Of a DNA stretch of 64,000 nucleotides, positions 1 through 64,000 are shown one piece after another. The notes under the pieces were generated by a model. The model was not told the DNA's origin and did not search any database. It worked only from the letters and a program-made list of their open reading frames with translations. The stretch lies in assembly GCF_003334815.1 (NCBI RefSeq), contig NZ_QOWO01000016.1, one strand, 5' to 3'. Source of the DNA: Escherichia coli. GTDB taxonomy: Bacteria; Pseudomonadota; Gammaproteobacteria; Enterobacterales; Enterobacteriaceae. The position numbers were made by a program, and so were the translations under genes. How positions within the stretch are numbered: position 1 is the first letter of the stretch; the number at the start of each line of letters is the position of its first letter.

Positions 1-8797: not shown

Positions 8798-10625
8798 ATT
8801 TGAGCTTAAGGCGTTGATCACCGGTGTCGACAGGCTTTCTCCCGCGCTGTCGAAAATGCAAAAGAAAATCCGGGGATTTAAACGCCAGGCGGAAGAAGCG
8901 TCACAGGGGGGGCTGGCGCTTGGTGGCGGACTGGCAGCGGGTCTGACGCTTTCCCTGAAATCTTATGCCGATCAGGAAAACGCTGCCACCGGGCTGAAAG
9001 TCGCCATGATGGATGCGAACGGCGAGGTTGGAAAGCGCTTTCAGGACATCAATAAACTGGCTATTGGCCTGGGTAACCAGCTACCCGGTACAACGGCTGA
9101 TTTCCAGAACATGATGCAGATGCTGGTGCGTCAGGGGATCCCGGCAGAAAACATTCTTGGCGGTGTGGGTAAAGCGACAGCTTATCTTGCGGTACAACTG
9201 AAAAAAACACCGGAAGCGGCTGCCGAGTTTGCCGCAAAGATGCAGGATGCTACCGGAACGGCGTCAGAAGACATGATGGGGCTGTTCGACACAATTCAGA
9301 AGGCGTTTTATCTGGGCGTTGACGATACCAACATGTTGTCCTTCTTCACTAAAACCAGCTCTGTTCTGAAGATGGTGAACAAGGACGGTCTTCAGGCTGC
9401 ACAGAGCCTTGCCCCCATCAGCGTCATGATGGATCAGATGGGGATGAACGGGGAGTCGGCAGGTAACGCCCTGCGAAAAGTTATCCAGTCCGGATTAAGC
9501 GTTAAGAAAATCAGGGACGTCAATAAAATCATGGCCCGCCAGAAACTCGGGGTACAGCTCGATTTTACTGACGGCAAAGGGAGTTTTGGCGGTCTTGATA
9601 ACATGTTCAGGCAACTGGCAAAGCTGCGAAAACTGACCGACGTTAAACGAACTGGTGTACTTAAGGCAATATTTGGTGATGATGCTGAAACCCTTCAGGT
9701 GGTCAATGCGCTGATCGATAAAGGAAAGGATGGTTACGATCAGATCCAGCAGAAGATGAATAAACAGGCCAGCCTGAATAAACGTGTTCAGGCACAGCTT
9801 GGTACGCTGTCCAACCTGTGGGAGGCAATGACGGGGACCGCAACTAACGGTCTTGCAGCTATTGGCGGCGCATTTTCTGGTGACGCTAAAAATATCACGC
9901 AATGGCTGGGGGAGTTGGGGGAAAAATTCACGAAGTTTGCGGATGAAAATCCCCGGGTTATTCGCGGCGTCGTCGGGCTTGCTGCCGGTCTTGCGATTCT
10001 GAAACTGGGATTGATGGGCGTGGGCGGTGCCATCAGTATTGTCAGCAGGATCATGTCGATGACGCCGATTGGCATGATTGCGACGGCGATAGCCCTGGCT
10101 GCGGGATTAATTATCACTAACTGGGATGTTGTCGGACCTTATTTCAAGAAGCTCTGGGAAACCATTGGTCCTTATTTTGAGGCTGGCTGGGAACTCCTTA
10201 AGAAAGTTTTTGCCTGGTCGCCGCTGGGGATGGTGATCAATAACTGGGGGCCGGTTGTTAAGTGGTTTCAGGATATGTGGGACAAGCTGAAGCCAATTAT
10301 TGAGTGGTTTACCGACAGTTCCGGTGACACGGTCGATGCCATTAACTCTGCGCAGTGGGGCGCGGGTGCTTATGATGCTTATGGGACGGGAATACCGGCG
10401 CGGGGATACACACCTTATCCGGCGGTAGAGCCGGCTCAGTCAAACAACGCCTCCGATGCCACAGGCCCGAATCCCTTCATGATCAACAAAGCTTCTGCGC
10501 CAAAAGTTGATGGTGAGATCAAGGTCTCTTTTGTGAATTCGCCTCCGGGTATGCGGGTTATGGAAACGCGATCCAGCGGTTTTGATGTCAGCCATGATGT
10601 TGGCTATACGCGCTTTGGCAGGTAA
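8790..10625 (+). CDS. tail tape measure protein
   Basis: 611-aa ORF after chaperone pair; Ala/Gly-rich helical N-half and hydrophobic segment, typical of tape measure proteins. Confidence 0.85.
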   Translation: MAEFELKALITGVDRLSPALSKMQKKIRGFKRQAEEASQGGLALGGGLAAGLTLSLKSYADQENAATGLKVAMMDANGEVGKRFQDINKLAIGLGNQLPGTTADFQNMMQMLVRQGIPAENILGGVGKATAYLAVQLKKTPEAAAEFAAKMQDATGTASEDMMGLFDTIQKAFYLGVDDTNMLSFFTKTSSVLKMVNKDGLQAAQSLAPISVMMDQMGMNGESAGNALRKVIQSGLSVKKIRDVNKIMARQKLGVQLDFTDGKGSFGGLDNMFRQLAKLRKLTDVKRTGVLKAIFGDDAETLQVVNALIDKGKDGYDQIQQKMNKQASLNKRVQAQLGTLSNLWEAMTGTATNGLAAIGGAFSGDAKNITQWLGELGEKFTKFADENPRVIRGVVGLAAGLAILKLGLMGVGGAISIVSRIMSMTPIGMIATAIALAAGLIITNWDVVGPYFKKLWETIGPYFEAGWELLKKVFAWSPLGMVINNWGPVVKWFQDMWDKLKPIIEWFTDSSGDTVDAINSAQWGAGAYDAYGTGIPARGYTPYPAVEPAQSNNASDATGPNPFMINKASAPKVDGEIKVSFVNSPPGMRVMETRSSGFDVSHDVGYTRFGR

Positions 10626-10685
10626 TGAAAAATTAATCTGTTAATGAGTCCCACTCCGGTGGGATTTTTTATGTACGGAGTTTAT

Positions 10686-12014
10686 ATGACGTGGAAAGAC
10701 AGACTTCAGGACGCGTCATTTCGCGGTGTGCCGTTTAAGGTTGAAGAAGAAAGTGCGGGAACCGGTCGCCGTGTGGAAACACATGAATACCCGAACCGCG
10801 ACAAACCCTATACCGAAGACCTGGGGAAAATCACTTTCCGCCCGTCCATCACGGCTTATGTGGTGGGAGATGACTGTTTTGACCAGCGCGATCGCCTGAT
10901 TGACGCGCTGAATAAACCCGGTCCCGGCACGCTTGTCCATCCGACATACGGTGAGCTGAAAGTCTGTGTTGACGGGGAAGTTCGGGTCAGCACATCGAAA
11001 AGTGAAGGACGTATTGTCCGCTTTGACCTGAAGTTTGTCGAAGCGGGAGAACTCTCTTACCCCACATCAGGTGCGGCGACGGCGCAGACGCTGATGTCAT
11101 CCTGTTCTGCACTGGATGACTGCATCAGTGACAGTTTCAGTAGTTTCAGTATCGATGGCGTGGCAGATTTTGTGCAGAACGACGTCGTCGGTAATGCCAG
11201 CACAATGCTTGGGTATGTTTCTGATGCGATGAAAGTGGTGGATTCTGCCGTATCGGATGCCGCCAGGCTGTTGCAGGGGGATATCTCGGTACTTCTGCCG
11301 CCGCCATCGTCAGGCAAAAATTTCGTTGAGCAGGTGCAGAAAATGTGGCGTACCGGGAAACGCCTTTATGGTAACGCCAGCGACCTGGTCACCATGATCA
11401 AAACGCTTTCCGGTGTCAGCCTCGGCAGCGATCTGCAACCGCGCGGCGTCTGGAAAACGGACAGTAAAACCACCGCCACGGCTACGCAGCAGCGTAACGT
11501 GGTTGCCAGCACCCTTCGTACGACCGCAATCAGCGAAGCGGCGTATGCCGTCACCCGATTGCCTGCGCCAACAACTTCCGCGGTGATGCAGAATGCCGCA
11601 GTGGGGCAGGCAACAACACCTGCGCAGAGCACTGGCTGGCCTTCCGTCACGCATCCGGCACTGAACAATGCACCGGCGGTGAAAAACACAGTTGACCTGC
11701 CGACGTGGGAAGAACTGACTGACATTCGCGACACACTGAATACGGCAATTGATAAGGAGTTGTCCCGTACAACCAGTGATGCGCTGTTTCTGGCGCTGCG
11801 CCGGGTGAAAGCAGATCTGAATGCGGATATCAACACGCGCCTTGAACAGTCTGCACGGATCATTCAGCGCACGCCGGATGAGGTTTTACCCGCGCTGGTG
11901 CTGGCGGCGACCTGGTTTGATAACGCGGCGCGTGACGCGGACATTATCCGGCGTAATGCCATTACGCATCCCGGCTTTGTGCCGGTGATCCCTCTGAAGG
12001 TGCCAGTGCAATGA
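10686..12014 (+). CDS. DNA circularisation protein (Mu gpN-like)
   Basis: ORF open from 10644; start placed at ATG 10686 with GGAG 7 nt upstream (MTWKDRLQDASFRGVPF...); synteny after tape measure. Confidence 0.75.
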   Translation: MTWKDRLQDASFRGVPFKVEEESAGTGRRVETHEYPNRDKPYTEDLGKITFRPSITAYVVGDDCFDQRDRLIDALNKPGPGTLVHPTYGELKVCVDGEVRVSTSKSEGRIVRFDLKFVEAGELSYPTSGAATAQTLMSSCSALDDCISDSFSSFSIDGVADFVQNDVVGNASTMLGYVSDAMKVVDSAVSDAARLLQGDISVLLPPPSSGKNFVEQVQKMWRTGKRLYGNASDLVTMIKTLSGVSLGSDLQPRGVWKTDSKTTATATQQRNVVASTLRTTAISEAAYAVTRLPAPTTSAVMQNAAVGQATTPAQSTGWPSVTHPALNNAPAVKNTVDLPTWEELTDIRDTLNTAIDKELSRTTSDALFLALRRVKADLNADINTRLEQSARIIQRTPDEVLPALVLAATWFDNAARDADIIRRNAITHPGFVPVIPLKVPVQ

Positions 12015-13090
12015 ACGATAACGTCACGCTACGGGTAAATGGCCGGGAGTGGAATGGCTGGACATCGGTGCGCATCGGTGCCGGTATTGAACGGCTGGCG
12101 CGGGATTTCAGTGTGGAGATCACTCGCCAGTGGCCGGGAGATGAGGGTATCACCACGCTTCAGCCGCGCATTAAAAACGGTTCAAAAGTGGAAGTGCTGA
12201 TTGGTGATGAGCTGGTGATCACCGGCTGGGTGGAGGCGACGCCCGTTCGGTACGATGCCCGTTCGGTCAGCACCGGTATTGCCGGACGCAGTCTGACGGC
12301 TGACCTGATTGACTGTGCAGCCGAACCGACACAGTTTAACGGACGCTCGCTGGTGCAGATTGCGCAGGCGCTTGCTGCGCCTTTCGGTATTGAGGTGGTG
12401 AACAGCGGTGCGCCGTCGGGTGTTATTCCTGATGTTCAGCCTGATCACGGTGAAACGGTGATTGAGGTAATCAACAAAATACTCGGTCAGCAGCAGGCGC
12501 TGGCTTACGACGACCCGCACGGCAGGCTGGTGATTGGCGGTATTGGCTCAACGCGGGCACATACCGCGCTGGTACTTGGGGAAAACATCCTTTCCTGTGA
12601 TACGGAGAAGAGTATCCGGGAGCGGTTTTCTGTTTACCAGGTGGCGGGGCAGCGTGCCGGAAACGACGATGATTTCGGTGAGGCCACCACCACCGCGCTG
12701 CGGGCCCGCACAGAGGACGCATTTATTGCCCGTTACCGTCCGATGTATATCAGGCAGACAGGGCAGGCTACGGGGGCAGGCTGTATTGCGCGTGCTGACT
12801 TTGAAGCCCGGCAACGGGCGGCGCGGACGGATGAAACCACCTATGTGGTGCAGGGCTGGCGACAGGGTAACGGTACGCTGTGGCAACCCAACCAGCGGGT
12901 GATTGTCTTTGATCCGGTCTGTGGTTTTGACAATACCGAACTGCTTGTTTCGGAAGTCACGTTTACTCAGGACCAGAACGGCACCCTGACGGAAATCCGT
13001 GTCGGCCCGCCTGATGCTTATCTGCCTGAACCTGAAGCCCCCGGCGCGCGGAAAAAGAAAAAAGCCAGAGTACAGGAGGACCCGTTCTGA
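12011..13090 (+). CDS. tail/baseplate hub protein (Mu gpP / P2 gpD-like)
   Basis: 359-aa ORF overlapping previous stop; position in Mu-like tail module. Confidence 0.75.
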   Translation: MNDNVTLRVNGREWNGWTSVRIGAGIERLARDFSVEITRQWPGDEGITTLQPRIKNGSKVEVLIGDELVITGWVEATPVRYDARSVSTGIAGRSLTADLIDCAAEPTQFNGRSLVQIAQALAAPFGIEVVNSGAPSGVIPDVQPDHGETVIEVINKILGQQQALAYDDPHGRLVIGGIGSTRAHTALVLGENILSCDTEKSIRERFSVYQVAGQRAGNDDDFGEATTTALRARTEDAFIARYRPMYIRQTGQATGAGCIARADFEARQRAARTDETTYVVQGWRQGNGTLWQPNQRVIVFDPVCGFDNTELLVSEVTFTQDQNGTLTEIRVGPPDAYLPEPEAPGARKKKKARVQEDPF

Positions 13091-13638
13091 TGAGGACGAT
13101 TGAAGCCATGCAGCGACAACTTCTCGGCCTGATTGGGCGGGCAGTGGTGAAAAGCATCAGTGCCGCCACGAAATGTCAGACCGTGGATGTGTCCCTGATT
13201 GCCGGTGAACCCAAAGCCGGGGTTGAACATCTTGAACCCTACGGTTTTACCGCAAGGGCAAACAGCGGTGCGGAAGCGGTGGTGTTGTTTCCGGATGGCG
13301 ACCGTTCTCATGCGGTGGTTGTTACGGTGTCGGACCGGCGCTACCGCCTGAAAGGGCTGCAGACGGGTGAGGTGGCTGTCTATGACGATCAGGGGCAGTC
13401 TGTGACGCTGACCCGGGAGGGGATCGTGGTGGACGGTGCAGGTAAAACGATCACGTTTCGCAATGCGCCCAGAGCACGTTTTGAAATGGACCTGGAAGTG
13501 ACCGGACAGGTGAAAGACCTGTGCGACTCCGGCGGCACCACCATGTCAGCGATGCGGCTTGCCTATAACGGCCATTGTCACAGAGAGAACGGTCAGGGCA
13601 GTAACACCGACAAACCGGATAAAGCGATGGAGGCATGA
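13090..13638 (+). CDS. baseplate assembly protein V-like (spike)
   Basis: 182-aa ORF; synteny. Confidence 0.7.
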   Translation: MRTIEAMQRQLLGLIGRAVVKSISAATKCQTVDVSLIAGEPKAGVEHLEPYGFTARANSGAEAVVLFPDGDRSHAVVVTVSDRRYRLKGLQTGEVAVYDDQGQSVTLTREGIVVDGAGKTITFRNAPRARFEMDLEVTGQVKDLCDSGGTTMSAMRLAYNGHCHRENGQGSNTDKPDKAMEA

Positions 13639-14063
13639 TGGAACTGTGGCTGACGGTGAACGGTAAACGCACCTGCGCCAGCGCACCGCTGGATCCGCTG
13701 ACCCGCGCCGTGGTGATTTCCCTGTTTACCTGGCGGCGGGCGGAGCCTGATGACAATGCCGACGTCCCGATGGGATGGTGGGGGGATACCTGGCCTGCGG
13801 TACAGAATGACCGTTACGGCTCCCGGCTGTGGCTGCTTCAGCGCGGCAAACTGACCAATCAGCTGGTGCAGACGGTAAGGGGGTATATCCGCGAATGCCT
13901 GCAATGGATGATTGATGACGGTGTGGTGTCCCGTATTGATCTGGATATCCGCCGCACCGGGATTAATGAACTGGGTAACAGTATCACTCTCTGGCGTCGT
14001 GACGGACCGGTAATGATTTCTTTTGATGATCTGTGGAGTGCGATAACGCATGGCGGACAGTGA
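13635..14063 (+). CDS. baseplate protein (GP46 / gpW-like)
   Basis: 142-aa ORF with overlapping start; synteny between V-like and J-like genes. Confidence 0.7.
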   Translation: MMELWLTVNGKRTCASAPLDPLTRAVVISLFTWRRAEPDDNADVPMGWWGDTWPAVQNDRYGSRLWLLQRGKLTNQLVQTVRGYIRECLQWMIDDGVVSRIDLDIRRTGINELGNSITLWRRDGPVMISFDDLWSAITHGGQ

Positions 14064-15108
14064 ATTTCAGCGCCCGACGCTGGCAGAAAATATCAGTATG
14101 CTCCGTAACGATTTATTCGCCAGGCTGGACGTCAGCGACACGCTCCGGCGCATGGATGAAGACGTGCGGGCAAAGGTGTATGCGGCGGCGCTGCATACGG
14201 TTTACGGTTACATCGATTATCTGGCAATGAACATGCTGCCTGACCTGTGCGATGAGTCCTGGCTGGCGCGACATGCTGCGATGAAACGGTGTCCGCGCAA
14301 GGGGGCCACGTCTGCCAGCGGGTATATGCGCTGGGAAGGTGTCAGCGATGGCCTGAAGGTGACCGCCGGGAGTGTTATTCAGCGCGATGACCTGGTTCAG
14401 TACACGGCAACTTCTGATGCAACCAGCTCAGGTGGAGTCCTGCGCGTGCCGATCGCCTGCTCAACTGCAGGCGCGGTCGGTAACGCTGACGACGGTACGG
14501 CATTAATCCTGGTCACGCCGGTGAATGGTCTGCCGTCTTCCGGTGTGGCAGATACCCTGACTGGCGGATTCGATACTGAAGATCTGGAAACGTGGCGCGC
14601 CCGCGTCATTGAGCGGTATTACTGGACGCCGCAGGGCGGGGCTGACGGGGACTATGTCGTCTGGGCTAAAGAAGTGCCCGGCATTACCCGCGCATGGACA
14701 TACCGTCACTGGATGGGAACGGGGACTGTCGGTGTGATGATTGCCGGCAGTGACCTGATTAATCCCATTCCGGAAGAATCAACGGAAACGGCGGCAAGAC
14801 AACATATCGGGCCACTGGCCCCGGTGGCAGGCTCTGATTTGTATGTGTTCAGGCCGGCGGCGCATACGGTGGATTTTCATATCCGCGTGACGCCGGACAC
14901 ACCAGAAATACGGGCTGCCATTACCGCGGAGTTGCGTTCGTTCCTGCTGCGTGATGGTTATCCGCAGGGAGAACTGAAGGTATCGCGTATCAGTGAGGCG
15001 ATTTCCGGTGCGAACGGGGAATACAGCCATCAGTTGCTTGCACCGGCGGACAATATCTCCATTGCAAAAAATGAACTGGCGGTTCTGGGGACGATTTCAT
15101 GGACGTGA
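14050..15108 (+). CDS. baseplate J-like protein
   Basis: 352-aa ORF; synteny and size. Confidence 0.8.
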
Positions 15109-15683
15109 CAAACGATGATTACATCCGTCTGTTGTCGGCACTGCTGCCGCCCGGTCCGGCGTGGTCAGCCAGCGATCCGGCGATTGCCGGTACGGCACCG
15201 TCATTAACCCGTGTTCATCAGCGTGCGGATGCCCTGATGCGGGAGCTGGATCCGCGCACCACCACCGAACTGATAAACCGCTGGGAGCGTCTGTGCGGCC
15301 TGCCGGATGAATGTATTCCTACAGGGACACAGACCCTTCGCCAGCGCCAGCAACGGCTGGATGCGAAGGTTAACCTGTCGGGTGGCATCAACGAGGATTT
15401 TTATCTTGCACAGCTTGCTGCCCTGGGCAGACCAGATGCTACCATCACGCGATACGACAAAAGCACGTTCACCTGCTCATCGGCCTGTACTGACGCGGTG
15501 AATGCGCCGGAATGGCGGTATTACTGGCAGATCAACATGCCAGCCGCCACCAACACCACCTGGATGACATGTGGCGATCCCTGTGATTCCGCACTGCGTA
15601 TCTGGGGCGACACCGTTGTCGAATGTGTGCTTAACAAACTCTGCCCGTCGCATACCTACGTAATTTTTAAATATCCGGAGTAA
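15099..15683 (+). CDS. tail protein (Mu gp48-like)
   Basis: 194-aa ORF overlapping J-like gene; precedes tail fibre. Confidence 0.7.
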
Positions 15684-15686
15684 TCC

Positions 15687-16367
15687 ATGCATCGTATAGA
15701 CACGAAAACCGCGCAGAAGGATAAGTTCGGCGCGGGTAAGAACGGTTTTACCCGTGGTAACCCCCAGACTGGCACGCCTGCCACCGATCTGGATGATGAC
15801 TACTTTGATATGTTGCAGGAAGAACTCTGCAGCGTGGTGGAGGCATCCGGTGCCAGCCTGGAGAAGGCGCGGCACGACCAGTTGCTTACCGCGCTTCGTG
15901 CGCTGCTGTTAAGCCGCAAGAATCCGTTTGGCGATATCAAATCGGATGGCACGGTGAAAACGGCTCTCGAAAACCTTGGTTTGGGAGAAGCGGCAACGAG
16001 GAACGTCGGAACGGATACCGGGCAAGTACCAGATATGAGTAGTTTTACAACGGGGTACTCTGGAGCAGCAGACTGGCCGAATAGTAAATCTGGATGGAGT
16101 AAGGGGCCGGATGGGGTAATTACACAATGGGGTATTTTCGGTTTCCCCGTTGGACAGACAGGGACGAATGTTGTTTTCCCGCTACCTTTCCCCGCGCGGG
16201 TCGAATCAATTACACTGACAATGGCAGATATCCAGGAGTCTCTGCTTTCTCCAGCAACCATGCCTGCTTATGGAGTTAACTCAACTGGTACTTCAAGAAC
16301 GGGTTTTACAGCCCGTATGTCAGGCGCCGGTGGGTTTAATCTTTGCTATATAGCGAAAGGGAGATAA
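15687..16367 (+). CDS. tail fibre protein (constant N-terminal part + currently expressed variable C-terminal part)
   Basis: N-terminus [26 protein letters not shown]... is a conserved side-tail-fibre N-terminus; recombination site lies inside the gene at 15970..15990. Confidence 0.75.
15970..15990 (+). repeat. gix/hix-like inversion crossover site (left), AAACC-TT-GGTTT core
   Basis: 21-bp sequence whose 20 of 21 positions recur as an inverted repeat at 17856..17876; lies inside the tail fibre ORF at codons for LGLGE. Confidence 0.6.
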
Positions 16368-16371
16368 CAGA

Positions 16372-16815
16372 ATGAATAAAGTTAAAAGTGTTTACAGCCC
16401 GTCCGAAAATGCAATCTACAACGCAGCGCTATATGAAAGTTATATCAAGGAGGGGACATGGCCGCAGGATGGTATTGAAATCAGCGATGAGGATGCTGTC
16501 AGATTTAATGGGGGAAATAAGCCAACAGGAAAAATGCTGGGAATGGTTTCAGGGACCCTTGCATGGGTTGATGAGCCGCCGCTTTCACCAGAACAGAAAA
16601 TATCAGATGCAGAAAACATGAAAGCCACATTTCGTGCAAAAGCTGACAGTGAAATATCCTGGCGTCAGGATGCTGTTGATGCTGGTATCGCAACTGATGA
16701 AGAAACTTCAACTCTCACCCAATGGAAGAAATACCGTGTGCTGCTGATGCGTGTTGATACTTCAACAGCACCCGATATTGAATGGCCTACGCCTCCGGCA
16801 GTCCAGGCCAGATGA
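16372..16815 (+). CDS. tail fibre assembly protein (orientation currently expressed)
   Basis: 147-aa ORF right after tail fibre; C-terminal WPTPP motif shared with the opposite-strand paralogue (WPGLP). Confidence 0.8.
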   Translation: MNKVKSVYSPSENAIYNAALYESYIKEGTWPQDGIEISDEDAVRFNGGNKPTGKMLGMVSGTLAWVDEPPLSPEQKISDAENMKATFRAKADSEISWRQDAVDAGIATDEETSTLTQWKKYRVLLMRVDTSTAPDIEWPTPPAVQAR

Positions 16816-17389
16816 CGTCCGGCGCTGTGCTGGTATCTGTTGCCGTCACCGCGTCAATGTAATCCAGCACGGCGTTAAGTCGGGTTGTTTCTGCCGGCGT
16901 CAACTTCCGTCCGGCCTGTAATTTCAACTGAATCAGACTGATGGAAGCCATTGCAGCATCAATCAGATACTGGCGCTGTGCTTCTGCCGCTTCTACTGCG
17001 GCGCTATGCTGTGCCTCAGTATCCGTCACCCATTTCTCACCATCCCATTTATCGTATGGCGTTAATGGGGCGATAGTGGTTGTATTATCAGGGTAATCAC
17101 CCGGAGCTGTGATTTCTTTGGCGTCTCCCGTTTCGGTGCTATAGACAATTTCACCACGATGGTCTGACACATATTCCCATGATTTTAAATCCATAGAACG
17201 GCAGATAGCATAACCCGCCTTATATGTGCCAGGTTCATCCAGACAGGAATATGCAGGGATACCGACACCAATGGCAAGATATTCATTTGAAGTAGAAATA
17301 TATTCCCGAGTTTTACCATCATAGTTATAGACGGTAATATTCCCCGCCTTCGTGGCAATAAGCTCGCTATTTAATACGGCGTTATCCAT
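16787..17389 (-). CDS. tail fibre assembly protein (alternative, inverted orientation)
   Basis: 200-aa ORF on opposite strand inside the invertible segment, convergent with the + strand assembly gene. Confidence 0.8.
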   Translation of the reverse strand: MDNAVLNSELIATKAGNITVYNYDGKTREYISTSNEYLAIGVGIPAYSCLDEPGTYKAGYAICRSMDLKSWEYVSDHRGEIVYSTETGDAKEITAPGDYPDNTTTIAPLTPYDKWDGEKWVTDTEAQHSAAVEAAEAQRQYLIDAAMASISLIQLKLQAGRKLTPAETTRLNAVLDYIDAVTATDTSTAPDVIWPGLPEA

Positions 17390-17870
17390 TATGCAGCCCT
17401 CACGATATAGTTAAATGCAATATTTCGTGGACGGGTTTCACTCCCGCCAGTATTACCGATACTCCCTCGTGAATGAAGTGTCGGTGATGGGATCAGACTC
17501 CCTCCTGTATTTGTGGCATCAAGTCCCCGTCCTTGTGTGTATGTCTTTTTGAAAATCGTAGCCAGTTCCCATTCATCTTTTGTGTCGTAACCATCATTGG
17601 CAACAACAATATGGCGGTGTTTTTCCAGCATCCCTGTCTGAATGCTCAATAAAACACGTCCTGCATCAATACCGCGCCCGTCATCCCAGCCACGAATAAA
17701 CTCACCACGTAAATCAGGCAATTTATTTGTCGGATAAGCCTTTGCCAGTTCCGGGTATTCTTCAGCAGAAAAAGCCGCACCGTTGCATTTCAGCCAGCCT
17801 GTTGGCGGTGTGGCTGAAGGCCATGGAACAGGCACACCAACAGGTAATGCAGAGCCTTCTCCCAAACCAA
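17389..17870 (-). CDS. alternative tail fibre variable C-terminal segment (promoterless; expressed after inversion)
   Basis: minus-strand ORF reading from the right crossover site; translation contains VGLGE at the junction matching LGLGE of the + strand fibre. Confidence 0.7.
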
Positions 17871-17876
17871 CGTTTA
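17856..17876 (-). repeat. gix/hix-like inversion crossover site (right)
   Basis: reverse complement carries TTGGTTTGGGAGAAG, identical to 15976..15990. Confidence 0.6.
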
Positions 17877-17936
17877 TGAAAATGCAGAAATAACGAGCAA
17901 ATGGCATCATTCCTGCTTTTGTCAGGGAGATCTACT

Positions 17937-18491
17937 ATGCTTATTGGCTATGTACGTGTGTCAACAAATGACCAGAACACAGATCTACAACGTAATGCGC
18001 TGAACTGTGCAGGATGCGAGCTGATTTTTGAAGACAAGATAAGCGGTACAAAGTCCGAAAGGCCGGGACTGAAAAAACTGCTCAGGACATTATCGGCAGG
18101 TGACACTCTGGTTGTCTGGAAGCTGGATCGGCTGGGGCGTAGTATGCGGCATCTGGTCATTCTGGTTGAGGAGTTGCGCGAACGTGGCGTTAATTTTCGC
18201 AGCCTGACGGATGCTATTGATACCAGCACACCGATGGGGCGTTTTTTCTTTCATGTGATGGGTGCCCTGGCTGAAATGGAACGAGAACTGATTGTTGAAC
18301 GAACAAAAGCTGGACTGGAAGCTGCTCGCGCACAGGGACGAATTGGGGGACGTCGTCCCAAACTTACACCAGAACAATGGGCGCAGGCCGGGCGATTAAT
18401 TGCATCAGGCGTTCCTCGCCAGAAGGTGGCGATCATCTATGATGTTGGTGTATCGACACTGTATAAGAAGTTTCCGGTCGGAGATAAATGA
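17937..18491 (+). CDS. DNA invertase, serine recombinase of Gin/Pin/Hin family
   Basis: 184 aa starting MLIGYVRVSTNDQ (catalytic Ser motif); GGGAG RBS; C-terminal HTH; adjacent to invertible segment. Confidence 0.9.
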   Translation: MLIGYVRVSTNDQNTDLQRNALNCAGCELIFEDKISGTKSERPGLKKLLRTLSAGDTLVVWKLDRLGRSMRHLVILVEELRERGVNFRSLTDAIDTSTPMGRFFFHVMGALAEMERELIVERTKAGLEAARAQGRIGGRRPKLTPEQWAQAGRLIASGVPRQKVAIIYDVGVSTLYKKFPVGDK

Positions 18492-18590
18492 AACCGCAGG
18501 CTCGTCGTATGCAAGAAAGTGCTGCGGCTGGCTGGTTAACTTCCGATAGTGAGAGTATTGAATGATTTCCAGTCGTTATCGATTTTACGT
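18489..18590 (+). repeat. direct repeat copy 1 (~100 bp) at left edge of cargo region
   Basis: TGAAACCGCAGGCTCGTCGTATGCAAGAAAGTGCTGCGGCTGGCTGG... recurs at 21775..21877 with a handful of mismatches. Confidence 0.7.
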
Positions 18591-18849
18591 ATTTTTTGCA
18601 TGAGATGATTTGAACGCCCTAGCACCAACCGTTCATGATTGCACGCCACTGTCTCTAGAACTGCTATGAGCATGAAGCCGCTGTTCAAACTAAGAATTTA
18701 TATGGCACTAACAGAAAAAATGTTACATATATGTTGAGCTTTAACGCAACATAGACATGTTCTATAGTTTGTGTCTCACCACCAGTTGAAAAAAAACGAA
18801 AATAGATTAACAATGTTCAGAAGAAACCTTCATAATAGAAGAGGTATAA

Positions 18850-19104
18850 ATGGGTAAGATTATTCGGTGGATGCTTTTTTTTGTCGGATTATTTTCCGTT
18901 GCATATTCAATATATAAATATCAACAATCTCCGCAGAGTTTATTTTACATAATCGGTGCTATAGGAACACTTTTATCTGCTACATGTGGTTTACTTGAGA
19001 TAAAAAGCAAGAAATCGAATGGCAGTATAACTGCTGGCGACAACTCAAATATCGTTGTCATTAATGGTTCAGAAAACACATCAAAAATAAAAAATAGAGG
19101 GTGA
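18850..19104 (+). CDS. small two-helix membrane protein (84 aa), unknown family - cassette 1 gene A
   Basis: ATG with AGAGG RBS ~7 nt upstream; two hydrophobic helices (res ~5-22, ~31-50) then polar tail containing GDNSNIVVINGSENT; hand-counted GC ~30-35%. Confidence 0.6.
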   Translation: MGKIIRWMLFFVGLFSVAYSIYKYQQSPQSLFYIIGAIGTLLSATCGLLEIKSKKSNGSITAGDNSNIVVINGSENTSKIKNRG

Positions 19105-19106
19105 TT

Positions 19107-20042
19107 ATGTTTGATAAAGAGGTTAACTTAGGAGACAACTCAAACGTAGTAAAAACAGAAGGGAATAACAACACAACAATAATAAATAATTTTGATGAGA
19201 AGTTTATAGGTCACGTTGTAAGATCCATGCTTTATGAAAGTATGCCTTCCTTTCAAGAAGAAGCTAGAAAAAAGATAATTGCGTCAACTGATGAATACAT
19301 TAGAGAGCTAATATCTGAGTTAGTAATTCAAAAAACAGATGCAGATACATTAAACCAAAAACTATCAACGCCTGACGTTCAATACTCTCTTTTTGAATCA
19401 GCTAAATGTTTTGCAAAAAATCCAGAAAGAACAGCAAAATCAACTCTGTTAAATTTAGTTGTAAAAAAAATAAATGAATTGGATGGAGATCATGAAGAGC
19501 TTTCCTCTATCGATCTGGCAATAAACGTCGCTACAAAACTTAGCGTAAAGCAAATAAGGTATATATCTTTAATATACTATATTAAAGATATTGTAAAAAT
19601 ATCACAAGATAGTGCCGGCGCTTATTGCATAATAGATCCTTCAAAAGATACAACAGAAGAAGTTGACGATTTCTTTTTATTCCCAAATGATATAAAAAGG
19701 AACAAGCAGGATGTTTATGATCTTTATATCGATCTATATAACAATCAAATGGATGTTGTATTTAAAGATGAAGAGATTGGCCCAGTTGATTATAGTATGC
19801 TTATAGCATTGGGTTGTATCATTCAACCTGCATTCCCTCAGCGAACATTTGTACAAAATGTAAAGAAAAGAACAGGATTAGATTTAAACGACAGCGAACA
19901 AAAATTAAAGCTATCGACATTCATTGAGAAAATAGAAAAAGCTATAGAGATAGATTCTGTCGATTATATAGTATTAACTACGGTTGGTAGACAAATAGCT
20001 AACGCCTATATATCAACAAGAATGAGATTAGTTAACTTATAA
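19107..20042 (+). CDS. 312-aa soluble protein of unknown family - cassette 1 gene B
   Basis: ATG at 19107 with AGAGGG 6 nt upstream, 2 nt after gene A stop (ORF track start 19101 is an upstream GTG); N-terminus contains GDNSNVVKTEGNNNT; hand-counted GC ~27%; followed by hairpin terminator. Confidence 0.65.
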   Translation: MFDKEVNLGDNSNVVKTEGNNNTTIINNFDEKFIGHVVRSMLYESMPSFQEEARKKIIASTDEYIRELISELVIQKTDADTLNQKLSTPDVQYSLFESAKCFAKNPERTAKSTLLNLVVKKINELDGDHEELSSIDLAINVATKLSVKQIRYISLIYYIKDIVKISQDSAGAYCIIDPSKDTTEEVDDFFLFPNDIKRNKQDVYDLYIDLYNNQMDVVFKDEEIGPVDYSMLIALGCIIQPAFPQRTFVQNVKKRTGLDLNDSEQKLKLSTFIEKIEKAIEIDSVDYIVLTTVGRQIANAYISTRMRLVNL

Positions 20043-20063
20043 ATATCTCATATTTCTTCATCC

Positions 20064-20099
20064 AAGGTGGTGGCTTCATCATCCACCGCCTTCTTTTCT
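20064..20099 (+). terminator. rho-independent terminator of cassette 1
   Basis: AAGGTGGTGG-CTTCATCAT-CCACCGCCTT hairpin followed by CTTTTCT. Confidence 0.55.
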
Positions 20100-20103
20100 G
20101 CTC

Positions 20104-20240
20104 TTAAGAGTAGTGAACAAACCACTCGTCAGCAAACTCCCAAGTATCTTTCAGAGTCTCCTGAACAAAAGCCTTAGCAGAATCCTTATCTGCGGTGTAC
20201 GTAACAGGAAAATCATCGCTATGGTAGCTTTGACGCTCAC
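20104..20240 (-). pseudogene. truncated dinI-like remnant (3' portion only)
   Basis: nucleotide similarity to the 3' end of the intact dinI-like gene at 21881..22129 (GTGAACAAACCACTCGTCAGCA.ACTCCCA.GTATCTTTCAGAG...); no N-terminal part or start codon. Confidence 0.6.
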
Positions 20241-20366
20241 CCCCATACCATAAAATATCAAGAGATTACGACTCATTTCCCCATGACTCTTCACCAACCA
20301 ACAGTTCTATCAACATAAGATGTAAACTCATAAACTAAGCAAGATAAAAAAATTAACAGAATTTTG

Positions 20367-20395
20367 TTGATTTCATGTCTGTGGAGTGTTAACTT
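20367..20395 (+). promoter_or_regulatory. candidate sigma70 promoter for the XRE/ImmA operon
   Basis: TTGATT-17 nt-TAACTT about 50 nt upstream of the XRE start. Confidence 0.3.
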
Positions 20396-20445
20396 AAAAT
20401 GAGACCTGAAGTACTGAAGGTCTTTGACACACTGGAGAAGCAACT

Positions 20446-20805
20446 ATGTTAACGCCGTTTGGTAAGACAGTAAGAAAAATGCGCATAGACTTGGGGCTTA
20501 CGCTTAAAAGCATGGCTGAGGCTATGGGCATGACCTCGTCTTATCTTTCAGCGATCGAAACTGGTAAAAGGGCGGTCACTAAGCCCGTGCTTGATAGCAT
20601 CATTAGCTATTTTAATGCGGATGAAAAACAAAAAGAAAAGCTTATCAGTGCAGCTCGTGACTCTCAGCAGTCAGTAGAGATCAGCTTGTCAGGTAAGAAT
20701 GGCCACGCTCGTGAAGTCGCAATTGCGTTCGCTCGTAGTTTTGATGAATTAAATGAAGAAGACTTCCGTAATTTACGACAGATTTTGAATCGAAAACAGC
20801 AGTAG
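20446..20805 (+). CDS. XRE-family helix-turn-helix transcriptional regulator
   Basis: 119 aa; N-terminal HTH region (LGLTLKSMAEAMGMTSSYLSAIETGKR) typical of XRE/Cro-C1 repressors. Confidence 0.8.
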   Translation: MLTPFGKTVRKMRIDLGLTLKSMAEAMGMTSSYLSAIETGKRAVTKPVLDSIISYFNADEKQKEKLISAARDSQQSVEISLSGKNGHAREVAIAFARSFDELNEEDFRNLRQILNRKQQ

Positions 20806-20813
20806 GAGGCGGC

Positions 20814-21335
20814 TTGAGCGGACAAGATTATCGTGTACCTCCGCAGAATCGTGAATCAATACGTTCTATCGTCACATCTCTGCGGAGCGCATTTGGTATT
20901 ACTGGGCTTAAATTCCCTGTAATGGAGGTAATTGAGTTCGCATTGCCTCAGTTGATCCCGGATTTTGAGTTCCACATTGGTGGCATGAAAGAAATGGGAG
21001 AAACGCATGGTCTTACGTACCCACAGGAACATTTATTGATTCTGCGCGAAGACATTTACGAAGGCGCTTTGAATGGGGTAGGGCGAGATAGGATGACTGC
21101 CGCGCATGAATTGGGTCATCTTCTTATGCACAGGAACATCGCATTTGCTCGTTCTGCCCCAGGGGTAAAAATCCGCCCTTTTGAGAGTAGTGAATGGCAA
21201 GCTAAATGTTTTAGTGGTGAGTTATTAGTGCCGGCTATGCATGTCAGTATTTTAAAAGGTATGACGGCTGAGGATGTTGCTAAGGCATGCGGAGTTTCAT
21301 TAGTGGCAGCGCGTTATCAGCTAGACAGAATGTAA
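20814..21335 (+). CDS. ImmA/IrrE-family zinc metallopeptidase
   Basis: 173 aa; TTG start 4 nt after TAGGAGG; HEXXH motif (AAHELGHLLMH); immediately downstream of XRE gene, the classic HTH-peptidase pair. Confidence 0.8.
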   Translation: MSGQDYRVPPQNRESIRSIVTSLRSAFGITGLKFPVMEVIEFALPQLIPDFEFHIGGMKEMGETHGLTYPQEHLLILREDIYEGALNGVGRDRMTAAHELGHLLMHRNIAFARSAPGVKIRPFESSEWQAKCFSGELLVPAMHVSILKGMTAEDVAKACGVSLVAARYQLDRM

Positions 21336-21338
21336 AAA

Positions 21339-21373
21339 CCCCTTGCTTGGCGCCAACCAGTGCAAGGGGCTTT
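21339..21373 (+). terminator. stem-loop after ImmA-like gene (putative terminator)
   Basis: CCCCTTGC ... GCAAGGGG inverted repeat with large loop, then CTTT. Confidence 0.4.
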
Positions 21374-21488
21374 AGGTGATGAATCCAAGAGGCATCACCA
21401 CCGTGAACAGCTTCGATAGACAGCCTGAAATTAACACCTTCAGGGAAGATGTTCAAGGGAAAAATCTCTCTTGGTAAGGAGGTGTTTT

Positions 21489-21593
21489 ATGAATGGGTTT
21501 GAAATCAATTGCTTCAAAAGCGGCGCCCAAAGGGTTCCGTTGGGTTTTCTGCCGTTACCGCAAGGTGCGTGGGAAATCAAAAAAAGTCCTTGA
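21489..21593 (+). CDS. small ORF (34 aa) with strong ribosome-binding site, unknown function
   Basis: AAGGAGG 6 nt upstream of ATG; translation MNGFEINCFKSGAQRVPLGFLPLPQGAWEIKKSP; terminator 60 nt downstream; not in ORF track (under 60 aa). Confidence 0.35.
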   Translation: MNGFEINCFKSGAQRVPLGFLPLPQGAWEIKKSP

Positions 21594-21654
21594 TGCTCAT
21601 GATTACGGGTACGAGGCGTGGGCATTTTTAGTGCGCTGCTAAGGGTTAGTATTT

Positions 21655-21680
21655 AAGGCACCTGCGGGTGCCTTTTTTGT
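21655..21680 (+). terminator. rho-independent terminator
   Basis: GGCACC-TGCG-GGTGCC hairpin followed by TTTTTT. Confidence 0.65.
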
Positions 21681-21774
21681 ATCCTCTGACCCGATTGGTG
21701 TCTTGCTGAGCCTGATAACTACCAATTTTTGTTATTACTATTCTACTATCGCTCAATCATGATTGGCGGGAGTT

Positions 21775-21877
21775 GAAACCGCAGGCACGTCGTATGCAAG
21801 AACGTGCTGCGGCTGGCTGGTGAACTTCCGATAGTGCGAGTATTGAATGATTTCCAGCCGTTACAGATTTTACGTGC
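21775..21877 (+). repeat. direct repeat copy 2 (~100 bp) at right edge of cargo region
   Basis: near-identical to 18489..18590. Confidence 0.7.
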
Positions 21878-21880
21878 TAA

Positions 21881-22129
21881 TTAGTGAACAAACCACTCGT
21901 CAGCAGACTCCCAGGTATCTTTCAGAGTTTCCTGAACAAAAGTTTTAGCTGAATCTTTATCGGCGGTGCGCGTAACAGAAAGGCCATCGTTGCTGGTGGC
22001 TTTTACGATCACCTCTACATCGTCATAACGCTTACTGATGCGTCGAGTTAATTCTTCCTTTAACGCATCCACAGCACCGTTTGGCATTTTAGTCATTTTC
22101 TCTTTAGCTATGCAGATCTCAATACGCAT
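21881..22129 (-). CDS. DinI-family protein (prophage-encoded)
   Basis: 82 aa [11 protein letters not shown]...[11 protein letters not shown], resembles DinI; two LexA boxes in its upstream region. Confidence 0.85.
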
Positions 22130-22144
22130 AAAAATCCCTCTACA

Positions 22145-22160
22145 CTGTGTTTGTATACAG
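22145..22160. promoter_or_regulatory. LexA (SOS) box 1 upstream of dinI-like gene
   Basis: CTGTGTTTGTATACAG fits CTGT-N8-ACAG. Confidence 0.6.
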
Positions 22161-22172
22161 TGTTATTTTTAA

Positions 22173-22188
22173 CTGTATAAATAAACAG
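22173..22188. promoter_or_regulatory. LexA (SOS) box 2 upstream of dinI-like gene
   Basis: CTGTATAAATAAACAG fits CTGT-N8-ACAG. Confidence 0.6.
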
Positions 22189-22213
22189 TGTCAATGGAAC
22201 AAAGATTGCTGCA

Positions 22214-22329
22214 TGTACAAATGTTCTTTGGCTACAAATACACCTACTGATCATGTTCTGCTATGCTCTGATACCTCCAAAATGTACAATCAGCGGCATG
22301 AATTTTTCTTTGTACATATGATTGTACAT
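22214..22329. repeat. cluster of four TGTACA motifs incl. two TTCTTTG-N0-2-TACA(A/T) direct repeats upstream of prfC
   Basis: TGTACA at 22214, 22283, 22311, 22324. Confidence 0.4.
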
Positions 22330-22348
22330 AATTAAAGAGACAACAATT

Positions 22349-23935
22349 ATGACAAGCCTTTTGGCCGCAGAGGTAGCGAAAAGAAGAACCTTTGCAATTA
22401 TTTCTCACCCGGACGCCGGTAAAACTACCATCACCGAGAAGGTGCTGCTGTTCGGACAGGCCATTCAGACCGCCGGTACAGTAAAAGGCCGTGGCTCTAA
22501 CCAGCACGCTAAGTCGGACTGGATGGAGATGGAAAAGCAGCGTGGGATCTCCATTACCACGTCTGTGATGCAGTTTCCGTATCACGACTGCCTGGTTAAC
22601 CTGCTCGACACCCCGGGGCACGAAGACTTCTCGGAAGATACCTATCGTACCCTGACGGCGGTGGACTGCTGCCTGATGGTTATCGACGCTGCAAAAGGTG
22701 TTGAAGATCGTACCCGCAAGCTGATGGAAGTTACCCGTCTGCGCGACACGCCGATCCTCACCTTTATGAACAAACTTGACCGTGATATCCGCGACCCGAT
22801 GGAGCTGCTCGATGAAGTTGAGAACGAGCTGAAAATCGGCTGTGCACCGATCACCTGGCCGATTGGCTGCGGCAAGCTGTTTAAAGGCGTTTACCACCTT
22901 TATAAAGATGAAACCTATCTCTATCAGAGCGGTAAAGGCCACACCATTCAGGAAGTCCGCATTGTTAAAGGGCTGAATAACCCGGATCTCGACGCTGCGG
23001 TTGGTGAAGATCTGGCGCAGCAGCTGCGTGATGAACTGGAGCTGGTGAAAGGCGCGTCTAACGAGTTCGACAAAGAATTGTTCCTTGCGGGCGAAATCAC
23101 TCCGGTATTCTTCGGTACTGCGCTGGGTAACTTCGGCGTTGATCATATGCTGGATGGCCTGGTGGAGTGGGCACCTGCGCCGATGCCGCGTCAGACTGAT
23201 ACCCGTACTGTAGAAGCGAGCGAAGACAAATTTACCGGCTTCGTATTTAAAATTCAGGCCAACATGGACCCGAAACACCGTGACCGCGTGGCGTTTATGC
23301 GCGTGGTATCCGGTAAATATGAAAAAGGCATGAAGCTGCGCCAGGTGCGCACTGCGAAAGATGTGGTGATCTCCGACGCGCTGACCTTTATGGCGGGCGA
23401 CCGTTCGCACGTTGAAGAAGCGTATCCGGGCGATATCCTCGGCCTGCATAACCACGGCACTATTCAGATCGGCGACACCTTTACCCAGGGTGAGATGATG
23501 AAGTTCACTGGTATTCCGAACTTCGCGCCGGAACTGTTCCGTCGTATCCGCCTGAAAGATCCGCTGAAGCAAAAACAGCTGCTCAAAGGGCTGGTACAGC
23601 TTTCCGAAGAGGGCGCGGTGCAGGTGTTCCGTCCGATCTCCAACAACGACCTGATCGTTGGTGCAGTTGGTGTGCTGCAGTTTGATGTGGTGGTATCGCG
23701 CCTGAAGAGCGAATACAACGTTGAAGCAGTGTATGAGTCAGTCAACGTTGCCACTGCCCGCTGGGTAGAATGTGCGGACGCGAAGAAATTCGAAGAGTTC
23801 AAGCGTAAGAACGAAAGCCAACTGGCGCTTGATGGCGGCGATAACCTCGCTTACATCGCTACCAGCATGGTAAACCTGCGCCTGGCGCAGGAACGTTATC
23901 CGGACGTTCAGTTCCACCAGACCCGCGAGCATTAA
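22349..23935 (+). CDS. prfC: peptide chain release factor 3
   Basis: 528 aa from ATG 22349 ([27 protein letters not shown]...); GTPase motifs; ORF track start 22322 is an upstream in-frame ATG. Confidence 0.95.
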
Positions 23936-24327
23936 TTCTTGCCTCCAGGGCGCGGTAGCCGCTGCGCCCTGTCAATTTCCCTTCCTTATTAGCCGCTTAC
24001 GGAATGTTCTTAAAACATTCACTTTTGCTTATGTTTTAGCTGATATCCCGAGCGGTTTCAAAATTGTGATCTATATTTAACAAAGTAATGACATTTCTGA
24101 CGGCGTTAAATACCGTTCAATGCGTAGATATCAGTATCTAAAGCCGTCGATTGTCATTCTACCGATATTAATAACTGATTCAGAGGCTGTAATGGTCGTT
24201 ATTCATCACCCATCGCTTTTGTGATGGCGGCCATTGACTTCTGTAGAGGGTGAAGTCTCTCCCTATTCAGCAATGCAACCTCGTGTTGCCAGGCTCAAAT
24301 TATGAGCAAACATACAGGAATAAATCG

Positions 24328-24933
24328 ATGACTATGACAAGACTGAAGATTTCGAAAACTCTGCTGGCTGTAATGTTGACCTCTGCCGTCGCGACCGGCT
24401 CTGCCTACGCGGAAAACAACGCGCAGACTACCAATGAAAGCGCAGGGCAAAAAGTCGATAGCTCTATGAATAAAGTCGGTAATTTCATGGATGACAGCGC
24501 CATCACCGCGAAAGTGAAGGCGGCCCTGGTGGATCATGACAACATCAAGAGCACCGATATCTCTGTCAAAACCGATCAAAAAGTCGTGACCCTGAGCGGT
24601 TTCGTTGAAAGCCAGGCTCAGGCCGAAGAGGCAGTGAAAGTGGCCAAAGGCGTTGAAGGCGTGACCTCTGTCAGCGACAAACTGCACGTTCGCGACGCTA
24701 AAGAAGGCTCTGTGAAGGGCTACGCGGGTGACACCGCCACCACCAGTGAAATCAAAGCCAAACTGCTGGCGGACGATATCGTTCCTTCACGTAAAGTGAA
24801 AGTTGAAACCACCGATGGTGTGGTTCAGCTCTCCGGTACCGTAGATTCTCAGGCACAAAGTGACCGTGCTGAAAGTATCGCCAAAGCGGTAGATGGTGTG
24901 AAAAGCGTTAAAAATGATCTGAAAACTAAGTAA
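24328..24933 (+). CDS. osmY: osmotically inducible periplasmic protein OsmY
   Basis: 201 aa starting [28 protein letters not shown] (signal peptide), two BON-like halves. Confidence 0.95.
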
Positions 24934-24948
24934 TTCGTCGTAATTCGT

Positions 24949-24970
24949 CCTCCCGAACTTTGTCGGGAGG
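24949..24970 (+). terminator. stem-loop downstream of osmY
   Basis: CCTCCCGA-ACTTT-GTCGGGAGG hairpin. Confidence 0.4.
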
Positions 24971-25059
24971 CGCGATGTGCACCACACTAAAAATATCGCA
25001 TTGAGTGATTTTCACGCTCATATCAAGCGGTGACATTAACTATGGTAAAGGAGACGCTT

Positions 25060-25221
25060 ATGTTTCGTTGGGGCATCATATTTCTGGTTATCGCGTTAAT
25101 CGCCGCCGCACTTGGGTTTGGTGGTCTGGCCGGTACCGCTGCAGGCGCAGCTAAAATTGTCTTTGTCGTCGGGATTATTCTGTTCCTGGTGAGTTTGTTC
25201 ATGGGCCGAAAACGACCCTAG
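25060..25221 (+). CDS. ytjA: small membrane protein YtjA
   Basis: 53 aa [22 protein letters not shown]...; AAGGAG RBS. Confidence 0.85.
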
Positions 25222-25342
25222 ATTTCAGACCATTAAGAAAATTTTATCCAAAGCCAGTCCAGCGGACTGGCTTTTGTGGTTTTAGCGAATAATAAATTGC
25301 GTTACTTTGTCATTCTTTCACAACAAAAACAGGAAGGCAGAG

Positions 25343-26416
25343 GTGGGGCAGCGAATACCTGTAACGCTTGGTAATATTGCGCCGTTGTCGCTAAGGCCGT
25401 TCCAGCCTGGACGAATAGCTCTGGTGTGCGAAGGCGGCGGACAGCGTGGAATTTTCACGGCTGGCGTGCTGGATGAGTTTATGCGCGCGCAGTTTAATCC
25501 TTTCGATCTTTATCTCGGCACATCTGCCGGGGCGCAGAACCTCTCGGCGTTTATCTGCAATCAGCCCGGTTACGCGCGCAAAGTCATCATGCGCTATACC
25601 ACAAAACGCGAATTTTTCGATCCATTGCGCTTTGTCCGTGGAGGAAATCTTATCGATCTCGACTGGCTGGTGGAGGCCACTGCAAGCCAGATGCCGTTGC
25701 AAATGGATACCGCCGCGCGGTTGTTTGACAGCGGCAAATCGTTTTATATGTGCGCCTGTCGTCAGGATGACTACGCGCCGAATTACTTTTTACCAACCAA
25801 ACAAAACTGGCTGGATGTGATTCGCGCCTCCAGTGCGATACCTGGCTTTTATCGTAGCGGAGTGTCGCTGGAAGGCATTAACTACCTGGATGGCGGGATC
25901 AGTGATGCGATTCCGGTTAAAGAGGCGGCAAGGCAGGGTGCTAAAACGTTGGTCGTCATTCGCACTGTGCCGTCACAAATGTACTACACGCCGCAGTGGT
26001 TCAAACGCATGGAACGCTGGCTGGGTGACAGTAGCCTGCAGCCGCTGGTCAATCTGGTGCAGCATCATGAAACCAGCTATCGTGACATTCAGCAATTTAT
26101 TGAGAAACCACCGGGCAAGCTGCGGATATTCGAAATTTATCCACCGAAGCCATTACATAGTATCGCGCTTGGCAGTCGGATTCCGGCGCTGCGTGAAGAC
26201 TATAAACTTGGGCGTTTATGCGGTCGTTATTTCCTCGCCACGGTTGGCAAGCTATTAACTGAAAAAGCGCCGCTTACCCGCCATCTGGTGCCAGTGGTGA
26301 CGCCGGAATCGATTGTCATTCCGCCTGCGCCAGTCGCCAACGATACGCTGGTTGCCGAAGTGATTGACGCTCCGCAGGCGAACGACCCGACATTTAACAA
26401 TGAGGATCTGGCTTGA
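25343..26416 (+). CDS. yjjU: patatin-like phospholipase YjjU
   Basis: GTG start after AGGAAGG; GGGQRG and GTSAG patatin motifs. Confidence 0.9.
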   Translation: MGQRIPVTLGNIAPLSLRPFQPGRIALVCEGGGQRGIFTAGVLDEFMRAQFNPFDLYLGTSAGAQNLSAFICNQPGYARKVIMRYTTKREFFDPLRFVRGGNLIDLDWLVEATASQMPLQMDTAARLFDSGKSFYMCACRQDDYAPNYFLPTKQNWLDVIRASSAIPGFYRSGVSLEGINYLDGGISDAIPVKEAARQGAKTLVVIRTVPSQMYYTPQWFKRMERWLGDSSLQPLVNLVQHHETSYRDIQQFIEKPPGKLRIFEIYPPKPLHSIALGSRIPALREDYKLGRLCGRYFLATVGKLLTEKAPLTRHLVPVVTPESIVIPPAPVANDTLVAEVIDAPQANDPTFNNEDLA

Positions 26417-27195
26417 TTTGCCGTTTTATCGACACCCACTGCCATTTTGATTTCCCGCCGTTTAGTGGCGATGAAGAGGCCAGCCTGCAACGCGCGGCAC
26501 AAGCGGGCGTAGGCAAGATCATTGTTCCGGCGACAGAGGCGGAAAATTTTGCCCGTGTGCAGGCGTTAGCGGAAAAATATCAACCGCTGTATGCCGCATT
26601 GGGCTTGCATCCTGGTATGTTGGAAAAACATAGCGATGTGTCTCTTGATCAGCTACAGCAGGCGCTGGAAAGGCGTCCGGCGAAGGTGGTGGCGGTGGGG
26701 GAGATCGGTCTGGATCTCTTCGGCGACGATCCGCAATTTGAGAGGCAGCAGTGGTTACTCGACGAACAACTGAAACTGGCGAAACGCTACGATCTGCCGG
26801 TGATCCTGCATTCACGGCGCACACACGACAAATTGGCGATGCATCTTAAACGCCACGATTTATCGCGCACTGGCGTGGTTCACGGTTTTTCCGGCAGCCT
26901 GCAACAGGCCGAGCGGTTTGTACAGTTGGGCTACAAAATCGGCGTAGGCGGTACTATCACCTATCCACGCGCCAGTAAAACCCGCGATGTCATCGCAAAA
27001 TTACCGCTGGCATCGTTGTTGCTGGAAACCGACGCGCCGGATATGCCGCTCAACGGCTTTCAGGGGCAGCCTAACCGCCCGGAACAGGCTGCACGGGTGT
27101 TTGACGTGCTTTGCGAGTTGCGCCCGGAACCAGAAGATGAGATTGCCGAAGTGTTGCTTAATAATACGTATGCGGTGTTTAGCGTTCGTGGGTAG
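26413..27195 (+). CDS. yjjV: TatD-family metal-dependent hydrolase YjjV
   Basis: 260 aa, TTG start overlapping yjjU stop; DTHCH motif. Confidence 0.9.
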   Translation: MICRFIDTHCHFDFPPFSGDEEASLQRAAQAGVGKIIVPATEAENFARVQALAEKYQPLYAALGLHPGMLEKHSDVSLDQLQQALERRPAKVVAVGEIGLDLFGDDPQFERQQWLLDEQLKLAKRYDLPVILHSRRTHDKLAMHLKRHDLSRTGVVHGFSGSLQQAERFVQLGYKIGVGGTITYPRASKTRDVIAKLPLASLLLETDAPDMPLNGFQGQPNRPEQAARVFDVLCELRPEPEDEIAEVLLNNTYAVFSVRG

Positions 27196-40285: not shown

Positions 40286-41518
40286 ATGTCGTCATTTGAT
40301 TACCTGAAAACTGCCATCAAGCAACAGGGCTGCACGCTACAGCAGGTAGCTGATGCCAGCGGTATGACCAAAGGGTATTTAAGCCAGTTACTGAATGCCA
40401 AAATCAAAAGCCCTAGCGCGCAAAAGCTGGAGGCGTTGCACCGTTTTTTGGGGCTTGAATTTCCCCGACAGAAGAAAACGATCGGTGTGGTATTCGGTAA
40501 GTTCTACCCGCTGCATACCGGACATATCTATCTTATCCAGCGCGCCTGTAGCCAGGTTGACGAGCTGCATATCATTATGGGTTTTGACGATACCCGTGAC
40601 CGCGCGTTGTTCGAAGACAGTGCCATGTCGCAGCAGCCGACCGTGCCGGATCGTCTGCGCTGGTTATTGCAAACTTTTAAATATCAGAAAAATATTCGCA
40701 TTCATGCTTTCAACGAAGAGGGCATGGAGCCGTATCCGCACGGCTGGGATGTGTGGAGCAACGGTATCAAAAAGTTTATGGCTGAAAAAGGGATCCAGCC
40801 GGATCTGATCTACACCTCGGAAGAAGCCGATGCGCCACAGTATATGGAACATCTGGGGATCGAGACGGTGCTGGTCGATCCGAAACGTACCTTTATGAGT
40901 ATCAGCGGTGCGCAGATCCGCGAAAACCCGTTCCGCTACTGGGAATATATTCCTACCGAAGTGAAGCCGTTTTTTGTGCGTACCGTGGCGATCCTTGGCG
41001 GCGAGTCGAGCGGTAAATCCACCCTGGTAAACAAACTTGCCAATATCTTCAACACCACCAGTGCGTGGGAATATGGCCGCGATTATGTCTTTTCACACCT
41101 CGGCGGTGATGAGATCGCATTGCAGTATTCCGACTACGATAAAATCGCGTTGGGCCACGCACAATACATTGATTTTGCAGTGAAATACGCCAATAAAGTG
41201 GCGTTTATTGACACCGATTTTGTCACTACCCAGGCGTTCTGCAAAAAGTACGAAGGGCGTGAGCATCCGTTCGTGCAGGCGCTGATTGATGAATACCGTT
41301 TCGATCTGGTGATCCTGCTGGAGAACAACACGCCGTGGGTGGCGGATGGTTTACGCAGCCTCGGCAGTTCGGTGGATCGCAAAGAGTTCCAGAACTTGCT
41401 GGTGGAGATGCTGGAAGAGAACAATATCGAATTCGTGCGGGTTGAAGAGGACGATTACGACAGCCGTTTCCTGCGCTGCGTGGAGCTGGTGCGGGAGATG
41501 ATGGGGGAGCAAGGATAA
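40286..41518 (+). CDS. nadR: NMN adenylyltransferase / ribosylnicotinamide kinase / repressor NadR
   Basis: 410 aa MSSFDYLKTAIKQQGCTLQQVADASGMTKGYLSQ...; GGAGG RBS. Confidence 0.95.
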   Translation: MSSFDYLKTAIKQQGCTLQQVADASGMTKGYLSQLLNAKIKSPSAQKLEALHRFLGLEFPRQKKTIGVVFGKFYPLHTGHIYLIQRACSQVDELHIIMGFDDTRDRALFEDSAMSQQPTVPDRLRWLLQTFKYQKNIRIHAFNEEGMEPYPHGWDVWSNGIKKFMAEKGIQPDLIYTSEEADAPQYMEHLGIETVLVDPKRTFMSISGAQIRENPFRYWEYIPTEVKPFFVRTVAILGGESSGKSTLVNKLANIFNTTSAWEYGRDYVFSHLGGDEIALQYSDYDKIALGHAQYIDFAVKYANKVAFIDTDFVTTQAFCKKYEGREHPFVQALIDEYRFDLVILLENNTPWVADGLRSLGSSVDRKEFQNLLVEMLEENNIEFVRVEEDDYDSRFLRCVELVREMMGEQG

Positions 41519-41551
41519 CCGTGACGAAACTGCTCAAAGGCGAGGTATAAA

Positions 41552-41719
41552 ATGAGTTTTTTTGATGAGTTGAAAACCTCTCTGGAAGAGGCTGTCGAGA
41601 TTAAACAAGGTTTGAAAAAACCTGCACGGGTGACCCGCCACGAAATTGAGGATGCTAAGGCTGTTGTCGACCGGAAAAGGTGTTCACGCCGCATCCGGCA
41701 TTCGGTGCTCAATGCCTGA
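41552..41719 (+). CDS. small ORF (55 aa) with antitoxin-like N-terminus, runs into REP element; possibly truncated gene
   Basis: ATG with GAGG 6 nt upstream; MSFFDELKTSLEEAVEIKQGLKKPARVTRHEIEDAKAVVDR then frame continues into REP-derived sequence. Confidence 0.35.
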   Translation: MSFFDELKTSLEEAVEIKQGLKKPARVTRHEIEDAKAVVDRKRCSRRIRHSVLNA

Positions 41720-41825
41720 TGCGACGCTTACCGCGTCTTATCAGGCCTGGAGATTCACAACGTATTGAAATTTCTTGGTTTGTAGGCCGGATAAGGCGTT
41801 CACGCCGCATCCGGCATTTTACGCA
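41683..41825. repeat. REP elements between nadR and ettA
   Basis: two REP units. Confidence 0.85.
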
Positions 41826-43493
41826 TTACTTCGCAATACGCTTGTACTTGATACGCTTCGGCTCCAGTGCGTCTGCGCCCAGCGTGCGTTTCTTGTACTC
41901 TTCGTACTCAGTAAAGTTACCTTCGAAGAACTCAACTTTACCTTCATCCTGGTAGTCCAGGATGTGCGTGGCGATACGGTCGAGGAACCAACGGTCGTGC
42001 GAGATAACCATCGCACAGCCCGGGAACTCCAGCAGGGCGTTTTCCAGCGCGCGCAGGGTTTCGATATCCAGGTCGTTGGTTGGTTCGTCGAGCAGCAGCA
42101 TGTTGCCGCCAACCTGCAGCAGCTTCGCCAGATGCAGACGACCGCGCTCACCACCGGAAAGTTCGCCAACACGTTTACCCTGATCAACCCCTTTAAAGTT
42201 AAAGCGGCCAACGTAGGCGCGGCTTGGCATCTCGGTGTTGCCGATCTTCATAATATCCAGCCCGCCGGAAACTTCTTCCCAAACGGTTTTGCTGTTATCC
42301 ATTGAGTCACGGAACTGATCAACCGATGCCAGTTTCACCGTTTCACCCAAAGTGATGGTGCCGCTGTCCGGCTGTTCCTGACCGGAGATCATACGGAACA
42401 GGGTCGATTTACCCGCGCCGTTCGGACCGATGATCCCGACGATCGCCCCTTTCGGGATCGAGAAGCTCAGGTCATCAATCAGCAGGCGATCGCCGTAGGA
42501 TTTACGCAGGTTGCTGACTTCCAGCACTTTATCGCCCAGACGCGGTCCAGGTGGAATAAACAGTTCGTTGGTTTCGTTACGTTTCTGATATTCGGTGCTG
42601 TTCAGCTCTTCAAAACGTGCCAGACGTGCTTTACCTTTCGACTGACGGCCTTTAGTACCCTGACGTACCCACTCCAGCTCTTTCTCGATCGACTTACGAC
42701 GCGCCGCTTCTTGTGAAGCTTCCTGCGCCAGACGCTGATCTTTCTGCTCCAGCCAGGAGGAGTAGTTACCTTCCCACGGAATACCTTCACCGCGGTCCAG
42801 TTCGAGGATCCAGCCTGCAACGTTATCGAGGAAGTAACGGTCGTGAGTAATCGCCACCACGGTGCCTTCGAAGTCGTGCAGGAAGCGTTCCAGCCACGCC
42901 ACGGATTCGGCATCCAGGTGGTTGGTCGGTTCGTCGAGCAGCAGCATGTCTGGTTTTTCCAGCAGCAGGCGGCACAACGCCACGCGACGACGCTCACCAC
43001 CGGAGAGGTTAGCGATTTTCGCGTCCCAATCTGGCAGACGCAGCGCATCCGCCGCACGCTCCAGCTGTACGTTCAGGTTATGACCGTCGTGAGCCTGAAT
43101 GATCTCTTCCAGACGGCCTTGTTCAGCGGCCAGCTTGTCAAAATCGGCATCCGGATCGGCGTACAGCGCATACACTTCATCCAGGCGTTTCAGGGCGTTA
43201 ACCACTTCAGAAACCGCTTCTTCAATGGACTCACGCACGGTGTGTTCCGGGTTCAGCTGCGGTTCCTGCGGCAGATAACCAATCTTGATGTCTGGCTGCG
43301 GACGTGCTTCACCTTCGATGTCTTTATCAATGCCCGCCATAATGCGCAGCAGGGTAGACTTACCCGCGCCGTTCAGACCCAGGACACCAATTTTTGCCCC
43401 AGGGAAGAAACTCAGAGAGATGTTTTTCAAAATATGACGTTTCGGCGGAACAACTTTGCCGACACGATGCATGGTATAAACGAATTGAGCCAC
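41826..43493 (-). CDS. ettA: energy-dependent translational throttle protein EttA (ABC-F ATPase)
   Basis: 555 aa MAQFVYTMHRVGKVVPPKRHILKNISLSFFPGAKIGVLGLNGAGKST...; two ABC cassettes. Confidence 0.95.
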   Translation of the reverse strand: MAQFVYTMHRVGKVVPPKRHILKNISLSFFPGAKIGVLGLNGAGKSTLLRIMAGIDKDIEGEARPQPDIKIGYLPQEPQLNPEHTVRESIEEAVSEVVNALKRLDEVYALYADPDADFDKLAAEQGRLEEIIQAHDGHNLNVQLERAADALRLPDWDAKIANLSGGERRRVALCRLLLEKPDMLLLDEPTNHLDAESVAWLERFLHDFEGTVVAITHDRYFLDNVAGWILELDRGEGIPWEGNYSSWLEQKDQRLAQEASQEAARRKSIEKELEWVRQGTKGRQSKGKARLARFEELNSTEYQKRNETNELFIPPGPRLGDKVLEVSNLRKSYGDRLLIDDLSFSIPKGAIVGIIGPNGAGKSTLFRMISGQEQPDSGTITLGETVKLASVDQFRDSMDNSKTVWEEVSGGLDIMKIGNTEMPSRAYVGRFNFKGVDQGKRVGELSGGERGRLHLAKLLQVGGNMLLLDEPTNDLDIETLRALENALLEFPGCAMVISHDRWFLDRIATHILDYQDEGKVEFFEGNFTEYEEYKKRTLGADALEPKRIKYKRIAK

Positions 43494-43703
43494 GTTGGAC
43501 TTCGCCTCTATGTTTATCGTGATGATGAGTTTTCAAAGGCGAAGTGTAGCCTTTTTCCCCGCCTAATCCCAGTTGGTCGATTACCTTCGCAGTAAAAGTA
43601 AAAAAGTGTCCGTAACGTGGCGTAAACGGCAATGACTGGTTAGCATAAATCTATTACGCGGCATGACGCTGCATTGATGTATTTACACTTAGAGGATGCG
43701 CTT

Positions 43704-45641
43704 GTGGAAAAAGCCAAACAAGTTACCTGGCGGCTGTTGGCTGCCGGTGTCTGTCTGCTGACGGTCAGCAGCGTGGCGCGAGCCGACTCACTGGATGAGC
43801 AGCGTAGCCGTTACGCGCAAATCAAGCAGGCCTGGGATAATCGACAGATGGATGTGGTCGAACAAATGATGCCTAGACTGAAGGATTATCCGCTTTATCC
43901 CTACCTGGAATACCGCCAGATCACCGATGATCTGATGAATCAACCGGCGGTGACGGTCACTAACTTTGTTCGCGCTAACCCCACGCTTCCTCCCGCTCGC
44001 ACGCTGCAATCTCGTTTCGTCAATGAACTGGCGCGGCGTGAAGACTGGCGTGGCTTGTTAGCCTTTAGCCCGGAAAAGCCCGGAACTACCGAAGCGCAAT
44101 GTAATTACTACTATGCGAAATGGAACACCGGGCAGAGTGAAGAAGCCTGGCAAGGGGCGAAAGAGCTGTGGCTAACCGGCAAGAGCCAGCCTAACGCCTG
44201 TGACAAGTTATTTAGCGTCTGGCGTGCGTCAGGTAAACAAGATCCGCTGGCGTATTTAGAGCGTATCCGTCTGGCGATGAAAGCGGGTAACACTGGCCTG
44301 GTAACAGTGCTGGCAGGGCAGATGCCTGCCGATTACCAGACTATCGCCTCGGCAATCATTTCACTGGCGAACAACCCTAATACGGTACTGACCTTCGCGC
44401 GTACAACCGGAGCGACCGATTTTACCCGTCAAATGGCAGCGGTGGCGTTTGCCAGTGTGGCGCGGCAGGATGCTGAAAATGCACGGCTGATGATCCCGTC
44501 GCTTGCCCAGGCGCAGCAGCTTAATGAAGATCAGATTCAGGAGCTGCGCGATATCGTCGCCTGGCGTTTGATGGGCAACGATGTCACCGACGAGCAGGCG
44601 AAATGGCGCGATGACGCCATTATGCGCTCGCAATCCACGTCGTTGATTGAACGCCGTGTGCGAATGGCACTTGGCACCGGCGATCGTCGCGGCCTGAATA
44701 CCTGGCTGGCGCGTCTGCCGATGGAAGCAAAAGAGAAAGATGAATGGCGTTACTGGCAGGCGGATTTATTGCTGGAACGCGGACGTGAAGCTGAAGCAAA
44801 AGAGATTTTGCATCAACTCATGCAACAGCGTGGTTTCTACCCGATGGTTGCAGCACAACGCATCGGAGAAGAGTATGAGCTGAAGATTGATAAAGCGCCG
44901 CAGAATGTTGACAGCGCCCTGACTCAGGGGCCGGAGATGGCGCGCGTGCGCGAGTTGATGTACTGGAATCTCGATAACACCGCGCGTAGCGAGTGGGCCA
45001 ATCTGGTGAAGAGCAAGTCAAAAACAGAGCAGGCTCAACTGGCTCGGTATGCTTTCAATAACCAATGGTGGGATCTTAGCGTTCAGGCAACGATCGCCGG
45101 GAAGCTTTGGGATCATCTGGAAGAGCGATTCCCGCTGGCTTACAACGATCTTTTCAAACGTTACACCAGTGGGAAAGAGATCCCGCAAAGCTATGCGATG
45201 GCGATTGCCCGTCAGGAGAGCGCCTGGAATCCGAAAGTGAAATCACCGGTAGGGGCCAGCGGCCTGATGCAGATTATGCCTGGTACAGCGACCCATACGG
45301 TGAAGATGTTCTCTATTCCTAGTTATAGCAGCCCTGGGCAATTGCTGGATCCGGAAACGAACATCAACATTGGCACCAGTTACCTGCAATATGTTTATCA
45401 GCAGTTTGGCAATAACCGTATTTTCTCCTCAGCAGCTTATAACGCCGGACCTGGACGGGTGCGAACCTGGCTTGGCAACAGCGCCGGGCGTATCGACGCT
45501 GTGGCATTTGTCGAGAGTATTCCGTTCTCCGAGACGCGCGGTTATGTGAAGAACGTGCTGGCTTATGACGCTTACTACCGCTATTTCATGGGGGATAAAC
45601 CGACGTTGATGAGCGCCACGGAATGGGGACGTCGTTACTGA
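43704..45641 (+). CDS. slt: soluble lytic murein transglycosylase
   Basis: 645 aa from GTG 43704 (MEKAKQVTWRLLAAGVCLLTVSSVARA signal peptide). Confidence 0.95.
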   Translation: MEKAKQVTWRLLAAGVCLLTVSSVARADSLDEQRSRYAQIKQAWDNRQMDVVEQMMPRLKDYPLYPYLEYRQITDDLMNQPAVTVTNFVRANPTLPPARTLQSRFVNELARREDWRGLLAFSPEKPGTTEAQCNYYYAKWNTGQSEEAWQGAKELWLTGKSQPNACDKLFSVWRASGKQDPLAYLERIRLAMKAGNTGLVTVLAGQMPADYQTIASAIISLANNPNTVLTFARTTGATDFTRQMAAVAFASVARQDAENARLMIPSLAQAQQLNEDQIQELRDIVAWRLMGNDVTDEQAKWRDDAIMRSQSTSLIERRVRMALGTGDRRGLNTWLARLPMEAKEKDEWRYWQADLLLERGREAEAKEILHQLMQQRGFYPMVAAQRIGEEYELKIDKAPQNVDSALTQGPEMARVRELMYWNLDNTARSEWANLVKSKSKTEQAQLARYAFNNQWWDLSVQATIAGKLWDHLEERFPLAYNDLFKRYTSGKEIPQSYAMAIARQESAWNPKVKSPVGASGLMQIMPGTATHTVKMFSIPSYSSPGQLLDPETNINIGTSYLQYVYQQFGNNRIFSSAAYNAGPGRVRTWLGNSAGRIDAVAFVESIPFSETRGYVKNVLAYDAYYRYFMGDKPTLMSATEWGRRY

Positions 45642-45715
45642 TCCGCACGTTTATGATATGCTATCGTACTCTTTAGCGAGTACAACCGGGGGAGGCATTT
45701 TGCTTCCCCCGCTAA

Positions 45716-46057
<342 letters not shown>

Positions 46058-46061
46058 TTTT

Positions 46062-46675
<614 letters not shown>

Positions 46676-46714
46676 TCAGAAAATTAACGTTACAGCAGTA
46701 TACGGAAAAAAAGC

Positions 46715-47362
46715 ATGTTACAGGTATACCTAGTCCGCCACGGTGAAACGCAGTGGAACGCCGAGCGACGTATTCAGGGCCAGTCTGACAGCCCGCTGAC
46801 CGCCAAAGGTGAGCAACAGGCGATGCAGGTGGCAACCCGTGCCAAAGAGCTTGGCATTACGCATATTATCAGTAGCGATTTAGGACGCACCCGGCGTACG
46901 GCGGAAATCATCGCCCAGGCCTGCGGCTGTGACATCATCTTTGATTCTCGCCTGCGTGAATTAAACATGGGTGTGCTGGAAAAAAGACATATCGATTCTC
47001 TGACCGAAGAAGAAGAGAACTGGCGTCGGCAGCTGGTCAATGGCACCGTTGACGGGCGTATTCCTGAAGGCGAGTCAATGCAGGAGCTCAGCGATCGCGT
47101 CAATGCGGCACTGGAATCTTGCCGGGACTTACCGCAGGGAAGCCGACCGCTGCTGGTGAGCCATGGTATTGCACTGGGATGTCTGGTGAGTACGATTCTC
47201 GGATTACCAGCATGGGCAGAGCGCCGCTTACGTCTACGTAACTGTTCTATTTCGCGCGTGGATTATCAGGAAAGCCTGTGGCTGGCGTCTGGCTGGGTCG
47301 TTGAAACCGCAGGGGACATCTCGCATCTGGACGCCCCTGCATTAGATGAGCTGCAGCGTTAA
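46715..47362 (+). CDS. gpmB: probable phosphoglycerate mutase GpmB
   Basis: 215 aa MLQVYLVRHGETQWN... histidine phosphatase RHG motif. Confidence 0.95.
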   Translation: MLQVYLVRHGETQWNAERRIQGQSDSPLTAKGEQQAMQVATRAKELGITHIISSDLGRTRRTAEIIAQACGCDIIFDSRLRELNMGVLEKRHIDSLTEEEENWRRQLVNGTVDGRIPEGESMQELSDRVNAALESCRDLPQGSRPLLVSHGIALGCLVSTILGLPAWAERRLRLRNCSISRVDYQESLWLASGWVVETAGDISHLDAPALDELQR

Positions 47363-48228
47363 CGGCGGATAGGAATCAGCAGTTCACAGCGCAGATTAAT
47401 TGGGCGATCTCCCGCTTTGGCGTCTTCTGCCGGGTAGTATCGCTCAATATCCTGACCTTTACGGCGCGTCAGATTGAGCATTGGCATGCACGTTCCGTAT
47501 ACCGTCAGGATAAACTCCTGCACGCCGGTTCCCAGACCTTCATAGGTAAACATCACATATTCGCCGCCCTGCAGCATCACCGGATGCCCTGTCAGTACAT
47601 AGCCATCTGCCTGATCCTGGGCTAACGCGGTGGTATAGAATACCTCTTGTTCGTCGTCTTTATCCTGACTCGGACGCGTTTCATTCAGGCCGTAGAGCAC
47701 CGGCGGAATGGTCGGCGCGTTGCCGAGAAAATCGTGCCAGAACTGATAACGCATTTCATGGCGGAAATCAGAGATTTGCTCCAGCGAACAGGAGTAGCTC
47801 TGGGTAACACCAATCAGCGGCGTATCTTCCAGGGTGACAAATTTGTGCTCTGGCATTGTGAATTCACCCAGACGTAGCGGCGGGCGAATACCAAAGGCGC
47901 TCCATTCAGGAGAACGGCGGTAAAGTGCAGGAGTCTGGGCAAACTGCTTCTTGAATGCGCGGGTAAATGTCTGTTGAGAGTCGAAGCGGTATTGCAGCGC
48001 GATGTCCAGAATCGGACGCGCAGTCAGGCGTAGTGCGACCGCCGATTTCGACAAACGACGAGCACGAATATACGCGCCAATAGCATGGCCAGTGACATCT
48101 TTAAACATTCTCTGTAAGTGCCACTTGGAATAACCTGCTTTCGCCGCTACATTGTCGAGCGACAGGGGCTGATCCAGATGACCTTCCAGCCAGATTAAAA
48201 GGTCGCGAATAATGCCGGCCTGATCCAT
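47359..48228 (-). CDS. rob: AraC-family right origin-binding protein Rob
   Basis: 289 aa, N-terminal AraC HTH. Confidence 0.95.
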   Translation of the reverse strand: MDQAGIIRDLLIWLEGHLDQPLSLDNVAAKAGYSKWHLQRMFKDVTGHAIGAYIRARRLSKSAVALRLTARPILDIALQYRFDSQQTFTRAFKKQFAQTPALYRRSPEWSAFGIRPPLRLGEFTMPEHKFVTLEDTPLIGVTQSYSCSLEQISDFRHEMRYQFWHDFLGNAPTIPPVLYGLNETRPSQDKDDEQEVFYTTALAQDQADGYVLTGHPVMLQGGEYVMFTYEGLGTGVQEFILTVYGTCMPMLNLTRRKGQDIERYYPAEDAKAGDRPINLRCELLIPIRR

Positions 48229-48438
48229 AAAATATCCTCATCCTTTCAACAACGAGCACCTGACATCAGGTAATTGGATAATAGCATTTTTTGCTGTTTT
48301 AGCATTCAGTGTTTTTTTCTTAGTAGAGTATGTTTTAGGGCTTGACGGAAATAAAAGAATTGAGATTTTGTTCTTAATCAATATGTTATTTACCGTGACG
48401 AACTAATTGCTCGTGTAATAGATAAAAATGGTAACAAT

Positions 48439-48912
48439 ATGAAATACAAGCATTTGATCCTGTCTTTAAGCCTGATAATGCTGGGGCCATTGGCTCATGC
48501 AGAAGAGATTGGTTCGGTCGACACCGTATTTAAAATGATCGGCCCGGATCACAAAATTGTTGTGGAAGCCTTTGACGATCCCGATGTGAAAAATGTCACC
48601 TGTTATGTGAGCCGGGCGAAAACCGGTGGTATTAAAGGGGGATTGGGCCTGGCAGAAGATACCTCCGATGCGGCCATTTCTTGTCAGCAAGTCGGGCCGA
48701 TTGAACTGTCGGATCGTATTAAAAACGGCAAAGCTCAGGGCGAGGTAGTATTCAAAAAACGCACGTCCCTGGTCTTTAAGTCGTTACAGGTCGTGCGCTT
48801 TTATGACGCCAAACGCAACGCGCTCGCTTATCTGGCTTACTCCGACAAAGTTGTAGAAGGTTCGCCGAAAAACGCGATTAGCGCGGTTCCTGTCATGCCG
48901 TGGCGGCAATAA
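48439..48912 (+). CDS. creA: CreA protein
   Basis: 157 aa with signal peptide; first gene of cre cluster. Confidence 0.9.
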
Positions 48913-48924
48913 CAGAGGCGATTT

Positions 48925-49614
48925 ATGCAACGGGAAACGGTCTGGTTAGTGGAAGATGAGCAAGGGATAGCCGACACGCTGGTCTACATGTTGCAGCAGG
49001 AAGGTTTTGCCGTCGAGGTCTTTGAGCGAGGTTTGCCGGTGCTGGATAAAGCTCGCCAGCAGGTTCCCGACGTCATGATTCTCGACGTTGGTTTGCCTGA
49101 TATCAGTGGCTTTGAATTGTGCCGCCAGTTACTGGCGCTCCATCCGGCGTTACCTGTACTGTTCCTGACGGCCCGAAGTGAAGAGGTCGATCGCCTGCTT
49201 GGGCTGGAAATTGGCGCTGACGACTATGTGGCTAAACCGTTTTCACCCCGCGAAGTGTGCGCCAGGGTGCGCACCTTACTGCGTCGGGTGAAGAAGTTCT
49301 CGACGCCGTCTCCCGTCATCCGTATTGGTCATTTTGAATTGAATGAACCCGCGGCGCAGATCAGCTGGTTTGACACGCCATTAACGCTGACGCGGTATGA
49401 GTTTTTATTGCTGAAGACGTTACTCAAGTCGCCAGGCCGCGTCTGGTCCCGCCAGCAACTAATGGATAGCGTGTGGGAAGATGCGCAGGACACCTACGAT
49501 CGCACCGTCGATACCCACATTAAAACGCTGCGTGCCAAGCTGCGCGCCATCAACCCCGATCTTTCACCGATTAATACTCATCGCGGCATGGGATATAGCC
49601 TGAGGGGCTTGTAA
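48925..49614 (+). CDS. creB: two-component response regulator CreB
   Basis: 229 aa, receiver + OmpR-type winged helix. Confidence 0.95.
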   Translation: MQRETVWLVEDEQGIADTLVYMLQQEGFAVEVFERGLPVLDKARQQVPDVMILDVGLPDISGFELCRQLLALHPALPVLFLTARSEEVDRLLGLEIGADDYVAKPFSPREVCARVRTLLRRVKKFSTPSPVIRIGHFELNEPAAQISWFDTPLTLTRYEFLLLKTLLKSPGRVWSRQQLMDSVWEDAQDTYDRTVDTHIKTLRAKLRAINPDLSPINTHRGMGYSLRGL

Positions 49615-51038
49615 TGCATATCGGCATGCGGTTGCTGCTGGGCTATTTTTTACTGGTGGCGGTGGCGGCCTGGTTCGTACTGGCTATTTTTGTCAAAGAA
49701 GTTAAACCGGGCGTGCGAAGAGCAACGGAGGGGACGTTGATCGACACGGCAACGTTACTGGCGGAGCTGGCGCGTCCCGATTTGCTCTCTGGGGACCCAA
49801 CGCATGGGCAACTGGCGCAGGCGTTTAATCAGCTACAACATCGCCCGTTTCGCGCCAATATTGGTGGCATTAACAAAGTGCGCAATGAATATCATGTCTA
49901 TATGACCGATGCGCAGGGCAAAGTATTGTTCGATTCGGCAAATAAAGCCGTTGGACAGGATTATTCGCGCTGGAATGACGTCTGGCTAACGTTGCGTGGT
50001 CAGTATGGTGCGCGTAGCACGTTGCAAAATCCTGCCGATCCCGAAAGTTCGGTGATGTATGTTGCCGCGCCGATTATGGACGGCTCGCGGCTTATTGGCG
50101 TTTTGAGCGTAGGCAAACCGAACGCGGCGATGGCTCCGGTCATTAAACGCAGCGAGCGGCGAATTTTATGGGCCAGCGCCATTTTGTTGGGGATCGCACT
50201 GGTGATTGGCGCAGGCATGGTTTGGTGGATCAACCGCTCCATTGCCCGGCTCACTCGCTATGCTGATTCCGTCACTGACAATAAGCCCGTTCCTCTTCCC
50301 GATCTCGGTAGTAGCGAACTGCGTAAACTCGCGCAGGCGCTGGAAAGTATGCGCGTGAAGCTGGAAGGGAAAAACTATATTGAGCAGTATGTTTATGCGT
50401 TAACCCATGAGCTAAAAAGCCCACTGGCGGCGATTCGTGGCGCGGCGGAAATTTTACGCGAAGGTCCGCCGCCGGAAGTGGTGGCTCGTTTTACCGACAA
50501 CATTCTGACGCAAAATGCGCGAATGCAGGCACTGGTGGAAACGTTACTACGCCAGGCAAGACTGGAGAATCGTCAGGAAGTCGTTTTGACTGCTGTTGAT
50601 GTGGCGGCATTATTCCGCCGCGTCAGCGAAGCGCGCACCGTGCAGTTGGCAGAAAAAAACATCACTCTACATGTTACGCCCACCGAGGTTAATGTTGCTG
50701 CTGAACCGGCGTTACTGGATCAGGCGCTGGGGAATTTACTGGATAACGCCATCGATTTTACCCCCGAGAGCGGTCGTATAACGCTAAGCGCCGAAGTGGA
50801 TCAGGAACACGTCACGCTTAAGGTGCTGGATACCGGTAGTGGTATTCCTGACTACGCGCTGTCACGCATTTTTGAACGCTTTTACTCTTTGCCGCGTGCA
50901 AATGGGCAAAAAAGCAGCGGTCTGGGGTTGGCGTTCGTCAGTGAGGTCGCCCGTTTGTTTAACGGCGAAGTCACGCTGCGCAACGTGCAGGAAGGTGGCG
51001 TGCTGGCCTCGCTACGACTTCACCGTCACTTCACATAG
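49614..51038 (+). CDS. creC: sensor histidine kinase CreC
   Basis: 474 aa, TM segments, H-box, ATPase domain. Confidence 0.95.
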   Translation: MHIGMRLLLGYFLLVAVAAWFVLAIFVKEVKPGVRRATEGTLIDTATLLAELARPDLLSGDPTHGQLAQAFNQLQHRPFRANIGGINKVRNEYHVYMTDAQGKVLFDSANKAVGQDYSRWNDVWLTLRGQYGARSTLQNPADPESSVMYVAAPIMDGSRLIGVLSVGKPNAAMAPVIKRSERRILWASAILLGIALVIGAGMVWWINRSIARLTRYADSVTDNKPVPLPDLGSSELRKLAQALESMRVKLEGKNYIEQYVYALTHELKSPLAAIRGAAEILREGPPPEVVARFTDNILTQNARMQALVETLLRQARLENRQEVVLTAVDVAALFRRVSEARTVQLAEKNITLHVTPTEVNVAAEPALLDQALGNLLDNAIDFTPESGRITLSAEVDQEHVTLKVLDTGSGIPDYALSRIFERFYSLPRANGQKSSGLGLAFVSEVARLFNGEVTLRNVQEGGVLASLRLHRHFT

Positions 51039-51095
51039 CTTCAAATTCTTCCCACATAGCCTTCGTATCCTGCTGCCATTGCAAAGGAGAAGACT

Positions 51096-52448
51096 ATGTT
51101 GAAATCCCCCCTGTTCTGGAAAATGACCACCTTGTTTGGTGCAGTATTGCTGTTGTTGATTCCGATAATGCTGATTCGGCAAGTGATTGTCGAACGTGCC
51201 GATTACCGTAGCGATGTGGAAGATGCGATTCGCCAAAGTACCAGCGGGCCGCAAAAACTCGTTGGGCCGCTTATCGCTATTCCTGTGACCGAGCTTTATA
51301 CGGTGCAGGAAGAGGATAAAACCGTGGAGCGGAAACGAAGTTTTATCCATTTTTGGTTACCTGAGTCATTGATGGTTGATGGCAATCAGAACGTGGAAGA
51401 ACGCAAGATAGGGATTTATACCGGTCAGGTCTGGCACAGTGATTTAACGCTAAAAGCCGATTTCGATGTTTCGCGTCTTAGCGAGCTCAACGCGCCAAAT
51501 ATCATCTTAGGCAAGCCCTTTATTGTGATTAGCGTCGGGGATGCGCGTGGTATTGGTGTGGTGAAAGCGCCTGAAGTTAACGGAACGGCGCTGACCATTG
51601 AACCCGGTACCGGGTTAGAGCAAGGCGGGCAGGGCGTGCATATCCCTTTACCCGAAGGGGACTGGCGCAAGCAGAACCTGCAGCTGAATATGGCACTGAA
51701 TTTAAGCGGTACCGGCGATCTTTCTGTGGTGCCTGCCGGGCGTAATAGCGAAATGACCTTAACCAGCAACTGGCCGCATCCCAGTTTTTTAGGTGATTTT
51801 CTACCAGCCAAACGGGAAGTTAGCGAGTCAGGTTTTCAGGCGCAATGGCAAAGCAGCTGGTTTGCTAATAATCTCGGTGAGCGTTTTGCTTCAGGCAATG
51901 ATACCGGCTGGGAAAACTTCCCCGCGTTTAGCGTCGCAGTGACGACGCCAGCAGATCAATACCAATTAACTGACCGGGCGACTAAGTATGCCATTCTGCT
52001 GATTGCGCTGACTTTTATGGCGTTCTTTGTTTTTGAAACGCTCACCGCGCAACGCTTACACCCAATGCAATATTTGCTGGTGGGGCTTTCATTGGTGATG
52101 TTTTATTTGCTCTTGCTGGCGCTTTCTGAACATACCGGTTTTACCGTGGCATGGATAATCGCCAGTCTGATTGGGGCGTTAATGAACGGTATTTATTTGC
52201 AGGCGGTATTGAAAGGCTGGCGCAACAGCATGTTGTTTACCCTCGCGCTGTTGTTGCTGGATGGTGTGATGTGGGGACTGCTCAACTCTGCCGATAGCGC
52301 GCTGTTGTTGGGAACCAGTGTGCTGGTGGTGGCGCTGGCCGGCATGATGTTTGTGACTCGTAATATCGACTGGTATGCGTTTTCACTGCCGAAAATGAAA
52401 GCCAGTAAAGAAGTTACAATGGACGATCAATTACGTATCTGGAAATAA
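51096..52448 (+). CDS. creD: inner membrane protein CreD
   Basis: 450 aa, multiple TM helices. Confidence 0.95.
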   Translation: MLKSPLFWKMTTLFGAVLLLLIPIMLIRQVIVERADYRSDVEDAIRQSTSGPQKLVGPLIAIPVTELYTVQEEDKTVERKRSFIHFWLPESLMVDGNQNVEERKIGIYTGQVWHSDLTLKADFDVSRLSELNAPNIILGKPFIVISVGDARGIGVVKAPEVNGTALTIEPGTGLEQGGQGVHIPLPEGDWRKQNLQLNMALNLSGTGDLSVVPAGRNSEMTLTSNWPHPSFLGDFLPAKREVSESGFQAQWQSSWFANNLGERFASGNDTGWENFPAFSVAVTTPADQYQLTDRATKYAILLIALTFMAFFVFETLTAQRLHPMQYLLVGLSLVMFYLLLLALSEHTGFTVAWIIASLIGALMNGIYLQAVLKGWRNSMLFTLALLLLDGVMWGLLNSADSALLLGTSVLVVALAGMMFVTRNIDWYAFSLPKMKASKEVTMDDQLRIWK

Positions 52449-52454
52449 GGTTGA

Positions 52455-52491
52455 AAAATAAAAACGGCGCTAAAAAGCGCCATTTTTTTTG
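52455..52491. terminator. bidirectional rho-independent terminator between creD and arcA
   Basis: AAAAACGGCGC-TAAAAA-GCGCCATTTTTTTT, A-run on one side and T-run on the other. Confidence 0.75.
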
Positions 52492-52507
52492 ACGGTGGTA
52501 ACGCCGA

Positions 52508-53224
52508 TTAATCTTCCAGATCACCGCAGAAGCGATAACCTTCACCGTGGATGGTGGCGATGATTTCCGGCGTATCCGGCGTAGATTCGAAATGTTTACG
52601 AATACGGCGGATCGTCACGTCTACAGTACGGTCGTGTGGTTTCAGCTCACGGCCGGTCATTTTCTTCAGCAGTTCAGCACGGGACTGAATTTTGCCTGGG
52701 TTTTCACAGAAGTGAAGCATGGCGCGGAACTCGCTGCGCGGCAGCTTGTACTGCTCGCCATCAGGGCCGATCAACGAACGGCTGTTGATGTCCAGTTCCC
52801 AACCATTGAACTTGTAGCTTTCAACGCTACGACGTTCTTCGCTGACAGTACCCAGATTCATGGTACGGGACAGCAGGTTGCGTGCACGAATCGTCAGTTC
52901 ACGCGGGTTGAACGGTTTGGTGATGTAGTCATCTGCACCGATTTCGAGGCCGAGAATTTTATCGACTTCGTTGTCACGGCCAGTCAGGAACATCAACGCA
53001 ACATTCGCCTGCTCGCGCAGTTCACGCGCTAACAGAAGACCGTTCTTACCCGGCAGATTGATATCCATGATCACCAGGTTGATGTCATATTCAGAGAGGA
53101 TCTGATGCATTTCCGCGCCATCTGTCGCTTCGAAAACATCATAGCCTTCCGCTTCGAAAATACTTTTCAACGTGTTGCGTGTTACCAACTCGTCTTCAAC
53201 GATAAGAATGTGCGGGGTCTGCAT
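52508..53224 (-). CDS. arcA: aerobic respiration control response regulator ArcA
   Basis: 238 aa [30 protein letters not shown]... Confidence 0.97.
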
Positions 53225-53319
53225 GTTTGCTACCTAAATTGCCAACTAAATCGAAACAGGAAGTACAAAAGTCCCTGACCTGCCTGATGCATGCTGCAAA
53301 TTAACATGATCGGCGTAAC

Positions 53320-53460
53320 ATGACTAAAGTACGTAATTGCGTTCTTGATGCACTTTCCATCAACGTCAACAACATCATTAGCTTGGTCGTGGGTACTTTC
53401 CCTCAGGACCCGACAGTGTCAAAAACGGCTGTCATCCTAACCATTTTAACAGCAACATAA
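53320..53460 (+). CDS. yjjY: small protein YjjY (46 aa)
   Basis: MTKVRNCVLDALSINVNNIISLVVGTFPQDPTVSKTAVILTILTAT in arcA upstream region; below ORF-track cutoff. Confidence 0.7.
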   Translation: MTKVRNCVLDALSINVNNIISLVVGTFPQDPTVSKTAVILTILTAT

Positions 53461-53859
53461 CAGGCTAAGAGGGGCCGGACACCCAATAAAACTACGCTTC
53501 GTTGACATATATCAAGTTCAATTGTAGCACGTTAACAGTTTGATGAAATCATCGTATCTAAATGCTAGCTTTCGTCACATTATTTTAATAATCCAACTAG
53601 TTGCATCATACAACTAATAAACGTGGTGAATCCAATTGTCGAGATTTATTTTTTATAAAATTATCCTAAGTAAACAGAAGGATATGTAGCATTTTTTAAC
53701 AATTCAACCGTTAGTACAGTCAGGAAATAGTTTAGCCTTTTTTAAGCTAAGTAAAGGGCTTTTTCTGCGACTTACGTTAAGGATTTGTAAATTCGCACCG
53801 CGTAATAAGTTGACAGTGATCACCCTGTTCGCGGTCATTTGGTCAAGAAGAGTGGCAAT

Positions 53860-54546
53860 ATGCGTATAACGATTATTCTGGTCGCACCCGCCAGAGCAGA
53901 AAATATTGGGGCAGCGGCGCGGGCAATGAAAACGATGGGGTTTAGCGAACTGCGGATTGTCGATAGTCAGGCACATCTGGAGCCAGCCACTCGCTGGGTC
54001 GCACATGGATCTGGTGATATTATTGATAATATTAAAGTTTTCCCGACACTGGTTGAATCGTTACACGATGTCGATTTCACTGTCGCCACCACTGCGCGCA
54101 GTCGGGCGAAATATCATTACTACGCCACGCCAGTTGAACTGGTGCCGCTGTTAGAGGAAAAATCTTCATGGATGAGCCATGCCGCGCTGGTGTTTGGTCG
54201 CGAAGATTCCGGGTTGACTAACGAAGAGTTAGCGTTGGCTGACGTTCTTACTGGTGTGCCGATGGTGGCGGATTATCCTTCGCTCAATCTGGGGCAGGCA
54301 GTGATGGTCTATTGCTATCAATTAGCAACATTAATACAACAACCGACGAAAAGTGACACAACGGCAGACCAACATCAACTGCAAGCTTTACGCGAACGAG
54401 TCATGGCATTGCTGACGACTCTGGCAGTGGCAGATGACATAAAACTGGTCGACTGGTTACAGCAACGCCTGGGGCTTTTAGAGCAACGAGACACGGCAAT
54501 GTTGCACCGTTTGCTGCATGATATTGAAAAAAATATCACCAAATAA
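53860..54546 (+). CDS. yjtD: SpoU-family tRNA/rRNA methyltransferase YjtD (LasT)
   Basis: 228 aa from MRITIILVAPARAENIGAAARAMKTMGF... Confidence 0.9.
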   Translation: MRITIILVAPARAENIGAAARAMKTMGFSELRIVDSQAHLEPATRWVAHGSGDIIDNIKVFPTLVESLHDVDFTVATTARSRAKYHYYATPVELVPLLEEKSSWMSHAALVFGREDSGLTNEELALADVLTGVPMVADYPSLNLGQAVMVYCYQLATLIQQPTKSDTTADQHQLQALRERVMALLTTLAVADDIKLVDWLQQRLGLLEQRDTAMLHRLLHDIEKNITK

Positions 54547-54756
54547 AAAACGCCTTAGTAAGTATTTTTCAGCTTTTCATTCTGACTGCAATGGGCAATA
54601 TGTCTCTGTGTGGATTAAAAAAAGAGTCTCTGACAGCAGCTTCTGAACTGGTTACCTGCCGTGAGTAAATTAAAATTTTATTGACTTAGGTCACTAAATA
54701 CTTTAACCAATATAGGCATAGCGCACAGACAGATAAAAATTACAGAGTACACAACA

Positions 54757-54825
<69 letters not shown>

Positions 54826-54847
54826 CGCGTACAGGAAACACAGAAAA

Positions 54848-54880
54848 AAGCCCGCACCTGACAGTGCGGGCTTTTTTTTT
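54848..54880 (+). terminator. thr attenuator (rho-independent terminator)
   Basis: AAGCCCGCAC-CTGACA-GTGCGGGCTTTTTTTTT. Confidence 0.9.
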
Positions 54881-54906
54881 CGACCAAAGGTAACGAGGTA
54901 ACAACC

Positions 54907-57369
54907 ATGCGAGTGTTGAAGTTCGGCGGTACATCAGTGGCAAATGCAGAACGTTTTCTGCGGGTTGCCGATATTCTGGAAAGCAATGCCAGGCAGGGGC
55001 AGGTGGCCACCGTCCTCTCTGCCCCCGCCAAAATCACCAACCACCTGGTGGCGATGATTGAAAAAACCATTAGCGGCCAGGATGCTTTACCCAATATCAG
55101 CGATGCCGAACGTATTTTTGCCGAACTTTTGACGGGACTCGCCGCCGCCCAGCCGGGATTCCCGCTGGCGCAATTGAAAACTTTCGTCGACCAGGAATTT
55201 GCCCAAATAAAACATGTCCTGCATGGCATTAGTTTGTTAGGGCAGTGCCCGGATAGCATTAACGCTGCGCTGATTTGCCGTGGCGAGAAAATGTCGATCG
55301 CCATTATGGCCGGCGTGTTAGAAGCGCGTGGTCACAACGTTACCGTTATCGATCCGGTCGAAAAACTACTGGCAGTGGGGCATTACCTCGAATCTACCGT
55401 CGATATTGCTGAGTCCACCCGCCGTATTGCGGCAAGTCGTATTCCGGCTGATCACATGGTGCTGATGGCAGGCTTCACCGCCGGTAATGAAAAAGGCGAA
55501 CTGGTGGTACTTGGACGCAACGGTTCCGACTACTCCGCGGCGGTGCTGGCTGCCTGTTTACGCGCCGATTGTTGCGAGATTTGGACGGACGTTGACGGGG
55601 TCTATACCTGCGACCCGCGTCAGGTGCCCGATGCGAGGTTGTTGAAGTCGATGTCCTACCAGGAAGCGATGGAGCTTTCCTACTTCGGCGCTAAAGTTCT
55701 TCACCCCCGCACCATTACCCCCATCGCCCAGTTCCAGATCCCTTGCCTGATTAAAAATACCGGAAATCCTCAAGCACCAGGTACGCTCATTGGTGCCAGT
55801 CGTGATGAAGACGAATTACCGGTCAAGGGCATTTCCAATCTGAATAACATGGCAATGTTCAGCGTTTCCGGCCCGGGGATGAAAGGAATGGTCGGCATGG
55901 CGGCGCGCGTCTTTGCCGCGATGTCACGCGCCCGTATTTCCGTGGTGCTGATTACGCAATCATCTTCCGAATACAGTATCAGTTTCTGCGTTCCGCAAAG
56001 CGACTGTGTGCGGGCTGAACGGGCAATGCAGGAAGAGTTCTACCTGGAACTGAAAGAAGGCTTACTGGAGCCGCTGGCGGTGACGGAACGGCTGGCCATT
56101 ATCTCGGTGGTAGGTGATGGTATGCGTACCTTGCGTGGGATCTCGGCGAAATTCTTTGCCGCGCTGGCCCGCGCCAATATCAACATTGTCGCTATTGCTC
56201 AGGGATCTTCTGAACGCTCAATCTCTGTCGTGGTAAATAACGATGATGCGACCACTGGCGTGCGCGTTACTCATCAGATGCTGTTCAATACCGATCAGGT
56301 TATCGAAGTGTTTGTGATTGGCGTCGGTGGCGTTGGCGGTGCGCTGCTGGAGCAACTGAAGCGTCAACAAAGCTGGCTGAAGAATAAACATATCGACTTA
56401 CGTGTCTGCGGTGTTGCCAACTCGAAGGCACTGCTCACCAATGTGCATGGCCTAAATCTGGAAAACTGGCAGGAAGAACTGGCGCAAGCCAAAGAGCCGT
56501 TTAATCTCGGGCGCTTAATTCGCCTCGTGAAAGAATATCATCTGCTGAACCCGGTCATTGTTGACTGCACCTCCAGCCAGGCAGTGGCGGATCAATATGC
56601 CGACTTCCTGCGCGAAGGTTTCCACGTTGTCACGCCGAACAAAAAGGCCAACACCTCGTCGATGGATTACTACCATCTGTTGCGTCATGCGGCGGAAAAA
56701 TCGCGGCGGAAATTCCTCTATGACACCAACGTTGGGGCTGGATTACCGGTTATTGAAAACCTGCAAAATCTGCTCAATGCTGGTGATGAATTGATGAAGT
56801 TCTCCGGCATTCTTTCAGGATCGCTTTCTTATATCTTCGGCAAGTTAGACGAAGGCATGAGTTTCTCCGAGGCGACCACGCTGGCACGGGAAATGGGTTA
56901 TACCGAACCGGATCCGCGAGATGATCTTTCTGGTATGGATGTGGCGCGTAAACTATTGATTCTCTCCCGTGAAACGGGACGTGAACTGGAGCTGGCGGAT
57001 ATTGAAATTGAACCTGTGCTGCCCGCAGAGTTTAACGCCGAGGGTGATGTTGCCGCTTTTATGGCGAATCTGTCACAGCTCGACGATCGCTTTGCCGCGC
57101 GCGTGGCGAAGGCCCGTGATGAAGGAAAAGTTTTGCGCTATGTTGGCAATATTGATGAAGATGGCGTCTGTCGCGTGAAGATTGCCGAAGTGGATGGTAA
57201 TGATCCGCTGTTCAAAGTGAAAAATGGCGAAAACGCCCTGGCCTTCTATAGCCACTATTATCAGCCGCTGCCGTTGGTGCTGCGCGGATATGGTGCGGGC
57301 AATGACGTTACCGCTGCTGGTGTCTTTGCCGATCTGCTGCGTACCCTCTCATGGAAGTTAGGAGTCTGA
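54907..57369 (+). CDS. thrA: bifunctional aspartokinase I / homoserine dehydrogenase I
   Basis: 820 aa [53 protein letters not shown]... Confidence 0.97.
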
Positions 57370-57370
57370 C

Positions 57371-58303
57371 ATGGTTAAAGTTTATGCCCCGGCTTCCAGT
57401 GCCAATATGAGCGTCGGGTTTGATGTGCTCGGGGCGGCGGTGACACCCGTTGATGGTGCATTGCTCGGAGATGTAGTTACGGTTGAGGCGGCAGAGATAT
57501 TCAGTCTCAACAACCTCGGGCGCTTTGCCGATAAGCTGCCGTCAGAACCACGGGAAAATATCGTTTATCAGTGCTGGGAGCGTTTTTGCCAGGAGCTTGG
57601 CAAGCAAATTCCAGTGGCGATGACTCTGGAAAAGAATATGCCGATCGGTTCGGGCTTAGGCTCCAGCGCCTGTTCGGTGGTCGCGGCGCTGATGGCGATG
57701 AATGAACACTGCGGCAAGCCGCTTAATGACACTCGTTTGCTGGCTTTGATGGGCGAGCTGGAAGGACGTATCTCCGGCAGCATTCATTACGACAACGTGG
57801 CACCGTGTTTTCTAGGTGGTATGCAGTTGATGATCGAAGAAAACGACATCATCAGCCAGCAAGTGCCTGGGTTTGATGAGTGGCTGTGGGTGCTGGCGTA
57901 TCCGGGGATTAAAGTCTCGACGGCAGAAGCCCGGGCTATTTTACCGGCGCAGTATCGCCGCCAGGATTGCATTGCGCACGGGCGACATCTGGCAGGCTTC
58001 ATTCACGCCTGCTATTCCCGTCAGCCTGAGCTTGCCGCGAAGCTGATGAAAGATGTTATCGCTGAACCCTACCGTGAACGATTACTGCCAGGCTTCCGGC
58101 AGGCGCGGCAGGCGGTCGCGGAAATCGGCGCGGTAGCGAGCGGTATCTCCGGCTCCGGCCCGACCTTGTTCGCTCTGTGTGACAAGCCGGATACCGCCCA
58201 GCGCGTTGCCGACTGGTTGGGTAAGAACTACCTGCAAAATCAGGAAGGTTTTGTTCATATTTGCCGGCTGGATACGGCGGGCGCACGAGTACTGGAAAAC
58301 TAA
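57371..58303 (+). CDS. thrB: homoserine kinase
   Basis: 310 aa [24 protein letters not shown]... Confidence 0.97.
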
Positions 58304-59590
58304 ATGAAACTCTACAATCTGAAAGATCACAACGAGCAGGTCAGCTTTGCGCAAGCCGTAACCCAGGGGTTGGGCAAAAATCAGGGGCTGTTTTTTCCGC
58401 ATGACCTGCCGGAATTCAGCCTGACTGAAATTGATGAGATGCTGAAGCTGGATTTTGTCACCCGCAGTGCGAAGATCCTCTCGGCGTTTATTGGTGATGA
58501 AATCCCGCAGGAAATCCTGGAAGAGCGCGTGCGCGCGGCGTTTGCCTTCCCGGCTCCGGTCGCCAATGTTGAAAGCGATGTCGGTTGTCTGGAATTGTTC
58601 CACGGGCCAACGCTGGCATTTAAAGATTTCGGCGGTCGCTTTATGGCACAAATGCTGACCCATATTGCGGGTGATAAGCCAGTGACCATTCTGACCGCGA
58701 CCTCCGGTGATACCGGAGCGGCAGTGGCTCATGCTTTCTACGGTTTGCCGAATGTGAAAGTGGTTATCCTCTATCCACGAGGCAAAATCAGTCCACTGCA
58801 AGAAAAACTGTTCTGTACATTGGGCGGCAATATCGAAACTGTTGCCATCGACGGCGATTTCGATGCCTGTCAGGCGCTGGTGAAGCAGGCGTTTGATGAT
58901 GAAGAACTGAAAGTGGCGCTGGGGTTAAACTCAGCTAACTCGATTAACATCAGCCGTTTGCTGGCGCAGATTTGCTACTACTTTGAAGCTGTTGCGCAGC
59001 TGCCGCAGGAGGCGCGCAACCAGCTGGTTGTTTCGGTACCAAGCGGAAACTTCGGCGATTTGACGGCGGGTCTGCTGGCGAAGTCACTCGGTCTGCCGGT
59101 GAAACGTTTTATTGCTGCGACCAACGTGAACGATACCGTGCCACGTTTCCTGCACGACGGTCAGTGGTCCCCCAAAGCGACTCAGGCGACGTTATCCAAC
59201 GCGATGGACGTGAGTCAGCCGAACAACTGGCCGCGTGTGGAAGAGTTGTTCCGCCGCAAAATCTGGCAACTGAAAGAGCTGGGTTATGCAGCCGTGGATG
59301 ATGAAACCACGCAACAGACAATGCGTGAGTTAAAAGAACTGGGCTACACCTCGGAGCCGCACGCTGCCGTAGCGTATCGTGCGCTGCGTGACCAGTTGAA
59401 TCCAGGCGAATATGGCTTGTTCCTCGGCACCGCGCATCCGGCGAAATTTAAAGAGAGCGTGGAAGCGATTCTCGGTGAAACGTTGGATCTGCCAAAAGAG
59501 CTGGCAGAACGTGCTGATTTACCCTTGCTTTCACATAATCTGCCCGCCGATTTTGCTGCGTTGCGTAAATTGATGATGAATCATCAGTAA
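58304..59590 (+). CDS. thrC: threonine synthase
   Basis: 428 aa MKLYNLKDHNEQVSFAQAVTQGLGKNQGLFFP... Confidence 0.97.
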   Translation: MKLYNLKDHNEQVSFAQAVTQGLGKNQGLFFPHDLPEFSLTEIDEMLKLDFVTRSAKILSAFIGDEIPQEILEERVRAAFAFPAPVANVESDVGCLELFHGPTLAFKDFGGRFMAQMLTHIAGDKPVTILTATSGDTGAAVAHAFYGLPNVKVVILYPRGKISPLQEKLFCTLGGNIETVAIDGDFDACQALVKQAFDDEELKVALGLNSANSINISRLLAQICYYFEAVAQLPQEARNQLVVSVPSGNFGDLTAGLLAKSLGLPVKRFIAATNVNDTVPRFLHDGQWSPKATQATLSNAMDVSQPNNWPRVEELFRRKIWQLKELGYAAVDDETTQQTMRELKELGYTSEPHAAVAYRALRDQLNPGEYGLFLGTAHPAKFKESVEAILGETLDLPKELAERADLPLLSHNLPADFAALRKLMMNHQ

Positions 59591-59612
59591 CATCTATTCA
59601 TTATCTCAATCA

Positions 59613-59647
59613 GGCCGGGTTTGCTTTTATGCAGCCCGGCTTTTTTG
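59613..59647 (+). terminator. rho-independent terminator after thrC
   Basis: GCCGGG-loop-CCCGGC followed by TTTTTT. Confidence 0.8.
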
Positions 59648-59803
59648 TGAAGAAAATATGGAGAGAAACGACAGGGAAAAAGGAGAAATTCTCAATAAAT
59701 GCGGTAACTTAGAGATTAGGATTGCGGAGAATAACAACCGCCGTTCTCATCGCGTAATCTCCGGATATCGACCCATAACGGGCAATGATAAAAGGAGTAA
59801 CCT

Positions 59804-60100
59804 GTGAAAAAGATGCAATCTATCGTACTCGCACTTTCCCTGGTTCTGGTCGCTCCCATGGCAGCGCAGGCTGCGGAAATTACGTTAGTCCCGTCAGTAA
59901 AATTACAGATAGGCGATCGTGATAATCGCGGTTATTACTGGGATGGCGGTCACTGGCGCGACCACGGCTGGTGGAAACAACATTATGAATGGCGAGGCAA
60001 TCGCTGGCACCCACACGGACCGCCGCCACCGCCGCGTCACCATAAGAAAGCTCATCATGATCATCACGGCGGTCATGGTCCAGGCAAACATCACCGCTAA
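59804..60100 (+). CDS. yaaX: small secreted protein YaaX
   Basis: 98 aa, signal peptide, His/Trp/Pro-rich C-terminus. Confidence 0.9.
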
Positions 60101-60109
60101 ATGACAAAT

Positions 60110-60250
60110 GCCGGGTAACAATCCGGCATTCAGCGCCTGATGCGACGCTGGCGCGTCTTATCAGGCCTACGTGAATTCTGCAATATATTGAATCTGCATG
60201 CTTTTGTAGGCCGGATAAGGCGTTCACGCCGCATCCGGCATTGACTGCAA
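60110..60250. repeat. REP elements between yaaX and yaaA
   Basis: GCCTGATGCGACGCTGGCGCGTCTTATCAGGCCTAC and GCCGGATAAGGCGTTCACGCCGCATCCGGC units. Confidence 0.85.
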
Positions 60251-60252
60251 AC

Positions 60253-61029
60253 TTAACGCTGCTCGTAGCGTTTAAACACCAGTTCGCCATTGCTGGAGGA
60301 AGCTTCATCAAAGAAGTAACCTTCGCTATTAAAACCAGTCAGTTGCTCTGGTTTGGTCAGCCGATTTTCAATAATAAAACGACTCATCAGACCGCGTGCT
60401 TTCTTAGCGTAGAAGCTGATTATCTTAAATTTGCCGTTCTTCTCATCGAGGAACACCGGCTTGATAATCTCGGCATTCAATTTCTTCGGCTTCACCGATT
60501 TAAAATACTCATCTGACGCCAGATTAATCACCACATTATCGCCTTGTGCTGCGAGCGCCTCGTTCAGCTTGTTGGTGATGATATCTCCCCAGAATTGATA
60601 CAGATCTTTCCCTCGGGCATTCTCAAGACGGATCCCCATTTCCAGACGATAAGGCTGCATTAAATCGAGCGGGCGCAGTACGCCATACAAGCCGGAAAGC
60701 ATTCGCAAATGCTGTTGGGCAAAATCGAAATCGTCTTCGCTGAAGGTTTCGGCCTGCAAGCCGGTGTAGACATCACCTTTAAACGCCAGAATCGCCTGGC
60801 GGGCATTCTCCGGCGTGAAATCTGGCTGCCAGTCATGAAAGCGAGCGGCGTTGATACCCGCCAGTTTGTCGCTGATGCGCATCAGCGTGCTAATCTGCGG
60901 AGGCGTCAGTTTCCGCGCTTCATGGATCAACTGCTGGGAATTGTCTAACAGCTCCGGCAGCGTATAGCGCGTGGTGGTCAACGGGCTTTGGTAATCAAGC
61001 GTTTTCGCAGGTGAAATAAGAATCAGCAT
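60253..61029 (-). CDS. yaaA: peroxide stress protein YaaA
   Basis: 258 aa [28 protein letters not shown]... Confidence 0.95.
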
Positions 61030-61098
61030 ATCCAGTCCTTGCAGGAAATTTATGCCGACTTTAGCAAAAAAAGAGAATGAGTTGATCGATAGTTGTGA

Positions 61099-62529
61099 TT
61101 ACTCCTGCGAAACATCATCCCACGCGTCCGGAGAAAGCTGGCGGCCGATATCCGGATAACGCAACGGATCAAACACCGGGCGCACGCCGAGTTTACGCTG
61201 GCGTAGATAATCACTGGCAATGGTATGAACCACAGGCGAGAGCAGTAAAATGGCGGTCAAATTGGTAATAGCCATGCAGGCCATTATGATATCTGCCAGT
61301 TGCCACATCAGCGGAAGACTTAGCAAGGTGCCGCCGATGACCGTTGCGAAGGTGCAGATCCGCAAACACCAGATCGCTTTAGGGTTGTTCAGGCGTAAAA
61401 AGAAGAGATTGTTTTCGGCGTAAATGTAGTTGGCAACGATGGAGCTGAAGGCAAACAGAATAACCACGAGGGTAACAAACTCAGCACCCCAGGAACCCAT
61501 TAGCACCCGCATCGCCTTCTGGATAAGCTGAATACCTTCCAGCGGCATGTAGGTTGTGCCGTTACCCGCCAGTAATATCAGCATGGCGCTTGCCGTACAG
61601 ATGACCAGGGTGTCGATAAAAATGCCAATCATCTGGACAATCCCTTGCGCTGCCGGATGCGGAGGCCAGGACGCCGCTGCCGCTGCCGCGTTTGGCGTCG
61701 ACCCCATTCCCGCCTCATTGGAAAACATACTGCGCTGAAAACCGTTAGTAATCGCCTGGCTTAAGGTATATCCCGCCGCGCCGCCTGCCGCTTCCTGCCA
61801 GCCAAAAGCACTCTCAAAAATAGACCAAATGACGTGGGGAAGTTGCCCGATATTCATTACGCAAATCACCAGGCTGGTCAGTACCCAGATTATCGCCATC
61901 AACGGGACAAACCCCTGCATGAGCCGGGCGACGCCATGAAGACCGCGAGTGATCACCAGCAGAGCAAAGACAGCGAGAATAATACCTGTCACCAGCGGGG
62001 GAAAATCAAAAGAAAAACTCAGGGCTCGCGCAACGGCGTTCGCCTGAATTCCGCTGAAAATTATGCCGTAGGCGATGAGCAAAAAGACGGCGAACAGAAC
62101 GCCCATCCAGCGCATCCCCAGCCCGCGCGCCATATACCATGCCGGTCCGCCACGAAACTGCCCATTGGCATCACGTTCTTTATAAAGCTGTGCGAGGGAA
62201 CATTCGGCAAACGAGGTCGCCATGCCGATAAACGCGGCAACCCACATCCAGAAGACGGCTCCAGGTCCACCGGCGGTAATTGCCAGCGCAACGCCGGCCA
62301 GGTTGCCGCTACCCACGCGCGCCGCAAGACTGGTACACAATGACTGAAATGAGGTTAAACCGCCTGGCTGTGGATGAATGCTATTTTTAAGACTTTTGCC
62401 AAACTGGCGGATGTAGCGAAACTGCACAAATCCGGTGCGAAAAGTGAACCAACAACCTGCGCCGAAGAGCAGGTAAATCATTACCGATCCCCAAAGGACG
62501 CTGTTAATAAAGGAGAAAAAATCTGGCAT
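61099..62529 (-). CDS. yaaJ: alanine/sodium symporter-family transporter YaaJ
   Basis: 476 aa, multi-pass membrane protein. Confidence 0.95.
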   Translation of the reverse strand: MPDFFSFINSVLWGSVMIYLLFGAGCWFTFRTGFVQFRYIRQFGKSLKNSIHPQPGGLTSFQSLCTSLAARVGSGNLAGVALAITAGGPGAVFWMWVAAFIGMATSFAECSLAQLYKERDANGQFRGGPAWYMARGLGMRWMGVLFAVFLLIAYGIIFSGIQANAVARALSFSFDFPPLVTGIILAVFALLVITRGLHGVARLMQGFVPLMAIIWVLTSLVICVMNIGQLPHVIWSIFESAFGWQEAAGGAAGYTLSQAITNGFQRSMFSNEAGMGSTPNAAAAAASWPPHPAAQGIVQMIGIFIDTLVICTASAMLILLAGNGTTYMPLEGIQLIQKAMRVLMGSWGAEFVTLVVILFAFSSIVANYIYAENNLFFLRLNNPKAIWCLRICTFATVIGGTLLSLPLMWQLADIIMACMAITNLTAILLLSPVVHTIASDYLRQRKLGVRPVFDPLRYPDIGRQLSPDAWDDVSQE

Positions 62530-62807
62530 GCATATCCCTCTTATTGCCGGTCGCGATGACTTTCCTGTGTAAACGTTACCAATTGTTTAAGAAGTATATA
62601 CGCTACGAGGTACTTGATAACTTCTGCGTAGCATACATGAGGTTTTGTATAAAAATGGCGGGCGATATCAACGCAGTGTCAGAAATCCGAAACAGTCTCG
62701 CCTGGCGATAACCGTCTTGTCGGCGGTTGCGCTGACGTTGCGTCGTGATATCATCAGGGCAGACCGGTTACATCCCCCTAACAAGCTGTTTAAAGAGAAA
62801 TACTATC

Positions 62808-63761
62808 ATGACGGACAAATTGACCTCCCTTCGTCAGTACACCACCGTAGTGGCCGACACTGGGGACATCGCGGCAATGAAGCTGTATCAACCGCAGGAT
62901 GCCACAACCAACCCTTCTCTCATTCTTAACGCAGCGCAGATTCCGGAATACCGTAAGTTGATTGATGATGCTGTCGCCTGGGCGAAACAGCAGAGCAACG
63001 ATCGCGCGCAGCAGATCGTGGACGCGACCGACAAACTGGCAGTAAATATTGGTCTGGAAATCCTGAAACTGGTTCCGGGCCGTATCTCAACTGAAGTTGA
63101 TGCGCGTCTTTCCTATGACACCGAAGCGTCAATTGCGAAAGCAAAACGCCTGATCAAACTCTACAACGATGCTGGTATTAGCAACGATCGTATTCTGATC
63201 AAACTGGCTTCTACCTGGCAGGGTATCCGTGCTGCAGAACAGCTGGAAAAAGAAGGCATCAACTGTAACCTGACCCTGCTGTTCTCCTTCGCTCAGGCTC
63301 GTGCTTGTGCGGAAGCGGGCGTGTTCCTGATCTCGCCGTTTGTTGGCCGTATTCTTGACTGGTACAAAGCGAATACCGATAAGAAAGAGTACGCTCCGGC
63401 AGAAGATCCGGGCGTGGTTTCTGTATCTGAAATCTACCAGTACTACAAAGAGCACGGTTATGAAACCGTGGTTATGGGCGCAAGCTTCCGTAACATCGGC
63501 GAAATTCTGGAACTGGCAGGCTGCGACCGTCTTACCATCGCACCTACACTGCTGAAAGAGCTGGCTGAGAGCGAAGGGGCTATCGAACGTAAACTGTCTT
63601 ACACCGGCGAAGTGAAAGCGCGTCCGGCGCGTATCACTGAGTCCGAGTTCCTGTGGCAGCACAACCAGGATCCAATGGCAGTAGATAAACTGGCGGAAGG
63701 TATCCGTAAGTTTGCTATTGACCAGGAAAAACTGGAAAAAATGATCGGCGATCTGCTGTAA
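62808..63761 (+). CDS. talB: transaldolase B
   Basis: 317 aa from ATG 62808 ([21 protein letters not shown]...); ORF track start 62745 is upstream in-frame. Confidence 0.97.
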
Positions 63762-63770
63762 TCATTCTTA

Positions 63771-64000: not shown

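Follow-up and report, generated by a model that had tools for sequence, protein, structure and literature searches.

Two tandem palindromes precede a minus-strand dinI-like gene near the right end of a prophage in the stretch of Escherichia coli DNA analysed here (64 kb in full, referred to below as the window). Their likeness to LexA boxes raises the question of whether both are operators, whether the gene is thereby placed under SOS control and whether such control extends to the prophage itself. A preliminary description had located two boxes of the form CTGT-N8-ACAG at 22145-22188, and this is where we find them: the predicted proximal LexA box, CTGTGTTTGTATACAG, occupies 22145-22160 (20-mer 22143-22162), and the predicted distal box, CTGTATAAATAAACAG, occupies 22173-22188 (20-mer 22171-22190). 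Both are exact 16-bp palindromes (CTGT-N8-ACAG, or CTG-N10-CAG in its shorter form) with AT-rich centres, and they are the only matches to CTGT-N8-ACAG on either strand of the window. Dinucleotide-preserving shuffles gave a chance expectation of 0.59 such matches per window, from which the expected number of pairs lying no more than 50 bp apart was computed as ~3e-4 per window.

The same description had called for scoring with a LexA matrix, and this singled out the same two sites. For the calculation of the heterology index (HI), we assembled 28 E. coli LexA sites into a matrix of our own, since the open papers on the published site list and matrix yielded HI values without sequences. Nine of the 28 sites (recA, two of lexA, sulA, umuDC, three of recN, and dinI) were confirmed in K-12 sequence, where all nine that could be checked, in five K-12 regions plus dinI, were found exactly, upstream of their genes. 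Among the 63,981 positions of the window, which have a median HI of 36.8, the distal 20-mer ranked first (HI 3.27) and the proximal 20-mer second (HI 6.06), and both values are within the span obtained for the training sites by leave-one-out scoring (1.4-12.1). Classical SOS genes have published HI values of 1.8-13 (PMC11228462), with which ours are only roughly comparable in absolute terms, as the rebuilt matrix is not identical to the published one. With a matrix made from the nine verified sites, the two boxes again took ranks 1 and 2 in the window. The third-best match to the LexA matrix lies elsewhere, at 48292-48311 (TGCTGTTTTAGCATTCAGTG, HI about 9-12), in the gap between an ORF on the minus strand (47359-48228) and one on the plus strand (48439-48912); its arms are imperfect (CTGT...TCAG), and we know of no report of this site.

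The gene downstream of the boxes (21881-22129, minus strand) was recovered from the ORF list, by profile searches and in RefSeq, and encodes a protein of 82 aa. It matches the NCBIfam model PRK10597 (DNA damage-inducible protein I) over residues 1-81 with an E value of 3e-20 and PHROG 189 (RecA filament binding protein DinI) with an E value of 4e-31, and it is 44.6% identical to K-12 DinI. As its PRK10597 score of 72.5 bits falls below the equivalog cut-off of 111, the protein is best described as DinI-like rather than as a DinI orthologue, in agreement with the RefSeq label for the same gene, 'DinI-like family protein'. Judging by its family, it should bind RecA filaments and modulate their activity; with a score below the equivalog cut-off, it may act on RecA differently from DinI.

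The claim that the boxes lie in the promoter region of this gene could be made more precise with a promoter scan, which predicted a sigma-70 promoter on the minus strand consisting of a -35 hexamer TTGACA (22189-22194) and a -10 hexamer AAAAAT (22165-22170) separated by an 18-nt spacer. The predicted promoter agrees with the consensus at 10 of 12 positions, and the -10 element at only four of six. The distal box takes up 16 of the 18 spacer nucleotides, while the proximal box starts 4 nt past the -10 hexamer and overlies the predicted transcription start at about 22158. The two boxes, 28 bp apart from centre to centre, end 43 nt and 15 nt, respectively, upstream of the ATG (22129). A Shine-Dalgarno sequence, GAGGG (22136-22140), read from the sequence and conserved in the alignment of related loci, is found 6 nt before the ATG.

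We then asked how far this arrangement is conserved. A scan of IMG/VR with the single DinI-like protein returned only proteins that were 98-100% identical, and more diverged relatives were taken from GenBank phage records. The 67 loci with a full-length homologue represent 27 distinct promoter variants and proteins down to 60% identity. Both boxes are kept in all 27 variants; counted from the ATG, the distal one lies at -59/-60 and the proximal one at -30 to -32. The proximal box has invariant CTG and CAG arms throughout, and those of the distal box are kept in 26 variants, the exception being BP-4795, in which the CAG is changed to CAA. The -35 element is TTGACA or TTGATA, and the -10 element AAAAAT is invariant in 26 of the 27. 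Substitutions are found in the AT-rich centres of the boxes, in the flanks between them and, massively, upstream of the -35 element. In the subgroup formed by VT1-Sakai and BP-4795, the distal box is weaker (CTGG..., HI 9.4-11.1). Promoter spacers have no sequence requirement of their own, and the conservation of the arms is therefore good evidence that the box in the spacer is a protein-binding site. Phage dinI homologues at a greater distance, with 42-68% protein identity (Gifsy-1, mEp237 and three Klebsiella phages), possess a single strong box at -32 to -37, which in most of them overlaps a TATACT -10 element. In the Yersinia phage YeP3, no box is present within 130 nt of dinI, which seems to share its transcript with a gene lying upstream. 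Because these distant homologues and K-12 dinI have one box, and YeP3 none, the tandem two-box layout appears to be specific to the clade of E. coli cassettes located at prophage ends. Remnants of dinI-like genes in two Stx2a-phage loci (L092, 1177-1419, and L093, 1201-1383) are truncated at the 5' end and lack the first 10 codons, and they are uninformative on regulation since the promoter and the LexA box are missing as well.

In most of the related loci that we fetched, whatever the prophage or its integration site, BLAST homology extends over exactly 21775/21776-22194, defining a minus-strand block of ~420 bp (21775-22194) that contains the two-box promoter, the DinI-like gene and a 3' UTR with a hairpin. 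Its limits coincide with the -35 element on one side and the foot of the hairpin on the other, and the sequence upstream of the -35 element is unrelated between prophage contexts. A 261-bp query (22100-22360) matched 1951 of 5426 complete E. coli genomes (~36%), each of which has one to seven copies. Where the flanking gene is not prfC, the match ends at ~22195-22197, just beyond the -35 element. The cassette adjoins yehV in VT1-Sakai and ssrA in EDL933, has a dusA-type integrase gene beside it in ECONIH1, mEp460 and 1720a-02, and borders on prfC in the window as well as in 663 complete E. coli genomes with the same prfC junction. In these otherwise different prophages it follows the tail-fibre genes. 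Since the same block occurs in different prophages and at different integration sites, it is, as far as can be judged from the sequence, a portable, moron-like unit of prophage right ends.

A GC-rich hairpin on the minus strand (21778-21813, about -18.8 kcal/mol in RNA folds), with UUUC directly after it, marks the 3' boundary of the cassette and may serve as a weak terminator or form the 3' end of the transcript. Its U tract was too short for it to be called in the terminator scan, and with a tail of only three U termination at this place is uncertain. On the minus strand 3' of the dinI-like gene, the ORF list contains no notable ORF, only a 36-aa ORF with a TTG start beyond the hairpin, and in related records the cassette gene is followed by convergent genes or pseudogene fragments. 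An Rfam scan of 19000-24500 (E<=1) gave no convincing match to the leader or to the 3' UTR of the cassette, and its three sub-threshold hits were STnc130 at 21646-21758 on the minus strand, CssrB and osmY RNA. The STnc130 match is full-length, scores 30 bits where the gathering score is 55 (E 0.14) and adjoins a strong terminator-like hairpin on the plus strand (21655-21674) just outside the cassette.

The prophage that carries the cassette is of the myovirus type over positions 1 to ~18500, with genes for a portal protein, a major head protein, a tail sheath, a tape measure, a baseplate and a DNA invertase. In the region 16787-18491, the invertase gene (PHROG 125, E 1e-97) lies by oppositely oriented small ORFs after the tail-fibre region, an arrangement that points to an invertible tail-fibre segment like those of Mu/P1-type phages. 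Beyond ~18500 follow, in this order, cargo genes, a truncated second dinI-like copy, a pair of genes for an XRE-type helix-turn-helix (HTH) protein and an ImmA-type protein, and the cassette. One of the cargo genes after the invertase (19101-20042, plus strand) encodes a 313-aa protein of the LPO_1073/Vpar_1526 family (NCBIfam, E 3e-24). The truncated copy (20113-20232, minus strand) corresponds to residues 43-82 of the DinI-like protein at 72.5% identity and has neither an N-terminus nor a promoter, which points to a former right end of a prophage, followed by an insertion or a recombination event at the dinI cassette. The gene pair (20446-21335, plus strand) encodes a 119-aa XRE-type HTH protein followed by a 173-aa ImmA/IrrE-family metallopeptidase with an HELGH motif, and is of the repressor/anti-repressor-protease type. 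Strain 510016 carries a different, lambdoid prophage with an identical right end, comprising the HTH/ImmA pair, the cassette and the prfC junction; its truncated dinI-like copy is annotated as a pseudogene, and a reverse transcriptase gene and a SLATT-domain gene occupy the place corresponding to 19101-20042.

The integrated prophage interrupts prfC within its 5' end and provides the first ~16 codons of that gene, its ribosome-binding site and its upstream region; release factor 3 is therefore expressed from phage signals, back to back with the SOS promoter. Within 22195-22400, these phage-supplied sequences differ from K-12, to which the DNA becomes identical again at about 22392. In the arm of the phage that separates prfC from the dinI promoter, the heptamer TTGTACA occurs four times within 115 bp (22214-22328), twice on each strand, which amounts to half of its copies in the window. 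These copies could be integrase arm-type sites or part of a surrogate prfC promoter.

The context also bears on the suggestion that the boxes link the prophage to the host DNA-damage response, for which we found no support beyond the dinI-like gene. The link is weak because the cassette is self-contained, is located at the extreme right end by prfC and has no antirepressor gene downstream, and the same unit is found in unrelated prophages. Neither an antirepressor gene nor irsA was found downstream of the dinI-like gene among the minus-strand ORFs, and the cassette homology ends at 21775.

For the two palindromes themselves, the motif, the matrix scores, the position on the promoter and the strict conservation lead us to conclude that both are very probably LexA operators of a compact, SOS-regulated promoter of the DinI-like gene. 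The most serious competing view is that only one palindrome works as an operator and that the other is a conserved by-product of the promoter sequence. It can draw on the VT1-Sakai record (AP000400.1), in which gene H0001 is annotated with a 'putative promoter' and one 'putative SOS box' that corresponds to the proximal site only, the spacer site, which reads CTGGTTATCCATACAG there, being left unmarked; the mEp460 record annotates the promoter only. Furthermore, the homologues of Gifsy-1, mEp237 and the Klebsiella phages as well as K-12 dinI manage with one good box, and the distal box is the one that is weakened in the VT1-Sakai/BP-4795 subgroup and has lost its intact right arm in BP-4795. 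However, a by-product of the promoter would hardly keep both distal arms in all variants but one while the centre between them varies, and in the cassette studied here the distal box has the better score, so that we regard a single working operator as rather unlikely.

Other readings dispense with LexA at one or both palindromes. On the plus strand, terminator scanning picked out 22142-22163 with TATTTTT after it, and the late genes of the prophage run on that strand toward prfC; the proximal palindrome might thus act in RNA, as a plus-strand terminator shielding prfC or as a hairpin in the dinI-like leader. Yet only three of the nine pairs in its stem are G-C, the call is explained simply by a LexA palindrome beside the A-run of the -10 element, a much better plus-strand terminator is available at 21655-21674, and cassettes without a host gene opposite them have retained the palindrome too, while a leader starting at ~22158 would omit most of the 5' arm of the hairpin. 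A role in RNA is accordingly highly improbable. We give still less credence to chance matches in AT-rich sequence or to operators of another regulator, such as the XRE-type HTH protein (20446-20805). The region is indeed AT-rich and the HTH gene is only 1.3 kb away, but the chance expectation for so close a pair is minute, as computed above, and the motif conforms to the LexA consensus beyond being merely a palindrome. Moreover, the two-box cassette occurs in many prophages without the HTH/ImmA pair, and the segment between that pair and the cassette (21400-21764) is present in only three complete genomes. We thus retain two LexA operators as the preferred reading. The expectation that the dinI-like gene is under SOS control is well supported by this evidence together with the VT1-Sakai annotation and the Gifsy homologues discussed below.

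With two operators in place, one LexA dimer would sit in the -35/-10 spacer in an undamaged lysogen and a second one 28 bp away over the transcription start, and together they would exclude RNA polymerase; repression from two sites may be tighter than from one. Upon DNA damage, the formation of RecA filaments would lead to self-cleavage of LexA, and the promoter would be freed. The predicted product is a short monocistronic transcript with a leader of ~30 nt, the 249-nt ORF and a 3' UTR of ~105 nt ending at the GC hairpin, and the DinI-like protein translated from it would bind RecA filaments and modulate their activity.

An SOS-controlled phage dinI gene is an already known kind of element, and the proximal box and the promoter had been annotated in VT1-Sakai. 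What appears to be new is the second box in the spacer, which seems to have gone unannotated before, together with the definition of the cassette boundaries. In the full-text literature, we found no LexA-binding, start-site or induction data for this cassette in E. coli; dinI of EDL933 is mentioned in one preprint, which deals with the chromosomal copy, and a study of EHEC treated with ciprofloxacin names one gene dinI without stating whether it is the chromosomal one. We consider the element an ordinary SOS-controlled gene cassette at the end of many E. coli prophages. Annotation and the interpretation of DNA-damage transcriptomes of lysogens benefit from assigning a prophage-borne DinI-like gene to the host SOS regulon, and the extra LexA sites together with additional DinI-like protein could slightly reshape SOS dynamics and prophage induction, including that of Stx phages. 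There is also a small chance that the cassette is more unusual than this, either because the two-operator layout is a clade-specific innovation that makes expression require more damage, or start later, than for single-box dinI of the chromosome or of Gifsy-type phages, or because the 3' UTR gives rise to a regulatory RNA. If the former were true, the phage DinI would be made only in strongly damaged cells, where it would tune RecA filaments and thereby change how often lambdoid or Stx prophages in the same cell are induced. As for the latter, the conserved 105-nt 3' UTR with its hairpin might, by analogy to DinR of Klebsiella, yield an SOS-induced regulatory RNA.

Among known systems, the closest is H0001 of VT1-Sakai, which represents the same cassette (91% DNA identity over 21775-22195, with a protein that is 96% identical), is likewise located at the prophage end and has the promoter and the proximal box in the same positions; it differs in that the prophage is integrated in yehV rather than prfC and that an ORF, H0002, comes after the dinI-like gene. 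This organization also resembles that of the Salmonella prophages Gifsy-1, -2 and -3, whose dinI homologue and operon are induced by DNA damage under LexA control, as was shown genetically (Lemire et al. 2011, PMC3121763). As in the cassette, a LexA box lies on the promoter directly upstream of a phage-borne dinI homologue, and the Gifsy genes, with boxes of HI 3.9-5.3, were upregulated 4.6- to 23-fold by nalidixic acid (PMC8072944). In Gifsy-1, by contrast, there is a single box at -37 that overlaps the -10 element, and the protein is only 42% identical to the one studied here. [quoted passage not shown] In an E. coli expression study, the dinI-like gene c0943 co-varied with sulA, umuD, recN and dinI (PMC2817434).

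The chromosomal dinI gene of K-12 likewise encodes a small DinI protein with the conserved C-terminal motif ..TWESAD.WF and has a LexA-boxed promoter directly upstream; it differs from the cassette in its one good box (ACCTGTATAAATAACCAGTA) at -37 and in the modest protein identity given above. The chromosomal dinI of Salmonella has a second box that is very weak (HI 17.6, PMC8072944). More than one LexA dimer per promoter, as proposed here, is found at lexA (two boxes), recN (three) and the colicin genes (two, overlapping), and several dimers are generally linked with tighter repression. The centre-to-centre distance of 28 bp in the cassette differs from that in lexA (21 bp) and recN (22 and 18 bp), and cooperative binding of the two predicted dimers should therefore not be assumed. 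Compared with the lexA, recN and colicin promoters, a box lying wholly inside the -35/-10 spacer is particular to the cassette. Finally, phage morons are autonomous units of promoter, gene and terminator added to lambdoid genomes, and the classical ones are usually described as active in the repressed prophage. The cassette resembles them in being a discrete unit that is shared by different prophages and has its limits exactly at the -35 element and the 3' hairpin, but, unlike them, it has a putative terminator that is weak and is predicted to be built to stay silent until the SOS response sets in.

Follow-up and report, generated by a model that had tools for sequence, protein, structure and literature searches.

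TGTACA repeats beside the prfC attachment site of an Escherichia coli prophage are probable arm-type sites for its integrase

Introduction

The attP site of bacteriophage lambda carries the arm-type sites P1, P2 and P'1-P'3, which are read by the N-domain of Int. The structure of the lambda intasome has been described (PMC4880445). In KplE1 (CPS-53), with its proteins IntS and TorI, the arm sites overlap the int promoter and negative autoregulation has been shown experimentally (PMC2951348). The IntS attP of ICEMlSymR7A contains five arm motifs, TGKTGGTATC, all of which are required; these motifs have a sharp consensus, and the wHTH excisionase (RDF) of that system binds without one (PMC11963761). 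The SXT/R391 elements integrate in the 5' end of prfC (PMC4344509 and PMC5812530, citing Hochhut & Waldor 1999 and Burrus & Waldor 2003). We found no description in the searchable literature of the arm sites of SXT/R391 or other prfC-targeting elements, or of TGTACA in connection with integrases.

Here we describe a prophage junction at prfC in a 64-kb stretch of E. coli DNA, referred to below as the window. Four TGTACA hexamers next to this junction lie in the P arm of attR and are, on the evidence of sequence comparison, probably bound by the N-terminal domain of the prophage tyrosine integrase. The prophage resembles lambda in its heterobivalent type of tyrosine integrase, in the presence of several short arm repeats on both arms at distances of tens to ∼170 bp from the core, and in the spacing of tandem copies about one helical turn apart; as in lambda, bending proteins would fold the arms. 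However, the lambda arm motif is asymmetric and is not TGTACA, and the arm-domain Pfam family differs (PF13356 in the prophage integrase). Also unlike lambda, int is transcribed away from attP, and the target is the 5' end of a protein-coding gene that the phage must rebuild. KplE1 likewise has an int gene that reads away from attL and arm-type sites near the int start but targets a tRNA gene and uses another site sequence. ICEMlSymR7A shares with the prophage a compact attP, several discrete consensus arm motifs and a separate wHTH RDF but differs in motif, host and target (a tRNA gene).

The SXT/R391 elements have the same target as the prophage, cross over in the same codons and also restore the 5' end of prfC. 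They carry a TGTACA-N6-TGTACA pair on attR (at −81/−69) and a 12-bp pair on attL. Nevertheless, SXT/R391 elements are conjugative, whereas the element in the window is a lambdoid prophage without setR, setCD, tra, or eex; Set- and Eex-like genes were seen only in marine-type loci. In the prophage, unlike in SXT/R391, int is directed away from the core, four hexamers precede it, and the P arm has two extra distal sites.

Results

The attachment site in prfC

Comparison of the window with the empty site of K-12, the attP of phage cdtI and the attL of a near-identical lysogen showed that a lambdoid prophage, equipped with genes for tail, capsid, and lysis functions, sits in the 5' end of prfC. 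Its left end lies outside the window, and the lysogen used for attL has a junction 99.8% identical to that of the window. The order of genes in the window is phage tail genes, the dinI-like gene, the att stretch, and then prfC, osmY, and further genes. The features of the junction are as follows.

21881-22129, minus strand: dinI-like gene, the last phage gene before attR
22195-22396, plus strand: P arm of attR, the phage DNA that separates the core from the shared dinI module; cdtI attP is collinear through to the core
22349-22396, plus strand: phage-supplied prfC start and first 16 codons, from comparison of the window with K-12 attB, cdtI attP, and attL
22397-22410, plus strand: crossover core ATTATTTCTCACCC, 14 bp, the same in attP and attB, located within the prfC codons for IISHP

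Leftward of the core, all of the DNA comes from the phage, the prfC start codon at 22349 included. The N-terminus of release factor 3 in the lysogen differs from that of K-12 (MTLSPYLQEVAKRR) and is one residue shorter. The length of the core agrees with the 14-bp "duplication due to insertion" annotated in Stx-phage records. The dinI module is common to many prophages with other integrases. Similarity to this module ends at 22194 and the core lies at 22397-22410, so that the DNA in between is the att-specific P arm of attR. This type of junction was found in 645 of 5,426 complete E. coli genomes (about 12%). No Rfam match was obtained between window positions 18000 and 26000.

A low-GC cargo block occupies positions 18850-21335, between the tail-fibre genes and dinI. 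It contains an ORF for an 84-amino acid membrane-like protein, a 313-amino acid ORF (19101-20042, 31% GC), and a pair of genes for an XRE-HTH protein and an ImmA/IrrE metallopeptidase (20446-21335). A different set of genes, including one for a BRO-N protein, is present in the near-identical lysogen, which points to a hotspot of variable moron or defence content.

In several genomes, what comes after the P arm and core is not prfC but the int-proximal arm of another element or unrelated DNA, giving attP-like or tandem-array junctions. At one Trabulsiella locus they run on into coding-like DNA other than prfC.

Four TGTACA hexamers in the P arm

The original prediction placed four TGTACA hexamers within about 115 bp upstream of the prfC start. 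This was confirmed: the hexamers lie at 22214-22328 and the prfC ATG is at 22349, with the qualification that this ATG and the next 15 codons are phage DNA. The four sites, together with a repeat discussed below, are as follows.

22213-22221, plus strand: site 1, ATGTACAAA (TGTACA at 22214-22219), 177 bp before TTTGC, in E. coli and cdtI only
22282-22292, plus strand: site 2, ATGTACAATCA (TGTACA at 22283-22288), 108 bp before TTTGC, inverted copy of site 4
22310-22318, plus strand: site 3, TTGTACATA (TGTACA at 22311-22316), first half of the proximal tandem pair
22322-22330, plus strand: site 4, TTGTACATA (TGTACA at 22323-22328), second member of the proximal tandem pair, with the prfC ATG 20 nt further on
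22224-22239, plus strand: TTCTTTG repeat copy 1, TTCTTTGGCTACAAAT

Sites 1-4 lie 177, 108, 80, and 68 bp, respectively, before the TTTGC that precedes the core. Their hexamers, which start at 22214, 22283, 22311, and 22323, account for four of the nine copies of TGTACA in the 64-kb window. The window total (9 observed, 10.4 ± 3.3 expected) is at expectation, and the signal is therefore one of clustering rather than enrichment. Three or more copies of TGTACA occurred in none of 20,000 dinucleotide-preserving shuffles of the 203-bp arm (37% GC); the maximum was two, reached in 40 shuffles.

Sites 3 and 4 form a perfect 9-nt tandem repeat 12 bp apart. Taken with its flank, site 2 matches site 4 perfectly over 11 nt in inverted orientation, and site 1 matches site 3 in the same way over 9 nt. 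Since the hexamer at the centre is a palindrome, orientation is given by the flanking bases only. Our first reading of the motif was the oriented 8-mer ATGTACAA, which occurs five times in the window, four of them among the att-arm sites in the order + + − −. This reading was dropped, since the family profile (described below) is a direct pair of TGTACAnA in which orientation is not decidable from sequence alone.

Two longer direct repeats had also been noted in the original prediction. Both are present, at 22224-22239 and at 22306-22320 (TTCTTTGTACATATG), but what they have in common is just TTCTTTG and TACA with a 2-bp offset, which is at chance level; our own reckoning puts the chance expectation at about one repeated 7-mer per 200 bp. 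The copy at 22306-22320 is simply the flank of site 3. The copy at 22224-22239 is invariant in E. coli, does not occur in the Pantoea and Trabulsiella arms, and lies outside the conserved architecture. The core region (TTTGCAATTATTTCTCACCC) contains no TGTACA-like sequence, and the arm motif is distinct from the core-type sites.

Elsewhere in the window, a different repeat, ATCTATTCA, occurs four times within 34640-34737, once at about 34640 and three times in tandem at 34705-34737 with a period of 12-13 bp. The tandem copies stop immediately before an ORF at 34741 (MSELTDLLLQGPRSAPELRQ...) and look like an operator array.

The other prophage end and the integrase

The other prophage end, as seen in the near-identical lysogen and in phage cdtI, has four more copies of TGTACA just upstream of int. 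They are located at +165, +177, +186, and +216 from the core and 9-65 nt before the int ATG, the last of them 9-10 nt before it. The first two are 12 bp apart and form a 23-bp module, CTGTACATATGCTTGTACATAAT, that is near-identical to sites 3 and 4 together (TTGTACATATGATTGTACATAAT). Both the attP of cdtI and the attL/attR of the lysogen thus display four copies on each of the two arms. Of the 15 copies in the ∼50-kb lysogen locus, eight sit in the two att arms, and the native prfC upstream regions of eight hosts contain none, showing that such clustering is not general to AT-rich DNA. TGTACA-family k-mers were the only motif present in multiple copies on both arms.

The 411-amino acid integrase has an Arm-DNA-bind_3 domain (Pfam PF13356; residues 3-90, E = 5e-16) in addition to the central and tyrosine-recombinase catalytic domains. 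An integrase with an N-terminal arm-binding domain is expected to need arm sites. The E. coli prophage also encodes a 64-amino acid HTH_17-like protein similar to a small HTH_17-like protein that is convergent with int in Serratia and SXT/R391. A scan for consensus promoters found none upstream of int.

A second conserved repeat, CCTTTCA (or TTCTTTCA), is limited to the int-proximal arm, where two copies lie after the core and before the TGTACA pair. Its copies are at approximately 47985 and 48060 (minus strand) in the lysogen and at +54 and +118 from the core in three relatives. The repeats were found in E. coli, Salmonella, Pantoea, metagenomic, and SXT/R391 elements, with none in Xenorhabdus or Serratia. 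The CCTTTCA boxes are candidate sites for an excisionase or a bending protein.

Conservation of the motif and its spacing

The P arm is almost invariant within E. coli, and E. coli sequences alone therefore give no footprint. When viral contigs were scanned with the integrase, every relative obtained was at least 96% identical, which was uninformative on conservation. A protein search, by contrast, yielded a graded series of integrases, and the DNA upstream of int was read for five of them, with the following identities to the prophage integrase.

Salmonella: 84% identical
Pantoea: 82% identical
Metagenomic contig: 77% identical
Xenorhabdus: 65% identical
Serratia: 61% identical

All five elements are inserted in prfC. 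They keep three or four copies of TGTACA, with the pair at +164/+176, whereas the sequence between the hexamers has diverged. An Erwinia relative (integrase 54% identical) has one exact TGTACA left plus one GTACA variant.

Species-representative genomes were then scanned for a DNA pattern of two TGTACA, with gaps of 2-30 and 45-75, followed by degenerate prfC codons. At least 120 loci were found. Among the matches listed, which span Gamma-, Beta-, and Alphaproteobacteria, the hexamers are exactly 12 bp apart (TGTACA-N6-TGTACA) in 113 of 121 loci, and the distance from the pair to TTYGC is 79-83 bp (S.D. 0.9) in 84 non-identical elements. The same listed matches comprise 81 distinct upstream flanks and 61 distinct pair sequences, and their family profile is TGTACAnA-N4-TGTACAnA. 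Because the pattern demanded two exact copies of TGTACA, the unbiased results of the scan are the spacing, the distal sites, and the diversity of the flanks. The few matches in which the spacing is different (Agathobaculum, Bacteroidales) seem to be due to chance.

With regard to the distal sites, site 2 is kept with its flanks in Pantoea and Trabulsiella and is found at −109 in Erwinia endophytica. Site 1 has no counterpart in a variant from E. coli JMF1 or in the Pantoea and Trabulsiella arms and is for that reason probably auxiliary. In the JMF1 sequence (2497-2710), a different, frameshifted dinI module is joined at approximately window position 22226; site 1 has been lost and sites 2-4 have been kept.

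SXT/R391 elements and a Klebsiella phage

SXT/R391 elements were the most widespread class among the matches listed from the pattern scan, and seven E. coli genomes contain an element of this type. Just inside SXT/R391 attR are genes for a LexA/cI-type repressor (SetR-like), FlhD- and FlhC-like proteins (SetC- and SetD-like), and an EexR/EexS entry-exclusion protein that scores above the NCBIfam cut-off. The attL of the element in E. coli cq9 has CCTTTCA boxes at +14 and +34 and a TGTACA/AGTACA pair at +144/+156. In the E. coli SXT/R391 element xis is convergent with the gene for a 413-amino acid integrase. This integrase is a full-length homologue of the phage integrase with 38-39% identity overall, and the arm domain is the best-conserved region (57% identical, against 34% for the rest). 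The sequences suggest that the prophage integrase and IntSXT belong to the same family but to different subfamilies. The cq9 element also contains, at 3001-3020, a TGTACA-N7-TGTACA pair ∼210-230 bp upstream of the xis start and well past the attL arm pair, which may be tied to xis regulation.

For Klebsiella phage 5 LV-2017 and Moraxella Mcat10 the comparison covers the int-proximal arm. The Klebsiella phage, whose integrase is 46% identical to that of the prophage, has four copies of ATGGACA/GTCCAT upstream of int in a matching layout, including a 12-bp pair. We count the replacement of TGTACA by ATGGACA in this relative as covariation of motif and integrase. The arm domain of this integrase is 49% identical compared with 44% for the rest, which is almost no extra conservation. 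The stretch concerned, 1-232 of the Klebsiella phage record, opens with codons for FSIIAHID, which we take to be the 5' end of lepA, another translational GTPase gene, and this integrase thus appears to be directed at the equivalent position of a different target. Relatives of the integrase may therefore have been retargeted between paralogous G1-motif codons.

The dinI-like gene and its own palindromes

The original prediction allowed that the hexamers could be operators for the dinI-like gene. Two palindromes of another kind lie closer to that gene.

22144-22163, no strand assigned: 20-nt ACTGT-N10-ACAGT palindrome, LexA-box-like
22172-22191, no strand assigned: 20-nt ACTGT-N10-ACAGT palindrome, LexA-box-like

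The palindromes are 28 bp apart, lie outside the att feature, and overlap a predicted minus-strand promoter-like site for the dinI-like gene (22194-22165). They match the LexA consensus, CTGT-N8-ACAG, to which TGTACA does not conform, and have the appearance of a double LexA operator. The LexA-type boxes belong to a module that is shared with prophages lacking the hexamers, and a role of the hexamers as dinI operators was accordingly not supported.

Discussion

The suggestion that repeated motifs beside an attachment site might be arm-type sites for an integrase or an accessory factor gains support from these comparisons. The hexamer lies in element DNA flanking the core (68-177 bp to its left), is present in multiple copies on both arms, differs from the core sites, and accompanies an integrase with an arm-binding domain. 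The motif is kept with integrases down to 39% identity, and motif and spacing are preserved in more than 100 related elements.

By analogy with the heterobivalent integrases of the lambda type, each integrase protomer would place its N-domain on an arm hexamer and its C-terminal domains on a core half-site. The arms would be folded with DNA-bending proteins into an intasome, in which integration would recombine attP with attB and excision attL with attR. One pair of hexamers on each arm would offer four arm contacts for an integrase tetramer. The remaining copies, namely sites 1 and 2 on the P arm and the additional int-proximal ones, would then be lineage-specific additions, possibly used differently in integration and excision or serving in int autoregulation. 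Autoregulation of int by the int-proximal copies is conceivable because the last of them is only 9-10 nt from the int ATG, and it would parallel the arrangement in KplE1.

Several observations count against assigning the hexamers to the integrase. The hexamer is palindromic, which is unusual for the site of a monomeric domain. Excisionase sites, too, are characterised by tandem repeats with a spacing of about one helical turn (PMC7498355). At least one natural variant does without site 1. Finally, the distance from the pair to the prfC ATG is near-constant as well, and a role in expression is not cleanly separable from the geometry of recombination.

The main rival explanation, which we regard as unlikely, is that the TGTACA repeats, and especially the 12-bp tandem pairs, are sites of an excisionase (RDF) of the HTH_17/AlpA type. 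Such a protein would bend the arms by polymerising on direct repeats with a spacing of one helical turn, and it might also repress adjacent promoters. Typical RDF sites are direct repeats with this period (PMC7498355), a form shared by the proximal pair (sites 3 and 4) and by its counterpart on the int-proximal arm, in each of which the copies are 12 bp apart. A homologous HTH_17-type excisionase accompanies int throughout the family, and the location of pairs upstream of int in the phage type and ∼210-230 bp upstream of xis in SXT/R391 fits a dual regulator. On the other hand, the motif is present on both arms, in both orientations as judged by the flanks, and in eight copies, whereas RDF sites are usually confined to one arm. 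Were the hexamers RDF sites, the integrase arm domain would be left without any two-arm repeat. The two CCTTTCA boxes, which occur on a single arm and on the core side of the distal pair, are better candidates for RDF or bending-protein sites, and wHTH RDFs can bind without a sharp consensus (PMC11963761). The comparison of excisionases could not itself separate the two proteins, since both the integrase and the RDF are conserved across the family.

A secondary effect of the hexamers on prfC expression may exist alongside a role in recombination. The position of the proximal pair just upstream of the element-supplied prfC start is almost invariant in more than 100 elements, SXT/R391 included, which raises the idea that the pair doubles as an operator at which occupancy by the integrase or the excisionase sets the level of host release factor 3 in carriers. 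We consider this dual use rather unlikely.

That the proximal pair is primarily an element for prfC expression, either part of a promoter or an operator for a regulator of the host or of the element, and is fixed to the prfC start rather than to the core, seems very improbable. A gap of 20 nt separates site 4 from the prfC ATG, the distance from the pair to the ATG is 34-40 nt in most elements, and the phage must supply the expression signals of prfC because dinI is divergent. However, the same pair module is found before int on the other arm, ∼165 bp from the core and far from prfC, and a 12-bp period cannot represent a −35/−10 pair. In the interval from the divergent dinI to prfC, the consensus promoter scan predicted no sigma-70-like plus-strand promoter. 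The co-oriented upstream gene setR could drive prfC in SXT/R391. The distance from the pair to the core does not change between N-terminal coding lengths of 42 and 45 nt, an observation that discriminates weakly in that most elements have the same length.

We give next to no credence to the hexamers being an SOS/LexA-type dinI operator or a chance cluster in AT-rich intergenic DNA, in spite of the nearby dinI gene and a GC content of 37%, since dinI has its own CTGT-N8-ACAG palindromes at 22144-22191, outside the hexamer stretch, in a module that ends at 22194 and recurs in prophages without that stretch, and since shuffled sequences never reached three copies of a motif that is kept in more than 100 unrelated flanks.

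With arm-type integrase sites as the probable reading, the kind of attachment site described here is a textbook one, and what is new is a testable map for the whole family of prfC-targeting integrases. The map comprises a tandem pair of TGTACAWA 12 bp apart and ∼80 bp from the core, a matching pair at 134-176 bp on the other arm, and CCTTTCA boxes in between. This family includes Stx- and Cdt-converting prophages as well as the SXT/R391 elements, which spread antibiotic resistance in Vibrio, Proteus, and Providencia. The map points to the bases that could be mutated for studying or blocking integration and excision. It also prompts the question of an influence of the recombination proteins on how the rebuilt prfC gene is expressed; if the proximal pair did act as an operator, a translation-termination factor would be coupled to the recombination state of a mobile element.

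Follow-up and report, generated by a model that had tools for sequence, protein, structure and literature searches.

The 55-codon open reading frame (ORF) between nadR and ettA in the stretch of Escherichia coli DNA analysed here (64,000 nucleotides, hereafter the window) is very probably the decaying stub of a chromosomally integrated type II toxin-antitoxin (TA) operon of the HigB2/HigA2 type, translated, functionless and drifting neutrally. One deletion took the promoter and the whole toxin gene except its last 29 nt, bringing the antitoxin ATG and its native Shine-Dalgarno sequence to 33 nt behind the nadR stop codon, and another event replaced everything after antitoxin codon 38, including the whole helix-turn-helix (HTH) domain for DNA binding and dimerisation, by a cluster of three REP elements. 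The frame stays open by chance for 17 codons further through this cluster. Such a stub would encode only the disordered toxin-binding arm of the antitoxin, which, without a cognate toxin or a DNA-binding domain, would have nothing to do, and the window allele, identical to that of K-12, would belong to a minority in which start codon and frame are both intact. The decay of chromosomal TA modules is well-known biology, the feature is already annotated and the intact pair has been published; what is added here is the exact anatomy of the chimera, the correction that NadS is unrelated to nadR, and the observation that nadS is dead in most E. coli.

Anatomy of the stub and of its REP tail

The ORF lies in a nadR-ettA spacer of 307 bp, in a region flanked by radA upstream and slt downstream (Table 1). 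The ORF begins 33 nt after the nadR stop codon (41516-41518), with a GAGG Shine-Dalgarno sequence at 41542-41545, 6 nt 5' of its ATG. The DNA here is 100% identical to that of E. coli SC516, in which RefSeq labels the ORF nadS ("NadS family protein", WP_000007444.1), and K-12 DH10B carries the identical protein accession. The 55-aa protein is found on at least 1000 contigs (90%-identity cluster), a cluster too uniform to inform on selection. In UniRef, the entry G9LNM3_ECOLX calls it 'Lipid A biosynthesis protein', an evident misannotation, and a full-text literature search with the ORF peptide sequence returned no match. The longest nadR ORF begins at 40265 (417 aa), and the RefSeq form, of 410 aa, at 40286.

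Table 1. Features of the nadR-ettA region (positions are those of the window)
Feature	Position	Strand	Description and basis
nadR CDS	40286-41518	+	upstream neighbour; RefSeq annotation of the identical SC516 sequence
Toxin-gene remnant	41522-41550	+	last 29 nt including stop (...LTKLLKGEV, then stop); alignment to the EC67 intact locus
nadS stub ORF	41552-41719	+	ATG start, 55 aa, MSFFDELKTSLEEAVEIKQGLKKPARVTRHEIEDAKAVVDRKRCSRRIRHSVLNA; ORF listing
NadS (HigA2-type) codons 1-38	41552-41665	+	NCBIfam match, DNA alignment, VcHigA2 profile alignment, AF2 fusion
REP-encoded ORF tail, codons 39-55	41666-41719	+	VDRKRCSRRIRHSVLNA + TGA; alignment break, REP match, low AF2 confidence
REP copy 1	41666-41700	+	35 nt, GTCGACCGGAAAAGGTGTTCACGCCGCATCCGGCA; joined directly to nadS codon 38; predicted hairpin
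REP copy 2	41714-41747	+	GCCTGATGCGACGCTTACCGCGTCTTATCAGGCC; holds the last codon and stop of the ORF; with copy 1 matches Rfam naRNA4
REP copy 3	41782-41816	+	canonical; exact REP consensus match; Rfam partial match 41785-41822
ettA	41826-43493	-	convergent downstream neighbour; ORF listing and RefSeq

Since dozens of ORFs of 25-100 aa overlap this region in the ORF listing, length is uninformative as evidence for a gene, and the signal that exceeds chance is homology. The ORF matches the NCBIfam equivalog NF041265 (NadS) with 69.1 bits (E 3.1e-19), above the curated cut-off of 60, the match covering positions 1-46 of the 94 of the profile. Codons 1-38 share 95% DNA identity with intact nadS at the same locus in other strains, and in the allele alignments this homology ends abruptly after codon 38. 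The HTH_3 domain, residues 35-79 of full-length NadS, is missing. These results bear on a sequence-only reading of the window, in which the ORF, its good ribosome-binding site, its antitoxin-like N-terminus and its end in REP sequence had all been noticed: each of these observations holds, the N-terminus being that of a HigA2-like HTH antitoxin (its first 38 codons). The same reading also offered the ORF as fortuitous, a chance frame in a REP-rich spacer with no gene ancestry. There are indeed many chance ORFs of similar size here, and the last 17 codons are REP sequence read in frame, but the preceding 38 codons exceed a curated family cut-off and are nearly identical to a gene at the same locus, with the last 29 nt of its toxin gene in front of them, so that only the tail is fortuitous and the probability of this reading for the whole ORF is close to negligible.

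The tail shows no homology to NadS, and the assignment of its 17 codons and stop to REP elements rests on consensus, Rfam and genome repeats alike. A 30-nt REP consensus fits 41670-41699 with 3 mismatches and has 7 matches in the window, against 0 expected (100 shuffles), and the REP part of a 381-nt query matches at a median of 38 sites in each E. coli genome. Copies 1 and 2 are separated by a 13-nt spacer, and copy 3 ends 9 nt from the ettA stop codon. All the features of REP repeats are thus found: an imperfect palindrome of ~35 nt, repetition across the genome, and an intergenic position at gene 3' ends. Elsewhere in the window, three copies ~100 nt apart at 27293, 27394 and 27494 (27293-27523) have a BIME-type look, and isolated REPs occur at 46112-46141 (-) and 60210-60239 (+).

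It is possible, though on balance doubtful, that the cluster itself matters, whether as RNA or as DNA, for example by stabilising the 3' ends of the convergent nadR and ettA transcripts or acting as a barrier to them, or as a naRNA4-like REP transcript, the ORF being incidental, a reading that is compatible with a relic. REP elements are known to stabilise upstream mRNA. Three REP hairpins are predicted here (fold energy -67 kcal/mol, z = -3.6), and Rfam naRNA4 (RF02564) matches at 41669-41747 (+) with 69.1 bits, above its gathering score of 59.5. In a TA-less allele (L006), the right flank consists of REP2, spacer and REP3 as in the window, with no scar of the TA genes, which argues that the cluster is maintained independently of the ORF. 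Nothing in the cluster is specific to this locus, however, and REP number differs among strains, one of them (L020) being short of two. The naRNA4 match probably reflects only that this family was built from a REP pair, and the cluster appears to be an ordinary REP/BIME lying where two convergent genes end. The locus illustrates, too, how a REP cluster can lengthen an open frame until a stub is called as a gene, and even translated.

On the 5' side, the window keeps "CCG" after the nadR stop codon, followed by the 29-nt toxin remnant, which includes the native Shine-Dalgarno GAGG of the antitoxin, and by nadS codons 1-38. Apart from these 29 nt, the cognate RelE/HigB2-family toxin gene is absent from its place directly upstream, and tblastn of the toxin found nothing significant in the 64-kb window. 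A toxin end of the form ...GAGGTnTAA/TGA precedes nadS in four of five intact loci, and the fifth locus, Leclercia L010, has the same GAGGTCTAA end, the 5' part of its toxin gene being disrupted. GAGGT ends were seen in Hafnia, on plasmid p58 and on two Escherichia contigs (all intact pairs) as well as in Leclercia L010; among the toxin 3' ends compared, that of EC67, GAGATA, is the exception. Because GAGGT is the usual state at toxin 3' ends, we reject the idea that an adaptive A>G change created GAGG after the toxin was lost. The K-12 and window allele is a truncated chimera, in which 38 real codons are joined to 17 read from REP sequence, and merits a pseudogene or partial flag.

No promoter-like (sigma-70-like) site was found in 41200-41900, and the intact allele's leader, which is 91 nt long and includes palindromes containing GTAC, has been lost by deletion, so that the window lacks the autoregulated promoter and operator that a HigA2-type antitoxin would have of its own. 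The stub is for these reasons most likely carried on the nadR transcript, using the former antitoxin Shine-Dalgarno sequence. Reporter-transposon evidence for nadS translation has been published for K-12 BW25113 (PMC12350097), and is compatible with the relic reading; in the part of the supplement text of this PIRT-Seq paper that was available, no nadS entry was found.

Alleles of the spacer and their decay in E. coli

The intact counterpart of the stub occupies the same spacer in other strains. In E. coli EC67, the spacer contains a gene for a 110-aa "RelE/ParE family toxin" and, separated from it by 1 nt, a nadS of 94 aa, and the order of the intact allele is nadR, promoter, toxin, antitoxin, one REP, and ettA. 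The toxin matches Vibrio cholerae HigB2 (VcHigB2) in the PDB with E 8e-16 and also Pfam RelE (PF06296), and the toxin part of an AF2 model superposes on the HigB2 chain 5jaa_D of the HigBA2 complex (TM 0.87, rmsd 1.7 A). Full-length NadS matches VcHigA2 with E 2e-6, and with a profile of 20 sequences the E value is 2.6e-8, over residues 3-92. In the literature this pair of the nadR-ettA spacer is known as parE-3/yiaG-2 (TA30), from AIEC NRG857c and UPEC CFT073, the K-12 spacer of 307 bp being described as "lacking these TA genes" (PMC7232551). This statement can be refined, since the toxin gene has left 29 nt in the spacer and the antitoxin gene 114 nt. Among 5426 complete E. coli genomes, the whole toxin and NadS pair is present in 674 (12%), and the 3' half of nadS in 730.

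How did the short allele arise from the long one? Compared with the intact allele, the 3' 171 nt of nadS and the downstream flank are gone, the three-REP cluster standing in their place. Since no nadS 3' sequence survives past the REPs, the simple REP insertion envisaged in the sequence-only reading is rejected; the sequence was replaced, with a deletion or recombination as well, and the other part of that proposal, a gene remnant, stands on the 95% DNA identity. The alignments refine it further, the toxin gene and the operon promoter having gone in a separate upstream deletion, which left the 29-nt scar. An intermediate is known from strain 200112 (L004), in which the toxin is deleted with a left junction identical to that of the window and nadS is full-length. 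The simplest order is then that the toxin would have been lost first and the 3' half of the antitoxin second, as the shared left junction suggests; recombination between alleles could alternatively have produced this intermediate. The allele of L006 may be either ancestral or the result of a later clean deletion. The intact allele can be taken as ancestral, because full-length homologues adjoin toxin genes in other genera and at unrelated sites, and an origin of the intact TA allele from the short ORF is implausible. In E. coli B19429 (L005), a DUF1471 protein and a partial hypothetical gene lie at 745-1270, between the relic and the expected ettA, and these extra genes make the spacer look like an insertion hot spot.

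A 169-nt stub probe run on the 5426 complete genomes matches in 4610 of them, of which ~3880 are relic-bearing (4610 minus the 730 with the full-length 3' half of nadS), and has no match in 816 (15%). Allele frequencies are raw counts that follow RefSeq sampling, take no account of phylogeny and come from 60 evenly spaced rows and a handful of loci that were read. These 60 rows comprise 51 relics, eight intact pairs and one partial match, in the laboratory strain E. coli Trp01. Among the 51 relics, 18 show no length change, the four that were read having an ATG start and an open frame; 29 (~57%) carry a 1-nt deletion, and all eight loci read from this group also carry ATG>ATA, so that start and frame are both lost; two have a 10-nt deletion (L024, which was read, would give a 23-aa product); and two have a TTG start (L023, L027). 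Many sister relic alleles are flagged as partial pseudogenes by PGAP. The sequence-only reading had proposed a search for homologues and for conservation of the frame: there are homologues in plenty, but in most E. coli strains the frame is lost, a combination that fits a relic.

Two loci met in this survey stand apart. One of the alleles with a TTG start, that of E. coli VCSW5 (L027, 253-399), is an independent truncation, with homology to about codon 42 (…AIREQL) and unrelated sequence thereafter, and no ettA is annotated in the 200 nt downstream of its nadS truncation. In E. coli Trp01, the probe matches over its first 92 nt only, at 879022-879113, in a feature annotated 'helix-turn-helix domain-containing protein'; this locus may be engineered or rearranged.

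Substitutions are informative as well. Compared with the intact E. coli allele, relic codons 5-38 have accumulated 10 distinct non-synonymous and 3 synonymous substitutions, a pN/pS of ~1.0 (78.3 non-synonymous and 23.7 synonymous sites; the counts are small and phylogeny is ignored), and for the same codons in intact NadS genes from four other sources the ratio is 0.12-0.16. Three changes in the allele of the window (Y30H, A33E and I38V) affect columns that do not vary among intact members of the family. On these comparisons the relic appears not to be under selection, all lines of evidence pointing to drift. The helix-forming residues 1-20 are nevertheless unchanged in every open-frame allele read, which, together with the reported translation in K-12, leaves some room for a residual role.

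A role in NAD metabolism has been suggested: the small protein NadS is proposed to be co-conserved with nadR, and hence tied to NAD biosynthesis, in PMC12350097, which lists nadS among small proteins adjoining functionally defined genes. That NadS is a genuine small protein partnering NadR in NAD metabolism or its regulation would agree with a position 33 nt after nadR, probably on the same transcript, but is highly improbable in view of the wider distribution of the family. NadS-family proteins 83-91% identical to that of E. coli are known from Hafnia, Leclercia, Kosakonia, Pectobacterium, Sodalis and others. Where their context was viewed, the chromosomal sites are unrelated: in Hafnia, the locus is flanked by a nucleoside phosphorylase-family gene (PNP_UDP_1) and a transaldolase gene; in Leclercia, it lies between the paa genes and a flavodoxin-fold FMN reductase-type gene, itself beside an hrpA-like helicase gene; and in Pectobacterium its neighbours are cas3 and cse1. 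In the non-Escherichia loci viewed, nadS stands behind a PF06296 toxin gene or its remains or gap, and never beside nadR; the order radA-nadR-toxin-nadS-ettA-slt was seen on Escherichia contigs only. Within E. coli, 816 of 5426 genomes gave no match to the stub probe (one of them, L006, has an empty spacer), most of the remaining genomes hold a dead copy, and the window allele is devoid of the only globular domain of the family. The name nadS is thus positional only, the family being HigA2-type antitoxins and the adjacency to nadR specific to Escherichia, and both the name and the published link to NAD biosynthesis are misleading for annotation.

Some of these loci in other genera are themselves degraded. 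In Pectobacterium (L011/L012, 3001-3285), the type I-E CRISPR-Cas locus holds a full-length orphan NadS with no toxin gene; a Leclercia metagenome contig (L009) lacks the toxin, and another Leclercia contig (L010) has a toxin whose N-terminus is scrambled. The Leclercia and Pectobacterium loci show the same toxin-first decay as in E. coli.

The toxin-binding arm and its possible use

In VcHigA2, residues 1-36 form a disordered neutralising arm that folds on the toxin (helix 3-22, strand 28-32), peptides 3-22 and 3-33 suffice on their own to inhibit the toxin, their affinity being picomolar (PMC5416850, PMC8438204), and the binding hot spots are R4, L6, F7, L10, A13 and L14, plus E16 (PMC8438204). 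In the profile alignment, NadS F3, F4, L7, S10, L11 and E13 correspond to VcHigA2 L6, F7, L10, A13, L14 and E16, so that six of the seven highlighted residues have an aligned counterpart, Arg4 pairing only with M1; the six aligned NadS positions do not vary within the intact family, and the window ORF keeps all of them. The stub was also modelled with AF2 as a fusion of the EC67 toxin, a (GGGGS)6 linker and the window ORF (120-row alignment), the toxin thus being that of another strain, and the model is read from pLDDT and secondary structure only. Residues 1-30 of the stub reach a pLDDT of 92-95, alongside 75-95 per ten-residue block in the toxin, 40-43 in the linker and 55-64 in the REP tail, and the secondary structure predicted for the stub is a helix (3-19) and a strand (26-31). 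In a model of the stub by itself, built from the same antitoxin rows, the pLDDT is 74-83 and there is no strand. The helix followed by a strand and the hydrophobic hot spots of a HigA2-type arm are thus predicted in the stub, and the C-terminal HTH is absent, REP sequence beginning at codon 39. Alignment and model together suggest, indirectly, that the stub retains the toxin-binding arm and nothing else.

Could this arm still be of use? As a working mini-antitoxin, the 55-aa product would neutralise HigB2-type toxins arriving on plasmids or other mobile elements and so allow the loss of these elements without post-segregational killing. The inhibition of the toxin by isolated VcHigA2 peptides, the retained hot-spot positions, and the rise in pLDDT when residues 1-31 are placed by AF2 on the E. 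coli toxin all argue in this direction, as does the reported K-12 translation. Related modules do occur on enterobacterial plasmids, such as the small, mobilisable p58 of ETEC H10407, whose toxin is 78% identical to the chromosomal one and whose NadS is identical to the stub at 16 of the first 20 residues. More than half of the sampled relic genomes have nevertheless lost start codon and frame, others carry independent lesions, and the relic pN/pS is close to 1. The toxin matches (tblastn E <= 1e-5) on only 34 Escherichia plasmids in PLSDB, and only 3 of the chromosomal-TA DNA matches in complete E. coli genomes fall on plasmids, so that the selective pressure to keep such a protein would be weak. 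Free disordered antitoxin arms are, besides, usually degraded fast. We consider a working mini-antitoxin unlikely, and the narrower proposal, that in the lineages with an open frame (K-12, O157:H7 and the window) the translated stub is a domain-minimised antitoxin with an anti-addiction role against toxins of p58-like plasmids, distinctly unlikely.

Comparison with known systems

The closest characterised relative is the HigB2-HigA2 module of Vibrio cholerae (higBA2; PDB 5JAA, 8A0X). Like it, the intact E. coli allele is toxin-first, with a RelE-fold toxin and an antitoxin made of an N-terminal toxin-binding arm and a C-terminal HTH, although identity to the Vibrio proteins is modest (~35% for the toxin); the window, in contrast, has an arm of 38 residues only, without HTH, toxin gene or autoregulated promoter. 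Within E. coli, parE-3/yiaG-2 (TA30) is the same locus and the same gene as the nadS of the window, but the window allele spans only the first 46 of the 94 positions of the NadS family profile. With REP/BIME elements, including their likeness to naRNA4, the window shares canonical REP copies in which the ORF tail and stop are located, and differs in that a gene fragment runs in frame into a REP copy and so gains 17 codons.

Degraded or orphan antitoxins of chromosomes have reportedly been reviewed before, together with the idea that chromosomal TA homologues may act in anti-addiction. The present locus resembles them in that the toxin would have been lost first and the antitoxin kept, the kept piece being one that could neutralise related toxins; it differs in that here the population data point to neutral decay.
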